Source of the DNA: Planctomycetota bacterium
GTDB taxonomy: Bacteria; Planctomycetota; Phycisphaerae; UBA1845
DNA length: 64,000 nt
Reading direction: 5' to 3'
NCBI GenBank assembly: GCA_016208685.1
Contig: JACQXM010000053.1
Coordinates: 93,957 to 157,956 of the forward strand
Positions 1 to 64,000 of the stretch are shown here, in pieces. Numbering within the stretch: the first letter of the stretch is position 1; the number at the start of each line of letters is the position of its first letter. The position numbers and the translations under genes are program-made. The notes under the pieces were generated by a model. That model ran no database searches and was not told the DNA's origin. It saw only the letters and a list, made by a program, of their open reading frames with translations.

Positions 1-244
1 TTCGTGCCGCACGGCGACGGCGGCTGCAACGGAGAGTCGTGTTGCAACGCGGTGTGCCGGGAGGATCCCTATTGCTGCGAAGACTCATGGGATGGCGTGT
101 GCGTTTCCATCGCCGTGGACCTGCAAGCCGCCGGCCGTTGTCCATAGCCGCCGACCGCTGCGGACGTTCGCGCCGCAGGTGGGGAACGCCCGCGGGTAGG
201 CGGCGAACGCATGGAGTGACCTTGCAAGGCCGGCGCCGCGACGC

Positions 245-317
245 AAAAAAGAACCTATCCCGGCCGGCGGTTCGCCGCGGGGTCATCCGCGCCGCACCAA
301 CCCGCCGAGATAGGTTC
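245..317 (-). terminator. Intrinsic terminator candidate (long hairpin plus U-tract)
   Basis: gaacctatc (251-259) is the reverse complement of gataggttc (309-317), with further GC pairing inside; A6 at 245-250 gives a U-tract on the minus strand. Confidence 0.65.
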
Positions 318-320
318 AAT

Positions 321-475
321 CGCCCCAGGGCATACCCCTGAGGTTCGCCCGCGGCAAAATGGCTTGGGGCCGGTTTTCATCGGGCACCGCCACGCGATCG
401 CGGCATATGCCACCGGTCAGCGCCCTTTACGGGGGTTCCGAGCTCTCGAATTCGGCTCGGCACACCTTGGAGCCC
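321..475 (-). ncRNA. Structured ncRNA candidate, 6S-RNA-like rod
   Basis: Minus-strand 5' GCTCCAAGGTGTGCC (473-459) pairs with 3' GGTATGCCCTGGGGC (336-322); internal GGCGCT..CCGGT ... AAAACCGG layout recalls 6S RNA; followed by a terminator. Confidence 0.4.
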
Positions 476-522
476 GTCTGGCAACGTTGCCCCGCCGCAA
501 CGGTCCCCACCAGAGTGCGGGC

Positions 523-852
523 CTAGTAGCGCCCGCCGCGGCTGCCGCCCCGGCCGCCGCGACCACCGCCGCCGTAGCCACCGCCCCCGCCGCCGCTGCG
601 CGGCTCGCGCGGCTTGGCTTCGTTGACCGTCAGGGCGCGGCCGCCGTGGTCTTTACCGTTCAGCGCGGCGATCGCCGCGTCGGCGTCCTCGTTGCTCTCC
701 ATCTCCACAAAGCCAAAGCCCTTGCTCTGGCCCGTGCTACGGTCGCTGATGACCTCCGCGCTGCGCACGCGGCCGTGGGCCGAGAGCAGTTGCTCCAGGT
801 CCGAGCTGGTCACGCTGAAACCGAGGTTGCCGATGTACAGTTTCTTACCCAT
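523..852 (-). CDS. RRM (RNP-1) RNA-binding protein with Gly/Arg-rich tail
   Basis: RNP2 LYIGNL, RNP1 KGFGFVEM, RALTVNEAKP, RGG tail; GGAG ribosome-binding site upstream. Confidence 0.95.
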   Translation of the reverse strand: MGKKLYIGNLGFSVTSSDLEQLLSAHGRVRSAEVISDRSTGQSKGFGFVEMESNEDADAAIAALNGKDHGGRALTVNEAKPREPRSGGGGGGYGGGGRGGRGGSRGGRY

Positions 853-1028
853 CGTGATTTCTCCTTTCGATGGACTTCGTTCAACCCAATGTTTTGCTTT
901 CCGGGTTGAGTTTTGAAAGGGGCCGACAGTTCAGCCCGCAGGTAGGAAGGCGATCAGGGCAGAGCGATCGGGACTTGCTAAGAAGCGGCGACGTCCATGC
1001 CTCGTATCGACGAACCAACCGAAAGCTG

Positions 1029-1056
1029 AGTGTACCACCGCCCGCCGGCCACGCAA
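1029..1056 (-). promoter_or_regulatory. Sigma70-like promoter for the RRM gene
   Basis: Minus strand TTGCGT-N16-TACACT with TG just upstream of the -10, about 175 nt before the ATG. Confidence 0.45.
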
Positions 1057-1302
1057 GTAGGAATCCGCCGCCATTTGATCTTTTTTTTAGGCCCGGGAAA
1101 ACGCCACGCACGGCCCGCAAACGCGGTTTTTGAACGCCCCGCCCCGGCCCACTTGAGGCCCAACCCCCCGGGCGCGGAGAAATCACGGCTTGTGAAAGGT
1201 CCCCCGCCGGCCCGGCCAAGGTACCTCCGTGAGGCCCGTGTGGGCCTGGAAACGAGGTCGAGCACGACCTCACGGTACCTCGAAAGCAAAAGGAAGAGAG
1301 TC

Positions 1303-2919
1303 ATGAAGAAGTCATGGACAAACAAGGTGGCCTACGGCCTGGCGATGTCGGCGGCGTCGGTGGCATGGGCGCAAAACCCGCCCCCGGGTGGAATCGATCC
1401 GGTCGTGGTGCGACTCAACGGCCTCAGTGCAATCACGCAGGACGTCGTCCCCTTCCTGGTCGATCAGCAGGGGCTCGGCCATTTCGAACAGGGCCAGGTG
1501 AACCTGCTCAACACCAACACCAACATCACCATCGACTTCGGCGACACGTTCGGTTCGCTGTTTGATTTCCTCGGCGACGTGACGCTCGGGGTCAGGTTCG
1601 AGAGCTTCCTGCGCAGCGTCGTGGTCGACGTGCCCATCGACGATAACTCCATCGCCGCCAGCTTCCGCACCGCCACGGCGCCGCAGGGGCGCGTTCGGGC
1701 GACGATCAACGTGCCCAACGCGGCGCTGGACACCACGCTCCGCGTCCGCACCCGTTTGAACGTTGACCTGCCGGATTTCATCCCCGATCAACTCGAGAAC
1801 GGCATCATGGCCCTGACCAACATCACCGATGATTTCCCCATCGGCGTCGATGGTCTGTCGTTGACCTTGCAGGTGCTGCTCCAGCAGGGCGCCACCGGTA
1901 TCACCATCTCCCAGGTCGAGCAGTTCACGCCCCAGGTGACCAGCGTGTCGGTAACCGACTCCTCGGGGCTGGTGTCCCTGGCGAACACCTTCTCGGTGGC
2001 CATTAACCGCATCTTCGGATTGCCCGGAACCGGTTCGGTGAACTCCCTGGCGACCACGCTCACCAACAACCTCATCCGCGACAACGCGGACATCAGGGAC
2101 ATGTTCCGCACCACGGTGAACACCGCGCTCAACCGGGAGTCGCGGGTCCGCGGCTACTCGGGCACGCTGCCCAACCTGGACGGCATTCCGCTGAGCGTCA
2201 GCTATGCCCTGAGCTCCTTCGCCACTCGCATCAACAACATGGCCAGTAACTGGAACGTGTCGGTCACCGCCACTGACCCCATCGCCCTGCCCAACCTGGC
2301 CTACAGCTACCTGCCGCGCACGGCGCAGACGCTGTCGCTCGTAGGGGCCGCGGGCGACCTCCAGGCCTTCCTGCCCCTGTCGTTGTTCGACAAGTTTGGC
2401 CACGAGCTGGCGCGGAAAGGCCTGTTCTCCGTCACCATGAACGTGCCCGCCCAGGGGAGCATCCCCGCATTCAGCGTGCGGGTAGCCGTCAACGGTACAC
2501 CGCGTGCGATCGGCAACACCACCCCTGCCGGGCAGGTGAAATGGCAGATTCCCATCGGAATCGCCAACGTCGGAACGCTGGCGCCGAATACCCCCCGCTT
2601 CCAGAACGTGACGGCCACGCTCGAGGTCATCATGAGCCTCAACACCGACGATCGCAACGGCCTGGGCGCCTCCATCGAGGACGTGAGCCTCGCGTCGCTC
2701 AGCGGCACGGTGCGCATCGGCACCGTCACCGTGCCGATCGGTGGGTTCCGGGATCTGTTGGAAGAGCAGATCTTCGACTCGCTCGCCGAGGACCTGCCGC
2801 AGCTCACGCTGGTGCCGAAGGTGACCAACATCATGCCGCCCTTCGCGGTGAGCGTCGGAACGGTCAGCGTCGGCAGCCAGTACGTGAACGTCCCGCTGAC
2901 GCTGGAGGTGGCGCAGTAA
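1303..2919 (+). CDS. Secreted protein, putative BPI/LBP (TULIP) lipid-binding fold
   Basis: Signal peptide MKKSWTNKVAYGLAMSAASVAWA-Q; beta-rich; VVVRLNGLSAI and LQAFLPLSLFDKFGHELARKGLFSVTM resemble BPI N- and C-domain openings. Confidence 0.6.
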   Translation: MKKSWTNKVAYGLAMSAASVAWAQNPPPGGIDPVVVRLNGLSAITQDVVPFLVDQQGLGHFEQGQVNLLNTNTNITIDFGDTFGSLFDFLGDVTLGVRFESFLRSVVVDVPIDDNSIAASFRTATAPQGRVRATINVPNAALDTTLRVRTRLNVDLPDFIPDQLENGIMALTNITDDFPIGVDGLSLTLQVLLQQGATGITISQVEQFTPQVTSVSVTDSSGLVSLANTFSVAINRIFGLPGTGSVNSLATTLTNNLIRDNADIRDMFRTTVNTALNRESRVRGYSGTLPNLDGIPLSVSYALSSFATRINNMASNWNVSVTATDPIALPNLAYSYLPRTAQTLSLVGAAGDLQAFLPLSLFDKFGHELARKGLFSVTMNVPAQGSIPAFSVRVAVNGTPRAIGNTTPAGQVKWQIPIGIANVGTLAPNTPRFQNVTATLEVIMSLNTDDRNGLGASIEDVSLASLSGTVRIGTVTVPIGGFRDLLEEQIFDSLAEDLPQLTLVPKVTNIMPPFAVSVGTVSVGSQYVNVPLTLEVAQ

Positions 2920-3420
2920 CCGGCCACGGCAAACGCCTCTCCCGGACATGGGGGGCTCCGGAGGGAGAGGCGAGGGCACGGGGTGGGAGGTTCGGCCAAT
3001 CGCCGGCCTTCCACCCCGACCGGCCGACCGCCACGTGAAAGGTCGGCCCCAAAAAAGTCGATGGTAGATTCGGGGGGCCGCCCGCGATCGAAACCCCCGG
3101 CACTAGAACACAAAGTTCCTTTCCTCCTGAACCGGGGGCTCGGCGAAAACCGGCTCCCGGTTTGGTTTTCCGCCAACCGCACTCCGCGACCTCCACGTTC
3201 GCCTACAGCGCCCGGCAGCGGCGCGCCGCGATCCGGCGCGCTGTTGCCGTCTTTCGAACCACGTGCGTGCCCGTGCAACCTTCGGCGTTTCACCAATTGA
3301 CCGGTCACTCGCGACGCCCGTACGATGACCGCGGCGTTGGACGCCACGCGGTCAGGGGTTTCCACGGGGTTCAAAACCTGCGGTTCGCTGAGCGGTCCTG
3401 GCGGTCGCGCAGGGGCATTC

Positions 3421-5817
3421 ATGGGTCGAGGCCATTACCTCTTTCGAGCGCTTTCCGCGCGCCGCGGCGCCGTTGCCTGCACTTGCGCCGCGGCGGCTGT
3501 GTGCTGCGCGTCGCCGGTGCTCGGGGCCACCGTGCGCGTCAAGCCGTGGGCAACCTACCTGCGTACGTCGACCTCCGACCCGCGTACCTGCGATCCCTGT
3601 CGTTGCGACCCGACACCGGGGCGGTGCGACCCCTGCAACTGCCGTGTGGGCACATGCACCTCGGCGACGTGTACTTCCTGTGCCTGCCCCATCCGGCTGC
3701 GTGACTATGGCATCCTTCCCGGGGACCGCATCCGCCTGCGGCGGCTGGGAGATTTCACTCCCGCAAGCGACTGGCCCGACGACCAGACAGGCATGGCCGC
3801 CGTTTTCAGTTCCACGAACGAGCTGCTGCCTCAGGACTTTCCGCATCGAGTGCCCGGCGCGCTGGAGCCCACGGCTGATGCCGCGGCGTTCGACTGCGAC
3901 GAGGGCCTCCGATCCGCCGACTGTGCCGCCGACGTGGCGACCCCGCCGACCCTGGAAGGTCAGCCCACGGACATCCCCGAGGATTTTCTGGTGACCGACC
4001 TGGTGCTCCGCGTGCCGGAGTCGGCCTCCTACCTTTTTGTTACCGCTATCGACTCTTACTTCGCGGACAACAACGACCCTCTGCCCCCGGCACATCCCGC
4101 GGAGGCCGATTTTCTCCTCTGGTTCCGCCGCCTCGATGACGACGACTTCGCCCCCGGCGACACCGACTTCGACGGCGACATCGATCTGGCGGACGCGGCG
4201 CAATTCCAACGCTGCTTCGGTCCCGGCCGGGTTCCGCAGTCCCGTGGCTGCTGCCTGGACTATGACGACAACGGACAGACCGATTGGCTCGACATTCCGT
4301 ACATCGCCTGCGCCATCGCCGGCCCCCGCAACGCCTGGCAACGTGGTTGTGGGCGCGCCTTGGCTCCGGCGGAACGATCGCCCGTTTCGCGGGACCATCC
4401 ACTTCGTATGTTGGAACCGGCACCGGCGCGAGAGGTCGACGCCGCGGCCGAGGGCGCCCCCACAGAGGTCGCGGCGCGCAATGCCCTCCAGGCGTACGAC
4501 GCGGAGTTCCTCGTGCCCAGAAACACCCGCGTGCGCCTGCACCTGGCCGGCTTCGACGCGGATGGGGATCGGCTGACCTTCACGCTCGTACAAAACGCCA
4601 CCAGCGGGGGCGTCGGCAGCTTCTACAACACCGGCAACCAGACGGCACGGGTAAACTACTACCCGCGCGCGGGATTTGAGGGCGAGGCGACGTTCCGCTT
4701 TCAGGTGTCGGATGGAACAACTGCTTCGGCACCGGCCACCGTCCGGCTCGTAGTCCAGAAGCTCCTGGTGCCGTGGCTGGAAGTCGAGGGCCCCCAGGAT
4801 CACGCCTCTGTCTACTGGACCCCGGGCCAGGGCGCCGACCCGGATATGACGCAAGTCGACTACTGCCTGCGCGGCCTGGAGGCCTGGGCGCAGGTGACCG
4901 ACACCGCGATCGTGACCACGCGGCAGTGGAAGTGTGCCGCCGACTGTCACCCCTGCAATGACACCTGCGCCTGCGAATCCCCCTGCCGCTGCTCCCGGCC
5001 CTGCAACTGCGATGACACCGCCTGCCTGTACGAGGAACTGGAACGGCGCAAGCCCCCGGGCATGCGCATCATCGGCGGCGTGGAAACCTCCGCCTACCTG
5101 GACGCCTGCTGGCCCGCCACCGGGCGTCCGTGCTCCTTCGCCGACCCGGCGGTGTGGGCCAGAATCGCGGAGGACGTACGCCGGATCGCTGAGGCGACTG
5201 GTGTCAACATCGTGGCACTTGACAATGAGGATGCCCTGAACCCGTTCGTGCAGGGCGCCGCCGTTATCGACGCCGCGGCCCTTCACGCCGCCCTGGCGCC
5301 GCTCGCCGAAACCGGCGTGGTGACGTGGTCCTACCTGCCGTGGGTCATGTCCGATCATCCCACGCTATTCCCCGACCGGCACGACCGGAGCTGTGAGCTG
5401 GTACGCGCCGTCGCCGCCGCGCTGCCGCAGCACGTGTTCATGGCGGGCTACTCGTCCTACAGCGGTTGGCGAGACTACGCCGGCGAGATCGACCGGCACA
5501 ACGAGCTGTGCGCCCTGGTTAGCGGCGCCCCGGCCGCCGCGGACTCCCCCTGCCCGGCACCGGACCCGACCGCCTGTGTCGGCGGCGTGCCCCAGGTGGT
5601 CGACGGGATGTTCGTCAAGCTCTGCGGCTTCGAGACCCTCCGCCGCACGCACTCCTCCGGCGTCATGCGGCGAACATACTCCCCGGCGCGGGCGCTGAGC
5701 GAGCTGCCTTACCTGCAAGGTGACGCCGTGCGCATCTACCCCGGAGGTACGGATTGGGTGCTCGTCGCCCGGTCGTTCGCGGCGCTCCTGCCCCCGCTCG
5801 CAACGCCGCTGCGATGA
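3421..5817 (+). CDS. Secreted multidomain protein: Cys-rich inserts, dockerin-like EF-hand pair, Ig/cadherin-like domain, unknown C-terminal domain
   Basis: GDTDFDGDIDLAD and DYDDNGQTDWLD; DADGDRLTF...YYPRAGFEGEATFRFQVSDG; start uncertain. Confidence 0.7.
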   Translation: MGRGHYLFRALSARRGAVACTCAAAAVCCASPVLGATVRVKPWATYLRTSTSDPRTCDPCRCDPTPGRCDPCNCRVGTCTSATCTSCACPIRLRDYGILPGDRIRLRRLGDFTPASDWPDDQTGMAAVFSSTNELLPQDFPHRVPGALEPTADAAAFDCDEGLRSADCAADVATPPTLEGQPTDIPEDFLVTDLVLRVPESASYLFVTAIDSYFADNNDPLPPAHPAEADFLLWFRRLDDDDFAPGDTDFDGDIDLADAAQFQRCFGPGRVPQSRGCCLDYDDNGQTDWLDIPYIACAIAGPRNAWQRGCGRALAPAERSPVSRDHPLRMLEPAPAREVDAAAEGAPTEVAARNALQAYDAEFLVPRNTRVRLHLAGFDADGDRLTFTLVQNATSGGVGSFYNTGNQTARVNYYPRAGFEGEATFRFQVSDGTTASAPATVRLVVQKLLVPWLEVEGPQDHASVYWTPGQGADPDMTQVDYCLRGLEAWAQVTDTAIVTTRQWKCAADCHPCNDTCACESPCRCSRPCNCDDTACLYEELERRKPPGMRIIGGVETSAYLDACWPATGRPCSFADPAVWARIAEDVRRIAEATGVNIVALDNEDALNPFVQGAAVIDAAALHAALAPLAETGVVTWSYLPWVMSDHPTLFPDRHDRSCELVRAVAAALPQHVFMAGYSSYSGWRDYAGEIDRHNELCALVSGAPAAADSPCPAPDPTACVGGVPQVVDGMFVKLCGFETLRRTHSSGVMRRTYSPARALSELPYLQGDAVRIYPGGTDWVLVARSFAALLPPLATPLR

Positions 5818-5891
5818 CGCGCGACGGCAAACCGACGGCGGCGGACGAACGCCGGACTATGTGCCAAGGGGGACCGGCGGTCGGAGAAGGT

Positions 5892-6419
5892 CTACGCGCT
5901 CTCGCGCGTGATGCGCTCAAAATCCTCGCGCTCCCCGCGGCCGCGGAGGGGATAGTCCTTGCGAAGCGGGTGCGCTTTGAAGCCTTCCCAGGTAAGGATG
6001 CGGCGCAGGTCGGGGTGGCCGGTGAACCGCACGCCGAACATGTCCCACACTTCGCGCTCCAGCCACACCGCCCCGTTCCAGATGCTCACCACCGAGGGCA
6101 CTTCGGGGTTCGGCTCGTTGACGAAACACTTGACCCAAAGCCGGTGCTCCCGCGAGAGCGATAGCAGCGAGTAGATGACTCCGTAGCGGTCCGTCGCCTT
6201 GGGGAAGTTCAGGTAGTCGATGCACGTAAGGTCGCAGAGCTGCTCAAAGGCGCAGCGCGGGTCGTCGCGCAGGAAGCGCATGACCTCCAGCAGCCGCGCC
6301 GGCGGCACGCGGACGCACCACTGTTCATGGGACCTCTCGCGCATCTCCAGCAACGGCGCGGGCGCGAAGTCGACGCCGGGGAAAGACGGTTGCAGGCATG
6401 AAACCACTGCCGATTCCAA
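5892..6419 (-). CDS. nuoC: NADH-quinone oxidoreductase subunit C
   Basis: LEREVWDMFGVRFTGHPDLRRILTWEGFKAHPLRKDYPL; TTG start after GGAG. Confidence 0.95.
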   Translation of the reverse strand: MESAVVSCLQPSFPGVDFAPAPLLEMRERSHEQWCVRVPPARLLEVMRFLRDDPRCAFEQLCDLTCIDYLNFPKATDRYGVIYSLLSLSREHRLWVKCFVNEPNPEVPSVVSIWNGAVWLEREVWDMFGVRFTGHPDLRRILTWEGFKAHPLRKDYPLRGRGEREDFERITRESA

Positions 6420-6690
6420 TATTCTGCTCCCTGAACGCCTCACTGCCCCATAAACCGCGAGTCGCGGAGATCGAATGGCGACCTGCCGCCCATTCACCAT
6501 TTCGTCGCCGTTCCTTGCTTCATGTGCGCCTGCGCCGTCGGCCGCACAACGACCTCGTGCGCCGGCTCCGTTTCCCGCCGATCACCCTGCCGCTGGGCTC
6601 GGCGGCGTCAGGGCGCTCCTTCTTTTGCCACCATCCAGGTTCATGGGCCGGTCAAGCTATGACGCCGAAGCGCCCAACGGCGGCGCCAAG

Positions 6691-6891
6691 TCACCCTCTC
6701 GCCGGCTGTCGCGTTTCGTAGCGCACGATCTCCTCTTTGAGCTGGTTAATCAGCCGCCGGATCGAACTCAAGGTCGCCTGGCGCACGGCGCCGTTGTCGC
6801 ACGGCCTCTGCGCCGCCGCGCCGTAAGCCTCCTCCAGCTCATGCAACTTGCGGCGCGTGTTTTCGAGCTCCTGTCCGTTTCGTACGCTCAT
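6691..6891 (-). CDS. Small helical/coiled-coil protein, partner of the DUF6932-like gene
   Basis: 66 aa, ATGA overlap with the upstream gene; ELENTRRKLHELE...INQLKEEIVRYE. Confidence 0.75.
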   Translation of the reverse strand: MSVRNGQELENTRRKLHELEEAYGAAAQRPCDNGAVRQATLSSIRRLINQLKEEIVRYETRQPARG

Positions 6892-7289
6892 AGCACGATT
6901 TCCACAACACCTTTGGGAACGCCGCGCCGGTCCGTCGCGAAGAACCCATCGACGATCTGCTCAAATCCAGCTTTGTCCAACCGGAGGATCTCCAGGAACG
7001 CGAGCCCCTCAACCAAGTCCTCCGCCGCGGCGGCGTCACGCGGATAGTCCGAGGCAAGCAGAAGGGCACAGTCCACGTCGTTGGGCTCAAGCGTATCGCT
7101 TACGAAACTGCCGTTCAAGACGATTCGCTCAACCCCGGCGCGAACAGCGCGGTCAATCATCCAGCGAATAGACTCCATCTGGATTCGACACAGCTCCGGC
7201 GCTCGACCGAACCGTTCCTCGATTTCGTCGCTCGTGGCTCGATGGATGCCTGGGGGCAGAAAGCCGGAGTCCTCGAACGGTGGTATCAG
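6888..7289 (-). CDS. DUF6932-like minimal nucleotidyltransferase-fold protein
   Basis: IPPF..GFLPPGIH, LNGSFVSDTLEPNDVD (GS...DxD motif); apparent non-ATG (CTG) start after AGGGG. Confidence 0.75.
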   Translation of the reverse strand: MIPPFEDSGFLPPGIHRATSDEIEERFGRAPELCRIQMESIRWMIDRAVRAGVERIVLNGSFVSDTLEPNDVDCALLLASDYPRDAAAAEDLVEGLAFLEILRLDKAGFEQIVDGFFATDRRGVPKGVVEIVL

Positions 7290-7393
7290 ATAGCACCCCT
7301 TCCTCCCCGTCCGACGCCGGCCGCGAGCCCGCCCTTCGGAATAGTTCCACCCGACGCGCGCGAGCCCCAGCCGGGTGTGAGTACCCACCCGAC

Positions 7394-7984
7394 TCAGCCC
7401 TTTTCGGCCACACGCACCTGCACCGTCGGCTGCACGACCATCCCCAACCCGCGGCGCCGCTCGCCGCTGGTCTTCAGGCCTTCTGACTCCACGAGCTTCT
7501 GGATCATCATCACGCCCTCCAGCAGCGTCTCCGGCCGGGGCGGACAACCAGGCACGTACACGTCCACGGGAAGAAACTGATCCACGCCCTGCACCACCGC
7601 GTAGGTGTCGAACACCCCGCCGGTACTGGCACAGGCCCCCATGCTGATGACCCACTTGGGCTCGGACATCTGCATGTAGATGCGCTGCAACACCGGCATC
7701 GCCTTGATCGCCACCCGCCCGGCACAGATGAGCAAGTCGCACTGCCGCGGAGTAAAACGCATCACCTCGGCGCCGAAGCGGGCGATATCGTACCGGCTGG
7801 CGCCGGTTGCCATCAGCTCGATGCCGCAGCACGCCGTCGCGAAGGGCATGGGCCATAGCGAGTTCTTCCGCGACCAGTTGACCGTCTGCTTGCGCAGCAA
7901 ATCCAGCAAGTAGTCCAACCGCGTGGCGAGATACTCTTCCTTGCTGGCCTGGTACGGGGCGGTTTCGGAGAGGCTCAATCCCAT
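7394..7984 (-). CDS. nuoB: NADH-quinone oxidoreductase subunit B
   Basis: [28 protein letters not shown]. Confidence 0.97.
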
Positions 7985-8394
7985 TGCAGCGCTCCTTTCC
8001 TCCACTCGTAGTACAGGCCGAAGAGGAGCAGGACGAAAAACACTCCCATGCCGGCGGCGAGGAAACCCTTGCCCGCCACGCCGCCGCCCTCCAGCGGGAT
8101 GGTCGCTCCCATAGTCGCCGCCCCGTGGAAGAGCTGCGCCCACGGCCAGAGAAAGATGATCTCCACGTCGAACAGCAGGAACAGCACCGCCACCATGTAG
8201 AAGCGCACGTTGAAGCGCCGACGGGTGTCGGTCACGATCGGCATGCCGGATTCGTACGCGCTGTCCTTAACTGCGCCGTGGCGCTTCGGCCCGATCACAT
8301 GCGCCACCACCAGCATGCCCACCGTGGCCGCCAGCACCAGGAGCATGGTCGCCGCAATGGCTACATAGGGTTCAACGCTGCCACCCATCGTCAT
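7975..8394 (-). CDS. nuoA: NADH-quinone oxidoreductase subunit A
   Basis: [37 protein letters not shown]. Confidence 0.97.
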
Positions 8395-8551
8395 GCTCCC
8401 ACGAAGCGCTCAGACCCGATGCCCGGCCGCCCCGTGCCGTCGATCGGGCGGACGCGCCAGACCCCGGCGCGCGGGCCACGCTTCACGAAGTATAACGGCG
8501 CGGAGGCATGGTACGCAAAACGACACGGAGGAATCGCCGCACGCGCCGCGA

Positions 8552-9145
8552 CTACTCCTGGTCCTGCGGCGCTCGGCTGGCCCCCAGGTCCGCGATCCGC
8601 TGCGCCAGCTCCGCCATTTGCCGTCGCAGATCCGCGACGGTCTCGCCGAGGTTCTGGGTTGTCACTACATCGTCCGTTGACGGCGTTTCGGGGGTGGCGC
8701 TTGCGGCCGGCGCCGCCCGCGCGGGGTTGAAGGTCCGAAGGAAACTCGTCGCCCAGTCGAGCGGCGAGACGAACTGCCCGCGCATCGCCTGACGCAGGTA
8801 GGTATCGAACTGTCGCTGGGTGGCCGAGAGCATGCTCATGTACGGTCCGAAGAAGCGTTCGATCGAGTCTCGCAGAACCGGGTAGTCGGTGCGAATCATC
8901 AGATGAAGGACCGCAGAGGGAAACAGGTCCAACTTCGGCTCGTCCTTCTCCAGGATGATCTGCAAGAGCACGACGTTCGTGATATCCGCCCCGTTCCGCG
9001 AGTCCGTCACCACCACGTCGAATCCGCTGCGGATCGCCTGGCTGATGTCCTGTAGCGTTACGTGGCAGCTTCGTGTGGCGTCGTAGAAGCGGCGATTCGG
9101 GTACTTCTTGATCTGGATAGGCTCGGACTGCCTCTGGCCGTTCAT
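8552..9145 (-). CDS. phaR: PHA synthesis regulator PhaR
   Basis: IKKYPNRRFYD...VTLQDI...DITNVVLLQIILE; divergent from the pha genes. Confidence 0.9.
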   Translation of the reverse strand: MNGQRQSEPIQIKKYPNRRFYDATRSCHVTLQDISQAIRSGFDVVVTDSRNGADITNVVLLQIILEKDEPKLDLFPSAVLHLMIRTDYPVLRDSIERFFGPYMSMLSATQRQFDTYLRQAMRGQFVSPLDWATSFLRTFNPARAAPAASATPETPSTDDVVTTQNLGETVADLRRQMAELAQRIADLGASRAPQDQE

Positions 9146-9277
9146 ACTAGCTCCCCGCGTCATATTATCGGTACAGCCATCCCATGCCTAGTGCGGTCGC
9201 GCGAAAACCGCCGAACGAGACCGCGAATGTATATATAAGTACATGTCAGACATAACGTTACGTTACGAGATGCGCTT

Positions 9278-9328
9278 TTGTGCGTTCGCATTATTTCTTC
9301 TTGACGCAACCGCACAATGAGGTATAGT
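9278..9328 (+). promoter_or_regulatory. Promoter with putative PhaR operator
   Basis: TTGACG (9301-9306)-N16-TATAGT (9323-9328); imperfect inverted repeats ttgtgcgttcgca (9278-9290) and cgcaaccgcacaa (9305-9317). Confidence 0.55.
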
Positions 9329-9390
9329 AGCGGTAGTGGGATTCGATAATCGACCGCACGGTGCGATCGGGTGAGGATTTGTAGCGAAGG

Positions 9391-9879
9391 ATGAGAATCA
9401 TGGTAGCAGAGACGAGGGAGTGCATGACCCAGATGTTCGACAACCTGGCGGATAGCGCCCGCGCTTCGATGGAAGCCGGTCGGCGCATCCAGGAATCCTG
9501 GTTCGAGGCCATGGGCGGGTCAGCCAAGGGAACGCCGGCGTTCGAAGGCATGTTGGCGCAGGCCGAGAAGATCGCCACCGGCTGGCTTCCGGTTGCCGGC
9601 AAGAACATGCAGGCCGTGGCCGAGACCATGAACACGACGTTCCAGGCCGGCATGGACCTGTTCAAGACCGCGTGCGACGCAACCATGAAGAGCGGCGAAG
9701 GCGACGTTTATCGCAAAGGGCGCGAGCTGTGGGACGCGACGTTCAGCGCCTATCGCAACGGCGTTGGCGCGTGGAACCAGGCCGGCAGCCGCATAATGGA
9801 GAACTGGGCTGCGTTCTGCCAAACCGCCTCTTACGAGTGCGGAACCAAGCCGGCGACCAAGCCCGCCAGGAGCGCGTAA
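9391..9879 (+). CDS. Putative phasin (granule-associated protein)
   Basis: Ala/Met-rich amphipathic helical protein with KPATKPA tail, first gene opposite phaR; call rests on context. Confidence 0.55.
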   Translation: MRIMVAETRECMTQMFDNLADSARASMEAGRRIQESWFEAMGGSAKGTPAFEGMLAQAEKIATGWLPVAGKNMQAVAETMNTTFQAGMDLFKTACDATMKSGEGDVYRKGRELWDATFSAYRNGVGAWNQAGSRIMENWAAFCQTASYECGTKPATKPARSA

Positions 9880-10107
9880 ACACGCGAGCCGCGTCGCCGG
9901 GCCGTCGGCCACGACGCCCCGGCGGGCGGACGGCGGGCGCTCCGGCACGTGCGCCAGCGCCGCGGGTTCGGTGGCGGTCGGCGACCGCACCGTATCGCCG
10001 CGACGCCGCGCTGGGTCGGAGCGGGATCGGAATCCCAGTTTTGGTCAGGCTGTTGGCCGGCGAGCATCCGTAAGCGGGCGCAAAGGGGGGCGCTATCGGA
10101 GACAGCC

Positions 10108-11289
10108 ATGCTCAAGAACGTGTACCTCACGGGTGGGGTCCGTACGCCGTTCGGATCGTTTAACGGCGCCCTCGCCGCACTTTCCGCGCCGCAGCTCGGG
10201 GGCATCGCCATCAAGGCGTGCCTGGAGCGCGCGGGCGTGGATCGCCGCGAGGTTGACGAGGTCATTTTCGGCAACGTGCTCCAGGCCGGGCTCGGCCAAA
10301 ACGTTGCCAGACAGGCGACACTCGCCGCCGGGCTCGGCGTCGAGGTCGGCGCCACCACGGTGAACAAAGTCTGCGGCTCCGCGCTGCGCGCCGTCATCCT
10401 CGGCGCGCAGGCCATCCAGTGCGGCGACGCCGGCATGGTCGTGGCTGGCGGCACGGAGAGCATGAGCAATGCCCCCTACCTGCTCCGCAAAGCGCGCAGC
10501 GGCTACCGCATGGGGCACGGCGAACTCATCGACGCCATGATCTACGACGGGCTCTGGGACGTGTACACCAACCGTCACATGGGCACCTGCGGCGACCAGT
10601 GCGCCACCAAATACAACATCACCCGTGAGGACCAGGACGGCTACGCGGCGGAAAGCTACCGCCGCGCCATCCGTGCCTGGGACGAGGGGTTCTTCGCGGG
10701 GAACGTGGTCCCCGTGGACGTGCCGGCGGGAAAGACCTCCACCCGCTGCGAACGCGACGAGGACCTAGCCAAGTTTCAGGGCGAAGACAAGCTCCGCGCC
10801 CTCAAGCCGGCCTTCGGTCCCGCCAGCACCATCACCGCGGGAAACGCCTCCAAGATCAACGACGGGGCGGCCGCCATCGTCGTTTTCGGCGACGAAAAGA
10901 AGAACGCGCTGGGACTAAAGCCGCAGGCGCGCATCCTGGGCCACGCCAACGTCGCCATGGAATCCGACTGGTTCACCATCGCCCCCATCTACGCCATCAG
11001 AAAGCTGTCCGAACAGCTCAAGATCAAGCCCGCCGACGTGGACGTCTTCGAAATCAACGAAGCGTTCTCCGTCGTCGCGCTGGTGGCCATGCGCGAGCTG
11101 AAGCTCGACCATACCCGCGTGAACATCGCCGGGGGCGCGGTAGCCATTGGTCATCCCATCGGAACCACGGGCACGCGCCTGGTCAACAACGTCGTCCAGG
11201 CCTTGCATCGCCACAACAAGACCCTCGGCGTCGCGTGCCTGTGCATCGGTGGCGGGGAAGCGACGGCGATCGCGGTGGAACGGTGCTAA
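10108..11289 (+). CDS. phaA: Acetyl-CoA acetyltransferase (thiolase)
   Basis: NKVCGS, GGTESMS, EINEAF, GHPIGTTG, CIGGG. Confidence 0.93.
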   Translation: MLKNVYLTGGVRTPFGSFNGALAALSAPQLGGIAIKACLERAGVDRREVDEVIFGNVLQAGLGQNVARQATLAAGLGVEVGATTVNKVCGSALRAVILGAQAIQCGDAGMVVAGGTESMSNAPYLLRKARSGYRMGHGELIDAMIYDGLWDVYTNRHMGTCGDQCATKYNITREDQDGYAAESYRRAIRAWDEGFFAGNVVPVDVPAGKTSTRCERDEDLAKFQGEDKLRALKPAFGPASTITAGNASKINDGAAAIVVFGDEKKNALGLKPQARILGHANVAMESDWFTIAPIYAIRKLSEQLKIKPADVDVFEINEAFSVVALVAMRELKLDHTRVNIAGGAVAIGHPIGTTGTRLVNNVVQALHRHNKTLGVACLCIGGGEATAIAVERC

Positions 11290-11348
11290 GCGCCGCCGCG
11301 ACCGCTTCCGGACCTGCCATCGACCCGGAGGTGTGGGCGATGGAAGAT

Positions 11349-11797
11349 GTGGAATTGGGAATGCGGAAACAGAGCTGCGACCGTGAGGGAGCGGGCAAGG
11401 AACGCGGAATTGGGAATGCGGAATTCGGAAACCCGGCCGCGACCGTCGGTCTGGGTGGCCCATCGCTTTAGCGATGGGGGAGTCGATTATCGCGCAAGAA
11501 CCGGCGCGTACGATCCGTACCGCGACGGCATGGAGCGGTTTCCAACCAGCGGTGCCGCTCCTTGACACTCGCGGTCCTGATACGATCGCCTCGACCGGCT
11601 GGAAAGCCGGTCCCACAGGCATAGCCGCGCCCCGCAGGGAGCGGGCAAGGAATGCGGAATTGGGAATGCGGAACGGAGCCGCGACCGTGAGGGACCGGGC
11701 GGCGAGCCGCGGGCTTTAGCCCGCGCGGCCCGAACGAATGCGGAATGATGGATTCGGAATGCGGAAACAAAGCCGCGTTCGTGAGGGAGCGGGCAAG
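11349..11797. repeat. Mosaic REP-like cluster with heptamer repeats
   Basis: Several AGAGCCGCGACCGTGAGGGAGCGGG-type units, GCCGCGGGCTTTAGCCCGCGCGG, GGCTGGAAAGCCGGTCCCACA, and GGAATTG/GGAATGC heptamers. Confidence 0.85.
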
Positions 11798-11871
11798 ACG
11801 CGATAGCGGTACCGGCGGCGACAAGACGTCAACGTAAAGGAGGCAGGGCACTCGGCCAGCCTGAACGACGG

Positions 11872-12399
11872 ATGAACGAAACAGCCAACAACCCTGCGGA
11901 CCCCTTCTCGCGGTTCTGGATGGACATGATGTCCCGCATGACCTCGGCGGCCATGCCTGCCGCGGCCCCGACGGCCGGCCCCTTGGGTGCCTCGCCCCTG
12001 GGCGAGGAATACCTGCGTACCATGCGGCAGGCGTTTTTCGACGCCTGGGCGAAGTACTGCGACGAATACCTCGGCTCCGAGCCGTTCCTGGAGATCATGC
12101 GAAAGTCCATGGAGAACGCCCTGGCCTTTAAGCGGCAGGTCAACGAATTCCTGGCCAAGTCGGTGCACGAGGCGCAGATGCCCTCGCGCGAAGATACGGA
12201 TTCCATCATGCTCGTGCTCCGCAGCATGGAGGAGCGGGTTCTGGATCGTCTGGAGAAGCTGTCGCAGCGAGTGGAAGCGTTGGAGGCCCGCGGCGCGGGC
12301 GGGCCTTCAACGGCTGCGACCGCCGCGGCCCGGAGCCAACCCCCTGCCCCGGATGCCACGCGCGGCGGCAAGCGCCCGGGTAAGGGAGGAGCACGATGA
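11872..12399 (+). CDS. phaE: PhaE-like subunit of class III PHA synthase
   Basis: FFDAWAKYCDEYLGSEPF, QMPSREDTDSI..LRSME; ATGA overlap with phaC. Confidence 0.75.
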   Translation: MNETANNPADPFSRFWMDMMSRMTSAAMPAAAPTAGPLGASPLGEEYLRTMRQAFFDAWAKYCDEYLGSEPFLEIMRKSMENALAFKRQVNEFLAKSVHEAQMPSREDTDSIMLVLRSMEERVLDRLEKLSQRVEALEARGAGGPSTAATAAARSQPPAPDATRGGKRPGKGGAR

Positions 12400-13532
12400 C
12401 CCCTTCCGCTCTCCCTTGGATGCCCTGGCTGCCGGCTCCAGCCGACGCCCAGGCGATGTGGGACGGTTTCCTTCGCCGCCTGGCGCACCTGCCGAAAGTG
12501 GCAGACGTAGCACGCAAGGTGCGCGTGGGCGCCACGCCCAAGGAAGTGGTACACCGCATCGACAAGTTGCGGCTGCTGCACTACCTCAACGACGAAACGC
12601 CGCGGTTCGAAACGCCGCTGCTGGTGGTCTTCGCCCTGGTGAACCGCCCCTATATTCTCGACCTGCGCCCCGGCAAGAGCGTGGTCAGCCACTTCATCCA
12701 AGGCGGCTTCAACACCTACAACCTGGACTGGGGTGTGCCCTCCGACGGCGACCGCTTCCTGGACATGAACGACTACATCAACGGCTACCTCGACGACATG
12801 GTCGACGAGGTGCGCCAGCGCTGCGGCGTGGAGCAGATCAACCTGCTGGGCTATTGCATGGGCGGTAGCATGAGTGCCATGTATACGGCGCTGCACCCCC
12901 ACAAGGTGCGGAACCTCATCATGCTCGCCGCGCCCGTGGACTGGTCCAGCAAGGACTATCTGCTCGGCAAGTGGGTGGACCCCGGGGTTTTCGACGTCGA
13001 TCAACTGATCGAGGTGTACGGCAACGCCCCCGCGGACCTGCTCCAGGGCTCGTTCCTCATGCTCAAGCCCGTCTCCACGCTGGTGGAGAAGTACTTCTCC
13101 TTCTACGAGAACATGGAAAACGAGAAGTTCCTCGAGGACTTCTTCGCCATGGAGACCTGGCTGAACGACAACATCCCGGTCGCCGGGGAGATGTTCCGCC
13201 AGTTCGTCAAATACTGCATGCAGCAGAACCGCCTCATCAAGGGCACCCTGCGCATCGGCGGCAAGCCCGTGAATCTGCGGAACGTCACCTGCCCGGTGTT
13301 GAACCTGACGGCGCAGCAGGATCACCTGGTGCCCTGCGGCCTGAGCACGCCGTTTAATGACGCGGTCGGGTCCGCCGATCGCACGGCGATCAACTTCCCC
13401 GCGGGCCACATCGGGCTGGCCGTGGGCTCGAAAGCCAACCGCGACCTGTGGCCCCGGGCCGTCGCGTGGCTGGCGGAGCGATCGAAACCCCTAACCGAGC
13501 GAACGATCGACCAACCCGGGCGGCGCGCGTAG
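12396..13532 (+). CDS. phaC: Class III poly(hydroxyalkanoate) synthase PhaC
   Basis: 378 aa; ALVNRPYILDL, lipase box GYCMGG, DHLVP, GHIG. Confidence 0.93.
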   Translation: MTPSALPWMPWLPAPADAQAMWDGFLRRLAHLPKVADVARKVRVGATPKEVVHRIDKLRLLHYLNDETPRFETPLLVVFALVNRPYILDLRPGKSVVSHFIQGGFNTYNLDWGVPSDGDRFLDMNDYINGYLDDMVDEVRQRCGVEQINLLGYCMGGSMSAMYTALHPHKVRNLIMLAAPVDWSSKDYLLGKWVDPGVFDVDQLIEVYGNAPADLLQGSFLMLKPVSTLVEKYFSFYENMENEKFLEDFFAMETWLNDNIPVAGEMFRQFVKYCMQQNRLIKGTLRIGGKPVNLRNVTCPVLNLTAQQDHLVPCGLSTPFNDAVGSADRTAINFPAGHIGLAVGSKANRDLWPRAVAWLAERSKPLTERTIDQPGRRA

Positions 13533-13565
13533 TCCGTCGGCGGGCGTGGGTCGGGGAGATCATGC

Positions 13566-14390
13566 ATGATTCTTAACGGTCGGACGGCGGTCATCACCGG
13601 AGGAGCCAGCGGCATCGGCCAGGCGGTCTGCATGAAACTGGCCAACGAGGAGGAGGTCCGCGCCATTGCCGTCGTCGACCAGGCCGGCGAGACCGAACAA
13701 TTCTGCCGGAAGCTCAACGACGCCCTGGGGCGCCCCGTGCTCCTCCCCTACTGCGGCGACGTGACCGATCGCGCCTTCCGGGAATCCGTCTTCCAGGACA
13801 TGGAGGAACGCTTCGGTCCGGTCACGCTTTGCGTTCCCGCGGCAGGGATCGTACGTGATCGCCTCGCCGTCAAGCTCGACCAGACCAACGGCAAAGTCAA
13901 ACACAACATGTACGACGAGGACGAATTCCGCCGCGTGATCGACGTCGATCTGCTGGCGCCCATCTACTGGGCGATGCGCATGGTGGCCTCGGTGGCCATG
14001 GACCGCGCCACGCGCGGGCTCAAGCAGTGGGTTCCCGCGGAGACCATGCAGGGGGCCATCGTGCTCATCGGCTCCATCTCCTCGGCGGGCAACCGCGGCC
14101 AGATCGCCTACGCCACCGCCAAGCGCGGCCTGGAAGGCGCTCAGGCCACGCTGGCCAAGGAGGCCGTGTACTTCGGCGTGCGCTGCGCTATCATCCACCC
14201 CGGTTTCACGGATACGCCGATGGTTCGCTCGCTGGGCGAGGAGATGATCAAGGACCGCATTCTGCCGAATACCCAGCTTCGCCGCCTCATCCGCCCCGAC
14301 GAGATCGCCGGGGCCATCGTGTTCATGCTCAAGAACTCCGCCGTCAGCGGCACCCTCTGGGCGGACGCCGGCTGGCATCCCACGGCGTAA
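13566..14390 (+). CDS. SDR oxidoreductase, probable acetoacetyl-CoA reductase (PhaB/FabG-like)
   Basis: TGGASGIG, GNRGQIAYATAK (YxxxK), PGFTDTPM. Confidence 0.85.
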   Translation: MILNGRTAVITGGASGIGQAVCMKLANEEEVRAIAVVDQAGETEQFCRKLNDALGRPVLLPYCGDVTDRAFRESVFQDMEERFGPVTLCVPAAGIVRDRLAVKLDQTNGKVKHNMYDEDEFRRVIDVDLLAPIYWAMRMVASVAMDRATRGLKQWVPAETMQGAIVLIGSISSAGNRGQIAYATAKRGLEGAQATLAKEAVYFGVRCAIIHPGFTDTPMVRSLGEEMIKDRILPNTQLRRLIRPDEIAGAIVFMLKNSAVSGTLWADAGWHPTA

Positions 14391-14420
14391 GAAACGACCC
14401 CCGTACCGCGACCACGATCA

Positions 14421-14502
14421 GTGCCGCGGGCTTCAGCCCGCGCGGCGATCCGCACCGCGACAGTATGGAGCGGGCCGCGAGCCGCGGGCTTCAACCCACG
14501 CT
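14421..14502. repeat. Two REP-like palindromes
   Basis: gccgcgggcttcagcccgcgcggc and gagccgcgggcttcaacccacg, the same family as 11704 and 52484. Confidence 0.75.
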
Positions 14503-14649
14503 CCCCAGCCCCCGCCCATTCGCGCCGCCGCCCGTACCGTATTCGCACCCACATCGTCCGCCCAAGCCCGTGCACTCACGGTTCTCGCCACGACGCACGC
14601 CACCAATACCCGCCTTCCAATCCCCTCCAGCCTCGCTACACTGACGAAC

Positions 14650-17049
14650 ATGTCCGACGGGTCCAAGCTGGAATCCCTGTGCTTTCTCGAGGACGAGCCC
14701 GTCCCCGGCCACAAAGTTGACGAGCTCGACCTCATCACCTTCGCTCGTGTCATCGCCGGCGGCGCTCTCGGCACCGGCGGCCCGTTCACCATGGGCGTCT
14801 TCGGCGACTGGGGCGAGGGCAAGACCTCCATCCTGCGACAAGCCCGCAGCCTCCTGGATGAGGACCCTGCCCGCCCCGTGGTGACGGCCTTTTTCAACGC
14901 TTGGCAGTTCGAACGCGAAGAACACCCCATCGTCCCCCTCACCGCCACCATCGTGGCCGCCGTTGAGGGCAAACTCCAAGAGTGGGAGAGCGGCAAAGCG
15001 CTCACTAAGAAGGCACTCGCCGGAAGCCTGGATGCTTTCAAGACGGTCGCCCGCGCCCTGCGCGCAATCGCCTACGGATTCTCCATCAAGGCCAAAGTTC
15101 CCGTCCCCGGCTTCGGCGAAATCGAGGCCGGCTTCGTGGCCAAGGAGATGATCGAACGCTACGACAAGCTCGCCACGCCACCCGATCCGCTGGTGGAGCG
15201 CACGCTCTACTATCGCGCCTTCGACGTGCTTGACACCCTGGCGCGCCGGGCGCGCCAGCCGGGCGACGGTCCACCCTTCAAGATCGTGGTCTTCGTCGAC
15301 GACCTGGACCGCTGCCTTCCACCACAGGCCGTGCGCCTCCTGGAGAGCATCAAGCTCGTCCTTTGCCAACCCGGCTTCATCTTCGTCCTCGCCCTGGACG
15401 CTCGCGTGATCCGCGCCTATCTCACCCGCCGTTACCGGGAGGAGTATGGCCTGGAAGACTACGACCGCGGCCCCCCCTACCTCGACAAGATCATACAGCT
15501 TCCCATTCCCATCCCCTCCCACCGCACCCGCTTCGAACAGTACGTTCTCAAGCTGCTCGATCGGCCGGTGCTCTCGAACGTCGTGTCCAACCGCCCGGTC
15601 CGCGACGTGATCCGCAGCCTCATCGAGGTTCTGGGTCTCGGCTCCCGGTACAACCCGCGAACTCTGGTTCGCTTCATCAACAACCTCATCATCGATAACG
15701 CCATGTGGCGCTCAGGCGGCGAAACGCCGGACCCGGAGTTTCTCGGCGTTTGCGCCGCGGACCGGATGTTGAGGGAACACTGCGACGCCACGTTGTATGA
15801 GCATCTCGTCCGAAACGAGGAATTGTGCGCCGTGCTTGCCGCCGGTCGGCCCACTCGTGAGACCTTCGACCGGCTTGATCACCAGGACGGGGAGGAGGTC
15901 TCGCCACGCGCCGGGAAGATGCGCGAGGACCTCCTCCGCCGACTTGACGAGAACCCCTACCTTCCCGAGCTATTGAAAACCAAGCCGGTCAATCGCTGGC
16001 TTACCGACCGCGAGCTGCGGGTAGAAGTAAGCGAGTTCATGGCCAGGCAGCGCACTCAGTCCACGGCCCCGGCATCCGAACGCGAGATCATTGAGTCCGC
16101 AATCCGGCAAAGCCTCGGAGAACCTGCTGACGCCCCCGTTACCGACGGCATGCGTGCTCGTGTTAAGAGGCTCTCGCTCGAAGCACAGCCGATTAGCGAC
16201 TCGTCGGTCGGACACCTGCGGTCACTGACCGCGCTCCAATCGCTCGACTTGTCGGGGACAGCAATTGCCGATGCCGGATTGGCCTACCTTGGCCCGTTGA
16301 AAGGGTTACGGGACATCTCACTCGACCGCACTGCGATCACCGACGCCGGGCTCGCGCGCCTTGCGAAACGTAAGTCGCTGCGAGGCCTTTCCCTCGACGG
16401 TACTTCGATCACCGATCGCGGACTCAAGTACGTCTCCCTACTGACGTCCTTGCGGACGCTCTCCCTCGCCCGTACCCGTGTCACCGACGCGGGCTTGCGA
16501 AGCGTAGTACGTCTCACCGAACTCAGCGGGCTCGTGCTGTCGGATACTGGAATCACTGACGCCGGACTCGCGCACCTCACGACGTTGCGGTCGCTACGGG
16601 CGCTCCGGCTAGACGACACCGCCACCAGCAGCGCCGGACTCGAACACCTCGCAGCACTCAGGGGGTTGGCAACGCTCACACTCGATGGCACGGGGATCAC
16701 CGACGCCGGCTTGGATTCGCTGAAGCCACTCAGCCTGTTGGACACGCTGAGCCTTGGTCGCACGAGGATCACCGGCACCGGGCTCGAGCGCCTCGTCGCA
16801 CTAACCCTCTTAACTTGGCTGTCACTCGAGGGTGCCGCCACCACTGACGCCGGGCTCGAACACCTCGCAGCACTCCGGGGGTTGGTGTGGCTCTCGCTCA
16901 GTGGCACGGCGATTACCGATGCCGGGCTTAAGCACTTGACGGCCTGCGTGGCGTTGCGAGCCCTCCACATTCGCGGCACGCGAGTCACTGAGGACGGGGT
17001 CTCCAACCTGCGGCGCGCCCTCCCGCGCTGCCACGTATTCGGCCTTTAG
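14650..17049 (+). CDS. KAP-family P-loop NTPase fused to 12 leucine-rich repeats
   Basis: Walker A GDWGEGKT, FNAW, Walker B VFVDDLDRC, YLDKIIQLP, NPR; C-terminal 24-aa LxLxxTxITDAGLxxL repeats. Confidence 0.9.
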   Translation: MSDGSKLESLCFLEDEPVPGHKVDELDLITFARVIAGGALGTGGPFTMGVFGDWGEGKTSILRQARSLLDEDPARPVVTAFFNAWQFEREEHPIVPLTATIVAAVEGKLQEWESGKALTKKALAGSLDAFKTVARALRAIAYGFSIKAKVPVPGFGEIEAGFVAKEMIERYDKLATPPDPLVERTLYYRAFDVLDTLARRARQPGDGPPFKIVVFVDDLDRCLPPQAVRLLESIKLVLCQPGFIFVLALDARVIRAYLTRRYREEYGLEDYDRGPPYLDKIIQLPIPIPSHRTRFEQYVLKLLDRPVLSNVVSNRPVRDVIRSLIEVLGLGSRYNPRTLVRFINNLIIDNAMWRSGGETPDPEFLGVCAADRMLREHCDATLYEHLVRNEELCAVLAAGRPTRETFDRLDHQDGEEVSPRAGKMREDLLRRLDENPYLPELLKTKPVNRWLTDRELRVEVSEFMARQRTQSTAPASEREIIESAIRQSLGEPADAPVTDGMRARVKRLSLEAQPISDSSVGHLRSLTALQSLDLSGTAIADAGLAYLGPLKGLRDISLDRTAITDAGLARLAKRKSLRGLSLDGTSITDRGLKYVSLLTSLRTLSLARTRVTDAGLRSVVRLTELSGLVLSDTGITDAGLAHLTTLRSLRALRLDDTATSSAGLEHLAALRGLATLTLDGTGITDAGLDSLKPLSLLDTLSLGRTRITGTGLERLVALTLLTWLSLEGAATTDAGLEHLAALRGLVWLSLSGTAITDAGLKHLTACVALRALHIRGTRVTEDGVSNLRRALPRCHVFGL

Positions 17050-17189
17050 CCGCATCTTACTTCCCCCGTTCGCCCGACTTGCAGCGCCTTCGTCGTTCCC
17101 AGTTCCCGATCCTCGATCCGCCCTTGACCCCCACCTTATGTGCGGTATATGTTAGGTACGACGACCGGCGCCCGAGAAGGAGCTCCACC

Positions 17190-17360
17190 ATCATCACCCC
17201 CGACCGCAAACTCGCCTCCAACCGCCGCAACGTCCAGCGCTCCACCGGCCCCAAAACCCCCGCCGGAAGGGCCCGCTCCGCCCGCAAACCCTTCTCACAT
17301 GCGACGTCACGCGTCCGCGCACGCACACCCCCCGTAGCGGCTCCGAAGCTTCAGGCGTGA
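17190..17360 (+). pseudogene. Decayed fragment of an 'ANRRNAQKSTGPxTPEGK'-type small protein gene
   Basis: ITPDRKLASNRRNVQRSTGPKTPAGRARSAR; AGGAG followed by ATC where ATG is expected; promoter-like TTGACC..TATATG at 17124-17151. Confidence 0.6.
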
Positions 17361-17560
17361 CGCCCGCCGCAGTGCCCTACGGCGACGCTGGAACGGTCGG
17401 TTCTCCGACGAGTAGCGCGCGTCGCCGCGCTCCTCGCCTGGGCGGGTCACAGTCCACGGCCGCGGCGTACGGATCAGAAATACCTCCTTTTCCCCAGTTC
17501 GCGGCGTGGTGCGACCCCGCTCGGCCGCACACCGCGCGGGGGACGCGCTTTCCACCGATG

Positions 17561-18706
17561 CTACGGCAGGCGAATCGCCCCGGCCCGCGTCAGCTCCTTG
17601 AGGCGCTCCGCCAAGCGTTCCGACAGCCGCGTCGCCCCCCTTCCGTTCAGATGCGTCAGGTCATGGAACAAGCTCGCGGGATCGTCACCAAGTTCGTCGA
17701 GTTCCACCCGACACAAAGGGATGTTAAGCGAGCGGCTCACCTCGACGAGCCGCCCAACGAACCGCTCCTGCTCGGCGGTCGCGCGCGTGCCGGCCATGGC
17801 GGTCTCGAACGCCGGGTGCAGCGGGGGGTCGAACAGCACCACCTGGGCGCCGGTTTCAAGCAGCCCACGGAGGTCCCGCTCCAGCAGCGCCCCGCGGACG
17901 CCATCCTGCGGGCCCTCGGCGTACCAGTGTCGTTCGAGCTCCTCGACCTGCCGGCCCAGTGTCTCCGGCGCGGCGGCCGGCGCCGGCCCCGACGAAAGCT
18001 CCAGATAGCCCCCGTCGACGGCATTCCGCGTCGCCCGCTCCGCCACGGATCGCCACCACCGCCGCCAGAGGGTGCGCTCCGGCAGGAAGCAGGCCTCCAG
18101 CGCCCGACGCGGCGGCGCCAGTCGGAACCGTTCCACGATGCCCACGGACCACAAAGTCTCGTCGCCGAGGAAGGCCGCATCATCAACCGCGTCGTTGACG
18201 CTGAACGGCGAGACCACGAGGACGACAATGGGCTTCGGTGCGAAGCGCGTTGCGAACTCCCGGTAGGCAGCGAGCGTCGCCGAACTCTCGCAGGCGTGAA
18301 GGGCCACGTTCACCGCGGTCCCGGGGGGCAGTCCGAGCCCATCGCCCACCACCCGCGGGATGACACCGGTCTGCGCCCGTGAATCCCCAGCGATGATCAG
18401 ACCGGGCCGACCATGCTCCGTCAGCGCCAGCACCTTGCGCCGCAAGGGCTCGCGCGCCAGCGGACAGGGAAATGCCCAGGCGCTCAACAAGCCGTGCACG
18501 GCAGCCACCAGCGCCAGCGCCACGATGGCACCCTGCGGACAGGCACGCAGCGCCGTCCGCGCTCGGTCCGCGGCTCGCGCCGCCGGCCGCGTGGCCGCGC
18601 GGCGTTCCCTCCGCGCCCGCGCAAGCCCTACGCGCGGCACTGCCGGCGGAGCGCCAAGAGCCTCCGCCAGTTCCCTAGAACTGGAAGTAAATGAAGGGCT
18701 TTCCAA
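17561..18706 (-). CDS. SGNH-hydrolase-like O-acyltransferase partner (AlgJ/PatB/DltD-like)
   Basis: N-terminal TM, IAGDSRA (GDS), FHDLTHLN (DxxH); follows the MBOAT gene; start uncertain. Confidence 0.7.
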   Translation of the reverse strand: MESPSFTSSSRELAEALGAPPAVPRVGLARARRERRAATRPAARAADRARTALRACPQGAIVALALVAAVHGLLSAWAFPCPLAREPLRRKVLALTEHGRPGLIIAGDSRAQTGVIPRVVGDGLGLPPGTAVNVALHACESSATLAAYREFATRFAPKPIVVLVVSPFSVNDAVDDAAFLGDETLWSVGIVERFRLAPPRRALEACFLPERTLWRRWWRSVAERATRNAVDGGYLELSSGPAPAAAPETLGRQVEELERHWYAEGPQDGVRGALLERDLRGLLETGAQVVLFDPPLHPAFETAMAGTRATAEQERFVGRLVEVSRSLNIPLCRVELDELGDDPASLFHDLTHLNGRGATRLSERLAERLKELTRAGAIRLP

Positions 18707-20156
18707 CGGGCTCTCCCAGCAGAATCAGTGCGTAAAACATCGCCGCGTACGCCGCCCCACGTGCGACCGGCGAGATGCGCAGCAGAGCGTTCAGGTCGCC
18801 GCCCCGCCGCTGCAGGAGCTGGACCGCAAGCAGCGGCACCCCGCAATACAACAGCAGCGTCACGCCGCTACCGCGGAAGGCGTCCAACCCCTGGGCGATC
18901 CAGACAGGAACCGAGCCTGCCACAAGTCCGGCATAAGCCGCCGCCTGCGCGCAACCCTCGGCGCGGAACAGCAGCCATCCCCCACAGGTCACATGAAAAA
19001 ACACAAGCACGGCGAGGCAGCGCCCGATCATCAGACCCCAACGCGGCCAGCCGCGCACCCGAGCCGCGAACCAGGGTTCGGCATGTTTGTAGGCAATCAG
19101 CAACAGCCCGTGATAGAGCCCCCAGGCGACGAAGGTCCAGGCCGCCCCGTGCCAGAGCCCACCCAGGAGCATCGTAACCAGCAGATTGATGCAGGTCCGC
19201 GTCGCGCCGCGGCGGTTGCCGCCCAGGGGAATGTAGAGGTAATCGCGCAGCCACGAGGAGAGGCTGATGTGCCAGCGCTGCCAGAACTCCGAGGGCGTCG
19301 CTGCAAAATAGGGCAGGTTGAAGTTGAGTCGCAGCTCGAAGCCCATGGTCTTGGCGCAGCCGCGCGCGATGTCCGAATAGCCCGAAAAGTCGCAATAGAT
19401 CTGCACGGAGAAGGCGTACACCGCCACGAGCACCGCTGCCCCACCCGCGCCCGGCCCGCCGCTGAACACGCCGTCCACGAGCCCGGCCAGCTTGTCGGCT
19501 ATCACCACCTTCTTGAACAGCCCCCAGAAGACAAGGTAAACGCCCTCGTAGACCTGCCGGGCATCCAGCCGCCGCGGGCGCGAAACCTGGGGCAGGAAAT
19601 CCGCGGCGCGAACGATGGGCCCCGCAACAAGCTGCGGGAAGAAGGCTACGAACAACGCGAAGTCAAGCGGGCTGCGGCAGGCGCGCAGCTCGCCGCGATA
19701 CACATCGATGGTGTAGCTCATGGTCTGGAACGTGTAGAAGGAAATACCCACGGGCAACACGACGTGCAGCAGCGCCGGCCGGACCGGAACACCCAGCGAG
19801 GCGAGCGCCGCGGCGCAGCTTCCGGCAAAGAAGTCGTAGTACTTGAAGAAACCCAACACCCCCAGGTTGAACCCGACCGACGCCATCAGCAGCAGCCGTC
19901 GGCCGCCGTGCGAGAGGCGGTACGTCGCGTCAGACCCGGCCGCTCCCACCCGTAGATCCAGCAGCAGCCCGCAGGCAAAGTCCACTACCGTCGAGAGGAT
20001 CAACAGGCCCAGGAAACGCCAGTCCCACGAACCGTAGAAGTAGTAGCTGGCAACCAGCAACAGCGCGTTCTGCAACCCCAGGCGGCGCATGGTAAGTACA
20101 TACGCCGCATAGGTGACGGCGAAGAAACCGGCGAACACGAAGCTGTTGAAGAGCAT
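18675..20156 (-). CDS. MBOAT O-acyltransferase (AlgI/DltB family)
   Basis: LPVGISFYTFQTMSY, YCDFSGYSDIA, FWQRWHISLSSWLRDYLYIPLGG, GLWHGA. Confidence 0.95.
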   Translation of the reverse strand: MLFNSFVFAGFFAVTYAAYVLTMRRLGLQNALLLVASYYFYGSWDWRFLGLLILSTVVDFACGLLLDLRVGAAGSDATYRLSHGGRRLLLMASVGFNLGVLGFFKYYDFFAGSCAAALASLGVPVRPALLHVVLPVGISFYTFQTMSYTIDVYRGELRACRSPLDFALFVAFFPQLVAGPIVRAADFLPQVSRPRRLDARQVYEGVYLVFWGLFKKVVIADKLAGLVDGVFSGGPGAGGAAVLVAVYAFSVQIYCDFSGYSDIARGCAKTMGFELRLNFNLPYFAATPSEFWQRWHISLSSWLRDYLYIPLGGNRRGATRTCINLLVTMLLGGLWHGAAWTFVAWGLYHGLLLIAYKHAEPWFAARVRGWPRWGLMIGRCLAVLVFFHVTCGGWLLFRAEGCAQAAAYAGLVAGSVPVWIAQGLDAFRGSGVTLLLYCGVPLLAVQLLQRRGGDLNALLRISPVARGAAYAAMFYALILLGEPVGKPFIYFQF

Positions 20157-20440
20157 GGGTAAAGGGCTTTCGTGCGCGCCGCGCCGCGGTCGGGGGTTTC
20201 CCGAGGCCCACCCGCGTAGTCATGCCAGCCCCGCCGCAGGCCGTAACGCCCCGACCTGCGACGGCAGGTTCCGACAAACGCCGGAGCGGACTCAGTCGCG
20301 CTGCTTGGGGCGCGGCCCTCCCGTGGTAGCACCGCCGGAACATGCGTTAACGGAATATCGGACGGGACTGGCGGCCGATTGAGGGCCGGCCGGAGGGCCA
20401 CTCGCGCCGTCCCCCCCGCGCGGCCCTTGCGCCCAAGGTG

Positions 20441-21055
20441 TCACCCGGACGTCGCGGGAACGTCGGACCGGGCCTCGCCCCAACGCGTGTTCAGGGCGTG
20501 CGACACGCCGACGAGGTCCAGCAGCTTGCCCACCACGAAGTCAACCAGGTCGTCGATACCCGCCGGGCGCATGTAGAAACCCGGGCATGCCGGGCAGATC
20601 ACCGCGCCCGCCTCGCTGAGCCGCAACGCATTGGAAAGTTCGATGCGGCTCATGGGCATCTCCCGCGGGACGAGCACCAGGCGGCGCATCTCCTTGAGCG
20701 TCACCGCCGCGGCGCGGTCCAGGAGGTTGTCCGCCAGTCCCGCCGCAATCGCCGCCAGCGTGTTGCTGCTACACGGGCAGACGATCATCCCCCCGGTTAG
20801 AAACCCCCCGGAGGCGATCAGCGCCCCGACATCGCGATAGGCGTGCAGGATGAGACGATCACTGGCGTGGCCCAGGAGCGATTCAGCGGAAACCTCCGGA
20901 ATATCCAGCTCGTCCGCCAGAAGCTGCCGGCCATGCGGCGTCACCACCAGGTGGACGTCAACCTCCGCGGCGCACAGGCACTCCACCAGCCGGCGGGCGT
21001 AGATGGCCCCACTGGCGCCGGTGATGCCCACGACAATTCGCTTTCGGTTCACCAT
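20441..21055 (-). CDS. ubiX: Flavin prenyltransferase UbiX
   Basis: VVGITGASG, IASG, PCSSNTL, LVPREMP, PGFY. Confidence 0.93.
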   Translation of the reverse strand: MVNRKRIVVGITGASGAIYARRLVECLCAAEVDVHLVVTPHGRQLLADELDIPEVSAESLLGHASDRLILHAYRDVGALIASGGFLTGGMIVCPCSSNTLAAIAAGLADNLLDRAAAVTLKEMRRLVLVPREMPMSRIELSNALRLSEAGAVICPACPGFYMRPAGIDDLVDFVVGKLLDLVGVSHALNTRWGEARSDVPATSG

Positions 21056-22941
21056 CCCGTCGACCGCTGCCTTTCCGCCGCCGAATTCCGGGGATCCAGC
21101 CGGCGAGATTCGGCGGCACGTGCCGCCCAGAACGTATCAGGAAATCGCGCCATCAACTCCGCGAACGCTGCCGCACTCCTGTCCCGTTGCCCCAGGTCCC
21201 GGCAGGCGACGGCCAGCCGGAAGAGCGCTTCGGGTGCCGCGTCGCCCTCCGGCGCGTCGCGCAAACACGCCTCCAGGCGTTCGATCCTCGACGGCAGCAA
21301 ATAAGTTCCCTTGGCCTCCTCCAAGCGGAGGTTGTCGTCGAGCTTGCCGTTGGGGTAGGCGTCCCGCAGACGTTGCAGGTTTTCTCCCAGTCGCTCGTCG
21401 CGCGGGTCCAGGTCCAGCAGGCCGAACCAGGGATCCGCGGCCGGCTTCCGCGGGCCGGTGAGTGGCGCGAACCCGTAGAGAGGATCGTCGTTATCCGTCA
21501 GCAGTCGACGCAGCCACTCGACTTCCATGCGCAGCCGCTCGACGGGGAGTTCCAGGGTGCTGCGTGCCTCCTCGGGGGCGGATTCCGGCCCCGGCTGCGC
21601 GGGCTGTAGCCGGGTGGCGGCGCGTGACAATCGCTCCAGCGCGCGGTCGACTTCGCCGGCGCGGGCATCCAGTTGGGCCAGCCGCAACTCCGCCAGCGCG
21701 GCGAGCGGAGTCTCGCCGCCGTGTTCGGCGAGCATACGCCAGGACTCGCGCGACGCGGGACCGGGAAAGTCGTCGTAAAAGCGGATCCACTTCGTGCGGC
21801 GAAACTCGCCGGGGTCGATCCGCAGATCGAGCGCTCGCGCCTTCAGGTAGAGCACGTGCAGCGCGTACCGGCTGTCCGGGAAGTACTTGCGGAACCAGTC
21901 GCAGCGGTACGCCAACTCCGCCTGGTTGCGCGTCAGCAACGAGCGGAAGGACCCCACGTCCGCGGACAGTCCGAAGAGCCACTGCCGCCCGGCCGTCGCC
22001 TCGATGCTCCGCGGATCGCGGCTGCGCAACGGTCGCCGCTCCCACATCTCCTCCATCGCCTTCTCTATATCCAACGACGTGTCAACGTCCAGGAAGTAGG
22101 CGCGGCTCATCGATTCCAACAGGCGGTAGTACAGCTCGTCGCGCCCCACGTGAAACTCGAATAGTCCCACCGGCAGGCCGAACATCAGGGCGAGCAGCGG
22201 CGTCGTGGCGCCGGGGCGATAGTCCACGACCTTGGCGATGAGCAGCACGATGGCGAACACCGCCGTCGAGGCCACGATCGCCAGCACCCAGGGTGCGACG
22301 AACTTGATCCGATCCACCGGGTCGATATCGCCGGCCACCAGGTCCGCCGTACCCCGCCACGCAAGAATCAGGTAGACCACGGCGGGCACCAGCCCGAACA
22401 ACGCCGACATGAACCTCACCCGGGAACGAAACGGTCGCACCGAAGCGATCACGCACGAGCCCAGCAACGTAATCGCCAGCCACGGCATCACCGCCAGCAG
22501 CCCCACGATGGCGATGAACGGCAGGCTGGACCAGAAGCGGTAGAGAATCGAAACCAGAATGGGGATGGAAATCAGGGCGGCCATCAGCAGCCCCGCGACC
22601 CAGATCTGCATCTCCACCTGCTGCACGTTGATGGGCTCCAGGAGCAGCGACCCCAGCGTAACGCTGGTCCTCCGGCCGAACTGGAACGTCCGTGCGATCT
22701 GCTCCCAGTATCCCTCCAGGGAAGGAGCGAAGACCACGCCGCTGCGCAGCCAGAAGGCGAACGTCCCGACCCCGGCGAAAAGCAGCACGTTCACCGAAAG
22801 CAGCACGATGGATCGAATGCGGTACTTGGAGCCCGACCGTGACCAGACGTCCTTCAGGACGAACGGTTCGCGGGGCGCCGGATCGACGTGCAAGGCCGGA
22901 GGGCGTGCTTCCGCGGCGGTCTGAAACGCAGTGCCGGACAT
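21049..22941 (-). CDS. Multi-pass membrane protein with C-terminal TPR-like domain
   Basis: About 7 hydrophobic segments, then EALFRLA...LMARFPDTFWA TPR-like helices; lies between ubiE and ubiX. Confidence 0.75.
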   Translation of the reverse strand: MSGTAFQTAAEARPPALHVDPAPREPFVLKDVWSRSGSKYRIRSIVLLSVNVLLFAGVGTFAFWLRSGVVFAPSLEGYWEQIARTFQFGRRTSVTLGSLLLEPINVQQVEMQIWVAGLLMAALISIPILVSILYRFWSSLPFIAIVGLLAVMPWLAITLLGSCVIASVRPFRSRVRFMSALFGLVPAVVYLILAWRGTADLVAGDIDPVDRIKFVAPWVLAIVASTAVFAIVLLIAKVVDYRPGATTPLLALMFGLPVGLFEFHVGRDELYYRLLESMSRAYFLDVDTSLDIEKAMEEMWERRPLRSRDPRSIEATAGRQWLFGLSADVGSFRSLLTRNQAELAYRCDWFRKYFPDSRYALHVLYLKARALDLRIDPGEFRRTKWIRFYDDFPGPASRESWRMLAEHGGETPLAALAELRLAQLDARAGEVDRALERLSRAATRLQPAQPGPESAPEEARSTLELPVERLRMEVEWLRRLLTDNDDPLYGFAPLTGPRKPAADPWFGLLDLDPRDERLGENLQRLRDAYPNGKLDDNLRLEEAKGTYLLPSRIERLEACLRDAPEGDAAPEALFRLAVACRDLGQRDRSAAAFAELMARFPDTFWAARAAESRRLDPRNSAAERQRSTGW

Positions 22942-23037
22942 CGTTGGGTGTCTGCGCGGCGCGATGGTCCTCGCGCGGCCGGATCGAGTCGCCTCTCGGC
23001 TCGCCGCCCCGCGGGCGAATGCCGCGACTGCGGCGCT

Positions 23038-23793
23038 TCAATACCGCTCCGGCGAATCCCGCACCGCGACGTACACCGTCACGATGCCGAAGGTCAGCGG
23101 TGTGGCGCTCGACCGCGAAAACCCGGCGCGCCGCAGTTGCGATTGCATCGCTTCAACGCCCGGAAACGATACCACCGACTTGGGAAGGTAGCGATACGCC
23201 CCGGTACGGTCGCGCGCCACCAGCGAAGCGCCCCACGGCATGAGGCGTCCGGCATAGAACTCGTACAGGCAACGAACGATCGCGTTGTCCGGACGTGTGA
23301 ACTCGAGGATCACCGCCCGCCCCCCCGGGCGGAGCACGCGGTGCATCTCCGCCAGCCCGGCGCCGAGGTCCTGGAGATTTCGAACCCCGAAAGCGCACGA
23401 CACCACGGAAAACGACCTATCGGCGAAGGGAAGGTGCAGGGCATCCGCCTGGAGCCAGCGAAGGGGTGTACCGGAGCGCCCGGCGGCCAGGCGGAGCATC
23501 GCCGCCGCAAAGTCGCAGCCCACCACGCGCCGACACCCGGCGGCCGCGAAGCTCCGCGCGAAATCACCAGTCCCGCACGCGACGTCCAGCACTTCGTCCA
23601 CGACACCGGCGCCGGAAAGCGCTACGGCCCGACGGCGCCAATACCGGTCCCGCCCGGCGCTGAAGACGGTGTTCACCAATTCATAGCGTGGCGCGATGGC
23701 GTCAAACATCCGCCGCACCCGCCCCGCCTTGTCCGCCGCCTCGTGCGGTACGTCGAGTAGCTCCTCTGTCCAAACAGGATCGCCGGCGCCCAT
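23038..23793 (-). CDS. ubiE: Menaquinone/ubiquinone methyltransferase UbiE/MenG
   Basis: VRRMFDAIAPRYELVN, LDVACGTGD, FGVRN, AYRYLPKSV. Confidence 0.92.
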   Translation of the reverse strand: MGAGDPVWTEELLDVPHEAADKAGRVRRMFDAIAPRYELVNTVFSAGRDRYWRRRAVALSGAGVVDEVLDVACGTGDFARSFAAAGCRRVVGCDFAAAMLRLAAGRSGTPLRWLQADALHLPFADRSFSVVSCAFGVRNLQDLGAGLAEMHRVLRPGGRAVILEFTRPDNAIVRCLYEFYAGRLMPWGASLVARDRTGAYRYLPKSVVSFPGVEAMQSQLRRAGFSRSSATPLTFGIVTVYVAVRDSPERY

Positions 23794-24098
23794 GCCTTCC
23801 TCACCTCTCGGCCCGACTGCGGGTCCCGACGGCATGGTACAAGATATGCCGCGGCGGGCGCAGCCGGCCCGACGGCGCAATTCGGTTGGCCGCCCTCGAT
23901 TCGGCCCCGTGCGAACCGGCCGCCAAGCCACGCCACGTTTCAGGCCTCATAAAACCGGCGACGCCGACCGGCGACCGCGGCCGCCGGCGCCCTGCCGACT
24001 TAAGGCGTATACCGTGGGCTTGGAGGCAATCGTATCCGATAGTTCGATAGGAGTGCCCGGACGAGACGAGTGGCCGGGCTCTCCAAGGGAGGCGGACC

Positions 24099-25049
24099 GT
24101 GCCAACGACTGCAAGCGACCCTCGGACCGTGACCGGGCCGGGGCCAACCGACACGCCGGAGCAGTTCTACCAGGCCCTGCTCGACGAGTTGAACGACGGC
24201 GTTTACTTCGTCGACCCCAACCGGCGCATCACCTTCTGGAACAAAGGCGCGGAGCGCATTACCGGCTTTGCGGCTGCCGAAGTGGTGGGCAAACGCTGCC
24301 TGGACAACATCCTGGTACACGTCGATGAAGCGGGCACTTCGCTGTGCCTGGGCAGCTGCCCGCTCGCAGCCACCATGCGCGACGGCAAGCGGCGGGCCAC
24401 GCGGGTGTACTTGCGACACAAGGACGGCCACCGCCTGCCGGTGTGGACCCGAACCGCCCCCCTGTTCAGCCGCTTCGGCCAACTACTGGGCGGTGTGGAG
24501 ACGTTCGGCGACGCCGCGCGACATGACGCCGATGTCGAACGGCTCCGCAAATTCGCGCGGCTGGCGCTGGTGGACACGCTCACCGGGATTCCCAACCGGC
24601 GGTACCTGGAGAGCGTGCTCGCGGCGCGGTTCGCGGAGTGCAAGGACGCGCCCGTGCCGTTCGGGATCATCCTCATCGACGTCGACCACTTCAAAAGGTT
24701 CAACGATGTGCACGGTCACGACGTCGGCGACCGCGCGCTGCGCGTAGTGGCCGAGACATTGGCCGCCAGCGGCGGCGTGGGCGTCAGCGTCGGACGCTGG
24801 GGAGGCGAGGAGTTTCTCGCCGTCGTGTCCCGCGAGTGCGTGGATGATCTGCAGGCAGTGGCGAACCGATACCTGCTTCTGGTGCGGGCCTCGAGCGTCG
24901 AAGTGGGCGACACGCGCCTGGGCGTGACCGTCTCCCTCGGCGCCACCCTGGCGCACTCCGGCGACGACGCGGCCGGCCTCATCCGCCGCGCCGACGAGTG
25001 CCTCTACAAGAGCAAGGCGACGCGGAACTGCCTGACCTTCAATCCGTAA
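24099..25049 (+). CDS. PAS-GGDEF diguanylate cyclase
   Basis: PAS (FWNKGAERITG), DTLTGIPNRR, DVDHFKRFND..GH..GD, RWGGEEF. Confidence 0.92.
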   Translation: MPTTASDPRTVTGPGPTDTPEQFYQALLDELNDGVYFVDPNRRITFWNKGAERITGFAAAEVVGKRCLDNILVHVDEAGTSLCLGSCPLAATMRDGKRRATRVYLRHKDGHRLPVWTRTAPLFSRFGQLLGGVETFGDAARHDADVERLRKFARLALVDTLTGIPNRRYLESVLAARFAECKDAPVPFGIILIDVDHFKRFNDVHGHDVGDRALRVVAETLAASGGVGVSVGRWGGEEFLAVVSRECVDDLQAVANRYLLLVRASSVEVGDTRLGVTVSLGATLAHSGDDAAGLIRRADECLYKSKATRNCLTFNP

Positions 25050-25119
25050 GCTCTACACCTACCCGTGGCGAGCGGATGTAGCCGCCTCGGGTCCTGCCAT
25101 CGCGGGCCGCGCACACGGT

Positions 25120-26505
25120 TCATGTCGGCCGCCATCGGGCGCGCAGCTCCTCCCGAATCCGCGCCAGGATCGACTCGCGATCCAGTGAATCCAGAATGTG
25201 CTGCACCACCGTCCGCGGTCCGGCAGGACCCCAGGAGGCGCCGTTGCGCAGGTATATCTTCGTCGCCTCGCCGATGACCCGCGAGCCGTAACCCGCCGCG
25301 AAGGCCTGGATCGGCGCTACCGATGCGTAGGCGGCCGCCGTCGCCCCGCCCGTCAGCAGCGTGGTGGCGGCGAAGAAACTCTTGGCGGCGCCGATGAGAA
25401 AGTGCGTCCCTACCTCGGTGGCGGTGAACAGCCCCGCCATCTTGCCGATCTCGACCACCAGGCGTCCCACGCCCACCCGAGTCATGGGAATGCCGTAAAG
25501 CCGCGCCAGCGCGAAGACCATGGCGATGTCGGTGGCAACCCCGCCGGCCACGTCGGCGACCGCGACCGGGTTGCACGCCACCGCCGCCGCCTTGGCGAGC
25601 GTGAAGCGCCAAACCAGCGAATCGGCCGCGGCATCCCGCAGCTCCATCCGCCGCCGAACGATCTGCTCGTTCAGATCGTCGAGGAACAGCATGCTGTTCA
25701 GCGCCGCCAGCGCCTGCCCCTCGCGTTCCAGCACCTCGAGCATTTTGAGCTTCAGCGGCGTCACCAGGGGTGGCGGCGTTTCCCACGTTTCGGCAGTGGT
25801 GCCGTCGGCTTGACGCATGAGGACCTTCGCGGCGCGAGGCCGCGCCGCGGCGAGCACCACGTCGTCCGGCGCCAGCAGGTCGCGCACGCGCTCGCCGCGT
25901 ATCTTGTCGTGGATCTTCTGCCGGTCGGCCTCGGGGTAAAGATCGATCATGTTGAAGACGAGGATGATCGGCTTGTTGAGCTTACGCAGCTCGGCGAGTG
26001 CCTCCAGCTCCGGGCGCACCATGTCGCCGGAGACCACGAACAGCAGCAGGTCCGCGCGGCGGGCGATCTGCTCCGCGAGTTGGGCACGGGCCTCGCCGCC
26101 GATTTCATTGAGACCCGGCGTGTCGATCAGTTCCACCGTCGGCCCGGCGTCGCTGGCGGCGGAGAAGCTGCGCACTGCTCCGCCGGCCACCGTCTCGAGC
26201 CTGGGCTCCCAGCGCACCGACTGCCGCTCACGCGTGGTGCCGTGCGTGGGACCGACTTCGAACACCTCCCGCCCAATGAGAGCATTGAGCAATGCCGATT
26301 TGCCTCGCGAAACCATCCCGAACACCGCCACGTGGATCACGCCCTCCTCGAGCCGCCGCATCATCGTTTCGACCTCGCGAACGTGATCGGCAAATCGGGC
26401 GCGATCTGCCGGGTCGAGCTCCAGCGAGGCGATGACCTCGGCGAGGCTGGTCTTCGCTCGTTCCAGAATCAGCTCCCGCGGCGCGTCCGGTTCGTGGGTG
26501 GTCAT
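25120..26505 (-). CDS. Era-like GTPase with DUF697 domain
   Basis: G1 GMVSRGKS, G3 DTPG, G4 NMID; hydrophobic C-terminal domain ending GPRTVV..IL. Confidence 0.85.
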   Translation of the reverse strand: MTTHEPDAPRELILERAKTSLAEVIASLELDPADRARFADHVREVETMMRRLEEGVIHVAVFGMVSRGKSALLNALIGREVFEVGPTHGTTRERQSVRWEPRLETVAGGAVRSFSAASDAGPTVELIDTPGLNEIGGEARAQLAEQIARRADLLLFVVSGDMVRPELEALAELRKLNKPIILVFNMIDLYPEADRQKIHDKIRGERVRDLLAPDDVVLAAARPRAAKVLMRQADGTTAETWETPPPLVTPLKLKMLEVLEREGQALAALNSMLFLDDLNEQIVRRRMELRDAAADSLVWRFTLAKAAAVACNPVAVADVAGGVATDIAMVFALARLYGIPMTRVGVGRLVVEIGKMAGLFTATEVGTHFLIGAAKSFFAATTLLTGGATAAAYASVAPIQAFAAGYGSRVIGEATKIYLRNGASWGPAGPRTVVQHILDSLDRESILARIREELRARWRPT

Positions 26506-28076
26506 GGCGGCCCGCTCCCTGCTCCGCGTGGCGGCGCAGTTTCCTGGCCGGCGGTTGAGGGCTTGAGAATGTGCTCCGCCGTCTGACGCAGGAACTCGGC
26601 GACGAACTCTCCACGCCGCTGAAGCTCAAAACGCCGCTCGATGGCGCCCTGCATGCCGCCCTCGCCCCAATCCTGGTCGTGGGCGAAGTACTCGATAAAC
26701 GCATCCCCGGCAAGGCGGGTGAGGTAAGCTCCGGCAACCGCTTCCAGCGCCCCGCCGGCCACCCAGCCGACCACGGAGGCCTTCAGCGCTTTGCCCAGTA
26801 CCTCCGTCGCCAGACCTACGACACCCAGCTTGATCATCACCTGCGCCAATTCGCGGGCCATGCGCTTGGCAACGTCGGCGCCCACCGCAACCCCGAACAA
26901 CTTCGCTACTTCGCATACCATCTGGTAGTTGATTGCCGCCGCGGCGAGCGCCCCCAGGCCGGGAACGGGGTTGACGAACAACACGCCCGCCGTCGTCCAG
27001 GTGAATCGCGAAACCACTGCCTGCGCCTGCTGCGCGCGGGCGGCGTGAATGGCCTCGCGCGCCTTGTCCGAGAGCCGTTTGGCTCGAAGGAGCACGTTCG
27101 CCGCCAGAAGCGACCTGCCTTCCAGCCGCAGGACCGCCGCCAGCCGCTCCGCCAGGTCCCCGACGTCGGCGGCCGGTGTCTGGCTGTGAGTCCCGGAAGG
27201 GCCGCGGACGGTCACCGCGGCCGGGGCCGCGGCACAAACCACCACGTCGGCGGCGGCAATGAAGTCGCGCACCCGCTCGCGCAACCGCGCGGTGATCGCA
27301 ACACAGTCGTCCTCGCGATAGAGGTCGCGCTTGTTGAACGCCAGTACCGCGCGCTTCCCCAGCCGCGCGAGGGCCGCCAGCGGGCGGAACTCGATCTCGC
27401 GCAGGTCCTGATCGACGACAAAGAGCAACAAGTCGGCAGCGATCGCCAACTCGCGGGCGCGGTCCTCACGCATGGCCCCCGCCGCCCCGATCTCCGACAA
27501 GCCCGGCGTGTCGATCAGGCGCAGGCGCCCTTCGCTTAAGCCGTCGATCGAATATTCAAACTCTTCGCCGTCCTTCGTGGTTCCCAGAACCGGATCGGTC
27601 GCACCGGCCGGGCGCCCCAGAAGCGCGTTGATCACCGAGGTCTTCCCCGCCGAACCCGTGCCGAACACCACGATCGTATAGCGCCGGGCCGCAAGGTCCT
27701 CCGCCACCGTCCCCAGCTCAGCCGATAGAGCGCGACGTGCGACTTCGTCCGAGATCAACGCAATCTGACGCTCGGCGGCGGCAAGGCTCTGCGCCGCCGC
27801 GGCGACTGGATCCGAAGCAACTGCGGCCTCAGGCAGGCGCCGGCGGTCCGCCCTTCCCGCCGTCCAGACAAAGCGCAGGCCCAGACACAGAAGCAACAGG
27901 AGAACGACGAGCACCGCCGCCACCAGGCCCGACGCAAGCCGCGGCGAGATCGCCGAAAGCCGGGCATGCAGGTCGTTAAGGGACGTCAGAACCCAACCGA
28001 GCAGTGCGAGCCCGACGACGGACGTGAGCACGCCGGACCAGATGGCGACCGTCGATCTGCCTCCGGCGCGTTTCAT
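26502..28076 (-). CDS. Membrane-anchored Era-like GTPase with DUF697 domain
   Basis: Two N-terminal TMs, GTGSAGKT, DTPG, NKRD, QDWGEGG. Confidence 0.85.
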   Translation of the reverse strand: MKRAGGRSTVAIWSGVLTSVVGLALLGWVLTSLNDLHARLSAISPRLASGLVAAVLVVLLLLLCLGLRFVWTAGRADRRRLPEAAVASDPVAAAAQSLAAAERQIALISDEVARRALSAELGTVAEDLAARRYTIVVFGTGSAGKTSVINALLGRPAGATDPVLGTTKDGEEFEYSIDGLSEGRLRLIDTPGLSEIGAAGAMREDRARELAIAADLLLFVVDQDLREIEFRPLAALARLGKRAVLAFNKRDLYREDDCVAITARLRERVRDFIAAADVVVCAAAPAAVTVRGPSGTHSQTPAADVGDLAERLAAVLRLEGRSLLAANVLLRAKRLSDKAREAIHAARAQQAQAVVSRFTWTTAGVLFVNPVPGLGALAAAAINYQMVCEVAKLFGVAVGADVAKRMARELAQVMIKLGVVGLATEVLGKALKASVVGWVAGGALEAVAGAYLTRLAGDAFIEYFAHDQDWGEGGMQGAIERRFELQRRGEFVAEFLRQTAEHILKPSTAGQETAPPRGAGSGPP

Positions 28077-28295
28077 CAGCGGGTGGGAGCCTAACGCACC
28101 CATGATCTTTGAACAATTCGTTTCCCGCAACGCGATATTGCAGGCAGGCGGTTCTGCCGGCGCCCCCGCGCGTGTTCGACCCTGTGCGCAGCGTCACCGC
28201 CCGGTTGGAACACGACCGGCAACCGGTTGCCGCCGGATGGGATGTGCGTATGTCACGCCGCGTGCCGCCGGTAAGCGGCCGGCGTAGGTCCCTCG

Positions 28296-28757
28296 CTATT
28301 GCGACGATCCAGGCACCGACAGATCGGCGTTCACCAGGTCCACGCGGCCGGGAAGCGCCACCGCGTAGAACTCGTAACAGGTGGACCAATGGACGGCCAG
28401 GGTGGCGTATACCATGAGTATCACCATGGCCCCCAGCTCCGCGACCCGCGCGGTCCGGAACTTAAGCAGGGGGTAACTGCCGATCAGCACCAGCCCCACC
28501 TTGTAGAGCAGAACCGTGACCGGACCGAGCCCCAGCAGGTACCGGGCGAAAGGGTTCTCTTCGTGGAGCAGCCCCTGCTCGTGGGAGAGCAGAGTCAGCG
28601 CCAGGTCGAAGGCGTTGAGCAGCCAGATCCCCGCCACCAGGCAGATCACGCGGTGGGAACGCGATTCCGCGGCCCAGTGAATGAGCCGTCCCCACCAGCC
28701 AGTGGCGCGCGGTTCGGGCGCCAAGCCCGCCAAAGGAGTCGTCTGGCAAACAGCCAT
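28296..28757 (-). CDS. DUF5658-like small membrane protein
   Basis: LLNAFDLALT...EENPFA...LLYK. Confidence 0.75.
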   Translation of the reverse strand: MAVCQTTPLAGLAPEPRATGWWGRLIHWAAESRSHRVICLVAGIWLLNAFDLALTLLSHEQGLLHEENPFARYLLGLGPVTVLLYKVGLVLIGSYPLLKFRTARVAELGAMVILMVYATLAVHWSTCYEFYAVALPGRVDLVNADLSVPGSSQ

Positions 28758-28926
28758 GCCAACGATATCGGCTACGGATATCCCCCGCATGATGCGGCCT
28801 GAACCGCGCACCTCGCGCCGATAAAAGCTCGCTCACCGCCGCGCGGTCGCACCATTATCGGCAAGACGCGGTGCTGCCGCGGCTCGCCGTCGGCGCCCGC
28901 GCGCCTCGCGGGTATGATGCCGGACG

Positions 28927-29442
28927 ATGCCCCGTCGCCCGCGCCAGCTCAAGCTCTCCCACCTGTCGGCCGACGGCAGCGCCCGAATGGTCGACGTCTC
29001 CGGCAAGGCGGTGACGGTTCGCGAGGCCCGCGCCTCGGCGGCGGTGCGCATGCGTCCCGCCGTGCTCAGGGCGTTGCTGGCGGATGAGCTGCCCAAGGGC
29101 GATGCGTTGGCCGCGGCGCGGCTGGCGGGCGTGCTTGCCGCCAAGCGTACCGCGGAGTGGATTCCGCTGTGCCACCCGTTGCCGCTGGATTGGGTACACC
29201 TGGAATTCGCCCGCGCCGCCAGCGGCACCCTGGAGATCACCTGTACCGCCCGGACAACGGCGCGGACCGGCGTCGAGATGGAGGCGTTGGTAGGGGTCTC
29301 CGCGGCGGCGCTGACCATCTACGACATGGCCAAGGCCGCCGACAAGGGAATCGTCATCGGACCGATTCGCCTGGAGTACAAGTCCGGCGGCAAAAGCGGG
29401 ACCTATCGCGCGCCGGGTGTTTCAGCACCGTCCTCAACGTAG
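28927..29442 (+). CDS. moaC: Cyclic pyranopterin monophosphate synthase
   Basis: MVDVSGK, IPLCHPL, TGVEMEAL, IYDMAK, KSGGKSG. Confidence 0.97.
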   Translation: MPRRPRQLKLSHLSADGSARMVDVSGKAVTVREARASAAVRMRPAVLRALLADELPKGDALAAARLAGVLAAKRTAEWIPLCHPLPLDWVHLEFARAASGTLEITCTARTTARTGVEMEALVGVSAAALTIYDMAKAADKGIVIGPIRLEYKSGGKSGTYRAPGVSAPSST

Positions 29443-29500
29443 CGATGCGTTCCCGGCCCGGGCGGTGCGGGCGATTCGGTCGGATCACGGCAGCCCAATC

Positions 29501-30712
29501 TCAGTTGATCCGTCGACCATCGTCGTCCGCAGTGAAGAGGTGCGCGCGGCGGAGATCGACGCGTACGGCCACGCAGCCGCCGGGGGGACACGCAAACTCC
29601 GCGCCGGCGCGCGCTACCAGCGGCTCGCCCGTCGCCGTGGCAACGTGTACCAGCGTGCAGAACCCAAGCGGCTCAACCAGGCGCACGGCCATCTCCAGCG
29701 TCGGATACGGCGGTTCGCCGGTGGACGGGTCAGCGCCCATGTCGTTCGGCCCGCCAGGCGTGCCGCAAGCGGACCCGCTGCCGCGAGCGCCCGCCCCGCC
29801 CGCTGCCGCCACCGCGGCGCGGTCGGCAACGTGAACATCATCCGACCGGATGCCGAGCACTACGGCCCGCCCCAAGTGGTCGTTCAGCCCCTCCGCCCGC
29901 GGCATCGCGAGCCGCCAGCGCCCCACGCGCCCGTTGAACCAGCAGGCCCGCCCATCGCCTTCCAGCGTCCCGCCCAGGAAGTTCATCATCGGCGTGCCGA
30001 CGAATCCCGCCACGAAACGGCTGGCGGGTCGGTGATAGATCTCCAACGGCGTGCCGTACTGTTGCAGCCGTCCGTCCTTGAGCACCGCCATCCGATCCGC
30101 CAGGGTCATCGCCTCCTCCTGGTCGTGCGTCACGTAGATCATGGTGGTCATCAGATCGCGCTGGAGCGTTTTGAACTCGCTGCGCATGCGGACGCGCAAC
30201 CCGGCGTCCAGGTTGGCCAGCGGCTCATCGAACAGGAACACCTGGGGCCGGCGCACAATCGCGCGGCCGACAGCCACCCGCTGCTGCTCTCCGCCGGAAA
30301 GCGACTCCGGTTTGCGGTCCAGCAGGTGCCCGATCCCCAACAGCCGGGACACTTCTCCGATCTTCTGCACGATCTCCCCCCGCGCCGCCCCGCGCATCTT
30401 CAAGCCGAACGCCAGGTTCTTGTACACCGTCATGTGCGGATAAAGCGCGTAGCTCTGAAACACCATGGCCACGTCGCGGTCCTTAGGCGACACCCGGGCG
30501 ACATTGCGACCGCCGATCAGGATGTCGCCCGCCGAGGGCTCCTCCAGGCCGGCGACAAGACGCAGAATCGTGGTTTTGCCGCATCCCGACGGGCCGACCA
30601 ACACCAGAAGTTCGCGGTCCGCCGCCGCCAGCGTGAGGTCGTCCACGGCGCGCGCCGCGCCGGACTTGGCGTGGTAGACCTTGCTGATGCGCTGCAATCG
30701 GATGTCCGCCAT
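29501..30712 (-). CDS. Carbohydrate ABC transporter ATP-binding protein (MalK/UgpC family)
   Basis: GPSGCGKT, VFQSYALYPHM, LSGGEQQR, YVTHDQEEAM. Confidence 0.93.
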   Translation of the reverse strand: MADIRLQRISKVYHAKSGAARAVDDLTLAAADRELLVLVGPSGCGKTTILRLVAGLEEPSAGDILIGGRNVARVSPKDRDVAMVFQSYALYPHMTVYKNLAFGLKMRGAARGEIVQKIGEVSRLLGIGHLLDRKPESLSGGEQQRVAVGRAIVRRPQVFLFDEPLANLDAGLRVRMRSEFKTLQRDLMTTMIYVTHDQEEAMTLADRMAVLKDGRLQQYGTPLEIYHRPASRFVAGFVGTPMMNFLGGTLEGDGRACWFNGRVGRWRLAMPRAEGLNDHLGRAVVLGIRSDDVHVADRAAVAAAGGAGARGSGSACGTPGGPNDMGADPSTGEPPYPTLEMAVRLVEPLGFCTLVHVATATGEPLVARAGAEFACPPGGCVAVRVDLRRAHLFTADDDGRRIN

Positions 30713-30744
30713 GAGCGTACCCTGCTGCGTGACCGGAGGACCTC

Positions 30745-31239
30745 TCAGGACTTCCCGGAAACCTCGTGAAAGGTCAGCGTGTCGCTTGCCAGGTCCAGTG
30801 TGGCCACCGTGAGCCGTTTGGCGCGATGCAGCGCACCGGGGTTGACGATCCGCACGTTCCCCTGGCGCTCGTCGCGCGCCTGATGCGTGTGGCCGTGGAG
30901 AATGTAGTTTACCGCCAGTCGCTGGGCGGCGGTCTCAAACCCCGCTTCGTGTCCGTGGAAGACCGCGATTTCCCGGCCATCGACGGTCAGCCGTGTGGGG
31001 ACCTCCCGCGGCGCCGCCAGGCCCAGCGATTCCAGGTAGGCAATGAGCGGTCCCCCGGTTACGTCGGTGTTACCCCACACGAACGTCACCCGTCGCCCCG
31101 CAAGCTCGTCGAACACCACCTCGCCGCCCACGTCACCGCAGTGAATGAGTTGCTCCACGCCCAGGCGGTCGAACAGATCCACCGCCTGCCGCACAGGGAG
31201 AAACCGGCCGTGACTGTCTGACATGATGCCGATCAACAC
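30745..31239 (-). CDS. YfcE-family metallophosphoesterase
   Basis: SDSHG, HCGD, GNTD, HGHTH, NPG. Confidence 0.9.
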   Translation of the reverse strand: MLIGIMSDSHGRFLPVRQAVDLFDRLGVEQLIHCGDVGGEVVFDELAGRRVTFVWGNTDVTGGPLIAYLESLGLAAPREVPTRLTVDGREIAVFHGHEAGFETAAQRLAVNYILHGHTHQARDERQGNVRIVNPGALHRAKRLTVATLDLASDTLTFHEVSGKS

Positions 31240-31463
31240 CTGACGCCCTCCACGTTCCGGGGCAAGCGGGGGGACGAGTGTGCCATCGCCAATGCCTCCC
31301 ATCGCGGCGGCATGCCGTCGGCATTCGCCAACGCACGCGTGTGACGGACATGCTATTGCAGGCCGGACCGACGCTCCACAGGCAGCACCCGGGAATCGTG
31401 TTGCCCCGGTGGAACGCGGACCGCGGGTCACCCTTGCGTCGCAGGCCCGACTCCGCCTCGGCG

Positions 31464-34400
31464 TCAGCCTTCGGTCGCAAACTCGTCGAACCTGGCGAGG
31501 ATCAGATCTGTGGGCGTGTGCACGCCGGACTCGTCCTCCTCCGCGCGCCGGGCTCCGGTGAAAGTGGAAAGCACGTATTCCACGTCATCGCGCTTGAGGC
31601 CGTAGAGATGGAAAAAAGCGGCGTCCAGCTCTGCCCGCAGCTCTGCGCGTTCGGCGGGCTTCCACTTGTGAATTCCCTCCGCGAACCCCGCGGCTTCCGC
31701 CAGTGGCGCCATGTCCTCGGCGGTGCAGGAGAGCTTGAGCACACGGTCGCTGATCCATCGCTCCAGAGTCAGCTTCCGGTGCCAGGGGCAACGATCGGAG
31801 TATGCGTCCGGCGGAAACAGGGGAAGCTGTTCGACGATGAAGAAATTCAGATGGATGTTTCCGACCTTCTGCCGGGCGATGAAGTCGAGGGCGAAGCTGT
31901 TGAGGTTCGCCAGCAGGCAGCAGCCGGCACGCGGGGTAATCTCATCGCCCGTCAGCATGAGGGGCGCCGAGTTTACGACCGCAACGTGCGGCATGAATGC
32001 GGCAATCATGGTGCGCTCGTTGGTAGGGCTGGTGACGTCCTTGTAGCACAGATAGGCGCACCGGCCGCGCCCGCGCAGAGCGCGATCCACTTCGGCCTCA
32101 TCCACCCACCATCGCGGTTGCACGACGAACTCCGGGTTCTGATGCGAGACCAGGCTCGTGGCTTTGGTCTGCCCCTGGCGCATCCAGTTGTCCTCGTCGA
32201 CGATCACGCCGGCGGCACGATGGTCGTAGGCCTGCACCATCTTGGCCTCGTAGAGCGGAAGGAATACGTGCCGGCGTTTCCGCCAGCGGTTTCCCTCCAG
32301 CTTATAACCGAGCTTCAGAAGCTGCTCCCCGGTGTGAAACAGCTCGGCGTCGTTCGTTTGGTGGAACATCGTGAAGAACTTTATTCCCCACGGGTTGCCG
32401 CCCTTCCTTCGTGTCTTGTCCACGAGAATGGGAACACGTTTGTACGCTCGCCGCGTCAGCTCGGCGTCGCGCCGCGTGCGGAAGACGGGACAAGTGCGGG
32501 TGTTGGGGTTCACGAGCGCGAAGTCCTCGGCGCTGAGTGGAATGTGGCGCTTCCGCTCCGCCAGTTCCTCAACCTCGTGGGCGAAGAAGAAGAAATCCAC
32601 GGCGCGGGTTCTGGTCGTGCTGCCGCCGAAAACCAATGTGCAGAACTTGAAGCGGCTGTCCACGTCGGGGAACTGCCGCCTTCGATTCTCAAAATCGTAC
32701 AGGCAGATCAATGACTTCGACGAGATCAAGTCATGAAAGAACTCCTTCGTGGTATTGTCGGTCGCGATGCCGGAGGGCATGAGCAGTCCGACGCGTCCTT
32801 CGGGGGCTACGATCGACCGTGCCTGTTCCGCAAAAAGGACGTACGTGTTCACGTCGCCTTTGCCGGTCAGCGGGAAGCGACCTGATTCCCTTGTATAGCC
32901 CAGCGTGCGTTCGGCCCTCTGCTTGGCCGCCACATAACGCTCGTACAGCTCCGGGTCGCCGCGCTCCAGCGCCGCGATCATCTTGCGACGCGTGGCAGCG
33001 CTCACTGCCGCCGCGACCTTGGGCGCCGCCAGCGAGAAGAACTCCCGCTCCTGGACCTTGAGTCGCTCCCAGGGGGGGTTGCCGATGACGCAATCGAAGC
33101 CGCCCTCCTTGCGATCGAACACCTCGGGGAAGGTCGCCTGCCAGTTCATCGCCCGCGGATCGACGGCTCGATCGTCCACCAGGCTGTTGCCGCATACCAC
33201 GTTGTGCGAAAGGTCCGCCAGGGTCTTTCCCCGCCGCGCGGAGCGGATCCACAGCGCGAGCTGGGAAATCTCGACCGCCTCTTCCGAGAGATCAACTCCG
33301 AACAGATTGGCGGCCATGATCGTATCGGGGAGGCCGTCGAGCAGGGACTCGACCTTTCGGTCACCGTGATCGCGGAGCCGGGCGGTCACCTCCGCGTACT
33401 TCGCCTCGAAGTAATCGTACGCCCGAATCAGGAAGGCCCCGCTTCCGCAGGCCGGATCGCACACCTTCACGTTGCGCAGCACGTCCAGGCACTCCTCCCA
33501 GGCAGCCTTGGGGGCACGCCTGCCGTCGTGCCCCGAAAGCGTGTTCTCGGGAAGCCCATGCTGCCGCTCGATCCGAGCAAAGCGTTCATCGACTAATGCG
33601 CCGATGGTTAGCTGCACGATCAGATCGGTGAACGCCGGAGGAGTGTAGTAGACGCCGAAGCGCTTGCGCTGCGCGGACTTGGGCATCGCTGCGGGGCGAT
33701 CGTCCTTGGCGGGCACGCTGAACAACCCACCGGCGCGCAGCCGTTCCAGCTCCGTGATCGACCGCTCGAATAGATGCCCGAGCACCTCGACGTTGACTTC
33801 ATCACGGAAATCGTAGTGCCCGATGCGGCGAAAGGCGTTCGTCCACTCATCGTCGAGGTCCAGGCCGTCAACCTCCGGATCCTCGCGGAAGAGTCCGCCG
33901 TCGTACGGGGGGATACTCCGCACGTCATTGCCGCTATCGACGCTGCGGAACAAGTCGCAGAAATTCTGCCAGCGCGGATTGGCGGCGCGGGAGAAAGGCG
34001 GCACGTTGCGCCACGCATCCTCCAACGCATAGGGCGGCAGCAGCCCGCGGTCCTCGCAAAACGCGATGAAGATGACGCGGTCGATGAGACGCTGTGCAAT
34101 GCGAATCGCGTCGTCGACCGATCTTGAGCGGCGGGTGTGCAAGTGATGCACCAGAGCATAGCGCAGGTTGCGGTACTCGTCGTAGAGTTTGTCGCCGACT
34201 TCGAGCTGCCGGGCGTCCGACTCGGCCAGGAGCCGGTCCGCCCGGGGGCGTTGGCCCTTGAACGGCGGGAGAAACGCCCCCCGGCCGAACAGGGCATAGA
34301 ACGCACGGAACCTCTCCGCGTTCTTAAGCTCTTGGAGCGTGAAGTGCTCAAAGGCGTGGGAACCCTTACTCCGGTGATAAAGCCGAAAGCTGACGTAGTT

Positions 34401-34907
34401 GCTTACAATGCCCCAGGGGCATTCCGGAACGGCGTTGAGGTAGTCCCAGCACTGCTGCACCGGCGTACGTCCGGCCGAACGGTCCCGGTCCAGATCGACG
34501 GTGGGCCCTTTCAGCTCGATCAGCGCGCGAGGGCGCTCCGCGCCCGCGGGCGTGAACTTGCCGATGGCGGCGTCCGCCTGCCCGCCGGGAACGGGATACT
34601 CCGGTTGCAACTCCCATTGCGGGAGATTCGCGGAAAGCACCTGGTAACCCAGCGCCCGCCCGAACACTTCCGTAAGAAACTCCGCGTGCAGCGCCGTCTC
34701 GGTCATCCCTTGGAGCCTTCCGCCGGCATCGAGCTCCGCCCATTTGACGAGCACGGCGTGGGCTTCGTCGGTGACGTAGCCCTGGGTGCGCATTTCCTCC
34801 GCGGCCTGTTTGACCATGCGTTCAATGATGAGCCGGCCCCGGCGGCGACCGCTGCCGTAGCGGATGGGGTCGAGCTCATGGAAGAGTAGCGAGCTTTCCG
34901 GATCCAA
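31464..34907 (-). CDS. Type IIG (Eco57I/MmeI-like) fused restriction endonuclease-N6-adenine methyltransferase
   Basis: N-terminal AD..IELK..Q...Y nuclease motif, YYTPP, DPACGSGAFL, GNPPW, C-terminal target-recognition region. Confidence 0.88.
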   Translation of the reverse strand: MDPESSLLFHELDPIRYGSGRRRGRLIIERMVKQAAEEMRTQGYVTDEAHAVLVKWAELDAGGRLQGMTETALHAEFLTEVFGRALGYQVLSANLPQWELQPEYPVPGGQADAAIGKFTPAGAERPRALIELKGPTVDLDRDRSAGRTPVQQCWDYLNAVPECPWGIVSNYVSFRLYHRSKGSHAFEHFTLQELKNAERFRAFYALFGRGAFLPPFKGQRPRADRLLAESDARQLEVGDKLYDEYRNLRYALVHHLHTRRSRSVDDAIRIAQRLIDRVIFIAFCEDRGLLPPYALEDAWRNVPPFSRAANPRWQNFCDLFRSVDSGNDVRSIPPYDGGLFREDPEVDGLDLDDEWTNAFRRIGHYDFRDEVNVEVLGHLFERSITELERLRAGGLFSVPAKDDRPAAMPKSAQRKRFGVYYTPPAFTDLIVQLTIGALVDERFARIERQHGLPENTLSGHDGRRAPKAAWEECLDVLRNVKVCDPACGSGAFLIRAYDYFEAKYAEVTARLRDHGDRKVESLLDGLPDTIMAANLFGVDLSEEAVEISQLALWIRSARRGKTLADLSHNVVCGNSLVDDRAVDPRAMNWQATFPEVFDRKEGGFDCVIGNPPWERLKVQEREFFSLAAPKVAAAVSAATRRKMIAALERGDPELYERYVAAKQRAERTLGYTRESGRFPLTGKGDVNTYVLFAEQARSIVAPEGRVGLLMPSGIATDNTTKEFFHDLISSKSLICLYDFENRRRQFPDVDSRFKFCTLVFGGSTTRTRAVDFFFFAHEVEELAERKRHIPLSAEDFALVNPNTRTCPVFRTRRDAELTRRAYKRVPILVDKTRRKGGNPWGIKFFTMFHQTNDAELFHTGEQLLKLGYKLEGNRWRKRRHVFLPLYEAKMVQAYDHRAAGVIVDEDNWMRQGQTKATSLVSHQNPEFVVQPRWWVDEAEVDRALRGRGRCAYLCYKDVTSPTNERTMIAAFMPHVAVVNSAPLMLTGDEITPRAGCCLLANLNSFALDFIARQKVGNIHLNFFIVEQLPLFPPDAYSDRCPWHRKLTLERWISDRVLKLSCTAEDMAPLAEAAGFAEGIHKWKPAERAELRAELDAAFFHLYGLKRDDVEYVLSTFTGARRAEEDESGVHTPTDLILARFDEFATEG

Positions 34908-34948
34908 GGGGTCGCGCTCCGTCGCTCCCGCCGGTAGACGCGGTGCGA

Positions 34949-35530
34949 TCAGTCGTCGTGATACTCTAACGACCGGCAGGTCAGATCAAACAGTCGGTAC
35001 AGATCCTCGTCGATAGGGCGGTCCTCCAGGCTCACGGAGACGGCGTAGGCATCGCCGCGGCGAAAGACGGCCGCGCGCACCACCGTGGTCCGATCCCAAC
35101 TGAACAACTCCGCGCCCTCGCGCGGCCCCAAAGGTTTCGCTTCCGACTCCCGCGCGTCAACCGGATGGCTCCCCTCCTCGGCGTCGTGCCTTCCCAGTAT
35201 GAGCTCGGCCGCGCTCCGCGGGGATCCGCCGTCCATTTGCTCGACACGCCAGAGGGCCAGCACCGCCTCCGCGCCGCTCGCGGCCCGGCCGAAAAACGGC
35301 AGGGCGACGGCCTTGCGCGTGTGGACCTCCTCCCCCAACCGAAAGTGTTTGGGAGGCCGAACGCTGATCAGCCAGCCGGGCGGCGAGACCGCGCGCACCA
35401 GCGGATCCCGCCCTCGCGCCGCGCTCATCTGGGCCGCCAGCCCCACGGTAACCAGAAGCAGGAACACACTGGAGGCGATGGCCCTGCCCGGCCGGGCGGG
35501 TCGGGTCATGTTGTGAAGCTCGACCACCAT
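34949..35530 (-). CDS. Hypothetical membrane-anchored protein
   Basis: 193-aa ORF with N-terminal hydrophobic segment, co-oriented with and 41 bp upstream of the RM gene. Confidence 0.6.
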   Translation of the reverse strand: MVVELHNMTRPARPGRAIASSVFLLLVTVGLAAQMSAARGRDPLVRAVSPPGWLISVRPPKHFRLGEEVHTRKAVALPFFGRAASGAEAVLALWRVEQMDGGSPRSAAELILGRHDAEEGSHPVDARESEAKPLGPREGAELFSWDRTTVVRAAVFRRGDAYAVSVSLEDRPIDEDLYRLFDLTCRSLEYHDD

Positions 35531-35727
35531 GGAGCCCTATGCTACGCCATCGCGCCGGCGGCGGCGAGCGCGCCGGCGCCGGCCGTTGACGCCGCCGCGC
35601 CGATCTTCTAGAGTGCCGCCGCGCGAACTCGGCATCACGGATGCGTGTTCCAAGCCCGACGCCCGAGCGCTGGCGCGGCGGGGCCGGTTTGTCGGGTGTT
35701 CGATTGTCAGCAGCGCGGCCGGCCGTC

Positions 35728-36588
35728 ATGGACGACTTTCGTCGATTCTTCCTTCGCGGCTTGGGGGCGCTGGTGCCCACGCTCCTGACCTTCGCCATCC
35801 TGGTCTGGGTCTACGGTTTCATCAACGAGAACATCGGAGTCCACATCACCCGTGGGTTGCTGTCGTTCTGCTCCTGGATCAGCGCCGAACCGGCTCCGGG
35901 AATCGTGGACGAGGAAAAAGACCCGCTCATCTACGGCACCCCGATCGACGAATGGGACGAATCGGGCCGGCGTTTGACAATCGAGCACCGCGTGGTACAT
36001 CACCCCGCCTTGCGGCTTCATGACCCGGCCGACCGGCAGACGGCGCTCGACGCGCGCAACGACGCGCTGTGGCAGATCGCCTTCCGCAAGTACAAACTGC
36101 ATCTGCTCGGTTTCCTGATCGCCATTGTGCTCGTATACTTCACCGGCTTCTTCCTCGCGAGCTTCATCGGGCGTACGACCTGGCGAGCAACGGAGGGGCT
36201 GCTGGCGCGGATTCCGCTCATCCGTGCCATCTACCCGCACGTGAAGCAGGTGACGGATTTCCTGCTCTCTGAACGGCCCGTCGAGTTTTCCGGGGTCGTC
36301 GCTGTGCAGTTTCCGCGCCCCGGCGTCTGGTCGTTGGGTTTAAGCACCGGCGGACCCATCCTCCGCCTGCAACAGGAGTTTCCGGGAAAGGAACTGGTGA
36401 CCGTGTTCATCCCCACCTCGCCCACGCCGTTCACCGGCAGCGTCATCCAGGTGCCGCGCGACGAGGTCATCGGGCTCAACATGACGATCGATGAGGGATT
36501 GCGGTTTATGATAAGCGGCGGTGTAATCAAGCCGGAGGCCGAGCTGTCGGGCCCGCGGCTGCCCGAACACCAGGCGACCGGAGACTGA
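35728..36588 (+). CDS. DUF502 membrane protein
   Basis: FFLRGL..LVP, IPLIRAIY..VKQV, VFIPTSPTPFTG, ISGG. Confidence 0.88.
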   Translation: MDDFRRFFLRGLGALVPTLLTFAILVWVYGFINENIGVHITRGLLSFCSWISAEPAPGIVDEEKDPLIYGTPIDEWDESGRRLTIEHRVVHHPALRLHDPADRQTALDARNDALWQIAFRKYKLHLLGFLIAIVLVYFTGFFLASFIGRTTWRATEGLLARIPLIRAIYPHVKQVTDFLLSERPVEFSGVVAVQFPRPGVWSLGLSTGGPILRLQQEFPGKELVTVFIPTSPTPFTGSVIQVPRDEVIGLNMTIDEGLRFMISGGVIKPEAELSGPRLPEHQATGD

Positions 36589-36606
36589 TCGCAAAGGCAG
36601 GAGGCT

Positions 36607-36942
36607 ATGGCGGTGGGAATCCTCATAACCGGACGGCACGTCGAAGTACCGGAAGCGCTCCGCGCCTACATCAACGAGAAGGCGCAAAAGCTCTCCCGCT
36701 ACTACGACCGCATCCATGACATCGAGGTAGTGCTCGATCAGGACTCCGATCAGCTCACCGCCGAGATGATCGTCCGCGTGGAACGCAAGCACACCTACAT
36801 CGCCAGCGACAGCGGACCCGACGCCCTCGCCCTGATCGACGGCATCACCGAGAAGCTGGGGCGACAGCTCGTGAAACATAAAGAAAAGAACCGAACCAAA
36901 AAGGGAGGCGCCTCCGCGGACGGCGGCGGAAGCATGAGCTAG
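36607..36942 (+). CDS. hpf: Ribosome hibernation factor HPF/RaiA
   Basis: ITGRHVEVPEALRAYINEK, KLGRQLVKHKEK. Confidence 0.9.
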   Translation: MAVGILITGRHVEVPEALRAYINEKAQKLSRYYDRIHDIEVVLDQDSDQLTAEMIVRVERKHTYIASDSGPDALALIDGITEKLGRQLVKHKEKNRTKKGGASADGGGSMS

Positions 36943-36975
36943 GGCGTGCGCGCGGCGCCGGCGGCGGATGTTGCC

Positions 36976-37449
36976 ATGAAGCTTTCCGAACTGATCCACA
37001 CCCCTTCGATCGTCACGGAGTTCATCTCCACCGACCGCAACGGCGCGATCCGCGAGCTCGTGCAATCACTCGCCGACCACGGCGCCGTCGACCCGGAACA
37101 TGTCGAGACCATCGTCCGTGCCGCCATCAACCGCGAGCGCCAGGGGAGCACCGGGTTCGGCAAGGGGGTGGCCGTGCCTCACGTCAAACACGAGTGCATC
37201 CAGCAGATGACCGCCACCATCGGCCGCTCCGGTCGCGGACTGGACTTCGCGGCGCTGGACCGCGCTCCGGTCTACACCGTGGTCATCCTCCTCAGCCCGG
37301 CGAGTGCCCCGGAGGAGCACCTGGCCGCCATGGAGAAGATTTTCCGCTACCTCCAGCGCGAGAACTTCCGCCGCTTTCTGCGCCAGGCGACCACGCACGA
37401 GGCCATGGTGGACCTGGTCCAGGAGGCGGACGAAATCCAGGATGAATAG
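36976..37449 (+). CDS. ptsN: PTS EIIA (Ntr/fructose type)
   Basis: RERQGSTGFGKGVAVPH, GLDFAALD. Confidence 0.88.
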   Translation: MKLSELIHTPSIVTEFISTDRNGAIRELVQSLADHGAVDPEHVETIVRAAINRERQGSTGFGKGVAVPHVKHECIQQMTATIGRSGRGLDFAALDRAPVYTVVILLSPASAPEEHLAAMEKIFRYLQRENFRRFLRQATTHEAMVDLVQEADEIQDE

Positions 37450-37523
37450 CGGCGGAGCGCGGCGCCCGGGCCGATGCGCCGGCGCGGCGTGGGGAAACAC
37501 GCAGATCGTGAGTGCCGGGATCG

Positions 37524-37805
37524 ATGAACGAGGTGGTACGCGAGGTGGTCATCACCCATCAGGAGGGTCTGCACGCCCGCCCGGTAATGAAGTTCGTCCA
37601 CCTGGCCACCAGCTTCCGCGCCCGCGTCTCGGTGACCAACATCACTCGCTCCGGCGAAACGGTGGACGGCAAGAGTGCCATGCACATGATGCTGCTGGAG
37701 GGGACGCAGGGCTGCACCTTGCGCATCCAGGCCGTCGGCGAGGACGCCGAGGACGCCGCCACGGCCCTTGCCGACCTGGTACGCCGCGACTTTGACCTAG
37801 AGTAA
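37524..37805 (+). CDS. ptsH: HPr phosphocarrier protein
   Basis: GLHARP, VDGKSAMHMMLL. Confidence 0.9.
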   Translation: MNEVVREVVITHQEGLHARPVMKFVHLATSFRARVSVTNITRSGETVDGKSAMHMMLLEGTQGCTLRIQAVGEDAEDAATALADLVRRDFDLE

Positions 37806-37832
37806 CGTCCAACCAAGGGAGGGGATGGCAAC

Positions 37833-39182
37833 ATGATCATCGCGCCGCCACGCCTCAAACCGGCGGGCCACACGGCGACGCTGCTGCTGTGCCTGGCGGG
37901 CGCCGCTGCCCCCGCGCCGCAGGCCGCCGTCGCCCAGCAGACACCGCTCGCCATCGTGGGAGCGCGCATCGTCCCCATCCGCGGCGTCGAGCTCGAGCGC
38001 GGCACGCTCATCGTGGCAGGGGGCAAAATAGTCACCGTGGGCGCCGCGGACGCCGTAACCGTGCCGCCCGACGCGCAGCGCGTGGACGCCGCCGGCAAAG
38101 TCATCATGCCCGGTTTGATCTGCACGCATAACCACGTCGGCGGTATCGGCGGCGCCGACAGCACCGCCCCCCTGCAGCCCGACGTGCGTATTTACGACTC
38201 GCTCAACGTGCTCGACGCCGGCTACCGGCGGGTCGTCGCCGGCGGCCTGACTACGGTGAACATCATGCCCGGCTCCGGGCATTTGCTCTCCGGCCAGACC
38301 GTCTATCTGAAAATGCGCAAGGGCAACACCATCGAGGATCGGTTCATCCGCGACCGCGAGGGTCGGGTGATGGGCGGCATCAAAATGGCCAACGGTACGA
38401 ATTCCATTCGCGAGGCCCCCTTCCCGGGAACTCGCGCTAAGTCCGCAGCGCTGGTCCGCGAGCGCTACATCAAGGCGCTCGAATACCGCGATAAAACCGC
38501 CCGTGCCGCCGGCGACCCGGAGAAAATGCCGCCCCGCGATATCGGTCTGGAGGCGATGGTCCAAGCCCTCGCCGGCACGCGCATCGTGCACCATCACACT
38601 CATCGACACGACGACATACTGACGGTGCTGCGCCTGGCGAAGGAGTTCAACTTCCGCGTCGTGCTGCACCACGTTTCCGAGGGGTGGAAGGTCGCGGACG
38701 AGATCGCCCGTGCCGGCGTCCCTTGTTCCGTCATCCTGGTGGACAGCCCGGGCGGCAAGCTCGAAGCGCGTGACATGGCCTTCGAGAACGCGGGCATTCT
38801 GGAGAAGGCCGGTGTCAAGGTCGCGTTCCACACCGACGACTGGATCACCGATTCGCGGCTCTTCTTCCGCATGGCCGCCCTGGGGGTTCGCGGCGGGATG
38901 TCGCGCGAAGGCGCCTTGAAGGCCCTCACCGTCCACGGCGCGGAGATGCTCGACCTGGGCGACCGGATCGGCACGCTCGAGCCGGGCAAGGACGCGGATT
39001 TCATCGTCCTCTCCGGCGACCCGCTCAGCGTTTATTCGAAAGTACTTGAAACCTGGGTAGAAGGCGAGAAGGTGTTCGACCGCGACGACCCCGAGGATCA
39101 CCTGCATGCCGTGGGCGGCTTCGGCGCCGGCAACGAGCAGGTGCCCTATTTCTGTTGCTTCGACGAGGCGAGTAAGCAATGA
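37833..39182 (+). CDS. Secreted amidohydrolase-family protein
   Basis: Signal peptide, MPGLICTHNH, IGTLEPGKDADFIVLSGDP. Confidence 0.88.
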   Translation: MIIAPPRLKPAGHTATLLLCLAGAAAPAPQAAVAQQTPLAIVGARIVPIRGVELERGTLIVAGGKIVTVGAADAVTVPPDAQRVDAAGKVIMPGLICTHNHVGGIGGADSTAPLQPDVRIYDSLNVLDAGYRRVVAGGLTTVNIMPGSGHLLSGQTVYLKMRKGNTIEDRFIRDREGRVMGGIKMANGTNSIREAPFPGTRAKSAALVRERYIKALEYRDKTARAAGDPEKMPPRDIGLEAMVQALAGTRIVHHHTHRHDDILTVLRLAKEFNFRVVLHHVSEGWKVADEIARAGVPCSVILVDSPGGKLEARDMAFENAGILEKAGVKVAFHTDDWITDSRLFFRMAALGVRGGMSREGALKALTVHGAEMLDLGDRIGTLEPGKDADFIVLSGDPLSVYSKVLETWVEGEKVFDRDDPEDHLHAVGGFGAGNEQVPYFCCFDEASKQ

Positions 39183-40732
39183 GGCGCGACAAATACTCCG
39201 CGAAACAGAGCCGCAACCCCCTTTTCGCCCCGCGCGCGAATCGCGCGGGGTCAGTGCCCCGAGTGCAACGTGCGGTCAAACAGAGCCGCGACCGTAAGCG
39301 AGCGGGCAAAGGCGGCAACGAAGCAACGATGGAATGGAGGAACAGAGCCGCGACCGTAAGGGAGCGGGCAAAGGCAGCAACGAAGCGACGAACTGACGAA
39401 GCGACGAAGGGCAGGGTGGCCCACCGCTTCAGCGGTGGGGGACTCGAATCACGCGCGAACGCCGCAGGTCCAAGCCACGGCCCGACCCCGCGTCCGAGCC
39501 CCCCGGCGCGCTCGCGAGTCGGGTGCTTCCTCATCGCCACCGCAGCCGTGCTCATCGCCGGTCATTCCGCCGGCGCACAGGTGGCCGTCCGCGGCAAGAC
39601 CGTCCACACCATGGCCGGGCCGGCGATCGAGAACGGCGTGGTGCTCATCCGCGACGGGAAAATCGCCGCCGTCGGCACTGCGGCACAGGTGCAGATTCCC
39701 GCGGATTTCCAGGTTCTCGACGCCGCCGTCGTCACGCCCGGGCTCATCGACGCACACAGCACCGTCGGCTTCAGCGGTATCCTGAACATCCCCCACGACC
39801 AGGACCAGCTCGAGCACTCCGCCCCCATTCAGCCCGAGCTTCGCGCCGTGGATGCGTTCAACGCCCGCGAGAAGCTGCTGGAGTGGGTGCGCGGCTTCGG
39901 CGTAACCACCGTCCACACCGGCCACGCGCCGGGCGAACTGGTCTCCGGCCAGACCTTGATCGCCAAAACCGCAGGCGAAACCGTGGATCGCGCCGTGATC
40001 GTCCCCTCGGCCACCGTGGCCGCCACGCTCGGTCCCGCGGCACAGAAATCAGAAAAGGGCAAATCCCCCGGCACGCGCGGCAAGATGATGGCCATGCTCC
40101 GCGCCGAGTTTATCAAGGCCCAGGAGTACCTGCGCAAGCAGGAAAACCCGGACGTAGAGAAGCGTCCGGAACGTAACCTGAGCCTGGAAGCGCTGGGGAA
40201 GGTGCTCAAACGCGAGTTGCCTTTAATGGTCACCGCCAACCAGGCGCAGGACATCGACAGCGCCCTGCGACTGGCCAAGGAATTCGAGTTCAAGCTCATC
40301 CTCGACTCCGCGACGGAGAGCTACTTGCTGATCGATGAGATCAAGGCCTCCGGCGTGCCGGTGATTGTCCATCCGACCATGACCCGGGCTTACGGCGAAC
40401 TGCGGAACCTCAGCTTCGAGACCGCGGCCAAGCTGCGGCACGCAGGCATCCCCATCGCCCTGCAAAGCGGCTACGAGGACTACGTACCCAAGACCCGCGT
40501 GGTGCTCTTCGAGGCGGCCATCGCCGCGGGCAACGGGCTCACCTTCGACGAAGCCCTGGCGACCATCACCCTCGACGCCGCGCGCATTCTGGGCATCGAC
40601 GCCCGGCTGGGCTCCTTGGAAGTCGGCAAGGACGCGGACCTGGCGCTGTATGACGGCGACCCCTTCGAATACACTAGCCACTGCCTGGGTGTGGTCATCA
40701 ACGGGCAGGTGTTCAACCAACCGCCCCGGTGA
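39179..40732 (+). CDS. Secreted amidohydrolase-family protein (N-terminus runs through REP repeats)
   Basis: TPGLIDAHS, LGSLEVGKDADLALYDGDP; ATGA overlap with the previous gene; true start uncertain. Confidence 0.85.
   Translation: MRRDKYSAKQSRNPLFAPRANRAGSVPRVQRAVKQSRDRKRAGKGGNEATMEWRNRAATVRERAKAATKRRTDEATKGRVAHRFSGGGLESRANAAGPSHGPTPRPSPPARSRVGCFLIATAAVLIAGHSAGAQVAVRGKTVHTMAGPAIENGVVLIRDGKIAAVGTAAQVQIPADFQVLDAAVVTPGLIDAHSTVGFSGILNIPHDQDQLEHSAPIQPELRAVDAFNAREKLLEWVRGFGVTTVHTGHAPGELVSGQTLIAKTAGETVDRAVIVPSATVAATLGPAAQKSEKGKSPGTRGKMMAMLRAEFIKAQEYLRKQENPDVEKRPERNLSLEALGKVLKRELPLMVTANQAQDIDSALRLAKEFEFKLILDSATESYLLIDEIKASGVPVIVHPTMTRAYGELRNLSFETAAKLRHAGIPIALQSGYEDYVPKTRVVLFEAAIAAGNGLTFDEALATITLDAARILGIDARLGSLEVGKDADLALYDGDPFEYTSHCLGVVINGQVFNQPPR
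39280..39410. repeat. Two REP-like units plus GCAACGAA/GCGACGAA octamers
   Basis: agagccgcgaccgtaagcgagcggg (39282) and agagccgcgaccgtaagggagcggg (39344). Confidence 0.85.
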
Positions 40733-40857
40733 CGCGGCGCTACGCGTACGGTTTCCCACCCACCGCTCGCGCGGGCGACGCCGCGGCGCCGTGGCGAGGC
40801 CCCGCAGTGCCGTGCAGAGGCGGGGGTCGCCTTGGTTCTACGAGTCGGAGCAGCACG

Positions 40858-41175
40858 TTGGTCCGCAAAGTTCCTCAGCTTCCCATGGCCGAGATCGAGG
40901 CCTTGTGCCGCAAGTACGGCGTCAAGGACCTTGCGGTCTTCGGATCGGCGCTGCGCGACGACTTCGGGCCGGAAAGCGACTTCGATTTCCTGGTGACCTT
41001 CGAGAACGATGACAGCGGGCCGTGGATGAATAAAGTCACCGGGCTCGAGGACGACCTCACGGCGCTCCTGGGACGGAAGGCCGACGTCACGTTGCGAAAA
41101 GGCATCGAGCGGAGCGCCAATCGGATCCGCCGGCGCGCGGTCCTTGAGAGCGCCATCATGGTTTATGAATCGTGA
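40858..41175 (+). CDS. Minimal nucleotidyltransferase (MNT) antitoxin
   Basis: VFGSALRDDFGPESDFDFLV, LLGRKAD; TTG start after GGAG. Confidence 0.9.
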   Translation: MVRKVPQLPMAEIEALCRKYGVKDLAVFGSALRDDFGPESDFDFLVTFENDDSGPWMNKVTGLEDDLTALLGRKADVTLRKGIERSANRIRRRAVLESAIMVYES

Positions 41176-41503
41176 CCTTGGAACCGTCGCGGATATCGTC
41201 GAGGCGGCGCGCAGGGTGCAGGAGTTCTTGCGCGGGGTCTCCAGGGAGGAGTTCGTTCGCGACCAGTTGCGTCAGTCGGCGGTCATCCGGGAGATGCAGG
41301 TAGCCGGAGAGGCGGCGAAGCGGGTCTCGCCTGGTTTTCGTGAGCAGCATCCCAGCGTTCCGTGGAGCGACATGGCGCGCTTGCGCGACCGGCTGATCCA
41401 CTGCTACGACGACCTGGACTTCGATCGAATCTGGGAAACGGCGACCGGAAGCCTGCAAATAGTGCGTGCGTATCTGGAAGACCTCCTGGGCAGCGAGCCG
41501 TAG
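41165..41503 (+). CDS. HEPN (DUF86) toxin
   Basis: GEAAKRV, VPWSDM, RDRLIHCY (Rx4H); overlaps the MNT gene. Confidence 0.9.
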   Translation: MNRDLGTVADIVEAARRVQEFLRGVSREEFVRDQLRQSAVIREMQVAGEAAKRVSPGFREQHPSVPWSDMARLRDRLIHCYDDLDFDRIWETATGSLQIVRAYLEDLLGSEP

Positions 41504-41655
41504 GTTCGGGCAGAGCGCTGCATCAGCCGGGACCCTGGGCCGAGGCGTCCCCCTGCCGCACGCCGACCCGAGCCGCCCGGCATCGTCCGCCGCCCCGCCG
41601 CGTTTTGACCGAATGCGGCCCAAGCCCTTACCATGTCGTCTTTGGAGGTCCTTCG

Positions 41656-42819
41656 ATGCCCGATTGCCAGACACCGGATTTCTACAGCTTCGACTCCCTG
41701 CTCTCCGAGGACGAGCGGCAGGTGCGCGACACCGTGGCCAAGTTCGTCGACGACCGCGTCTTGCCCATCATCGCCGAGTGCTTCGAGAAGGAGCGCTTCC
41801 CGTCGGAGCTGATCCCCGAGATGGCGGAGCTGGGCCTGTTCGGCCCCACGCTCACCGACTACGGCTGCGCCGGGCTTAACAACGTCGCCTACGGGCTCAT
41901 CATGCAGGAGCTGGAACGCGGCGACAGCGGCGTGCGCAGCTTTGCCTCAGTGCAGAGCGGGCTGTGCATGTACCCCATCCACACCTACGGTTCGGACGAA
42001 CAGAAGAAGCGCTGGCTGCCGGCCATGGCCCGTGCCAAGGCCATCGGCTGCTTCGGCCTCACCGAGCCCGACGGCGGCAGCGACCCCGGCACCATGAAGA
42101 CCCGTGCCGAGAAGCGCGGCGGCGACTGGATCATCAACGGGGCCAAGATGTGGATCACCAGCGGCACCATCGCCGACGTGGCCGTGGTTTGGGCCATGAC
42201 CGAGCACGGCGTCCGCGGCTTCCTGGTGGAGAAGGGCACGCCCGGCTACACGGCGCGCGACATCCCGCACAAGATGTCGCTTCGCGCCTCGGTCACCAGC
42301 GAGCTCTTTTTTGACAACTGCAAAGTCCCGCTGTCGAGTCAGCTTCCCAAGGCCGAGGGGCTAGGAGCGCCGCTCTCCTGCCTGACGCAGGCGCGCTACG
42401 GCATCGCCTGGGGCGGCATCGGCGCCGCCATCGCCTGCTACCGCGAGGCATTGACCTTTGCGCGGCAGCGGGTCCTGTTTGGCGCGCCGCTGTCGCACAA
42501 GCAGCTTATCCAGGTGCGGCTGGCGGACATGCTGCGACGAATCACGACTGGGCAACTCCTGGCGCTGCAACTAGGGCGGTTGAAGGATCAGGGCGTCATG
42601 CACCACACACAGGTGTCGCTGGCGAAATGGAACAACGTGCGCATCGGGCTGGACGTGGCCCGTGACGCGCGGGACCTGCTCGGCGCTGGCGGCATCAGCG
42701 TGGAGTGTTGCCCGGTGCGGCACATGCTCAACCTGGAAAGCGTGATTACGTACGAAGGCACGGAAACTATTCACCAGCTTATCGTCGGGCGGGAGATCAC
42801 CGGCACGGCGGCGTTTTGA
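41656..42819 (+). CDS. Acyl-CoA dehydrogenase (glutaryl-CoA dehydrogenase-like)
   Basis: ELERGDSG, GCFGLTEPDGGSDP, NGAKMWIT, NLESVITYEGT. Confidence 0.92.
   Translation: MPDCQTPDFYSFDSLLSEDERQVRDTVAKFVDDRVLPIIAECFEKERFPSELIPEMAELGLFGPTLTDYGCAGLNNVAYGLIMQELERGDSGVRSFASVQSGLCMYPIHTYGSDEQKKRWLPAMARAKAIGCFGLTEPDGGSDPGTMKTRAEKRGGDWIINGAKMWITSGTIADVAVVWAMTEHGVRGFLVEKGTPGYTARDIPHKMSLRASVTSELFFDNCKVPLSSQLPKAEGLGAPLSCLTQARYGIAWGGIGAAIACYREALTFARQRVLFGAPLSHKQLIQVRLADMLRRITTGQLLALQLGRLKDQGVMHHTQVSLAKWNNVRIGLDVARDARDLLGAGGISVECCPVRHMLNLESVITYEGTETIHQLIVGREITGTAAF
42673..42819 (+). repeat. Direct repeat copy 1 (3' end of the acyl-CoA dehydrogenase gene)
   Basis: 147 bp, 11 mismatches to 44732-44878 by manual alignment. 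Confidence 0.95.
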
Positions 42820-42834
42820 CTGGGAGGACCTCAC

Positions 42835-43962
42835 ATGGCGGCTCGAACCAAGCTCCCAAACAAGCCGAGCAACGGGAAGGGACCAAGATCGTCCCGCAAA
42901 CCCCATGGGATGTTGACGGCAATTGCGATAAGCGGATTTCGCGGCTTCAGGAGCCTGCGGGTCGACGGGTTAGCGCCGGTCAACATCGTCACCGGTAAGA
43001 ACGGGTGCGGGAAGACGACGCTTCTAGAGGCCACCTTGGCTGTCCACAGCCGCCAGAACCCCGCGTGGATCGTGAACTTGCAAGCGCACCGCGGATTCGC
43101 CGCGATCCAGAAGTCGCTCGGCCCCAATTACCTCGGGCTGTTCCAGGACTTCGACGATTGCGGGATCGCGGAGATAAGGGGGGAATTCGCCGGCGAGGGC
43201 AGTTGGCGCGTGGTTCTCGAGCGCCGAAAGGCAGGCGAGATCGCTGTTTCTGCCCAAGTTCGCTCTTCAACGAGAGCGGACCTTCCGCCCTCAGCCCTGA
43301 CATGCAGGGAGTTCAGGAACAATCGCTCAGTTCCGAATCACGAGGCGACGGTCGAGAGCCTGCCCGAGCCGCCGTTCGTGGTCGTCCGCAACGCCGTTCC
43401 CCCGAGACGACCGGCGATCCTCCTTCATCCGAGTGGTCGCCCCGCCGGTGACGAGGAAGAGAATCGTTTCGGAGAGTCCAAGCTGCGCGGACGCGCACAG
43501 CGGATTGTCGAGGCGCTCCGTGTGCTCGATGATCGGATCGACAATGTGGAGCTCATCAGGACGGCCACAGGAACGTCGTTCTTGGCAGAGTCCGGTGAGT
43601 ACCGTGCGCCGCTAGGCCTGCTCGGCGGCGGGATCAACAACCTCTTTCGCTTCCTTGTCGCCATTGACGGCGCGCCCGGTGGCTTGGTGGCGATCGACGA
43701 GGTCGAGAATGGAATCCACCATTCTCGCCTCCTTGGCGTTTTCAAGGCGCTGATCAGCGCCGCGTCTGAGTATGGAACCCAGTTGGTCTTGAGTACCCAC
43801 AGCGCCGAGGCTCTCGAGGCGATCGGTTTGGCCGCGGGCGAGGCTCCCGAAATACTCGCGGTTGTCCGACTCGACCGTGGCGAGGACGGCAGCGTCGAGG
43901 CGGACGTTCTGCAAGGGGCTGACGCCGTGAACTCGGTTCGATTGGGCTACGAACTTCGATGA
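42835..43962 (+). CDS. ABC-type ATPase (AAA_15/AAA_21, OLD/AbiEii-like)
   Basis: ISGFRGF, GKNGCGKTT, LGGG, IDEVENGIHH, STHS. Confidence 0.88.
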   Translation: MAARTKLPNKPSNGKGPRSSRKPHGMLTAIAISGFRGFRSLRVDGLAPVNIVTGKNGCGKTTLLEATLAVHSRQNPAWIVNLQAHRGFAAIQKSLGPNYLGLFQDFDDCGIAEIRGEFAGEGSWRVVLERRKAGEIAVSAQVRSSTRADLPPSALTCREFRNNRSVPNHEATVESLPEPPFVVVRNAVPPRRPAILLHPSGRPAGDEEENRFGESKLRGRAQRIVEALRVLDDRIDNVELIRTATGTSFLAESGEYRAPLGLLGGGINNLFRFLVAIDGAPGGLVAIDEVENGIHHSRLLGVFKALISAASEYGTQLVLSTHSAEALEAIGLAAGEAPEILAVVRLDRGEDGSVEADVLQGADAVNSVRLGYELR

Positions 43963-44711
43963 TGGATCCCTTCGAGCGTGACCCGGGCGGGAGGCGAGCG
44001 GATTCGATCGGGCGCGTGCCACGCGGCAACGGCGTCGAGTTGAAACGCGGTGCCGTAGTGTTTGTCGGCGAGGGCCGCGACGACTGCGACGTCATCCGCC
44101 GCCTTTCGGCCGATTGGGAGCAGCCTCCTTTGACGTTGACGCGGGACGACCGTGGACAGTTGAAGGACCTCAATTGGAACGACCAGTTTCGAACCCTTGT
44201 CGAGAACGCGTTCGGCCATGGAGTCTCCGCCATTGGTCTGATGTTCGATGCGGACGAGGGGCGGTCCAAGGCAACCAGAACGCTCAAGCGAATGTTCGAG
44301 AAAGCCGAATTGGTTTTCCCTTCCAGGCCTTGTCGTGTTCGATTGCAGAAGCGGGACCGCAAGGTAATCAAGACGGCGTACCTGATCAACCCCCATGGGC
44401 GCCAATCTGGATCGCTGGAGACCCTGTTCCGGATACAGATCGACCACGCGCGGATCGACCGCGCGCCGATCGGCCCCTGCATCAAGGAGCTCATGCGCTG
44501 CTATGAACGGGTTGGAGACGGCGGCATGCACGCGAACCGGGATAAGATCGCCGTACGCACCTATCTTGCGTACCACAAGCCCAGCAACACCGGCCTAACG
44601 GTTGCTCTCCGGGATGCGGTCCTTACATGCGACGGCCCGGAATTCAATGCAATCCGACAGTTCGTAGACCTCCTTCGGCCGCCGAGTACACCCTTGCTAA
44701 ACGGAGGATAA
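43959..44711 (+). CDS. TOPRIM-like (DUF3226-type) partner protein
   Basis: VFVGEGRDD, MFDAD, GSLETL; ATGA overlap with the ATPase. Confidence 0.75.
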   Translation: MMDPFERDPGGRRADSIGRVPRGNGVELKRGAVVFVGEGRDDCDVIRRLSADWEQPPLTLTRDDRGQLKDLNWNDQFRTLVENAFGHGVSAIGLMFDADEGRSKATRTLKRMFEKAELVFPSRPCRVRLQKRDRKVIKTAYLINPHGRQSGSLETLFRIQIDHARIDRAPIGPCIKELMRCYERVGDGGMHANRDKIAVRTYLAYHKPSNTGLTVALRDAVLTCDGPEFNAIRQFVDLLRPPSTPLLNGG

Positions 44712-44731
44712 GATCCGTCAGGTGCTCCGCT

Positions 44732-44878
44732 GACCTGCCTGGCGCCGGCGGCATCAGCGTAGAGTGTTGCCCGGTGCGGCACATGCTGAACCTGGAAAGC
44801 GTAATCACGTACGAGGGCACGGAAACCATTCACCAGCTCATCGTCGGGCGGGAGATCACCGGCACGGCGGCATTTTGA
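44732..44878 (+). pseudogene. Direct repeat copy 2: orphan 3' fragment of the acyl-CoA dehydrogenase gene
   Basis: Encodes GAGGISVECCPVRHMLNLESVITYEGTETIHQLIVGREITGTAAF*, identical to the gene's C-terminus. Confidence 0.95.
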
Positions 44879-45120
44879 GGCTGACGAAATCCGCCACCAT
44901 GCGGGCACGTGGCGGCCACCCGGCGCAGCGTCCCGGAATCCCCGGCAGTCGTGCCCGAACGCGCCGCGCCCGCGCCGACCTGACGCCTCGAAGCGTGCCG
45001 GCCCCCGCGCCGTCCCACCCCTTCCGCCCCCCGTGCGAACCTTGACAACCGCCGGCTCGTCCCCTACCCAATCGCCGGTTCGGCTTTCGGACAACGGATT
45101 CCAGCAGGGAGGAAATCGAC

Positions 45121-46557
45121 ATGCGACGACGAGATTTTCTGGCGGCGGTCGCCGCGACGGCCATGGCGCCGGGCTGCGTGAGTGGACGCCGGGGCGCCGG
45201 CCCGTCCGGCGCACGGCGGACGCGGGCCATGTATGCCACACCGCAGGACGCCGTCCGATCGCCGCGCGAGACGCTGCTCTACACCGTGGGACTGTACACC
45301 GGCACACCGATCGCGGAGCCGGACTACCTGGCGACCGTCGATGTCGACCCCGGTTCCGCCACCTATGGCCGGGTGATCCACCGCCTCCCCATGCCCAACC
45401 TCGGCGACGAACTGCACCACTTCGGCTGGAACGCATGCAGCAGTTGCCACGGCGATCCGCGGCGCTCCCGCGATAAGCTGATCATCCCCGGACTGCGCTC
45501 CAGTCGCATCTACATTGTAAGCGTTGAGAACCCCGCAGCGCCGCGGCTGAGCCGGGTCATCGAGCCCGACGAGATCATGCGCAAGACAAACCTCAGCGCG
45601 CCGCATACTTCTCACTGTCTGCCCGACGGGCACGTCCTGATCTCCATGCTCGGCGATGCCCGGGGCGATGCCCCGGGCGGGTTCCTCCTGCTCGACGACC
45701 GCTTCAACGTCGCCGGACGCTGGGAGCGCGACGCCGCGGGCATGCGGTACAACTACGATTTCTGGTATCAACCGCGGCACAACATCATGATCAGCAGCGA
45801 GTTCGCCGCCCCCAACACCTACTACCCCGGCTTTGACTTGAAGGACGTGGAGGCCGGAAAGTACGGCCAGCGCCTGCACTTCTGGGACTGGTCGCAGCGC
45901 CGACTGGAGCGCAGCGTGGACCTCGGCAGCGAGGGGCGGATTCCCCTGGAGGTGCGCTTCCTGCACGACCCCGCCAGCACCCACGGCTTCGTCGGTGCCG
46001 CCCTCAGCAGCACCGTGTGGCACTGGTACCAGGACGCCGCGGGAACCTGGCGCGTGGAGAAGGTCGTCGAGGTGCCTCCCGTGCCCACGGAGGGGTGGAA
46101 CTTCCCCGTTCCCGGGCTGATCACCGACATCCTGGTCTCCATGGATGATAAGTTTCTTTACTTTTCCGACTGGTTGCACGGCGACGTGCGGCAGTACGAC
46201 ATCGCCGACCCCGCCCGGCCGCGGCTTACCGGCCAGGTCTGGTGCGGCGGGGTCATCGGGCGAAAACCGGACCTCGACGATCGGCGCTTCTCCGGCGGGC
46301 CGCAGATGCTGCAGCTCAGCCTCGACGGCCGGCGGCTCTATGTCACCAACTCCCTGCTCAGCAGTTGGGACAACCAGTTCTACCCCCCCATCGCCCAGCA
46401 GGGCTCGTACCTGCTTCAGATCGACTGCGATCCGCGCGGCGGCATGAAGCTCAACGAGCGGTTCTTCGTGGACTTCGGGAGGGAGCCCGCGGGACCCGCA
46501 CGAGCCCACGAGATGCGCTTCCCCGGCGGCGATTGTTCCTCCGACATCTTCGTGTAA
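45121..46557 (+). CDS. Selenium-binding protein SBP56 / methanethiol oxidase family, Tat-type signal
   Basis: MRRRDFL; DELHHFGWNACSSC, YDFWYQPRHN, GGPQMLQLSLDGRRLYVT, GGDCSSDI. Confidence 0.92.
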   Translation: MRRRDFLAAVAATAMAPGCVSGRRGAGPSGARRTRAMYATPQDAVRSPRETLLYTVGLYTGTPIAEPDYLATVDVDPGSATYGRVIHRLPMPNLGDELHHFGWNACSSCHGDPRRSRDKLIIPGLRSSRIYIVSVENPAAPRLSRVIEPDEIMRKTNLSAPHTSHCLPDGHVLISMLGDARGDAPGGFLLLDDRFNVAGRWERDAAGMRYNYDFWYQPRHNIMISSEFAAPNTYYPGFDLKDVEAGKYGQRLHFWDWSQRRLERSVDLGSEGRIPLEVRFLHDPASTHGFVGAALSSTVWHWYQDAAGTWRVEKVVEVPPVPTEGWNFPVPGLITDILVSMDDKFLYFSDWLHGDVRQYDIADPARPRLTGQVWCGGVIGRKPDLDDRRFSGGPQMLQLSLDGRRLYVTNSLLSSWDNQFYPPIAQQGSYLLQIDCDPRGGMKLNERFFVDFGREPAGPARAHEMRFPGGDCSSDIFV

Positions 46558-46640
46558 TCGGCGGCGTCGGACGTTTGCAACCGGGGCGGAATCCCGCAGA
46601 ATACGCGGCTGCGGCACCGGTACACTCGGGTGGGACGCCC

Positions 46641-46931
46641 ATGCAACGGACATCGCGCATCGTGACCGTGGTTCTGGCAGTGCTGGCGCTGCTGCTTTGG
46701 GTGGCGCTGTGCATTCACGCCTCGTCGCCGCTGTACAACCCCTCGCATTTTGCGAGTTTCGTCTACCCCGCGTGGTTCGCCGCCGCCTGCACCGTCGCGG
46801 CCCTCACCGGCTGGGTGCTGATGACGCTCGGCGAGCGCCACGGAGACGGGGAGACACGCTGCCGTAAGTGCCGCCATATCCTGCGCGGGCTTTCCGCGCC
46901 CCGCTGTCCGGAATGCGGCGAGCCGATCTGA
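46641..46931 (+). CDS. Small two-TM protein with C-terminal zinc ribbon
   Basis: CRKCRHILRGLSAPRCPECG; TGATG coupling to dinG. Confidence 0.8.
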   Translation: MQRTSRIVTVVLAVLALLLWVALCIHASSPLYNPSHFASFVYPAWFAAACTVAALTGWVLMTLGERHGDGETRCRKCRHILRGLSAPRCPECGEPI

Positions 46932-48934
46932 TGGAACAACCTGCCACCCTCCGCGAATTCGGAGCCCTGATCGGCAAGAAGCTGCCGACCTACGAGTCGC
47001 GCCCGCAACAGCAGGCGATGGCCGACGCCGTCGCCGAGGCGTTCGAGAAAGAGGAGCACCTGCTGGTGGAAGCGGGCACAGGCGTGGGCAAGAGCTTCGC
47101 CTACCTGGTGCCCGCCATTCGGCTCGCCGTTCGCACCGGCAAGCGCGTCGTCATCAGCACGCACACCATCGCCCTTCAGGAGCAACTCATCGAGAAGGAC
47201 ATCCCCTTCCTGCAATCGGTACTGCCGGAGTCCTTCACCGCGGTGCTGGTCAAGGGCCGGGCCAACTACCTGGGCCTGCGGCGCTTAGCGCGTGCCAGCC
47301 AGCGGCAGAACGCCTTGTTCGACAGCACCGGGCAGGTCGCCGAACTGCACCGTTTGGAGGACTGGGCCTACACCACGCAGGACGGCTCGCTTGCCGATCT
47401 GACGGAACAGCCCCTGCCCGTGGTGTGGGATCGGGTCCGGAGCGAGGCCGACGACTGCCGCGGGCGGCAATGCCCGACCTATGGCAAGTGCTTCTACCAG
47501 CGTGCCCGCCGCCGCGCCGGTGAAGCGCAGATTCTGGTCGTCAACCACGCCCTGCTTTTCTCAGACATCGCGGTTCGGCGGCAGGAATCGTCGATTCTGC
47601 CCGACTATGACTACGCGATCCTCGACGAGGCGCACACTGTGGAACAGGTGGCCGGCGATCACCTGGGCGCCTCGCTCTCCAACACCCAGATCCAGTACCT
47701 CCTCAACTCGCTCTACAACGAACGCACGGGAAAGGGATCGCTGCCGCGCCGCGCCGCCAAGTCGGCGATTGACGCGGTCCAGCGCGCCCGCCGCGCCTCC
47801 GACCGCTACTTCGACGCCCTGGCGGAGTGGTGCCTGAAGCGGCAGGACTGGAACGGCCGGCTCCGCGAGCCGCCGCCGGTGGAACAACCGGTCTCCGACG
47901 CCCTGGTGGGGCTGCGGGCGGAGCTCGGCGAAATCAAGAAGAAGGCAAAGAACGACGACGAGCGGTCGGAACTGGGATCCGCGGCCGAACGCTGCAAGTC
48001 GCTCGCCGACACCGTCACCTTGTGGCACACTCAGTCCGTGTCCGACTGGGTGTACTGGATCGAGTTCGGCGAAGCGCGAAGACAGCGGGTCACACTCTGC
48101 GGCCGGCCCATCGATGTCGGGCCGATCCTCAAGGAGTGCCTCTTCGATGAACTCAAAAGCGTGGTCCTGACCTCCGCGACCCTGACCACCGGAGGGCCCG
48201 ACCCCTTCGCCTTCACCCGCGGGCGCCTGGGGCTGCAACGCACGCGGGCGCTCCAGCTCGGTTCGCCCTTCAATTACCGCGAGCAGGCCGTGGCGTACGT
48301 CGAGGCGGACCTGCCCGATCCGACGAGCGGCACCTTCGTCCCCGCCGCCTGTGCCGCGATCGAGAAATACCTGGCGCGCTCCCAGGGCCGCGCCTTCGTC
48401 CTCTTTACCAGTTACTCGATGCTCAACGACTGCGCCGAGCGGTTGTCGGCGTTCCTGGAGGCACAACAAATGCCCTGCCTGGTGCAGGGATCGGGCCTTC
48501 CGCGCTCCATGATGCTCAGCCGTTTCCGCAGCGTGCCGCGCAGCGTGCTCTTCGGCACGGACACGTTCTGGGCCGGTGTCGACGTGCCGGGAGAGGCGCT
48601 GAGCAACGTCATCATCGTCAAGCTACCCTTCGCCGTGCCCAACCACCCATTCGTCGAGGCCCGCATCGAGCACATCCGCGCGCAGGGCGGCAATCCTTTC
48701 TTCGACTACCAGCTTCCCGAGGCCGTCCTCAAGTTCCGTCAGGGCGTGGGCCGGCTGATCCGAACGAAATCCGACACCGGCATCGTCGCCATCCTCGATC
48801 CGCGGGTGCTCACCAAACCCTATGGGCGAATGTTCCTCAAGGCGCTGCCGGAATGCCCGGTCGTTATCGAGGACGGGCGTGGACAGCAGACCCCGTACCA
48901 CGGCGCCGCCGCGGCGGCCGGACCGGGAACGTGA
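46931..48934 (+). CDS. dinG: DinG/YoaA-family ATP-dependent helicase
   Basis: EAGTGVGKS, LQEQL, DEAH, LTSATL, LFTSY, QGVGRLIR. Confidence 0.92.
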   Translation: MEQPATLREFGALIGKKLPTYESRPQQQAMADAVAEAFEKEEHLLVEAGTGVGKSFAYLVPAIRLAVRTGKRVVISTHTIALQEQLIEKDIPFLQSVLPESFTAVLVKGRANYLGLRRLARASQRQNALFDSTGQVAELHRLEDWAYTTQDGSLADLTEQPLPVVWDRVRSEADDCRGRQCPTYGKCFYQRARRRAGEAQILVVNHALLFSDIAVRRQESSILPDYDYAILDEAHTVEQVAGDHLGASLSNTQIQYLLNSLYNERTGKGSLPRRAAKSAIDAVQRARRASDRYFDALAEWCLKRQDWNGRLREPPPVEQPVSDALVGLRAELGEIKKKAKNDDERSELGSAAERCKSLADTVTLWHTQSVSDWVYWIEFGEARRQRVTLCGRPIDVGPILKECLFDELKSVVLTSATLTTGGPDPFAFTRGRLGLQRTRALQLGSPFNYREQAVAYVEADLPDPTSGTFVPAACAAIEKYLARSQGRAFVLFTSYSMLNDCAERLSAFLEAQQMPCLVQGSGLPRSMMLSRFRSVPRSVLFGTDTFWAGVDVPGEALSNVIIVKLPFAVPNHPFVEARIEHIRAQGGNPFFDYQLPEAVLKFRQGVGRLIRTKSDTGIVAILDPRVLTKPYGRMFLKALPECPVVIEDGRGQQTPYHGAAAAAGPGT

Positions 48935-48944
48935 CTGGAGGAAC

Positions 48945-49463
48945 ATGAACGTGCGCTCCCATGAAGTGTTGAAGCAGGCGGCGGAGTCAGTGGGCGTCAA
49001 AGCCCTGGCCGCGGCCCTGAAGCTCTCGCCCGCGCTGGTGTACAAGTGGTGTCAGGAGTTCGACCCGGCCGACGCCGACGGCGGCGGAGCGCTCAACCCG
49101 CTGGACCGGCTGGCCCAGATCGTCCACATCACCGGCAACCGCGAAGTCGTCAACTGGCTTTGCCATCAGGCGGGTGGTTTTTTCGTGGCCAACCCCGCGC
49201 CGCCCGCCGCGGACCGCCGCGCGGAGCTGCTCTCCAACACCCAGCGTCTGGTGCAGGAATTCAGCCGATTGCTCACCACGGTCACCAGGTCCATCGAGGA
49301 CGACGGCGTGATCGAACCGCGCGAGGCGCAGCGCATCCGTTCCGCGTGGGAACACCTCAAGGGCGTGGCCGAGGCCTTCTGCATCGCCTGCGAGCGGGGT
49401 TTCTTCCAGGAGACCGCCAACGATGGCCCGCTGCCCCAACCCCCGCGAGAGCCGCGGCGGTAA
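48945..49463 (+). CDS. Phage regulatory CII-like protein
   Basis: HTH-like ALKLSPALVYKW, NPLDRL, WLCHQAGGFFV, SIEDDGVIEPREA. Confidence 0.7.
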   Translation: MNVRSHEVLKQAAESVGVKALAAALKLSPALVYKWCQEFDPADADGGGALNPLDRLAQIVHITGNREVVNWLCHQAGGFFVANPAPPAADRRAELLSNTQRLVQEFSRLLTTVTRSIEDDGVIEPREAQRIRSAWEHLKGVAEAFCIACERGFFQETANDGPLPQPPREPRR

Positions 49464-49468
49464 GGGCA

Positions 49469-49664
49469 GCGTGCCACGGCCACGCGCAGGGTGCCATTGC
49501 CAAGCGCGGGGTGCCATGGCCAAGCGCAGCGCCGCCATGCCGTGGAGGCCATCGCGAGCCACGAACGCACGGGGTAACAGAGCCGCGGCCGTCAGGGAGC
49601 GGGCAATGAAAGCGACGGAGCGACAAAGGGTCGGAGCAACCGAGCCGCCACCGTCACGGACGGT
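49469..49664. repeat. Composite REP-like element
   Basis: GGGTGCCATGGCCAAGCGCAGCGCCGCCATGC units joined to AGAGCCGCGGCCGTCAGGGAGCGGG; inverted near-copy at 57797-57920. Confidence 0.85.
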
Positions 49665-49718
49665 GTAAATCAGTGCGAAGTGGTGTAATACCGCCCACGG
49701 TCATTCCGACGCAACTCG

Positions 49719-51734
49719 TCAGTCGTCGGTGCGCGTATTCCGATACCAGACCAGCCGATCGTCGCTGAGCCCGGTACCGCTACGACGGTCCAGCGTGCCG
49801 ACGATGTCGTTTTTCCCGTCGGCATCAAGGTCCACCACCAGCAGGGCGTTAATGTGCGTTGAGGTATCAACTTCGGTCACTCCCACGCCGGTGCCCGGGG
49901 TGGGCGTCGTCGTCGAAGTCGCCGGCGGCGCGGTAGAGGCCGAGGTCTGCGCGGCATCGGCACTGTCCTGAATGATGGTGTTCGGAGCCCAGGGGTCGTA
50001 GACGGTCGGCGCGCTCATGCCCTCGTACCACGCCACGGCCCCCTCCCCGGCCACGATGACCTCCACGTTCCCGTCCCCCGTCACGTCGCCGATGGCGATC
50101 GCCTCCGGCTCCTGCGCCAGAATCTCCGTCAGCGTGAACACCGGCCAGGGAAAGTTGAAGCGGTCCGGGGTGGGATCGCTGGGCGGGAACTCCGGCTGAA
50201 TGGAGAGCGCGTTAGGACGACGGAACCACTGCACAATGCGGCCGTCGATGGAGCGGATGAGCACATCGTCAAACCCATCGCCGTCAATATCGCCGACCTT
50301 CATCACGTCCGCGCCGCTGTCCACCTGTCCGACGGGCCGCTCCTGCCAGCCGGACGCGAAATACCACCAGGTGTTAACCGTGCACGTGCCGTCGGGAATC
50401 CCCAGGCAGTCGTCGCCCGTGGCGCAGGCCTGCCCGTCGAACTGTCCGCCCGTGCACACGCCCGCGGGAGTACACGTTCCGTCGGGAATGCCGGCGCAGT
50501 CCGCATCGCCGTTGGGGCAGGCGGCCCCGTCGTTGGCACCCCCGGAGCAAACATCCACACCCGGAACAAAGCCGGCGATGACTTCGCCATAGCCGCTCGG
50601 GCCGCCCGGCGTGTGCGGCACCAGCGGGTTACGCACCCAGCGAACGTTCAGACTGATGGAATTCGTATAAGTGGCCAGGACGTCCAGATCGCCGTCGCCG
50701 TCGATGTCGTTGAGCGCCACGTCCTTGACCTGCGGCGCGTCGCCGATGAGGCTGATGGGCACCCCGCGTGACAGTCCCGCCGCCGGCACGCCCCACAGGG
50801 TGGAATCCTCGGAAGCCCCGGGGCCGGGGTTGATCCACAGGTCGACGGTGTTGGTGGGCGGCTTCTGGCCCAGGGTCTCGCATTCGCCGGGATTGAGTGC
50901 CACGACAATGTCATCACCGGGCACGCCGTCCACGTTCCCCACGGCCAGCGACGTGAAGCCGTTCCACTCCGGTTTGGTCTTGGCTTCCTCGAACTCCTTA
51001 AACTCGATGCCGGGAAACTGATCGTGAATCCAGCGGTCGGCGACGAAGGGGTTGACCAGGATCATCTCCGTCCAACTGTCGCCGTCGGGAATCAGACCGG
51101 GATTGCCGGGACTGAAGTACACGATGATTTCGCCATCCGTACGGCTGATCTCCGTGGGCGGATCGCTGGGGTTCTTGGGCGGACAGAGGGTCACGAACCC
51201 GGTGGCCTTGGAAAGCACTACCACGTCCAGGAAGCCGTCGTCGTTGATTTGCCCCAGTTGCACGCCCGCCACCACCGCCACCGGCGTCGTGCCCGCCAGG
51301 GTCACGGTGCGGAAAGAAACATTGCCGGCGGCATCGCGGCGCTGAAGGTGCAACTGCACCGGCTGCGACTGATTCCACGCGCTCACCAGGTCGAGCAGCC
51401 CGTCCTGGTCCACGTCTCCGGAGACCACGAACTTCGGCCCGGCACTGTCTTCCGACGCCGGGTCGATTTGATAGGCGGTAAAGAAGCTGCGCGTTTCCTC
51501 GCCCGCCGGCTGGCCGTCCGGGGTATCCACGACGCCGCCCGTGCCACCCGGGGACAGCGGCGCGTCCGTGAACTCGCTTTCCACCGTGGAGAAGCCGCCC
51601 GCGCCTCCGGCGCTACCTCCGCCCGTGCCCTGGTCGGCTTGCTCGTTAATCTGCTGGAAGACCGAGGTACACCCGACGATAACGCCCAGGGTGATACCGA
51701 TCGCCGCTAAGTGCTTTCGCCACTTGGACTCCAT
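49719..51734 (-). CDS. Lipoprotein with FG-GAP/VCBS repeats and a Cys-rich insert
   Basis: Lipobox-like IVGC; GDVDQDGLLDL, DIDGDGDLDV, GDIDGDGFDDV, DLDADGKNDI; CSGGANDGAAC..C and CTGGQFDGQAC..C. Confidence 0.85.
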   Translation of the reverse strand: MESKWRKHLAAIGITLGVIVGCTSVFQQINEQADQGTGGGSAGGAGGFSTVESEFTDAPLSPGGTGGVVDTPDGQPAGEETRSFFTAYQIDPASEDSAGPKFVVSGDVDQDGLLDLVSAWNQSQPVQLHLQRRDAAGNVSFRTVTLAGTTPVAVVAGVQLGQINDDGFLDVVVLSKATGFVTLCPPKNPSDPPTEISRTDGEIIVYFSPGNPGLIPDGDSWTEMILVNPFVADRWIHDQFPGIEFKEFEEAKTKPEWNGFTSLAVGNVDGVPGDDIVVALNPGECETLGQKPPTNTVDLWINPGPGASEDSTLWGVPAAGLSRGVPISLIGDAPQVKDVALNDIDGDGDLDVLATYTNSISLNVRWVRNPLVPHTPGGPSGYGEVIAGFVPGVDVCSGGANDGAACPNGDADCAGIPDGTCTPAGVCTGGQFDGQACATGDDCLGIPDGTCTVNTWWYFASGWQERPVGQVDSGADVMKVGDIDGDGFDDVLIRSIDGRIVQWFRRPNALSIQPEFPPSDPTPDRFNFPWPVFTLTEILAQEPEAIAIGDVTGDGNVEVIVAGEGAVAWYEGMSAPTVYDPWAPNTIIQDSADAAQTSASTAPPATSTTTPTPGTGVGVTEVDTSTHINALLVVDLDADGKNDIVGTLDRRSGTGLSDDRLVWYRNTRTDD

Positions 51735-51879
51735 GGTGCTCTCCCGTGCCGTCGAATTCTCGGCCCCTGTCTACAAATAGGCGCGGCTACTTTGCAGGGT
51801 TATCGGTTCGACACCAGCGTGACTTGCGGCTAAGAAGGCGCCGGGCCTTCGACCACCAAACGACACGGGGGAATGGCAA

Positions 51880-52395
51880 ATGGACGGTCGTGACTACCTG
51901 CTACTCGACGATGCGGCGTTGCTGAAACAATGCGCCGTCGACCGTTATCGGTCACACGGACCAGGCGGGCAGAAGCGCAACAAAACCTCCTCGGCCGTCC
52001 GTCTGCGACACGGGCCTACCGGTCTGATCGTCGTCGCCGCCGATGAACGCTCACAGAAGGTGAACCGGGAACGGGCGCTTCGCCGCCTCCGCGAGGCCAT
52101 CGCGCTGAACGTGCGCGTCGAAGTCGATGTGCGTTCGCTGAGTCCCAGTCCGCTGCTGCGCGCCCGCATCACCGAAGCAGGGGAACTCCATATCAGCCGG
52201 CGAAGCCCGCATTACTACCAGATCGTCCGGGAAGTTCTGGACGTCTTCGGGGCACTCGACACGCACCTGCGCGATACTGCCGGAAAGCTCGGCGTGAGCA
52301 CGGCCCAGCTCGTGAAGTTCCTGCGCGAAGATCCCAAGCTATGGAAACGCGCCAACGAGATGCGCACTGCCGCCGGTGCCGATCCACTGCGCTGA
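51880..52395 (+). CDS. Class I release-factor-like (RF-1 domain) protein
   Basis: [29 protein letters not shown]. Confidence 0.85.
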
Positions 52396-52422
52396 GTCAG
52401 CGTCCGCGATCCGGCGCCGCGC

Positions 52423-52582
52423 GAACAGAGCCGCGCAAGCAAAGCCGCGAAAGCAGAGCCGCGACCGTCCGGGAGCGGGCGGCGAGCCGCGGGCTTCAGC
52501 CCGCGCGGCCCCGCGGAGTTGCCGGCTGACCCGCTGGAAAGCCGGTCCCACAATCCGAGCCGCGACCGTCCGGGCGCGGGCA
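52423..52582. repeat. Mosaic REP-like cluster
   Basis: agagccgcgaccgtccgggagcggg, gagccgcgggcttcagcccgcgcgg, gctggaaagccggtcccaca. Confidence 0.85.
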
Positions 52583-52936
52583 AAACAGTATCGGGCGGCG
52601 CCGTATCGCGCGCGCCCACTCAGCCACTTCCCTCCGGCGGCGAGCGGGAAAAGGACCACGCCGTCATCCCCACGCGCCCCACCTGCGGAGACCGCTCCCC
52701 CCTCGCCAGGCCGGCGCGAGCGACGGCCGGCAGAACTCCTCCGCAACGCCGCCTCATCCGAAAAAGCGGCCTCCTCCTGCTTATCGGGCGTCCGGGGACG
52801 GCGCCCCTGACTACGATTTGCAGCCCGTCCTCCACTGGTCCGAGAACCCGGTCGAAGAATGCAGAAGAAGCCGGGCGGGGCAATCGGTGCGCCCCGGACG
52901 CGGGCACCGGCGCTGTGCGCCGAACGGTGTTCCTGC

Positions 52937-54295
52937 ATGTGGCCACTCAAGACCATCCTCTACTTCCTGCTCTTTTGGGGGGCGTGCATCGCTTCCCTGG
53001 TGAACCCCATCTGGGGCGTAGTCAACTACATGCTGGCCTACCAGAGCAACCCCCCGATCACCTGGTGGGGACAGCCGCTGGTGAACATCGGCATGCGTTT
53101 CTCCATGCTCGCCATCTCGTTCACCATCGCGGGGCTCTTCCTCAGCCGGCAACGGGTTCCGCACATCCGGCCAGTGTTCTCCTTGTGGGAGGTGTGCGTG
53201 TTCGGCCTGCTGGGCGTGGCACTCCTCGACATCGGATTCGGCATAGGCTACGACATCGTGGCGCAAACGGCCTTCGAGAAATTCTGGAAACTCCAAGTAT
53301 TCGTGCTCATCCTGACGCGCCTGGCGACCACGCGGCGAAACCTGGAACTCGTGATCTGGTCCATCGTCGCCGGCAGCCTCTACCTCGGACACGACGCGTT
53401 CACCGCTCCGCCCTCCGCCTTCCTTAAGGGGCGACTCGAGGTGTTCGGCGGTCCCGACATCGCCACCTCCTCGGGGGCCGCGGCGCACCTGACGGCCATG
53501 CTGCCCATCATCGGGGTGGCCTTCCTGACCGCGCGACACTGGGTCTTCAAGGCGTTCGCGGCCCTGAGCGGCGCGTTCACCATCAACGCCGTCATTCTCT
53601 GCCGGACGCGGTCGGCATTCGTGGGGCTGTTGTGCGGCGCCGCCGCCGCGGTCCTGATGGCGCCGCGCGCCAAGCGCTTCCGCATTCACCTTCTGCTGCT
53701 CATCGGCGGCGTGGCGGCCTTCAGCCTTACCGACACCCACTACTGGGAGCGCATGTCGACGCTGGCGGACCAAAAAGCGCTGGACGCCGATCAGGCGACC
53801 GTCTCCCGCGCCGACATCTGGAAAGCCTCTTTGCGCATCCTCGCCGATTACCCCATGGGCGTCGGGCTCGGAAACTTCGCCCGTGTCATCGGAATCTACG
53901 ACCCGCGGTACCCCAACCGGTCGCCGCACAACACGCTGGTCATGGGCTTCACGGAGCTGGGGATTCCGGGCGGCATTCTCTTCGTGGCCATCGTGCTGGA
54001 GTCGATCCGGCTTATCTATGTCAGCTCGCGCCTGGCGCGGCAATCCGCCCGACCGTTGGAGACCACGCTCTTCGCCTACGGATTCGTCATCTCCCTGGTG
54101 ACCTACTTCGTCGCCGGGTTGGGAACCGAGCGCTTCTCGTGCGAGTCGTTCTGGTGGGTGCTGGCGTTCCCCTTGTGCCTGCACCGGGTGGTGCTGGGCG
54201 AAGTCCGTGCCGAGGCGGAACAGCAGGCGCCCGAACCGCTGTTGCTCAGCCGGCCGGAGTACGGGCTGTCGCCGGATTGGGCTCATGCCTACTGA
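52937..54295 (+). CDS. O-antigen ligase/polymerase (Wzy-like) membrane protein
   Basis: Multi-TM; TRSAFVGL, RADIW, GVGLGNF, PHNT...ELGIPG. Confidence 0.88.
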   Translation: MWPLKTILYFLLFWGACIASLVNPIWGVVNYMLAYQSNPPITWWGQPLVNIGMRFSMLAISFTIAGLFLSRQRVPHIRPVFSLWEVCVFGLLGVALLDIGFGIGYDIVAQTAFEKFWKLQVFVLILTRLATTRRNLELVIWSIVAGSLYLGHDAFTAPPSAFLKGRLEVFGGPDIATSSGAAAHLTAMLPIIGVAFLTARHWVFKAFAALSGAFTINAVILCRTRSAFVGLLCGAAAAVLMAPRAKRFRIHLLLLIGGVAAFSLTDTHYWERMSTLADQKALDADQATVSRADIWKASLRILADYPMGVGLGNFARVIGIYDPRYPNRSPHNTLVMGFTELGIPGGILFVAIVLESIRLIYVSSRLARQSARPLETTLFAYGFVISLVTYFVAGLGTERFSCESFWWVLAFPLCLHRVVLGEVRAEAEQQAPEPLLLSRPEYGLSPDWAHAY

Positions 54296-55532
54296 CCGCG
54301 CGCCGCTCGTCGTGCATTACCTGGATTCGCTGGCGCCCGGCGGCACGGAACGCACGCTCGTCGCGCTGCTGGAAGCGTTGGACCCGGCGCGGGCGCGACA
54401 TATCGTGGTGACGGCTCGCGGCGCCGGCCCGCTGGCGTCGAACCTCCCGGACCACGTGGCCTGCCGGGCTCTGGAACGTACCGGCGCCTGCCGCACCGCC
54501 GGCGTGACCCTGGGACGGCTGCTTCGCCGCTGGCGCGCCACGGTCGTGCACACGCGGAACGTCGGCTGTTGGGCCGACACCGTCCTGGCCGGAATCCTGG
54601 CTCCCGCGACGCAGGTCGTCCTCGGATTCCACGGGCGCGAGACAACCAGACCCTTCGGCAGCCGCGAACGCGTCATCACCGCCTTCGCCCGGCGCGGCGA
54701 CACAAGGTTCACGAGCGTATCGCACACTGGAAAAGCGCTGGTCACCGCTCAGCTACGTGTGCCGCCGGAGCACATCACCGTCCTCCCCAACGGGGTCGAC
54801 ACGACGCGCTTCCGCCCGGCGGCCGCGGAATCGCGCGGTCGCGCCCGGGCACGCTGGCGTTTCGGCACCCGTGACGTGGTCGTCGGCATCGTCGGCTCGC
54901 TGACCGGCATCAAGCGGCACGACCTGCTTCTGGAAGCCATGGAGCGAACGGCGATGGACGAGCTGCGTCTGCTCGTCGTTGGCGACGGGCCGCTGCGTGG
55001 CGAACTGACGGTGGCGGCCGAACAGCGCGGCCTCCACCGGCGGGTTACGTTTGCCGGAAGCACCGGCGACGTGCGGCCGCTGCTGGCAGCGATGGATGTC
55101 TACGTGTGTTGCAGCGATCACGAGGGGATCAGCAACGCATTGCTCGAGGCGATGGCTGCCGGACTGCCCGTCATCTCGACCGACGTGGGAGACCATGCGC
55201 GCATCCTCGCCGATGGCGCCGGCATCCTCATCGAAGCCGGCGAGGCCGGAGCCCTGGGAACAGCGCTGGAAACGCTGGCGCGCAACCCGGATGGGCGCCG
55301 CACCCTGGGCCGGGCCGCCCGACGTCGCGCGAAGCAGTTCTCATTCGCACAGGTCGTTCGCGACTACGACGCCTTCTATGCTTCCCTGACCGGAGAAAGT
55401 GCGAGGGGCATGGTGCTTGGCTCCGGAAGGGGGAACGTCTCCGACCTGTTTCCGGCGGAGCGCTCCTTGACCGAACGCCGTGAGCAAACTTCGTGCCACG
55501 TTGCGGCACGGGCCACAGAGCCGCGACCGTAA
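54285..55532 (+). CDS. Glycosyltransferase family 4
   Basis: GGTER, PNGVD, VGDGP, EGISNALLEAMAAGLPVI. Confidence 0.92.
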   Translation: MPTDRAPLVVHYLDSLAPGGTERTLVALLEALDPARARHIVVTARGAGPLASNLPDHVACRALERTGACRTAGVTLGRLLRRWRATVVHTRNVGCWADTVLAGILAPATQVVLGFHGRETTRPFGSRERVITAFARRGDTRFTSVSHTGKALVTAQLRVPPEHITVLPNGVDTTRFRPAAAESRGRARARWRFGTRDVVVGIVGSLTGIKRHDLLLEAMERTAMDELRLLVVGDGPLRGELTVAAEQRGLHRRVTFAGSTGDVRPLLAAMDVYVCCSDHEGISNALLEAMAAGLPVISTDVGDHARILADGAGILIEAGEAGALGTALETLARNPDGRRTLGRAARRRAKQFSFAQVVRDYDAFYASLTGESARGMVLGSGRGNVSDLFPAERSLTERREQTSCHVAARATEPRP

Positions 55533-55655
55533 GAGAGCGGGCCGGCCATGCCGAATGGCGAATAGCGAAACTGAGATCCGCAAGGTGCCCTGGCCAGCCG
55601 CAGCGCCGCCGTGAGGCCGCGGAAGTTGGGTGCCACGAAGGCGCTTCGTGGCCAA
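55515..55655. repeat. REP-like unit, heptamers and degenerate GGGTGCC palindromes
   Basis: agagccgcgaccgtaagagagcggg; gaatggc-gaatagc; ggtgccctggccagccgcagcgccgcc. Confidence 0.7.
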
Positions 55656-55827
55656 CCCACTGTTGGAACCGGGAACGCGCGAACACCGTTCCCCGCGCCC
55701 ATTATCGGCCCTGCCCGGGACGAGCCGCGGTTCAGTTCAACCGTCGACACCCATCGTCCGAAAAGCAAAGGGATCGGCGGACCTCGAGACGATCACGGTT
55801 ATCCGGTCTCAACAAGGCGGGCACGGC

Positions 55828-57696
55828 ATGTCGCGACAGGGGACCACACCACGCTCGGTCGGCGGACCCATCACCGGACCGCTCGCCCGCGCCGACGCCA
55901 ACGGCGCCGACGATGGGCGGCCCTTCGCTGAAATACGCAAGAACCTTCAGGACGCGCTACGCATCGTCTCCCTGCACCGCTGGGCGTTCTTCGTGCCCTG
56001 CTGCCTGGTCTCCAGCGGGGCGTTCATCCTGAGCCTCTACTATCCACGCACCTACACCGCGAGCACGGTCTTCGAGCGGCGGAACGACCCCATCATGGTT
56101 GATTTGCCCAACGCCGCCGGCACCGCCTCGTTCAAGTACTTCCGCAGCACCATGGAACGCGATATCACCTCCACGCCCAACATGCTGGACGTGGTCGACG
56201 GGCTGGGATTGGTATCGGACGTACCGCCCGACTCAAATGGCGAGCCCGCCTCGGCGGCCCTCGAAAAGCGCGGCGCCCTGGCGCGCTCCCTGGCGGCGAC
56301 CGTCAGCGTCTCCACCAGCTCCCCCAGCGAGCACGTCGACATCGTGCGCCTTACCTACACCGGTCCCGATCCGCGGATCGGCGCGAAACTCCTCGACGAG
56401 GTCAAGAAGACCTACATCCGGCGGACCATGGTCTGGATCCGTGAATTCCTCCAAAGCCAGCGCGACTACTTCGACCGGGCGCTGGCCGATGCCGGCGAGG
56501 TACTCAAGGCCGCGCAGCGCGAGGAGGCTCGCCTGCGTCTGGAGAGCCCCCACGTCAATCCGGAGGATCCCGGCGCCATTCCCACGCGGCTGGATCAACT
56601 GGAAATCGAACGCCGCGAACTGCTCCTGCGCCGTCGAGAGCTGGAGGCGGACCTCGCCGCCCTGCAACAACTGCTCTTCGCCGCTGATACCGCCCCGCCG
56701 GCGATTTACAGCGCCGCCTCGCCGGCCGCGCCCGCGGAATGGCAGAGCCCCCAGACCGCGCATCTGATGGAGCAACTCCGCAAGATCAACGCCGAAATCG
56801 AACGCCTGCGCGCCGCCCGGGGCATGACCGACGAGCACCCCGAAATGCGCGAGATGATCGCGTCGCTTCGATGGCACGAGTCGGAACTCGCCCAACAGCG
56901 CGAGGCGGACCTGACGCTGGCCGCGCCCGCCGAGTGCCAGGAGCCGGACCCCCAGGGCCGCGTCATCGCCGCCCTGACTCCCGCCGGCGGCGCTACGCGC
57001 AGCGAACGCACCCGACTGGCACTCCAGATCGGTACCCTGGAAGCGAAGATCAAAGACATCGACATCAGCCTGCAAACCACCGAGCTCGCCACCCGGCAGT
57101 TGCAGACCGCCAAGACCGAAGTGTATCAACGCCTGGGCGAGTTCTCCGATGCCATCGCCGGCGTGGCTCGAGCGCGGCAGCGCTACAACGAACTCGCCGC
57201 GACCCTGGCGCGAATCGACCCCGCCATCAAGGCCATCGAACAGAACCGGTTGCTCCAGTTCTCCGAGGGCGAACCGGCACGCGGCTCGTTCGTGCCCGTC
57301 AACCCCAAGGCCACCACCATCATCCTGTTGGCCCTGCTTTCAGGCGTCGCGGCGGGCGCGCTTTTCGTCGTGCTGGCGGAAGTGATGGACCACGTTTACC
57401 GCAGCTCCGGCCAGGTGGCACGCAGCCTCGGGCTGCCCATCCTCGAAACCATCGATGTGATTATCACCTCGCGCGACCGGCGCCGGCTGCTGATCGAGCA
57501 AACCGTGGTGGCGCCGCTCATTCTGGCCGGCTTCCTCTCGCTGTCAGCATTCACCGGCACCATGGCCTACCTGAGCATTCAACGCCCCTGGACCTTCCAG
57601 CGGATTCGCGAATTCCCCCAGGCCGCCATGCGCCTGTTCGCCGCCGCCACCGCGCGCCACGTCGACGACCAGCCGCCGGCCGCCAGCGCGCTTTAG
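55828..57696 (+). CDS. Polysaccharide co-polymerase (Wzz/GumC-like)
   Basis: TM..YPRTYTAST, coiled coil with TDEHPEM, TM then MDHVYRS....RSLGLPIL. Confidence 0.85.
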   Translation: MSRQGTTPRSVGGPITGPLARADANGADDGRPFAEIRKNLQDALRIVSLHRWAFFVPCCLVSSGAFILSLYYPRTYTASTVFERRNDPIMVDLPNAAGTASFKYFRSTMERDITSTPNMLDVVDGLGLVSDVPPDSNGEPASAALEKRGALARSLAATVSVSTSSPSEHVDIVRLTYTGPDPRIGAKLLDEVKKTYIRRTMVWIREFLQSQRDYFDRALADAGEVLKAAQREEARLRLESPHVNPEDPGAIPTRLDQLEIERRELLLRRRELEADLAALQQLLFAADTAPPAIYSAASPAAPAEWQSPQTAHLMEQLRKINAEIERLRAARGMTDEHPEMREMIASLRWHESELAQQREADLTLAAPAECQEPDPQGRVIAALTPAGGATRSERTRLALQIGTLEAKIKDIDISLQTTELATRQLQTAKTEVYQRLGEFSDAIAGVARARQRYNELAATLARIDPAIKAIEQNRLLQFSEGEPARGSFVPVNPKATTIILLALLSGVAAGALFVVLAEVMDHVYRSSGQVARSLGLPILETIDVIITSRDRRRLLIEQTVVAPLILAGFLSLSAFTGTMAYLSIQRPWTFQRIREFPQAAMRLFAAATARHVDDQPPAASAL

Positions 57697-57796
57697 GTCG
57701 AATCGCCGCCCGGCGCACCTGGTGTCGCACGATGGCACCTGCGCATCCGGTTGCGCCGAAAGCGCAACGCGGAAGGTGGACTCCGCCTTGCCGCAT

Positions 57797-58080
57797 TGCC
57801 TGCCCACGCCCTTACGGTCGCGGCTCTGTTCCCCCGTGCGTTCGTGGCTTGCAGTTTCCCCAACAGCATGGCGGCGCTGCGCTTGGCCATGATACCCTGC
57901 GCGTGGCCATGGCACCCTGCCGACCTCAGGTTCGCCATTCGCCATTGCATTCGCCGTTCGACATTCGCAGCCTTGGATCACCGCCCAAGGCGGCCCTAGC
58001 AGTTCGTAGCGAAAAGCGGCCTACGCGATGTGGCACGGGCCTCCCGCCCGCGAAACCATGGGCTGGAAGCCCGTGCCACG
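57797..58080. repeat. Composite REP-like element, ATTCGCC heptamers and inverted REP pair
   Basis: Reverse copy of the 49.5 kb element; attcgcc runs at 57931-57968; gtggcacgggc...gcccgtgccac at 58029-58079. Confidence 0.85.
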
Positions 58081-58151
58081 AGTTTCGCCACAGGCTGCCA
58101 GACCACCGCGCGCGGCCCTTGCGTGAGTTGGCCCGCCCCGCCGAGCTTGCG

Positions 58152-58718
58152 TCAGGACGCGCCGCCGCTGCTTTCAACCGGTTGTAGTTTTGGAAACAGC
58201 TCGTCGAGCGTCTTGTTCCAACGCTCGAGCTGCTTCTTGTGGACTTCGAAGAAGGCCGAGAGGTCTCCCTCAACGGTCACCTTGTCCATGCGATCGCCCT
58301 GCTGGACGTTGTCCACGATCTCCTGGCCGGACACCACCTTGCCGAAAACCGTGTGCTTGTCATCCAGCCAGGGCGTGGGGACGTGCGTAATGAAAAACTG
58401 GCTGCCGTTGGTGCCGGGCCCGGCGTTGGCCATGGAAAGCGTTCCCGGCGAATCATGGCGCAGCTTGCGGCTGGATTCGTTCTTGAACTGGTACCCCGGC
58501 CCGCCGCGCCCACTGCCCGTGGGGTCTCCCCCCTGGATCATGAAGCTGGCTATGACGCGGTGGAACGTCAGGCCGTCGTAATAGCCGCGCCGCGCCAGAT
58601 TGACGAAGTTCAGCACCGTCAGCGGCGACTCCTCGGGAAACAGCCGCATGCGGATCGCGCCGCGGTTCGTGGTGATCACCGCGAACAAATCTGTCGACTT
58701 GGCGGGGTCGTCTCCCAT
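58152..58718 (-). CDS. Cyclophilin-type peptidyl-prolyl isomerase
   Basis: [42 protein letters not shown]. Confidence 0.96.
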
Positions 58719-59149
58719 CTCAGGGTCTCTCCACTCGCCGCCACGCCGACGGGTCCGTCGGCGCCGACCGTCGGGCGAGACACGGTCCGGCGCGGGGGTA
58801 TTGTTGAACACCCCGCCGCGGTTGCCAAGACTTTTTCTGAAATTCATCGCCCGCGCATCGGAAGGAGGTCGAGCCGGGCGGTCCCCGGCTGCCCGGACCT
58901 CTCCGGAATCGTCACCAGGGGATCGGCCGGGGCCCCGTTGCATCAGGGCCTGTCGATTCACTCGCCGGCGCGGAGCCAGGATGTCGAAGTCCACCGGGCA
59001 TGTGCTCGCACGTGCCGGTACGCGTTGGCTCCCGCAACAGGGGAGTCGACGACGGCCGAAACGCCATCGCCCACCGCGCCGGCGGGAGGCGCGGTTTCGC
59101 GCGCCAACCACGCACGGCGGCAACGCCGGTTGCCCGGGAAACCAGAACC

Positions 59150-59272
59150 TGGAATCTGAAATCTGGAGGCTGGGGGCTGGGGGCTGGGGGCTGGGGGCTG
59201 GAGTCGGGGGTCGGGTGTCTGGAGTTCGAACTCTGGAGTCGGGAATCTGAAATCTGAAATCTCAAATTCGAG
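59150..59272. repeat. Heptamer tandem repeats
   Basis: (GGGGGCT)n flanked by (AATCTGA)n runs. Confidence 0.85.
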
Positions 59273-59610
59273 ATCGTCATCGGCGCGCGTCGCGCCACCA
59301 GGCGCATTACAGAACGTCGTGCCATACCGCCGTCGCCGCGGCGCCGACTGTTGCGCCGTGGCGACGGAAGAGAGTCACGGTGCGCAATGGCGCCAGCGTT
59401 CCATCCGCTCCGCCACCCCCGCCGGGGCGGCCGGGGGCACCCGGGTCACGCCACGATCCGGCGAGAGCCCATTCCCACGAGTAGCCCGCCCACCGAGGCC
59501 TTGCGTACGTCGCGAACCGCGTCTACCTTGCCGCCGTCGACACACGGAAGCGAGATGCGACCGCGGCGCCGGCCGGAGTCGGCGCCAGACAACTGGGATG
59601 AAGCGTCGCG

Positions 59611-59829
59611 GTGATCGAGAAAGCACTGCTGGACATTCTGGCTTGTCCGCTCACGCACGCCGCGCTTGTCCAGGTAGGCGAGGATTGGTTATATTCCACC
59701 GATCGCGCCACCCGGCGGAAGTACCCGATTCGCGACGGCATTCCCATTCTCCTGATCGAGGAGGGAATCGCGATCGACGTTGCGGAGTACGAGTCGGCGA
59801 TGGCGAACGCGGCCGCGCGGACCGGGTAG
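59611..59829 (+). CDS. Trm112-family protein
   Basis: LLDILACPLT, YPIRDGIPILL. Confidence 0.9.
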   Translation: MIEKALLDILACPLTHAALVQVGEDWLYSTDRATRRKYPIRDGIPILLIEEGIAIDVAEYESAMANAAARTG

Positions 59830-59985
59830 CTGCGTCGGGGCACCCGGCGGATGTGATCCATCCGGCGATGGACCTGCCAGGCGGCGTCGCCGGGAGCGAT
59901 CCCCTGGCCGAGAGGGGTGCCGCGAGACCTGGAACTGGCATACAGCATAGGAGACTCTGACATCAAGCCGAACCACACCAAGGAA

Positions 59986-60237
59986 ATGCCGCAGCAGAAG
60001 AAGCGGGACACGGACACCTACCACACCACGCAGCGGTTCCCGGAGCGGACCGGCGCTGACTGGGTCGGGCGGTTGGTGGACTACAAGGAACTCGACCTGC
60101 TGCGCAAGTTCCTCACCTCCAGCCACAAACAGATGTCGCGCAAACGCGCCGGCACCAACGCCCAGGAGCAGAAGGCGATGAAAAGCGCCATCAAGCACGC
60201 ACGCTTCCTGGCACTGATCCCGTACCACGGCACCTGA
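59986..60237 (+). CDS. rpsR: 30S ribosomal protein S18 (Cys-free form)
   Basis: VDYKELDLLRKFLT, AIKHARFLALIPY; AAGGA ribosome-binding site. Confidence 0.88.
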   Translation: MPQQKKRDTDTYHTTQRFPERTGADWVGRLVDYKELDLLRKFLTSSHKQMSRKRAGTNAQEQKAMKSAIKHARFLALIPYHGT

Positions 60238-60289
60238 CCGCTGCCGCGGCGTTCGACAGTACTCCGCCCGTCGCCGTAGGGAAACTAAC

Positions 60290-60808
60290 GTGGACGTTCG
60301 CGCAGCGCTCAAGAGCCAGTACCACGCCGCGCTGGCCATGCTCCGGCAGGCGGTGGAGCATTGTCCCGATGACTTGTGGAACGAGGGGCCGAATCCGGCA
60401 CCTTTTTGGCAAGTGGCCTACCACACGCTCTTCTTCACGCATCTCTACCTGCAAACAAACGAAGCCTGCTTCCGGCCCTGGGACCAACATCGCGAGGGTC
60501 ACGAGGACCTCCCCTGGCCGCCCGACAGCGGTCGCGCCATCCCTACGCCGTACACCAAAGATCAGGTCCTCGATTACTGGCGCTTCTGCTCCGCCGCCGT
60601 GGACGCCGCCGTCGACACACTCGATCTCGCCTCATCCCAATCCGGCTTCTCCTGGCACAAGACCATGACCAAGCTGGAACATCAGATTCAGAACATCCGG
60701 CATATCCAACACCATGCAGCCTTCCTCTCGGCGCGCCTGCGCGCCCGGACCGACGTCGAGGTCCGCTGGGTCCGTCGCAACCAGGAATCCTACTGCCCCG
60801 AGGCGTAG
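60290..60808 (+). CDS. DinB-family protein
   Basis: CPDDLW, FWQVAYHTLFF, NIRHIQHH. Confidence 0.85.
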   Translation: MDVRAALKSQYHAALAMLRQAVEHCPDDLWNEGPNPAPFWQVAYHTLFFTHLYLQTNEACFRPWDQHREGHEDLPWPPDSGRAIPTPYTKDQVLDYWRFCSAAVDAAVDTLDLASSQSGFSWHKTMTKLEHQIQNIRHIQHHAAFLSARLRARTDVEVRWVRRNQESYCPEA

Positions 60809-61029
60809 GGTCCGCGGACCGCGCCAACCAGGCGTCGTGCGCCGGCCTGGCGCCCGGTTTTGGGACGATGCGGAGGGTGTCCCCGGACCGACGGACTGAC
60901 GGACCGACCCGGCCCAGAGAAAACGCGTACGGTTCGCAAACGAATCTGGTATGCTCAGGCCTCATGCCGTCGAGCTGAAAACCCGGAATGTCGGCGGCCC
61001 GCCAATTGGCGACTCTGGAGGGGGCAGAA

Positions 61030-63327
61030 ATGCGAACGCACGTGAGGTCGGCCGGCGCTGGAGCGCGGCCACAGATCGGGCAAAGCGACGGACCGCGCAC
61101 GGATCCTCCGCGCCGTCGATGCCCCATCGGGAAACGCGTGGCTACGCTGGTGCTCGCCGCCGTCGTGATCGTCCCAGCGTCTGCCGCGGGGGCGGGCCAG
61201 CCATCGATCGCCCGGCAGTGGAACGAGGAACTGCTCAGCGCCATACGTCGCGACTTCGCGCGGCCCACGGTCCATGCGCGCAACCTCTTCCACGTGTCCC
61301 TGGCCATGTGGGATGCCTGGGCGGCGTATGATCCGCTCGCCGACACGTTCCTCGTTTCGGAGCATGCCTTCGCGGCGGATGTCGCGACGGCGCGCGACGA
61401 GGCCATTAGTTTCGCGGCCTATCGGGTGCTGCGGGCTCGCTTCGCCGCCTCGCCGGGCGCCGCGCTGTCACTGGCCTCCTTTGATGCCCGAATGGCGGCA
61501 CTCGGCTACGACAGGAACTTCACGTCGACGCTGGGCGACTCACCGGCGGCGCTGGGGAACCGCATCGCCGGAGCGGTGCTGCAATTCGGCTACGCCGACC
61601 ACTCCAACGAGCTGCTGGGATACGCCAACCAGTATTACCTCCCGGTGAACCCGCCGCTGATCCCGCCGCTTGCCGGCAACCCCGGCATCGTCGACGCAAA
61701 CCGCTGGCAGCCGCTGGCATTGGATTACTTCATCGACCAGGCGGGCAATCCGATTCCCGGCGGGTTTCCTCCGGCGCTGAGCCCGGAGTGGGGCCAAGTA
61801 ACCCCCTTTGCCCTCTCCGCGGACGACCGCACCATCTACCACCGTGACGGATTCGACTACTGGGTGTACTACGATCCCGGCCCGCCACCGTTGATCGGCG
61901 GCGTGGGTGACGAATACTACAAATGGGGCTTCGAGCAGGTGGTGATCTGGAGCAGCCACCTGGACCCCACCGACGGCGTGATGTGGGATATCTCGCCGGC
62001 GTCGCGCGGCAACTCACCGCTCCCCGACCCCGCGGACTACCAAACCTTCTACGACCTGCTCGACGGCGGCGACACCAGTACCGGATACCTGGCCAACCCC
62101 GTCACCGGCCAACCCTATCCACCGAATGTGGTGCCGCGCGGTGACTTCGCACGCGTGCTGGCGGAGTTCTGGGCCGACGGTCCACAGTCCGAGACGCCTC
62201 CCGGGCACTGGTTCGTGGTTCTCAACTACGTGTCGGATCATCCGATGTTCGAGAAGCGTTTCGGCGGAACCGGCCCGCTTGTCGACGATCTCGAATGGGA
62301 CGTCAAATGCTACCTGGCGCTGGGTGGCGCCATGCATGACGTGGCCGTGACCGTCTGGGGCCTCAAAGGGTGGTACGACTACATTCGGCCGATCTCCGCA
62401 ATCCGCTATATGGCAGACCTCGGCCAGTGCTCCGACCCCGCGCTGCCTCGGTTCCACCTCCAGGGCATTCACTTGTACCCGGGCATGATCGAAATGGTGA
62501 CGGCCGCGTCCAGCGCGCCCGGAGGCCGTCACGCGCACCTCGCGGGAAACATCAACAAGATCGCGGTCAAGGCCTGGCGTGGACCGTCGGAAATCAGCAA
62601 CCCCGCGAACGATGTGGCGGGCGTGGGTTGGATCCTGGCGGAGGACTGGTGGCCGTACCAGCGGCCGACGTTCGTGACCCCGCCGTTTCCCGGCTATACC
62701 TCCGGGCATAGCGCCTACAGCCGCGGCGCCGCAGAGGTCCTTACGCTGCTCACCGGAAGCCAGTACTTCCCCGGCGGACTGGGCGAATTCCATTGCCCGC
62801 AGAACCAATACCTGGTCTTCGAGGACGGACCGAGTGTGCCCATCACGTTGCAGTGGGCCAGCTACTACGATGCCGCGGACCAGTCCGCGCTTTCCCGCAT
62901 CTGGGGCGGCATTCACCCCGGACAAGACGACCTTCCTTCGCGCCTGCTGGGCGCCATCGTCGGACCCAACGCCTTTGCCTATGCCGTACGGCTCTTCACC
63001 GGTGCCGCGGGAGCTTGCATCGATGGGAACGACGAACTGGACACCGACGCCGACCAGGTGGCCGAGGCGTGCGACGCCTGCCCCGAGACGATTCCCGCCG
63101 TGGCCGTCGACGCCGCGGGCTGCCCCCCGGCCGTTGTCGGCGACCACAACCGCGACGGCGACGTTGATCTGCGCGATATCTCGAACCTGCTGGTGTGTTT
63201 CGGAAGTGGCGCCGCTGGTGCCTGCGCGCGGTTCGACGGCAATACCGATCAGCAGATCACCACGGACGATTGGCCGCTGATACGGGACGTGTGCAACGGG
63301 CCCAACGTGCCCGCGACCGCTCGATAA
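61030..63327 (+). CDS. Secreted vanadium haloperoxidase-like (PAP2 superfamily) protein with C-terminal dockerin-like domain
   Basis: KGWYDYIRP, PPFPGYTSGHS, SRIWGGIH; GDHNRDGDVDLRD and DGNTDQQITTDD. Confidence 0.85.
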   Translation: MRTHVRSAGAGARPQIGQSDGPRTDPPRRRCPIGKRVATLVLAAVVIVPASAAGAGQPSIARQWNEELLSAIRRDFARPTVHARNLFHVSLAMWDAWAAYDPLADTFLVSEHAFAADVATARDEAISFAAYRVLRARFAASPGAALSLASFDARMAALGYDRNFTSTLGDSPAALGNRIAGAVLQFGYADHSNELLGYANQYYLPVNPPLIPPLAGNPGIVDANRWQPLALDYFIDQAGNPIPGGFPPALSPEWGQVTPFALSADDRTIYHRDGFDYWVYYDPGPPPLIGGVGDEYYKWGFEQVVIWSSHLDPTDGVMWDISPASRGNSPLPDPADYQTFYDLLDGGDTSTGYLANPVTGQPYPPNVVPRGDFARVLAEFWADGPQSETPPGHWFVVLNYVSDHPMFEKRFGGTGPLVDDLEWDVKCYLALGGAMHDVAVTVWGLKGWYDYIRPISAIRYMADLGQCSDPALPRFHLQGIHLYPGMIEMVTAASSAPGGRHAHLAGNINKIAVKAWRGPSEISNPANDVAGVGWILAEDWWPYQRPTFVTPPFPGYTSGHSAYSRGAAEVLTLLTGSQYFPGGLGEFHCPQNQYLVFEDGPSVPITLQWASYYDAADQSALSRIWGGIHPGQDDLPSRLLGAIVGPNAFAYAVRLFTGAAGACIDGNDELDTDADQVAEACDACPETIPAVAVDAAGCPPAVVGDHNRDGDVDLRDISNLLVCFGSGAAGACARFDGNTDQQITTDDWPLIRDVCNGPNVPATAR

Positions 63328-64000
63328 GCCACGCAGGCGCCCTACGGCCGTGGCCAGAGGCCGCCAAGGTCGGATGCCGAATTCAGTATTGCGAAATCCA
63401 CCTTACGGGCTCCGTCTTCGCCGCAGCGAGTTCCCTGCCGTTCTCGGCACCACGAGAGTCGCATAGGGTGCGCGCGTGTCGCGTCGTGAGTCTGGCCGCT
63501 ACTTCGCGATTCGGCCGACTGACGGCGCCACCGCGCCCGCGCCTCTCCCGGCATGCACGCGGCCCGGAGGGCCGGCGAGCGTTGCCAGGGACTTACAGCC
63601 CCTGGGTCCGGCCCATTTTCGCGAGTGGCCCGGAGGGCGGGCGGAACCCGCCGTAGAGGGGCGGATCCGCCGAGTCGTTGCTGCGTCTCCGCGCTGCTGG
63701 TTGGCCTGGTTGCCTTTGTGCCCCGTCGCCGTCTTGCCTTGCTGCCGCGCCGACAGCGCGGCCCCGCGATGACTCGCCCCAGCACAAACGGACATGTAGC
63801 CGGATCAGGAAGGGCGGCGGGAACCCGGTCGGGGTGCACGCTACTTATTGGCCGCCCGTGCCATCACCCGTCCGGCGGCCGTGTGGTCGACACGGCGTCG
63901 TCGGGCACGGCGGGTCCTACGGGGCCCAGTCGCGAACCCACCCCGACTTGGGCCCCGTCGTTGCGGGTGGACCGCAAAGGGCGGCCGCGTGCACCGGTAA

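Follow-up and report, generated by a model that had tools for sequence, protein, structure and literature searches.

In the window, that is, the whole 64,000-nt stretch of DNA analyzed, an intact glutaryl-CoA dehydrogenase-like gene (gcdH) is followed by a two-gene cassette and then by an orphan copy of the gene's own 3' end (Table 1). This scar was likely produced by the cell's own recombination machinery and not by an integrase. The locus can be read as a legible scar of arrival, in which the two copies would be donor and recipient alleles, and the end of this one metabolic gene has been reused across several genera.

Table 1. Features of the gcdH locus, in window coordinates
Feature	Position	Strand	Remarks
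gcdH, glutaryl-CoA dehydrogenase-like, intact, 387 aa	41656..42819	+	Insertion target; Acyl-CoA_dh N/M/C domains
Repeat copy 1	42673..42819	+	Last 48 codons plus stop, within functional gcdH
Insert	42820-44731		1,912 nt, two ORFs
GGGAGGA, Shine-Dalgarno-like	42822..42828	+	Two bases 3' of gcdH stop, 6 nt before ATG
ABC-type ATPase (AAA_21/AAA_15)	42835..43962	+	375 aa from 42835 or 350 aa from 42910
DUF3226 protein, 250 aa	43959..44711	+	Overlaps ATPase stop (ATGA)
Spacer, 20 nt	44712..44731	+	New cargo/orphan-tail junction
Repeat copy 2 (orphan gcdH tail)	44732..44878	+	92.5% identical to copy 1
SBP56/methanethiol-oxidase-like host gene	45121..46557	+	Downstream of orphan tail

The top PDB matches of the gcdH product were glutaryl-CoA dehydrogenases (E values of 1e-138 to 1e-108), and no NCBIfam equivalog scored above its cut-off. 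Its YEGT motif, the Glu of which we take to be the catalytic base in this dehydrogenase family, falls within copy 1. The two copies aligned gap-free along all 147 nt and mismatch at 11 positions. As the original prediction had stated, 9 of these are synonymous, all at third positions; the other 2 lie in a single codon near the left edge (42679-42681, the third of the repeat; CTC Leu / CCT Pro). The match stops at the stop codon and extends on neither side. Copy 2 has no start codon of its own, and its reading frame remains open. This pair (repeat family D5) is the only one of such length and identity within the window, and no third copy was found in the genome (multiplicity 1).

No donor allele would be required if the gcdH end had been duplicated in tandem within one lineage, the cassette had landed between the two copies, and these had drifted apart later; chance insertion between repeats is among the classes listed by Furuta et al. 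(2010, PMC2853133). Under such drift, however, synonymous-only divergence has a probability of ~2e-4 to 6e-4 for the 9 of 9 changes to the right of the edge codon (P = 0.0015-0.004 with the edge codon included), and the pattern is repeated in the tail pair of a related genome, G093 (8 synonymous and 0 nonsynonymous differences). Drift after local duplication is thus unlikely; both tails were once coding alleles, and we regard the tandem duplication reading as very improbable, close to refuted. Both copies diverged under coding selection, which upholds the original prediction, so one of them came with the cargo. The further claim that a foreign allele displaced the resident one is supported in part: codon preferences of the copies are mixed, do not separate resident from incoming allele, and give no clean crossover point. 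The third-position GC content (GC3) of gcdH falls from 0.92 to 0.81 throughout its final third (7 of 494 genes are as extreme), a hint that the replaced tract may be longer than 147 bp.

The original prediction had named a chimeric assembly of two strains as a way in which the layout could mislead; a related possibility is that an empty chromosome and a circular cassette were misjoined at the common sequence. Logan contigs of four runs, all from one study and two of them possibly the source of the assembly, rebuilt both copies and the cargo in agreement with the assembly and with no variants. These k=31 contigs break at a 32-nt stretch that is identical in both copies (42781-42812) and give no phasing across it. 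However, a single contig of run X1 (42783-44869) runs from the end of copy 1 through the cargo into copy 2 and shows 0 differences, depths in this run are 7.6 on the left, 7.5 in the cargo, and 5.3-8.5 on the right, and unrelated assemblies have the same layout, all of which makes a chimera extremely improbable. No variant, indel, or alternative joint was found in the four runs at 90% likeness, and no joint skipping the cassette; such contigs drop rare variants, so that a rare empty allele could have escaped. A pattern scan of metagenomes for the empty site yielded one contig only, which was nonsyntenic, and a genome of the same genus (G001) has gcdH with neither cargo nor tail, but with different neighbors. 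No donor was found either, and we therefore infer the insertion.

The cargo begins close to the gcdH stop codon, and the Shine-Dalgarno-like GGGAGGA near that stop and the following ATG suggests that it would be read from the gcdH transcript. No terminator-like site was detected in 41400-45300 and no promoter-like site within the insert, and an Rfam search of the window gave no match. The ATPase sequence retains intact motifs (Walker A GKNGCGKT, signature-like LGGG, Walker B IDEVE, and H-loop STH) and matches Pfam AAA_21 (E 5e-16) and the PADLOC models PDC-M38A (2e-35), AbiLi (8e-34), and AriA (1e-17). Its partner matches Pfam DUF3226 (E 9e-13) and, weakly, PDC-M38B (E 2e-4), with E38 and D97 invariant across 10 aligned homologues. 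The structure model of this protein (pLDDT 83.5) gave Z scores of 12.1 to 2p62 and 8.6-8.9 to OLD structures 6njv, 6njx, 6nk8, and 6njw, from which a TOPRIM fold like that of PH0156 and the OLD nuclease C terminus is predicted; Foldseek alone returned nothing at E 0.001 or better.

The combination of an ABC ATPase, its Walker A/B and signature motifs intact, with a predicted TOPRIM-fold partner resembles the two-gene arrangement of PDC-M38, PARIS, and OLD/Gabija-like systems, and both proteins match PDC-M38 models. It differs from PARIS in that the partner is a DUF3226 protein with no AriB (DUF4435) match at E 0.01. The pair is therefore a candidate anti-phage defense pair, and the Pfam, PADLOC, and structural matches agree with the earlier description of the insert as a defense cassette. 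Literature searches on DUF3226 and PDC-M38 found no paper. The cargo has foreign codon usage, with a coding score in the bottom 1-2% among the genome's genes of >600 nt, and the insert has 62% GC, versus 67% for the genome. No repeat flanks the nearest cargo homologue, L034, which is 39% identical.

In line with the original prediction, no integrase or transposase family matched the insert ORFs in profile searches. Genome-wide, 6 tyrosine recombinases, 1 serine recombinase, and 2 resolvases were matched, 0 of them on this contig. The genome's seven recombinases had no match in the gene-to-tail intervals of the tested tail-bearing loci (a set without G205 and G212). Within 9 kb downstream of the tested gcdH and enolase loci, just one integrase was found, 8.2-8.9 kb from gcdH at a locus with no tail (L164). 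Likewise, 79 pattern matches to the gcdH tail in viral contigs included 0 confirmed relatives, and the 2 matching records among 50,697 phage records both lie inside full annotated dehydrogenase genes. No common hairpin or arm was found at the junctions.

The layout recurs at gcdH in other genomes, as had been predicted. Orphan gcdH tails adjoin the gene in 6 of 172 related genomes, with up to three per locus (the correct-side sequence of loci L150 and L182 lay outside the scan); control tails were found for enolase in 0 of 194, for uvrC in 0 of 92, and for metK in 0 of 87. Most of these tails lie between toxin-antitoxin genes, which are the cargo in these relatives. A second match in G184, a paralogue at a contig end, was excluded, and two further matches (L166 at -69, score 22; the second G075 tail at -38, score 16.5) come close to the null maximum of 17.5 and do not count as strong tails. 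Left edges of the tails, counted from the stop codon, are variable (-113, -114, -117, -133, -140, -147, -153/-154, -159, and -187), giving duplications of 113-187 bp across genomes, and even young, near-intact tails start at different points (-133, -147, and -148/-153). Six of ten tails, two of which represent one ancestral event, begin between -133 and -159. The edges are thus more clustered than random trimming predicts, and erosion could blur a fixed site. Left-biased tail decay was dropped as a test of mechanism, as the sites were too few and subject to edge effects.

Similar scars occur elsewhere in this genome. A genome-wide scan for unique repeats (40-400 bp long, 0.8-7 kb apart) recovered 19 direct and 0 inverted pairs, so that the locus is not the only one of its kind. 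These repeats measure 43-341 bp and involve 3' ends, intergenic DNA, 5' ends, and a riboswitch-like leader; the recurring route that had been proposed for housekeeping gene ends is hence seen as a recurring layout, but one not confined to such ends. The uvrC repeat differs by 17 synonymous and 4 nonsynonymous codons and one 1-bp indel. No junction element was common to 27 islet flanks save for two explained pairs, and the 44712..44731 spacer has no element in common with the junctions of other islets. The nuoB locus, earlier put forward as a second case, adds little: its minus-strand match (7414-7472 versus 6526-6583) is a gapped 59-column alignment of ~70% identity that ends ~20 nt before the stop codon, and its score, uncorrected for a pair picked by eye, was reached by 3 of 2,000 shuffles and 6 of 3,000 random genome segments.

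The likeliest route, in which we have about even confidence, is that a donor tail and cargo were circularized and entered by a RecA single crossover. A close relative would have supplied DNA in which the cassette directly followed that relative's gcdH tail; this DNA would have been trimmed and closed into a circle, and a single crossover of RecA type within the tail would have integrated it. Such a crossover would restore gcdH, place the cargo under its transcript, and leave the other tail isolated downstream. If such events recurred, tail-headed cassettes would pile up with the newest adjoining gcdH, as in the stacked cassettes of the G135 and G075 loci, and the gcdH end is likely favored as a conserved homology anchor at an insertion-tolerant spot. 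This route is supported by the synonymous-only divergence here, the patterns in G093 and uvrC, the excess of direct over inverted repeats, the variable edges, and the lack of a shared junction element; the edge clustering, the low-GC3 tract, the missing clean crossover point, and the repeat-free L034 homologue count against it, as do the searches that recovered neither empty site nor donor. Matches to comEC and dprA support it weakly, as the same models match 10 and 11 of 14 control genomes, respectively.

Two other routes, both raised in the original prediction, appear less probable. Illegitimate joints prefer GC-rich sequence, and the left edges of the tails center on the GC-richest well-conserved 30-mer in the last 600 nt of gcdH (-153 to -124; GC 0.78; 24 orthologues), as would fit a linear donor that recombined homologously in upstream gcdH and whose other end became attached by an illegitimate joint to the recipient gene, 147 bp ahead of the stop, so that the resident tail was left behind. 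The GC3 drop in the last third of gcdH points the same way, but rare codons are common to both copies, so that this feature does not mark one incoming allele in particular, and at 3 of the 9 synonymous sites the rarer codon (GTA, GTA, and GCA) sits in the orphan copy. Such homology-facilitated illegitimate recombination (HFIR) has been proposed for displacement arrays at type VI secretion system (T6SS) and Rhs loci (Kirchberger et al. 2017, PMC5361080). Classical HFIR products, however, are described as generally showing a deletion of comparable size (Amarir-Bouhram et al. 2011, PMC3240628), whereas a duplication and no recipient deletion is found at the gcdH joint, and we consider this route unlikely. 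We are also doubtful of a site-specific remnant, in which an integrase-bearing island with a replacement 3' end would have entered at an att site in the LGAGG codons of gcdH, the integrase being later lost or the island mobilized in trans. The replacement 3' end does restore the gene, one gene is reused while the enolase, uvrC, and metK controls are not, the edges cluster, and the sole nonsynonymous change at this locus is the edge codon. The e14 prophage encodes its own integrase. Its site at icd has a similar geometry, with the functional gene end on one side, the orphan C-terminal fragment icdC on the other, and synonymous differences between them, but e14 is described as a 15-kb excisable prophage (PMC13626634), and the gcdH insert is 1.9 kb with no recombinase and variable edges. 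An att site is disfavored because left edges vary (-113 to -187 overall, and also among young tails), although they cluster at -133 to -159 and erosion could blur a fixed site, and because no integrase-bearing element was found at the site. Neither the gene-to-tail intervals of the tested loci (a set without G205 and G212) nor the viral and phage matches point to one, no common arm sequence was seen, and unrelated targets in this genome show this layout as well.

The single-crossover route has experimental precedent. In E. coli, when cut DNA had one-sided homology, 56 of 60 recombinants carried duplications, of 109-950 bp in 14 sequenced, which were attributed to trimming, recircularization, and a single crossover (PMC3240628). 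As at gcdH, part of a homologous gene end was duplicated around foreign DNA with no integrase, RecA dependently in that study; that system differs in being laboratory conjugation with engineered cuts and broad edges. The insertion type itself is already published as "insertion with long target duplication," with repeats of 25-423 bp that are often 86-100% identical (PMC2853133), which limits the surprise of the gcdH case. Like the inserts described there, the cassette is <20 kb (1,912 nt), has no mobility genes, and is flanked by genome-unique direct repeats of >30 bp (147 bp); duplication lengths vary between events, and those repeats, too, often span a start or stop codon and leave the target intact. 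What sets gcdH apart is the nonrestriction cargo and the recurrent target. The units of Furuta et al. contain R and M homologues, whereas this insert holds an ABC ATPase-TOPRIM pair (AAA_21 plus DUF3226), with toxin-antitoxin genes in relatives; because R plus M genes are not present, no cuts made by a restriction enzyme of the cargo need be invoked. Furthermore, the gcdH copies are two coding alleles and not a fresh target copy, and one gene is struck repeatedly, leaving serial tails. The supplements of that paper may contain codon-level or non-RM cases. Literature searches for a gcdH insertion hotspot found nothing relevant. T6SS effector and Rhs arrays are likewise built by serial addition at a conserved anchor with older units downstream, and no integrase is known for them according to PMC5361080; in those arrays the gene 3' end is the variable payload, in contrast to an invariant enzyme tail and separate payload genes at gcdH.

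Small defense and toxin-antitoxin islets are often found between core genes without a mobility gene, as reported in PMC13617665. The gcdH locus offers a concrete, testable substrate for such integrase-free gene capture, and an orphan synonymous gene tail is a simple sequence signature for locating candidate defense genes. A bolder reading, which we hold to be improbable, is that in this order the gcdH end serves as a loading platform that resembles an integron but works without an integrase. Tail-headed cassettes would loop out as circles by recombination between successive tails, or a cassette would travel with the orphan tail as a second homology arm; after reentry at gcdH in another lineage, left edges would be inherited and toxin-antitoxin and defense genes shuffled as units. 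This reading is prompted by two observations: G201 and G135 have one cassette end in common, with the same tail edge and different cassettes in front, and a BrnT-CopG pair lies directly 3' of gcdH in G075, G135, and an unrelated metagenome contig.

The insertion target is a 387-amino-acid glutaryl-CoA dehydrogenase-like gene (gcdH), the last 147 nt of which recur without gaps behind the cargo. Pairwise alignment of the intact gene's tail (copy 1) with the orphan tail (copy 2) gave 11 mismatches, nine of them synonymous third-position changes and two in a single codon near the left edge, and the match terminates at the stop codon. The original prediction had described the repeat exactly in all these respects. 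No third copy was found in the 4.79-Mb, 77-contig genome. The repeat-flanked cassette is real and represents a variant of an insertion type already known.

Random point changes in the 147-nt stretch were computed to be synonymous in only 25 to 28% of cases, and the probability of nine of nine synonymous differences with one copy drifting is about 2e-4 to 6e-4 (0.0015 to 0.004 with the edge codon counted). This supports the earlier claim that both copies evolved under coding selection; the substitution pattern argues that both tails were coding during most of their divergence and are two alleles, not one copy. Of the nine synonymous sites, six have the codon more common in the genome in copy 2 and three have it in copy 1, a mixed signal as to which copy is the resident one. 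The GC3 of gcdH drops from 0.92 to 0.81 in its last third (1.4% of 494 genes are as extreme), which may record longer or repeated exchange.

The region was present in four groundwater runs, all from one study and two possibly the source of the assembly. In one run (X1), a contig spans 40813 to 42810 (depth, 7.6) and another spans 42783 to 44869, comprising the end of copy 1, the cargo, and copy 2 (depth, 7.5), both with 0 differences; contigs of a second run (X2) follow the identical path in three pieces. At 90% likeness, all four runs were free of listed variants, indels, and joints, and none showed an empty allele. The run contigs break at 42781 to 42812, a 32-nt stretch identical between the copies, so the contigs alone would also be compatible with an empty chromosome plus a separate cassette circle, joined in assembly. 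However, the equal contig depth and the genome assembly speak against this.

The cargo comprises an ABC ATPase gene (AAA_21 in Pfam; PADLOC matches PDC-M38A, AbiLi, and AriA) and an overlapping DUF3226 gene, 20 nt past whose stop the orphan tail starts. A structure model of the DUF3226 protein, built on a 10-sequence alignment (pLDDT 83.5), matched PH0156 (Z 12.1, 188 residues, rmsd 3.4) and the C-terminal regions of OLD nucleases (Z 8.6 to 8.9); Foldseek likewise ranked OLD top, but with an E value of only 6e-3. From these matches and the gene architecture, we infer a candidate defense function for the pair. Cargo coding statistics are foreign (bottom 1 to 2% of genes), and the contig carries no recombinase genes. 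Gene content and the best cargo match make a Phycisphaerae planctomycete the probable host. Searches of the accessible literature on DUF3226, PDC-M38, and a gcdH hotspot returned nothing relevant.

In three family-wide searches, the share of other genomes with a match to the gcdH tail was 75/100 (some through a distant paralogue only), 37/42, and 60/68. An extra tail lies 0.7 to 6.2 kb downstream in 6 of these 172 matching genomes (G075, G135, G201, G104, G093, and G205); G135 has three gcdH tails, and G212 has an extra one on a separate contig. The cargo beside orphan tails consists mostly of toxin-antitoxin genes (BrnT-CopG, PIN, Fic, and DUF433). Adjacent tails were absent from the enolase (0/194), uvrC (0/92), and metK (0/87) controls; in the 13 genomes with a second enolase match, it lay either on a different contig or at a distance of 1.8 Mb. 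Fisher's P was 0.010 for 6/172 versus 0/194 (0.052 by genus), a comparison in which kin are nonindependent, three cases belong to one genus, and thresholds differed slightly; the controls may also sit in tighter operons than gcdH. A DNA scan of the loci that had at least 2 kb of downstream sequence (74 of 79 for gcdH, 39 of 40 for enolase) again found the five tail-bearing loci then known, which had been chosen for their tails, and nothing clearly above the null in the remaining loci.

Left edges of the orphan tails lie at -113, -114, -117, -133, -140, -147, -153, -154, -159, and -187 relative to the gcdH stop; -153 and -154 represent one ancestral cassette (880 nt upstream in common). The edge cluster coincides with the GC-richest conserved 30-mer of the gcdH end. 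Two loci (L116, G135:C7; L117, G075:C3) are toxin-antitoxin cassette arrays with orphan tails between cassettes, each cassette opening with a TATAAT-like box shortly past a gcdH stop. A 303-amino-acid unannotated ORF of these arrays also occurs, decayed, in G201.

Elsewhere in this genome, strong matches (score of 25 or more) to a gene's own 3' end numbered nine downstream, several of them paralogues or internal repeats, versus none on the opposite strand and one upstream (3,028 genes). Unique repeats (40 to 400 bp, 80% or more identical, 0.8 to 7 kb apart, not both inside genes) numbered 19 direct, at 15 loci, versus 0 inverted. Eight of these loci enclose methylase, restriction, toxin-antitoxin, or gcdH-linked ATPase cargo, one is a tRNA-Met attachment (att) site with a resolvase remnant, and one has an IS200-like transposase among its genes; paralogous domains may account for some. 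The uvrC gene offers the clearest second case: its copies differ by 17 synonymous and 4 nonsynonymous codons and enclose a 443-amino-acid ORF without a Pfam or NCBIfam match, a candidate unknown defense gene. Other repeats cover intergenic DNA and, once, a 5' end; one further duplicated stretch is presumably a riboswitch-like leader. The direct repeats favor a recurring route for small defense cassettes, one not limited to the ends of housekeeping genes, as targets include intergenic DNA and a 5' end. The match behind the second case proposed at nuoB is weak. Both methylase pairs are likely type II restriction-modification (RM) systems and fit the RM class of Furuta et al. (PMC2853133).

Locations of repeats, cassettes, and neighboring features (plain coordinates, window; G000, this genome; C, contigs; L, individual loci)
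Feature	Location	Remark
gcdH tail, copy 1	42673-42819	
Orphan tail, copy 2	44732-44878	
GGGAGGA	two bases past gcdH stop	ahead of ABC ATPase gene; from sequence
MNT-HepT toxin-antitoxin pair	40885-41503	directly upstream of gcdH; no flanking repeat found
Further ATPase pair	L024:11692-13454 (G011)	immediately upstream of gcdH in a relative; partner presumably DUF4276-like
BrnT-CopG	L124:1407-1933	metagenome contig; directly behind gcdH; homologous to G075/G135 pairs; without orphan tail
uvrC repeat	G000:C47:41062-43310 (L225)	330-bp 3'-end duplication, 93%
Methylase + unannotated partner	G000:C31:64405-67882 (L226)	within 255-bp intergenic direct repeats
Methylase + unannotated partner	G000:C63:142493-144745 (L227)	within 136-bp 5'-end direct repeats
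PemK pair	G000:C38:28323-29562	within direct repeats
HicB	G000:C59:22989-24667	within direct repeats
Eco57I-type RM	G000:C73:23959-27258	within direct repeats
Mrr + IS200-like transposase	G000:C44:143308-145818	within direct repeats, presumably a phage terminase fragment
Direct repeat upstream of thiC	G000:C39:285-3295 (L233)	95 bp; presumably TPP riboswitch-like
DUF6932 nucleotidyltransferase-like gene + 66-aa partner	6691-7178	between nuoB and nuoC; similar to pair at C63:140515-141113
Type IIG/Eco57I-like RM gene	31464-34907, minus strand	1,147 aa
Dispersed family of intergenic REP-like repeats	11347-11797, 39258-39434, 49486-49669, 52431-52584, 55493-55642, 57784-57921	both orientations

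Among 80 loci of relatives of the cargo ATPase (61 with ample flanks), 12 lie inside direct and 3 inside inverted repeats of 30 nt or more. Most of the eight bracketed loci inspected (two from one organism, one a paralogue end) duplicate a neighbor's end, an internal stretch, or intergenic DNA, a variety which suggests that this ATPase family uses the same insertion route at unrelated targets. The closest relative has no flanking repeat.

No element common to the junctions was found, nor was an integrase-bearing element at gcdH in viral contigs, phage records, or the gcdH loci tested; together with the variable edges and unrelated targets, this favors host recombination. In PMC3240628, 56 of 60 recombinants carried duplications (109 to 950 bp among the 14 that were sequenced), which that study explains by trimming, re-circularization, and single crossover. 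As that product matches the gcdH locus, we rank first, with about an even chance of being correct, a route in which donor DNA would be trimmed and re-circularized and the circle would enter by single crossover at the gcdH end. Joining resembling homology-facilitated illegitimate recombination ranks next but is improbable, because its classical form generally deletes recipient DNA, according to the same study. Equally doubtful is a decayed or trans-mobilized att element, against which stand the variable edges, the unrelated targets, and the negative searches for an integrase-bearing element at gcdH.

Compared with insertion with long target duplication, the gcdH locus differs in its nonrestriction cargo, in the apparently allelic origin of its copies, and in that the end of a single metabolic gene is used serially. 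Such reuse recalls T6SS/Rhs displacement arrays (PMC5361080), and the tail pair recalls icd/icdC (PMC13626634).
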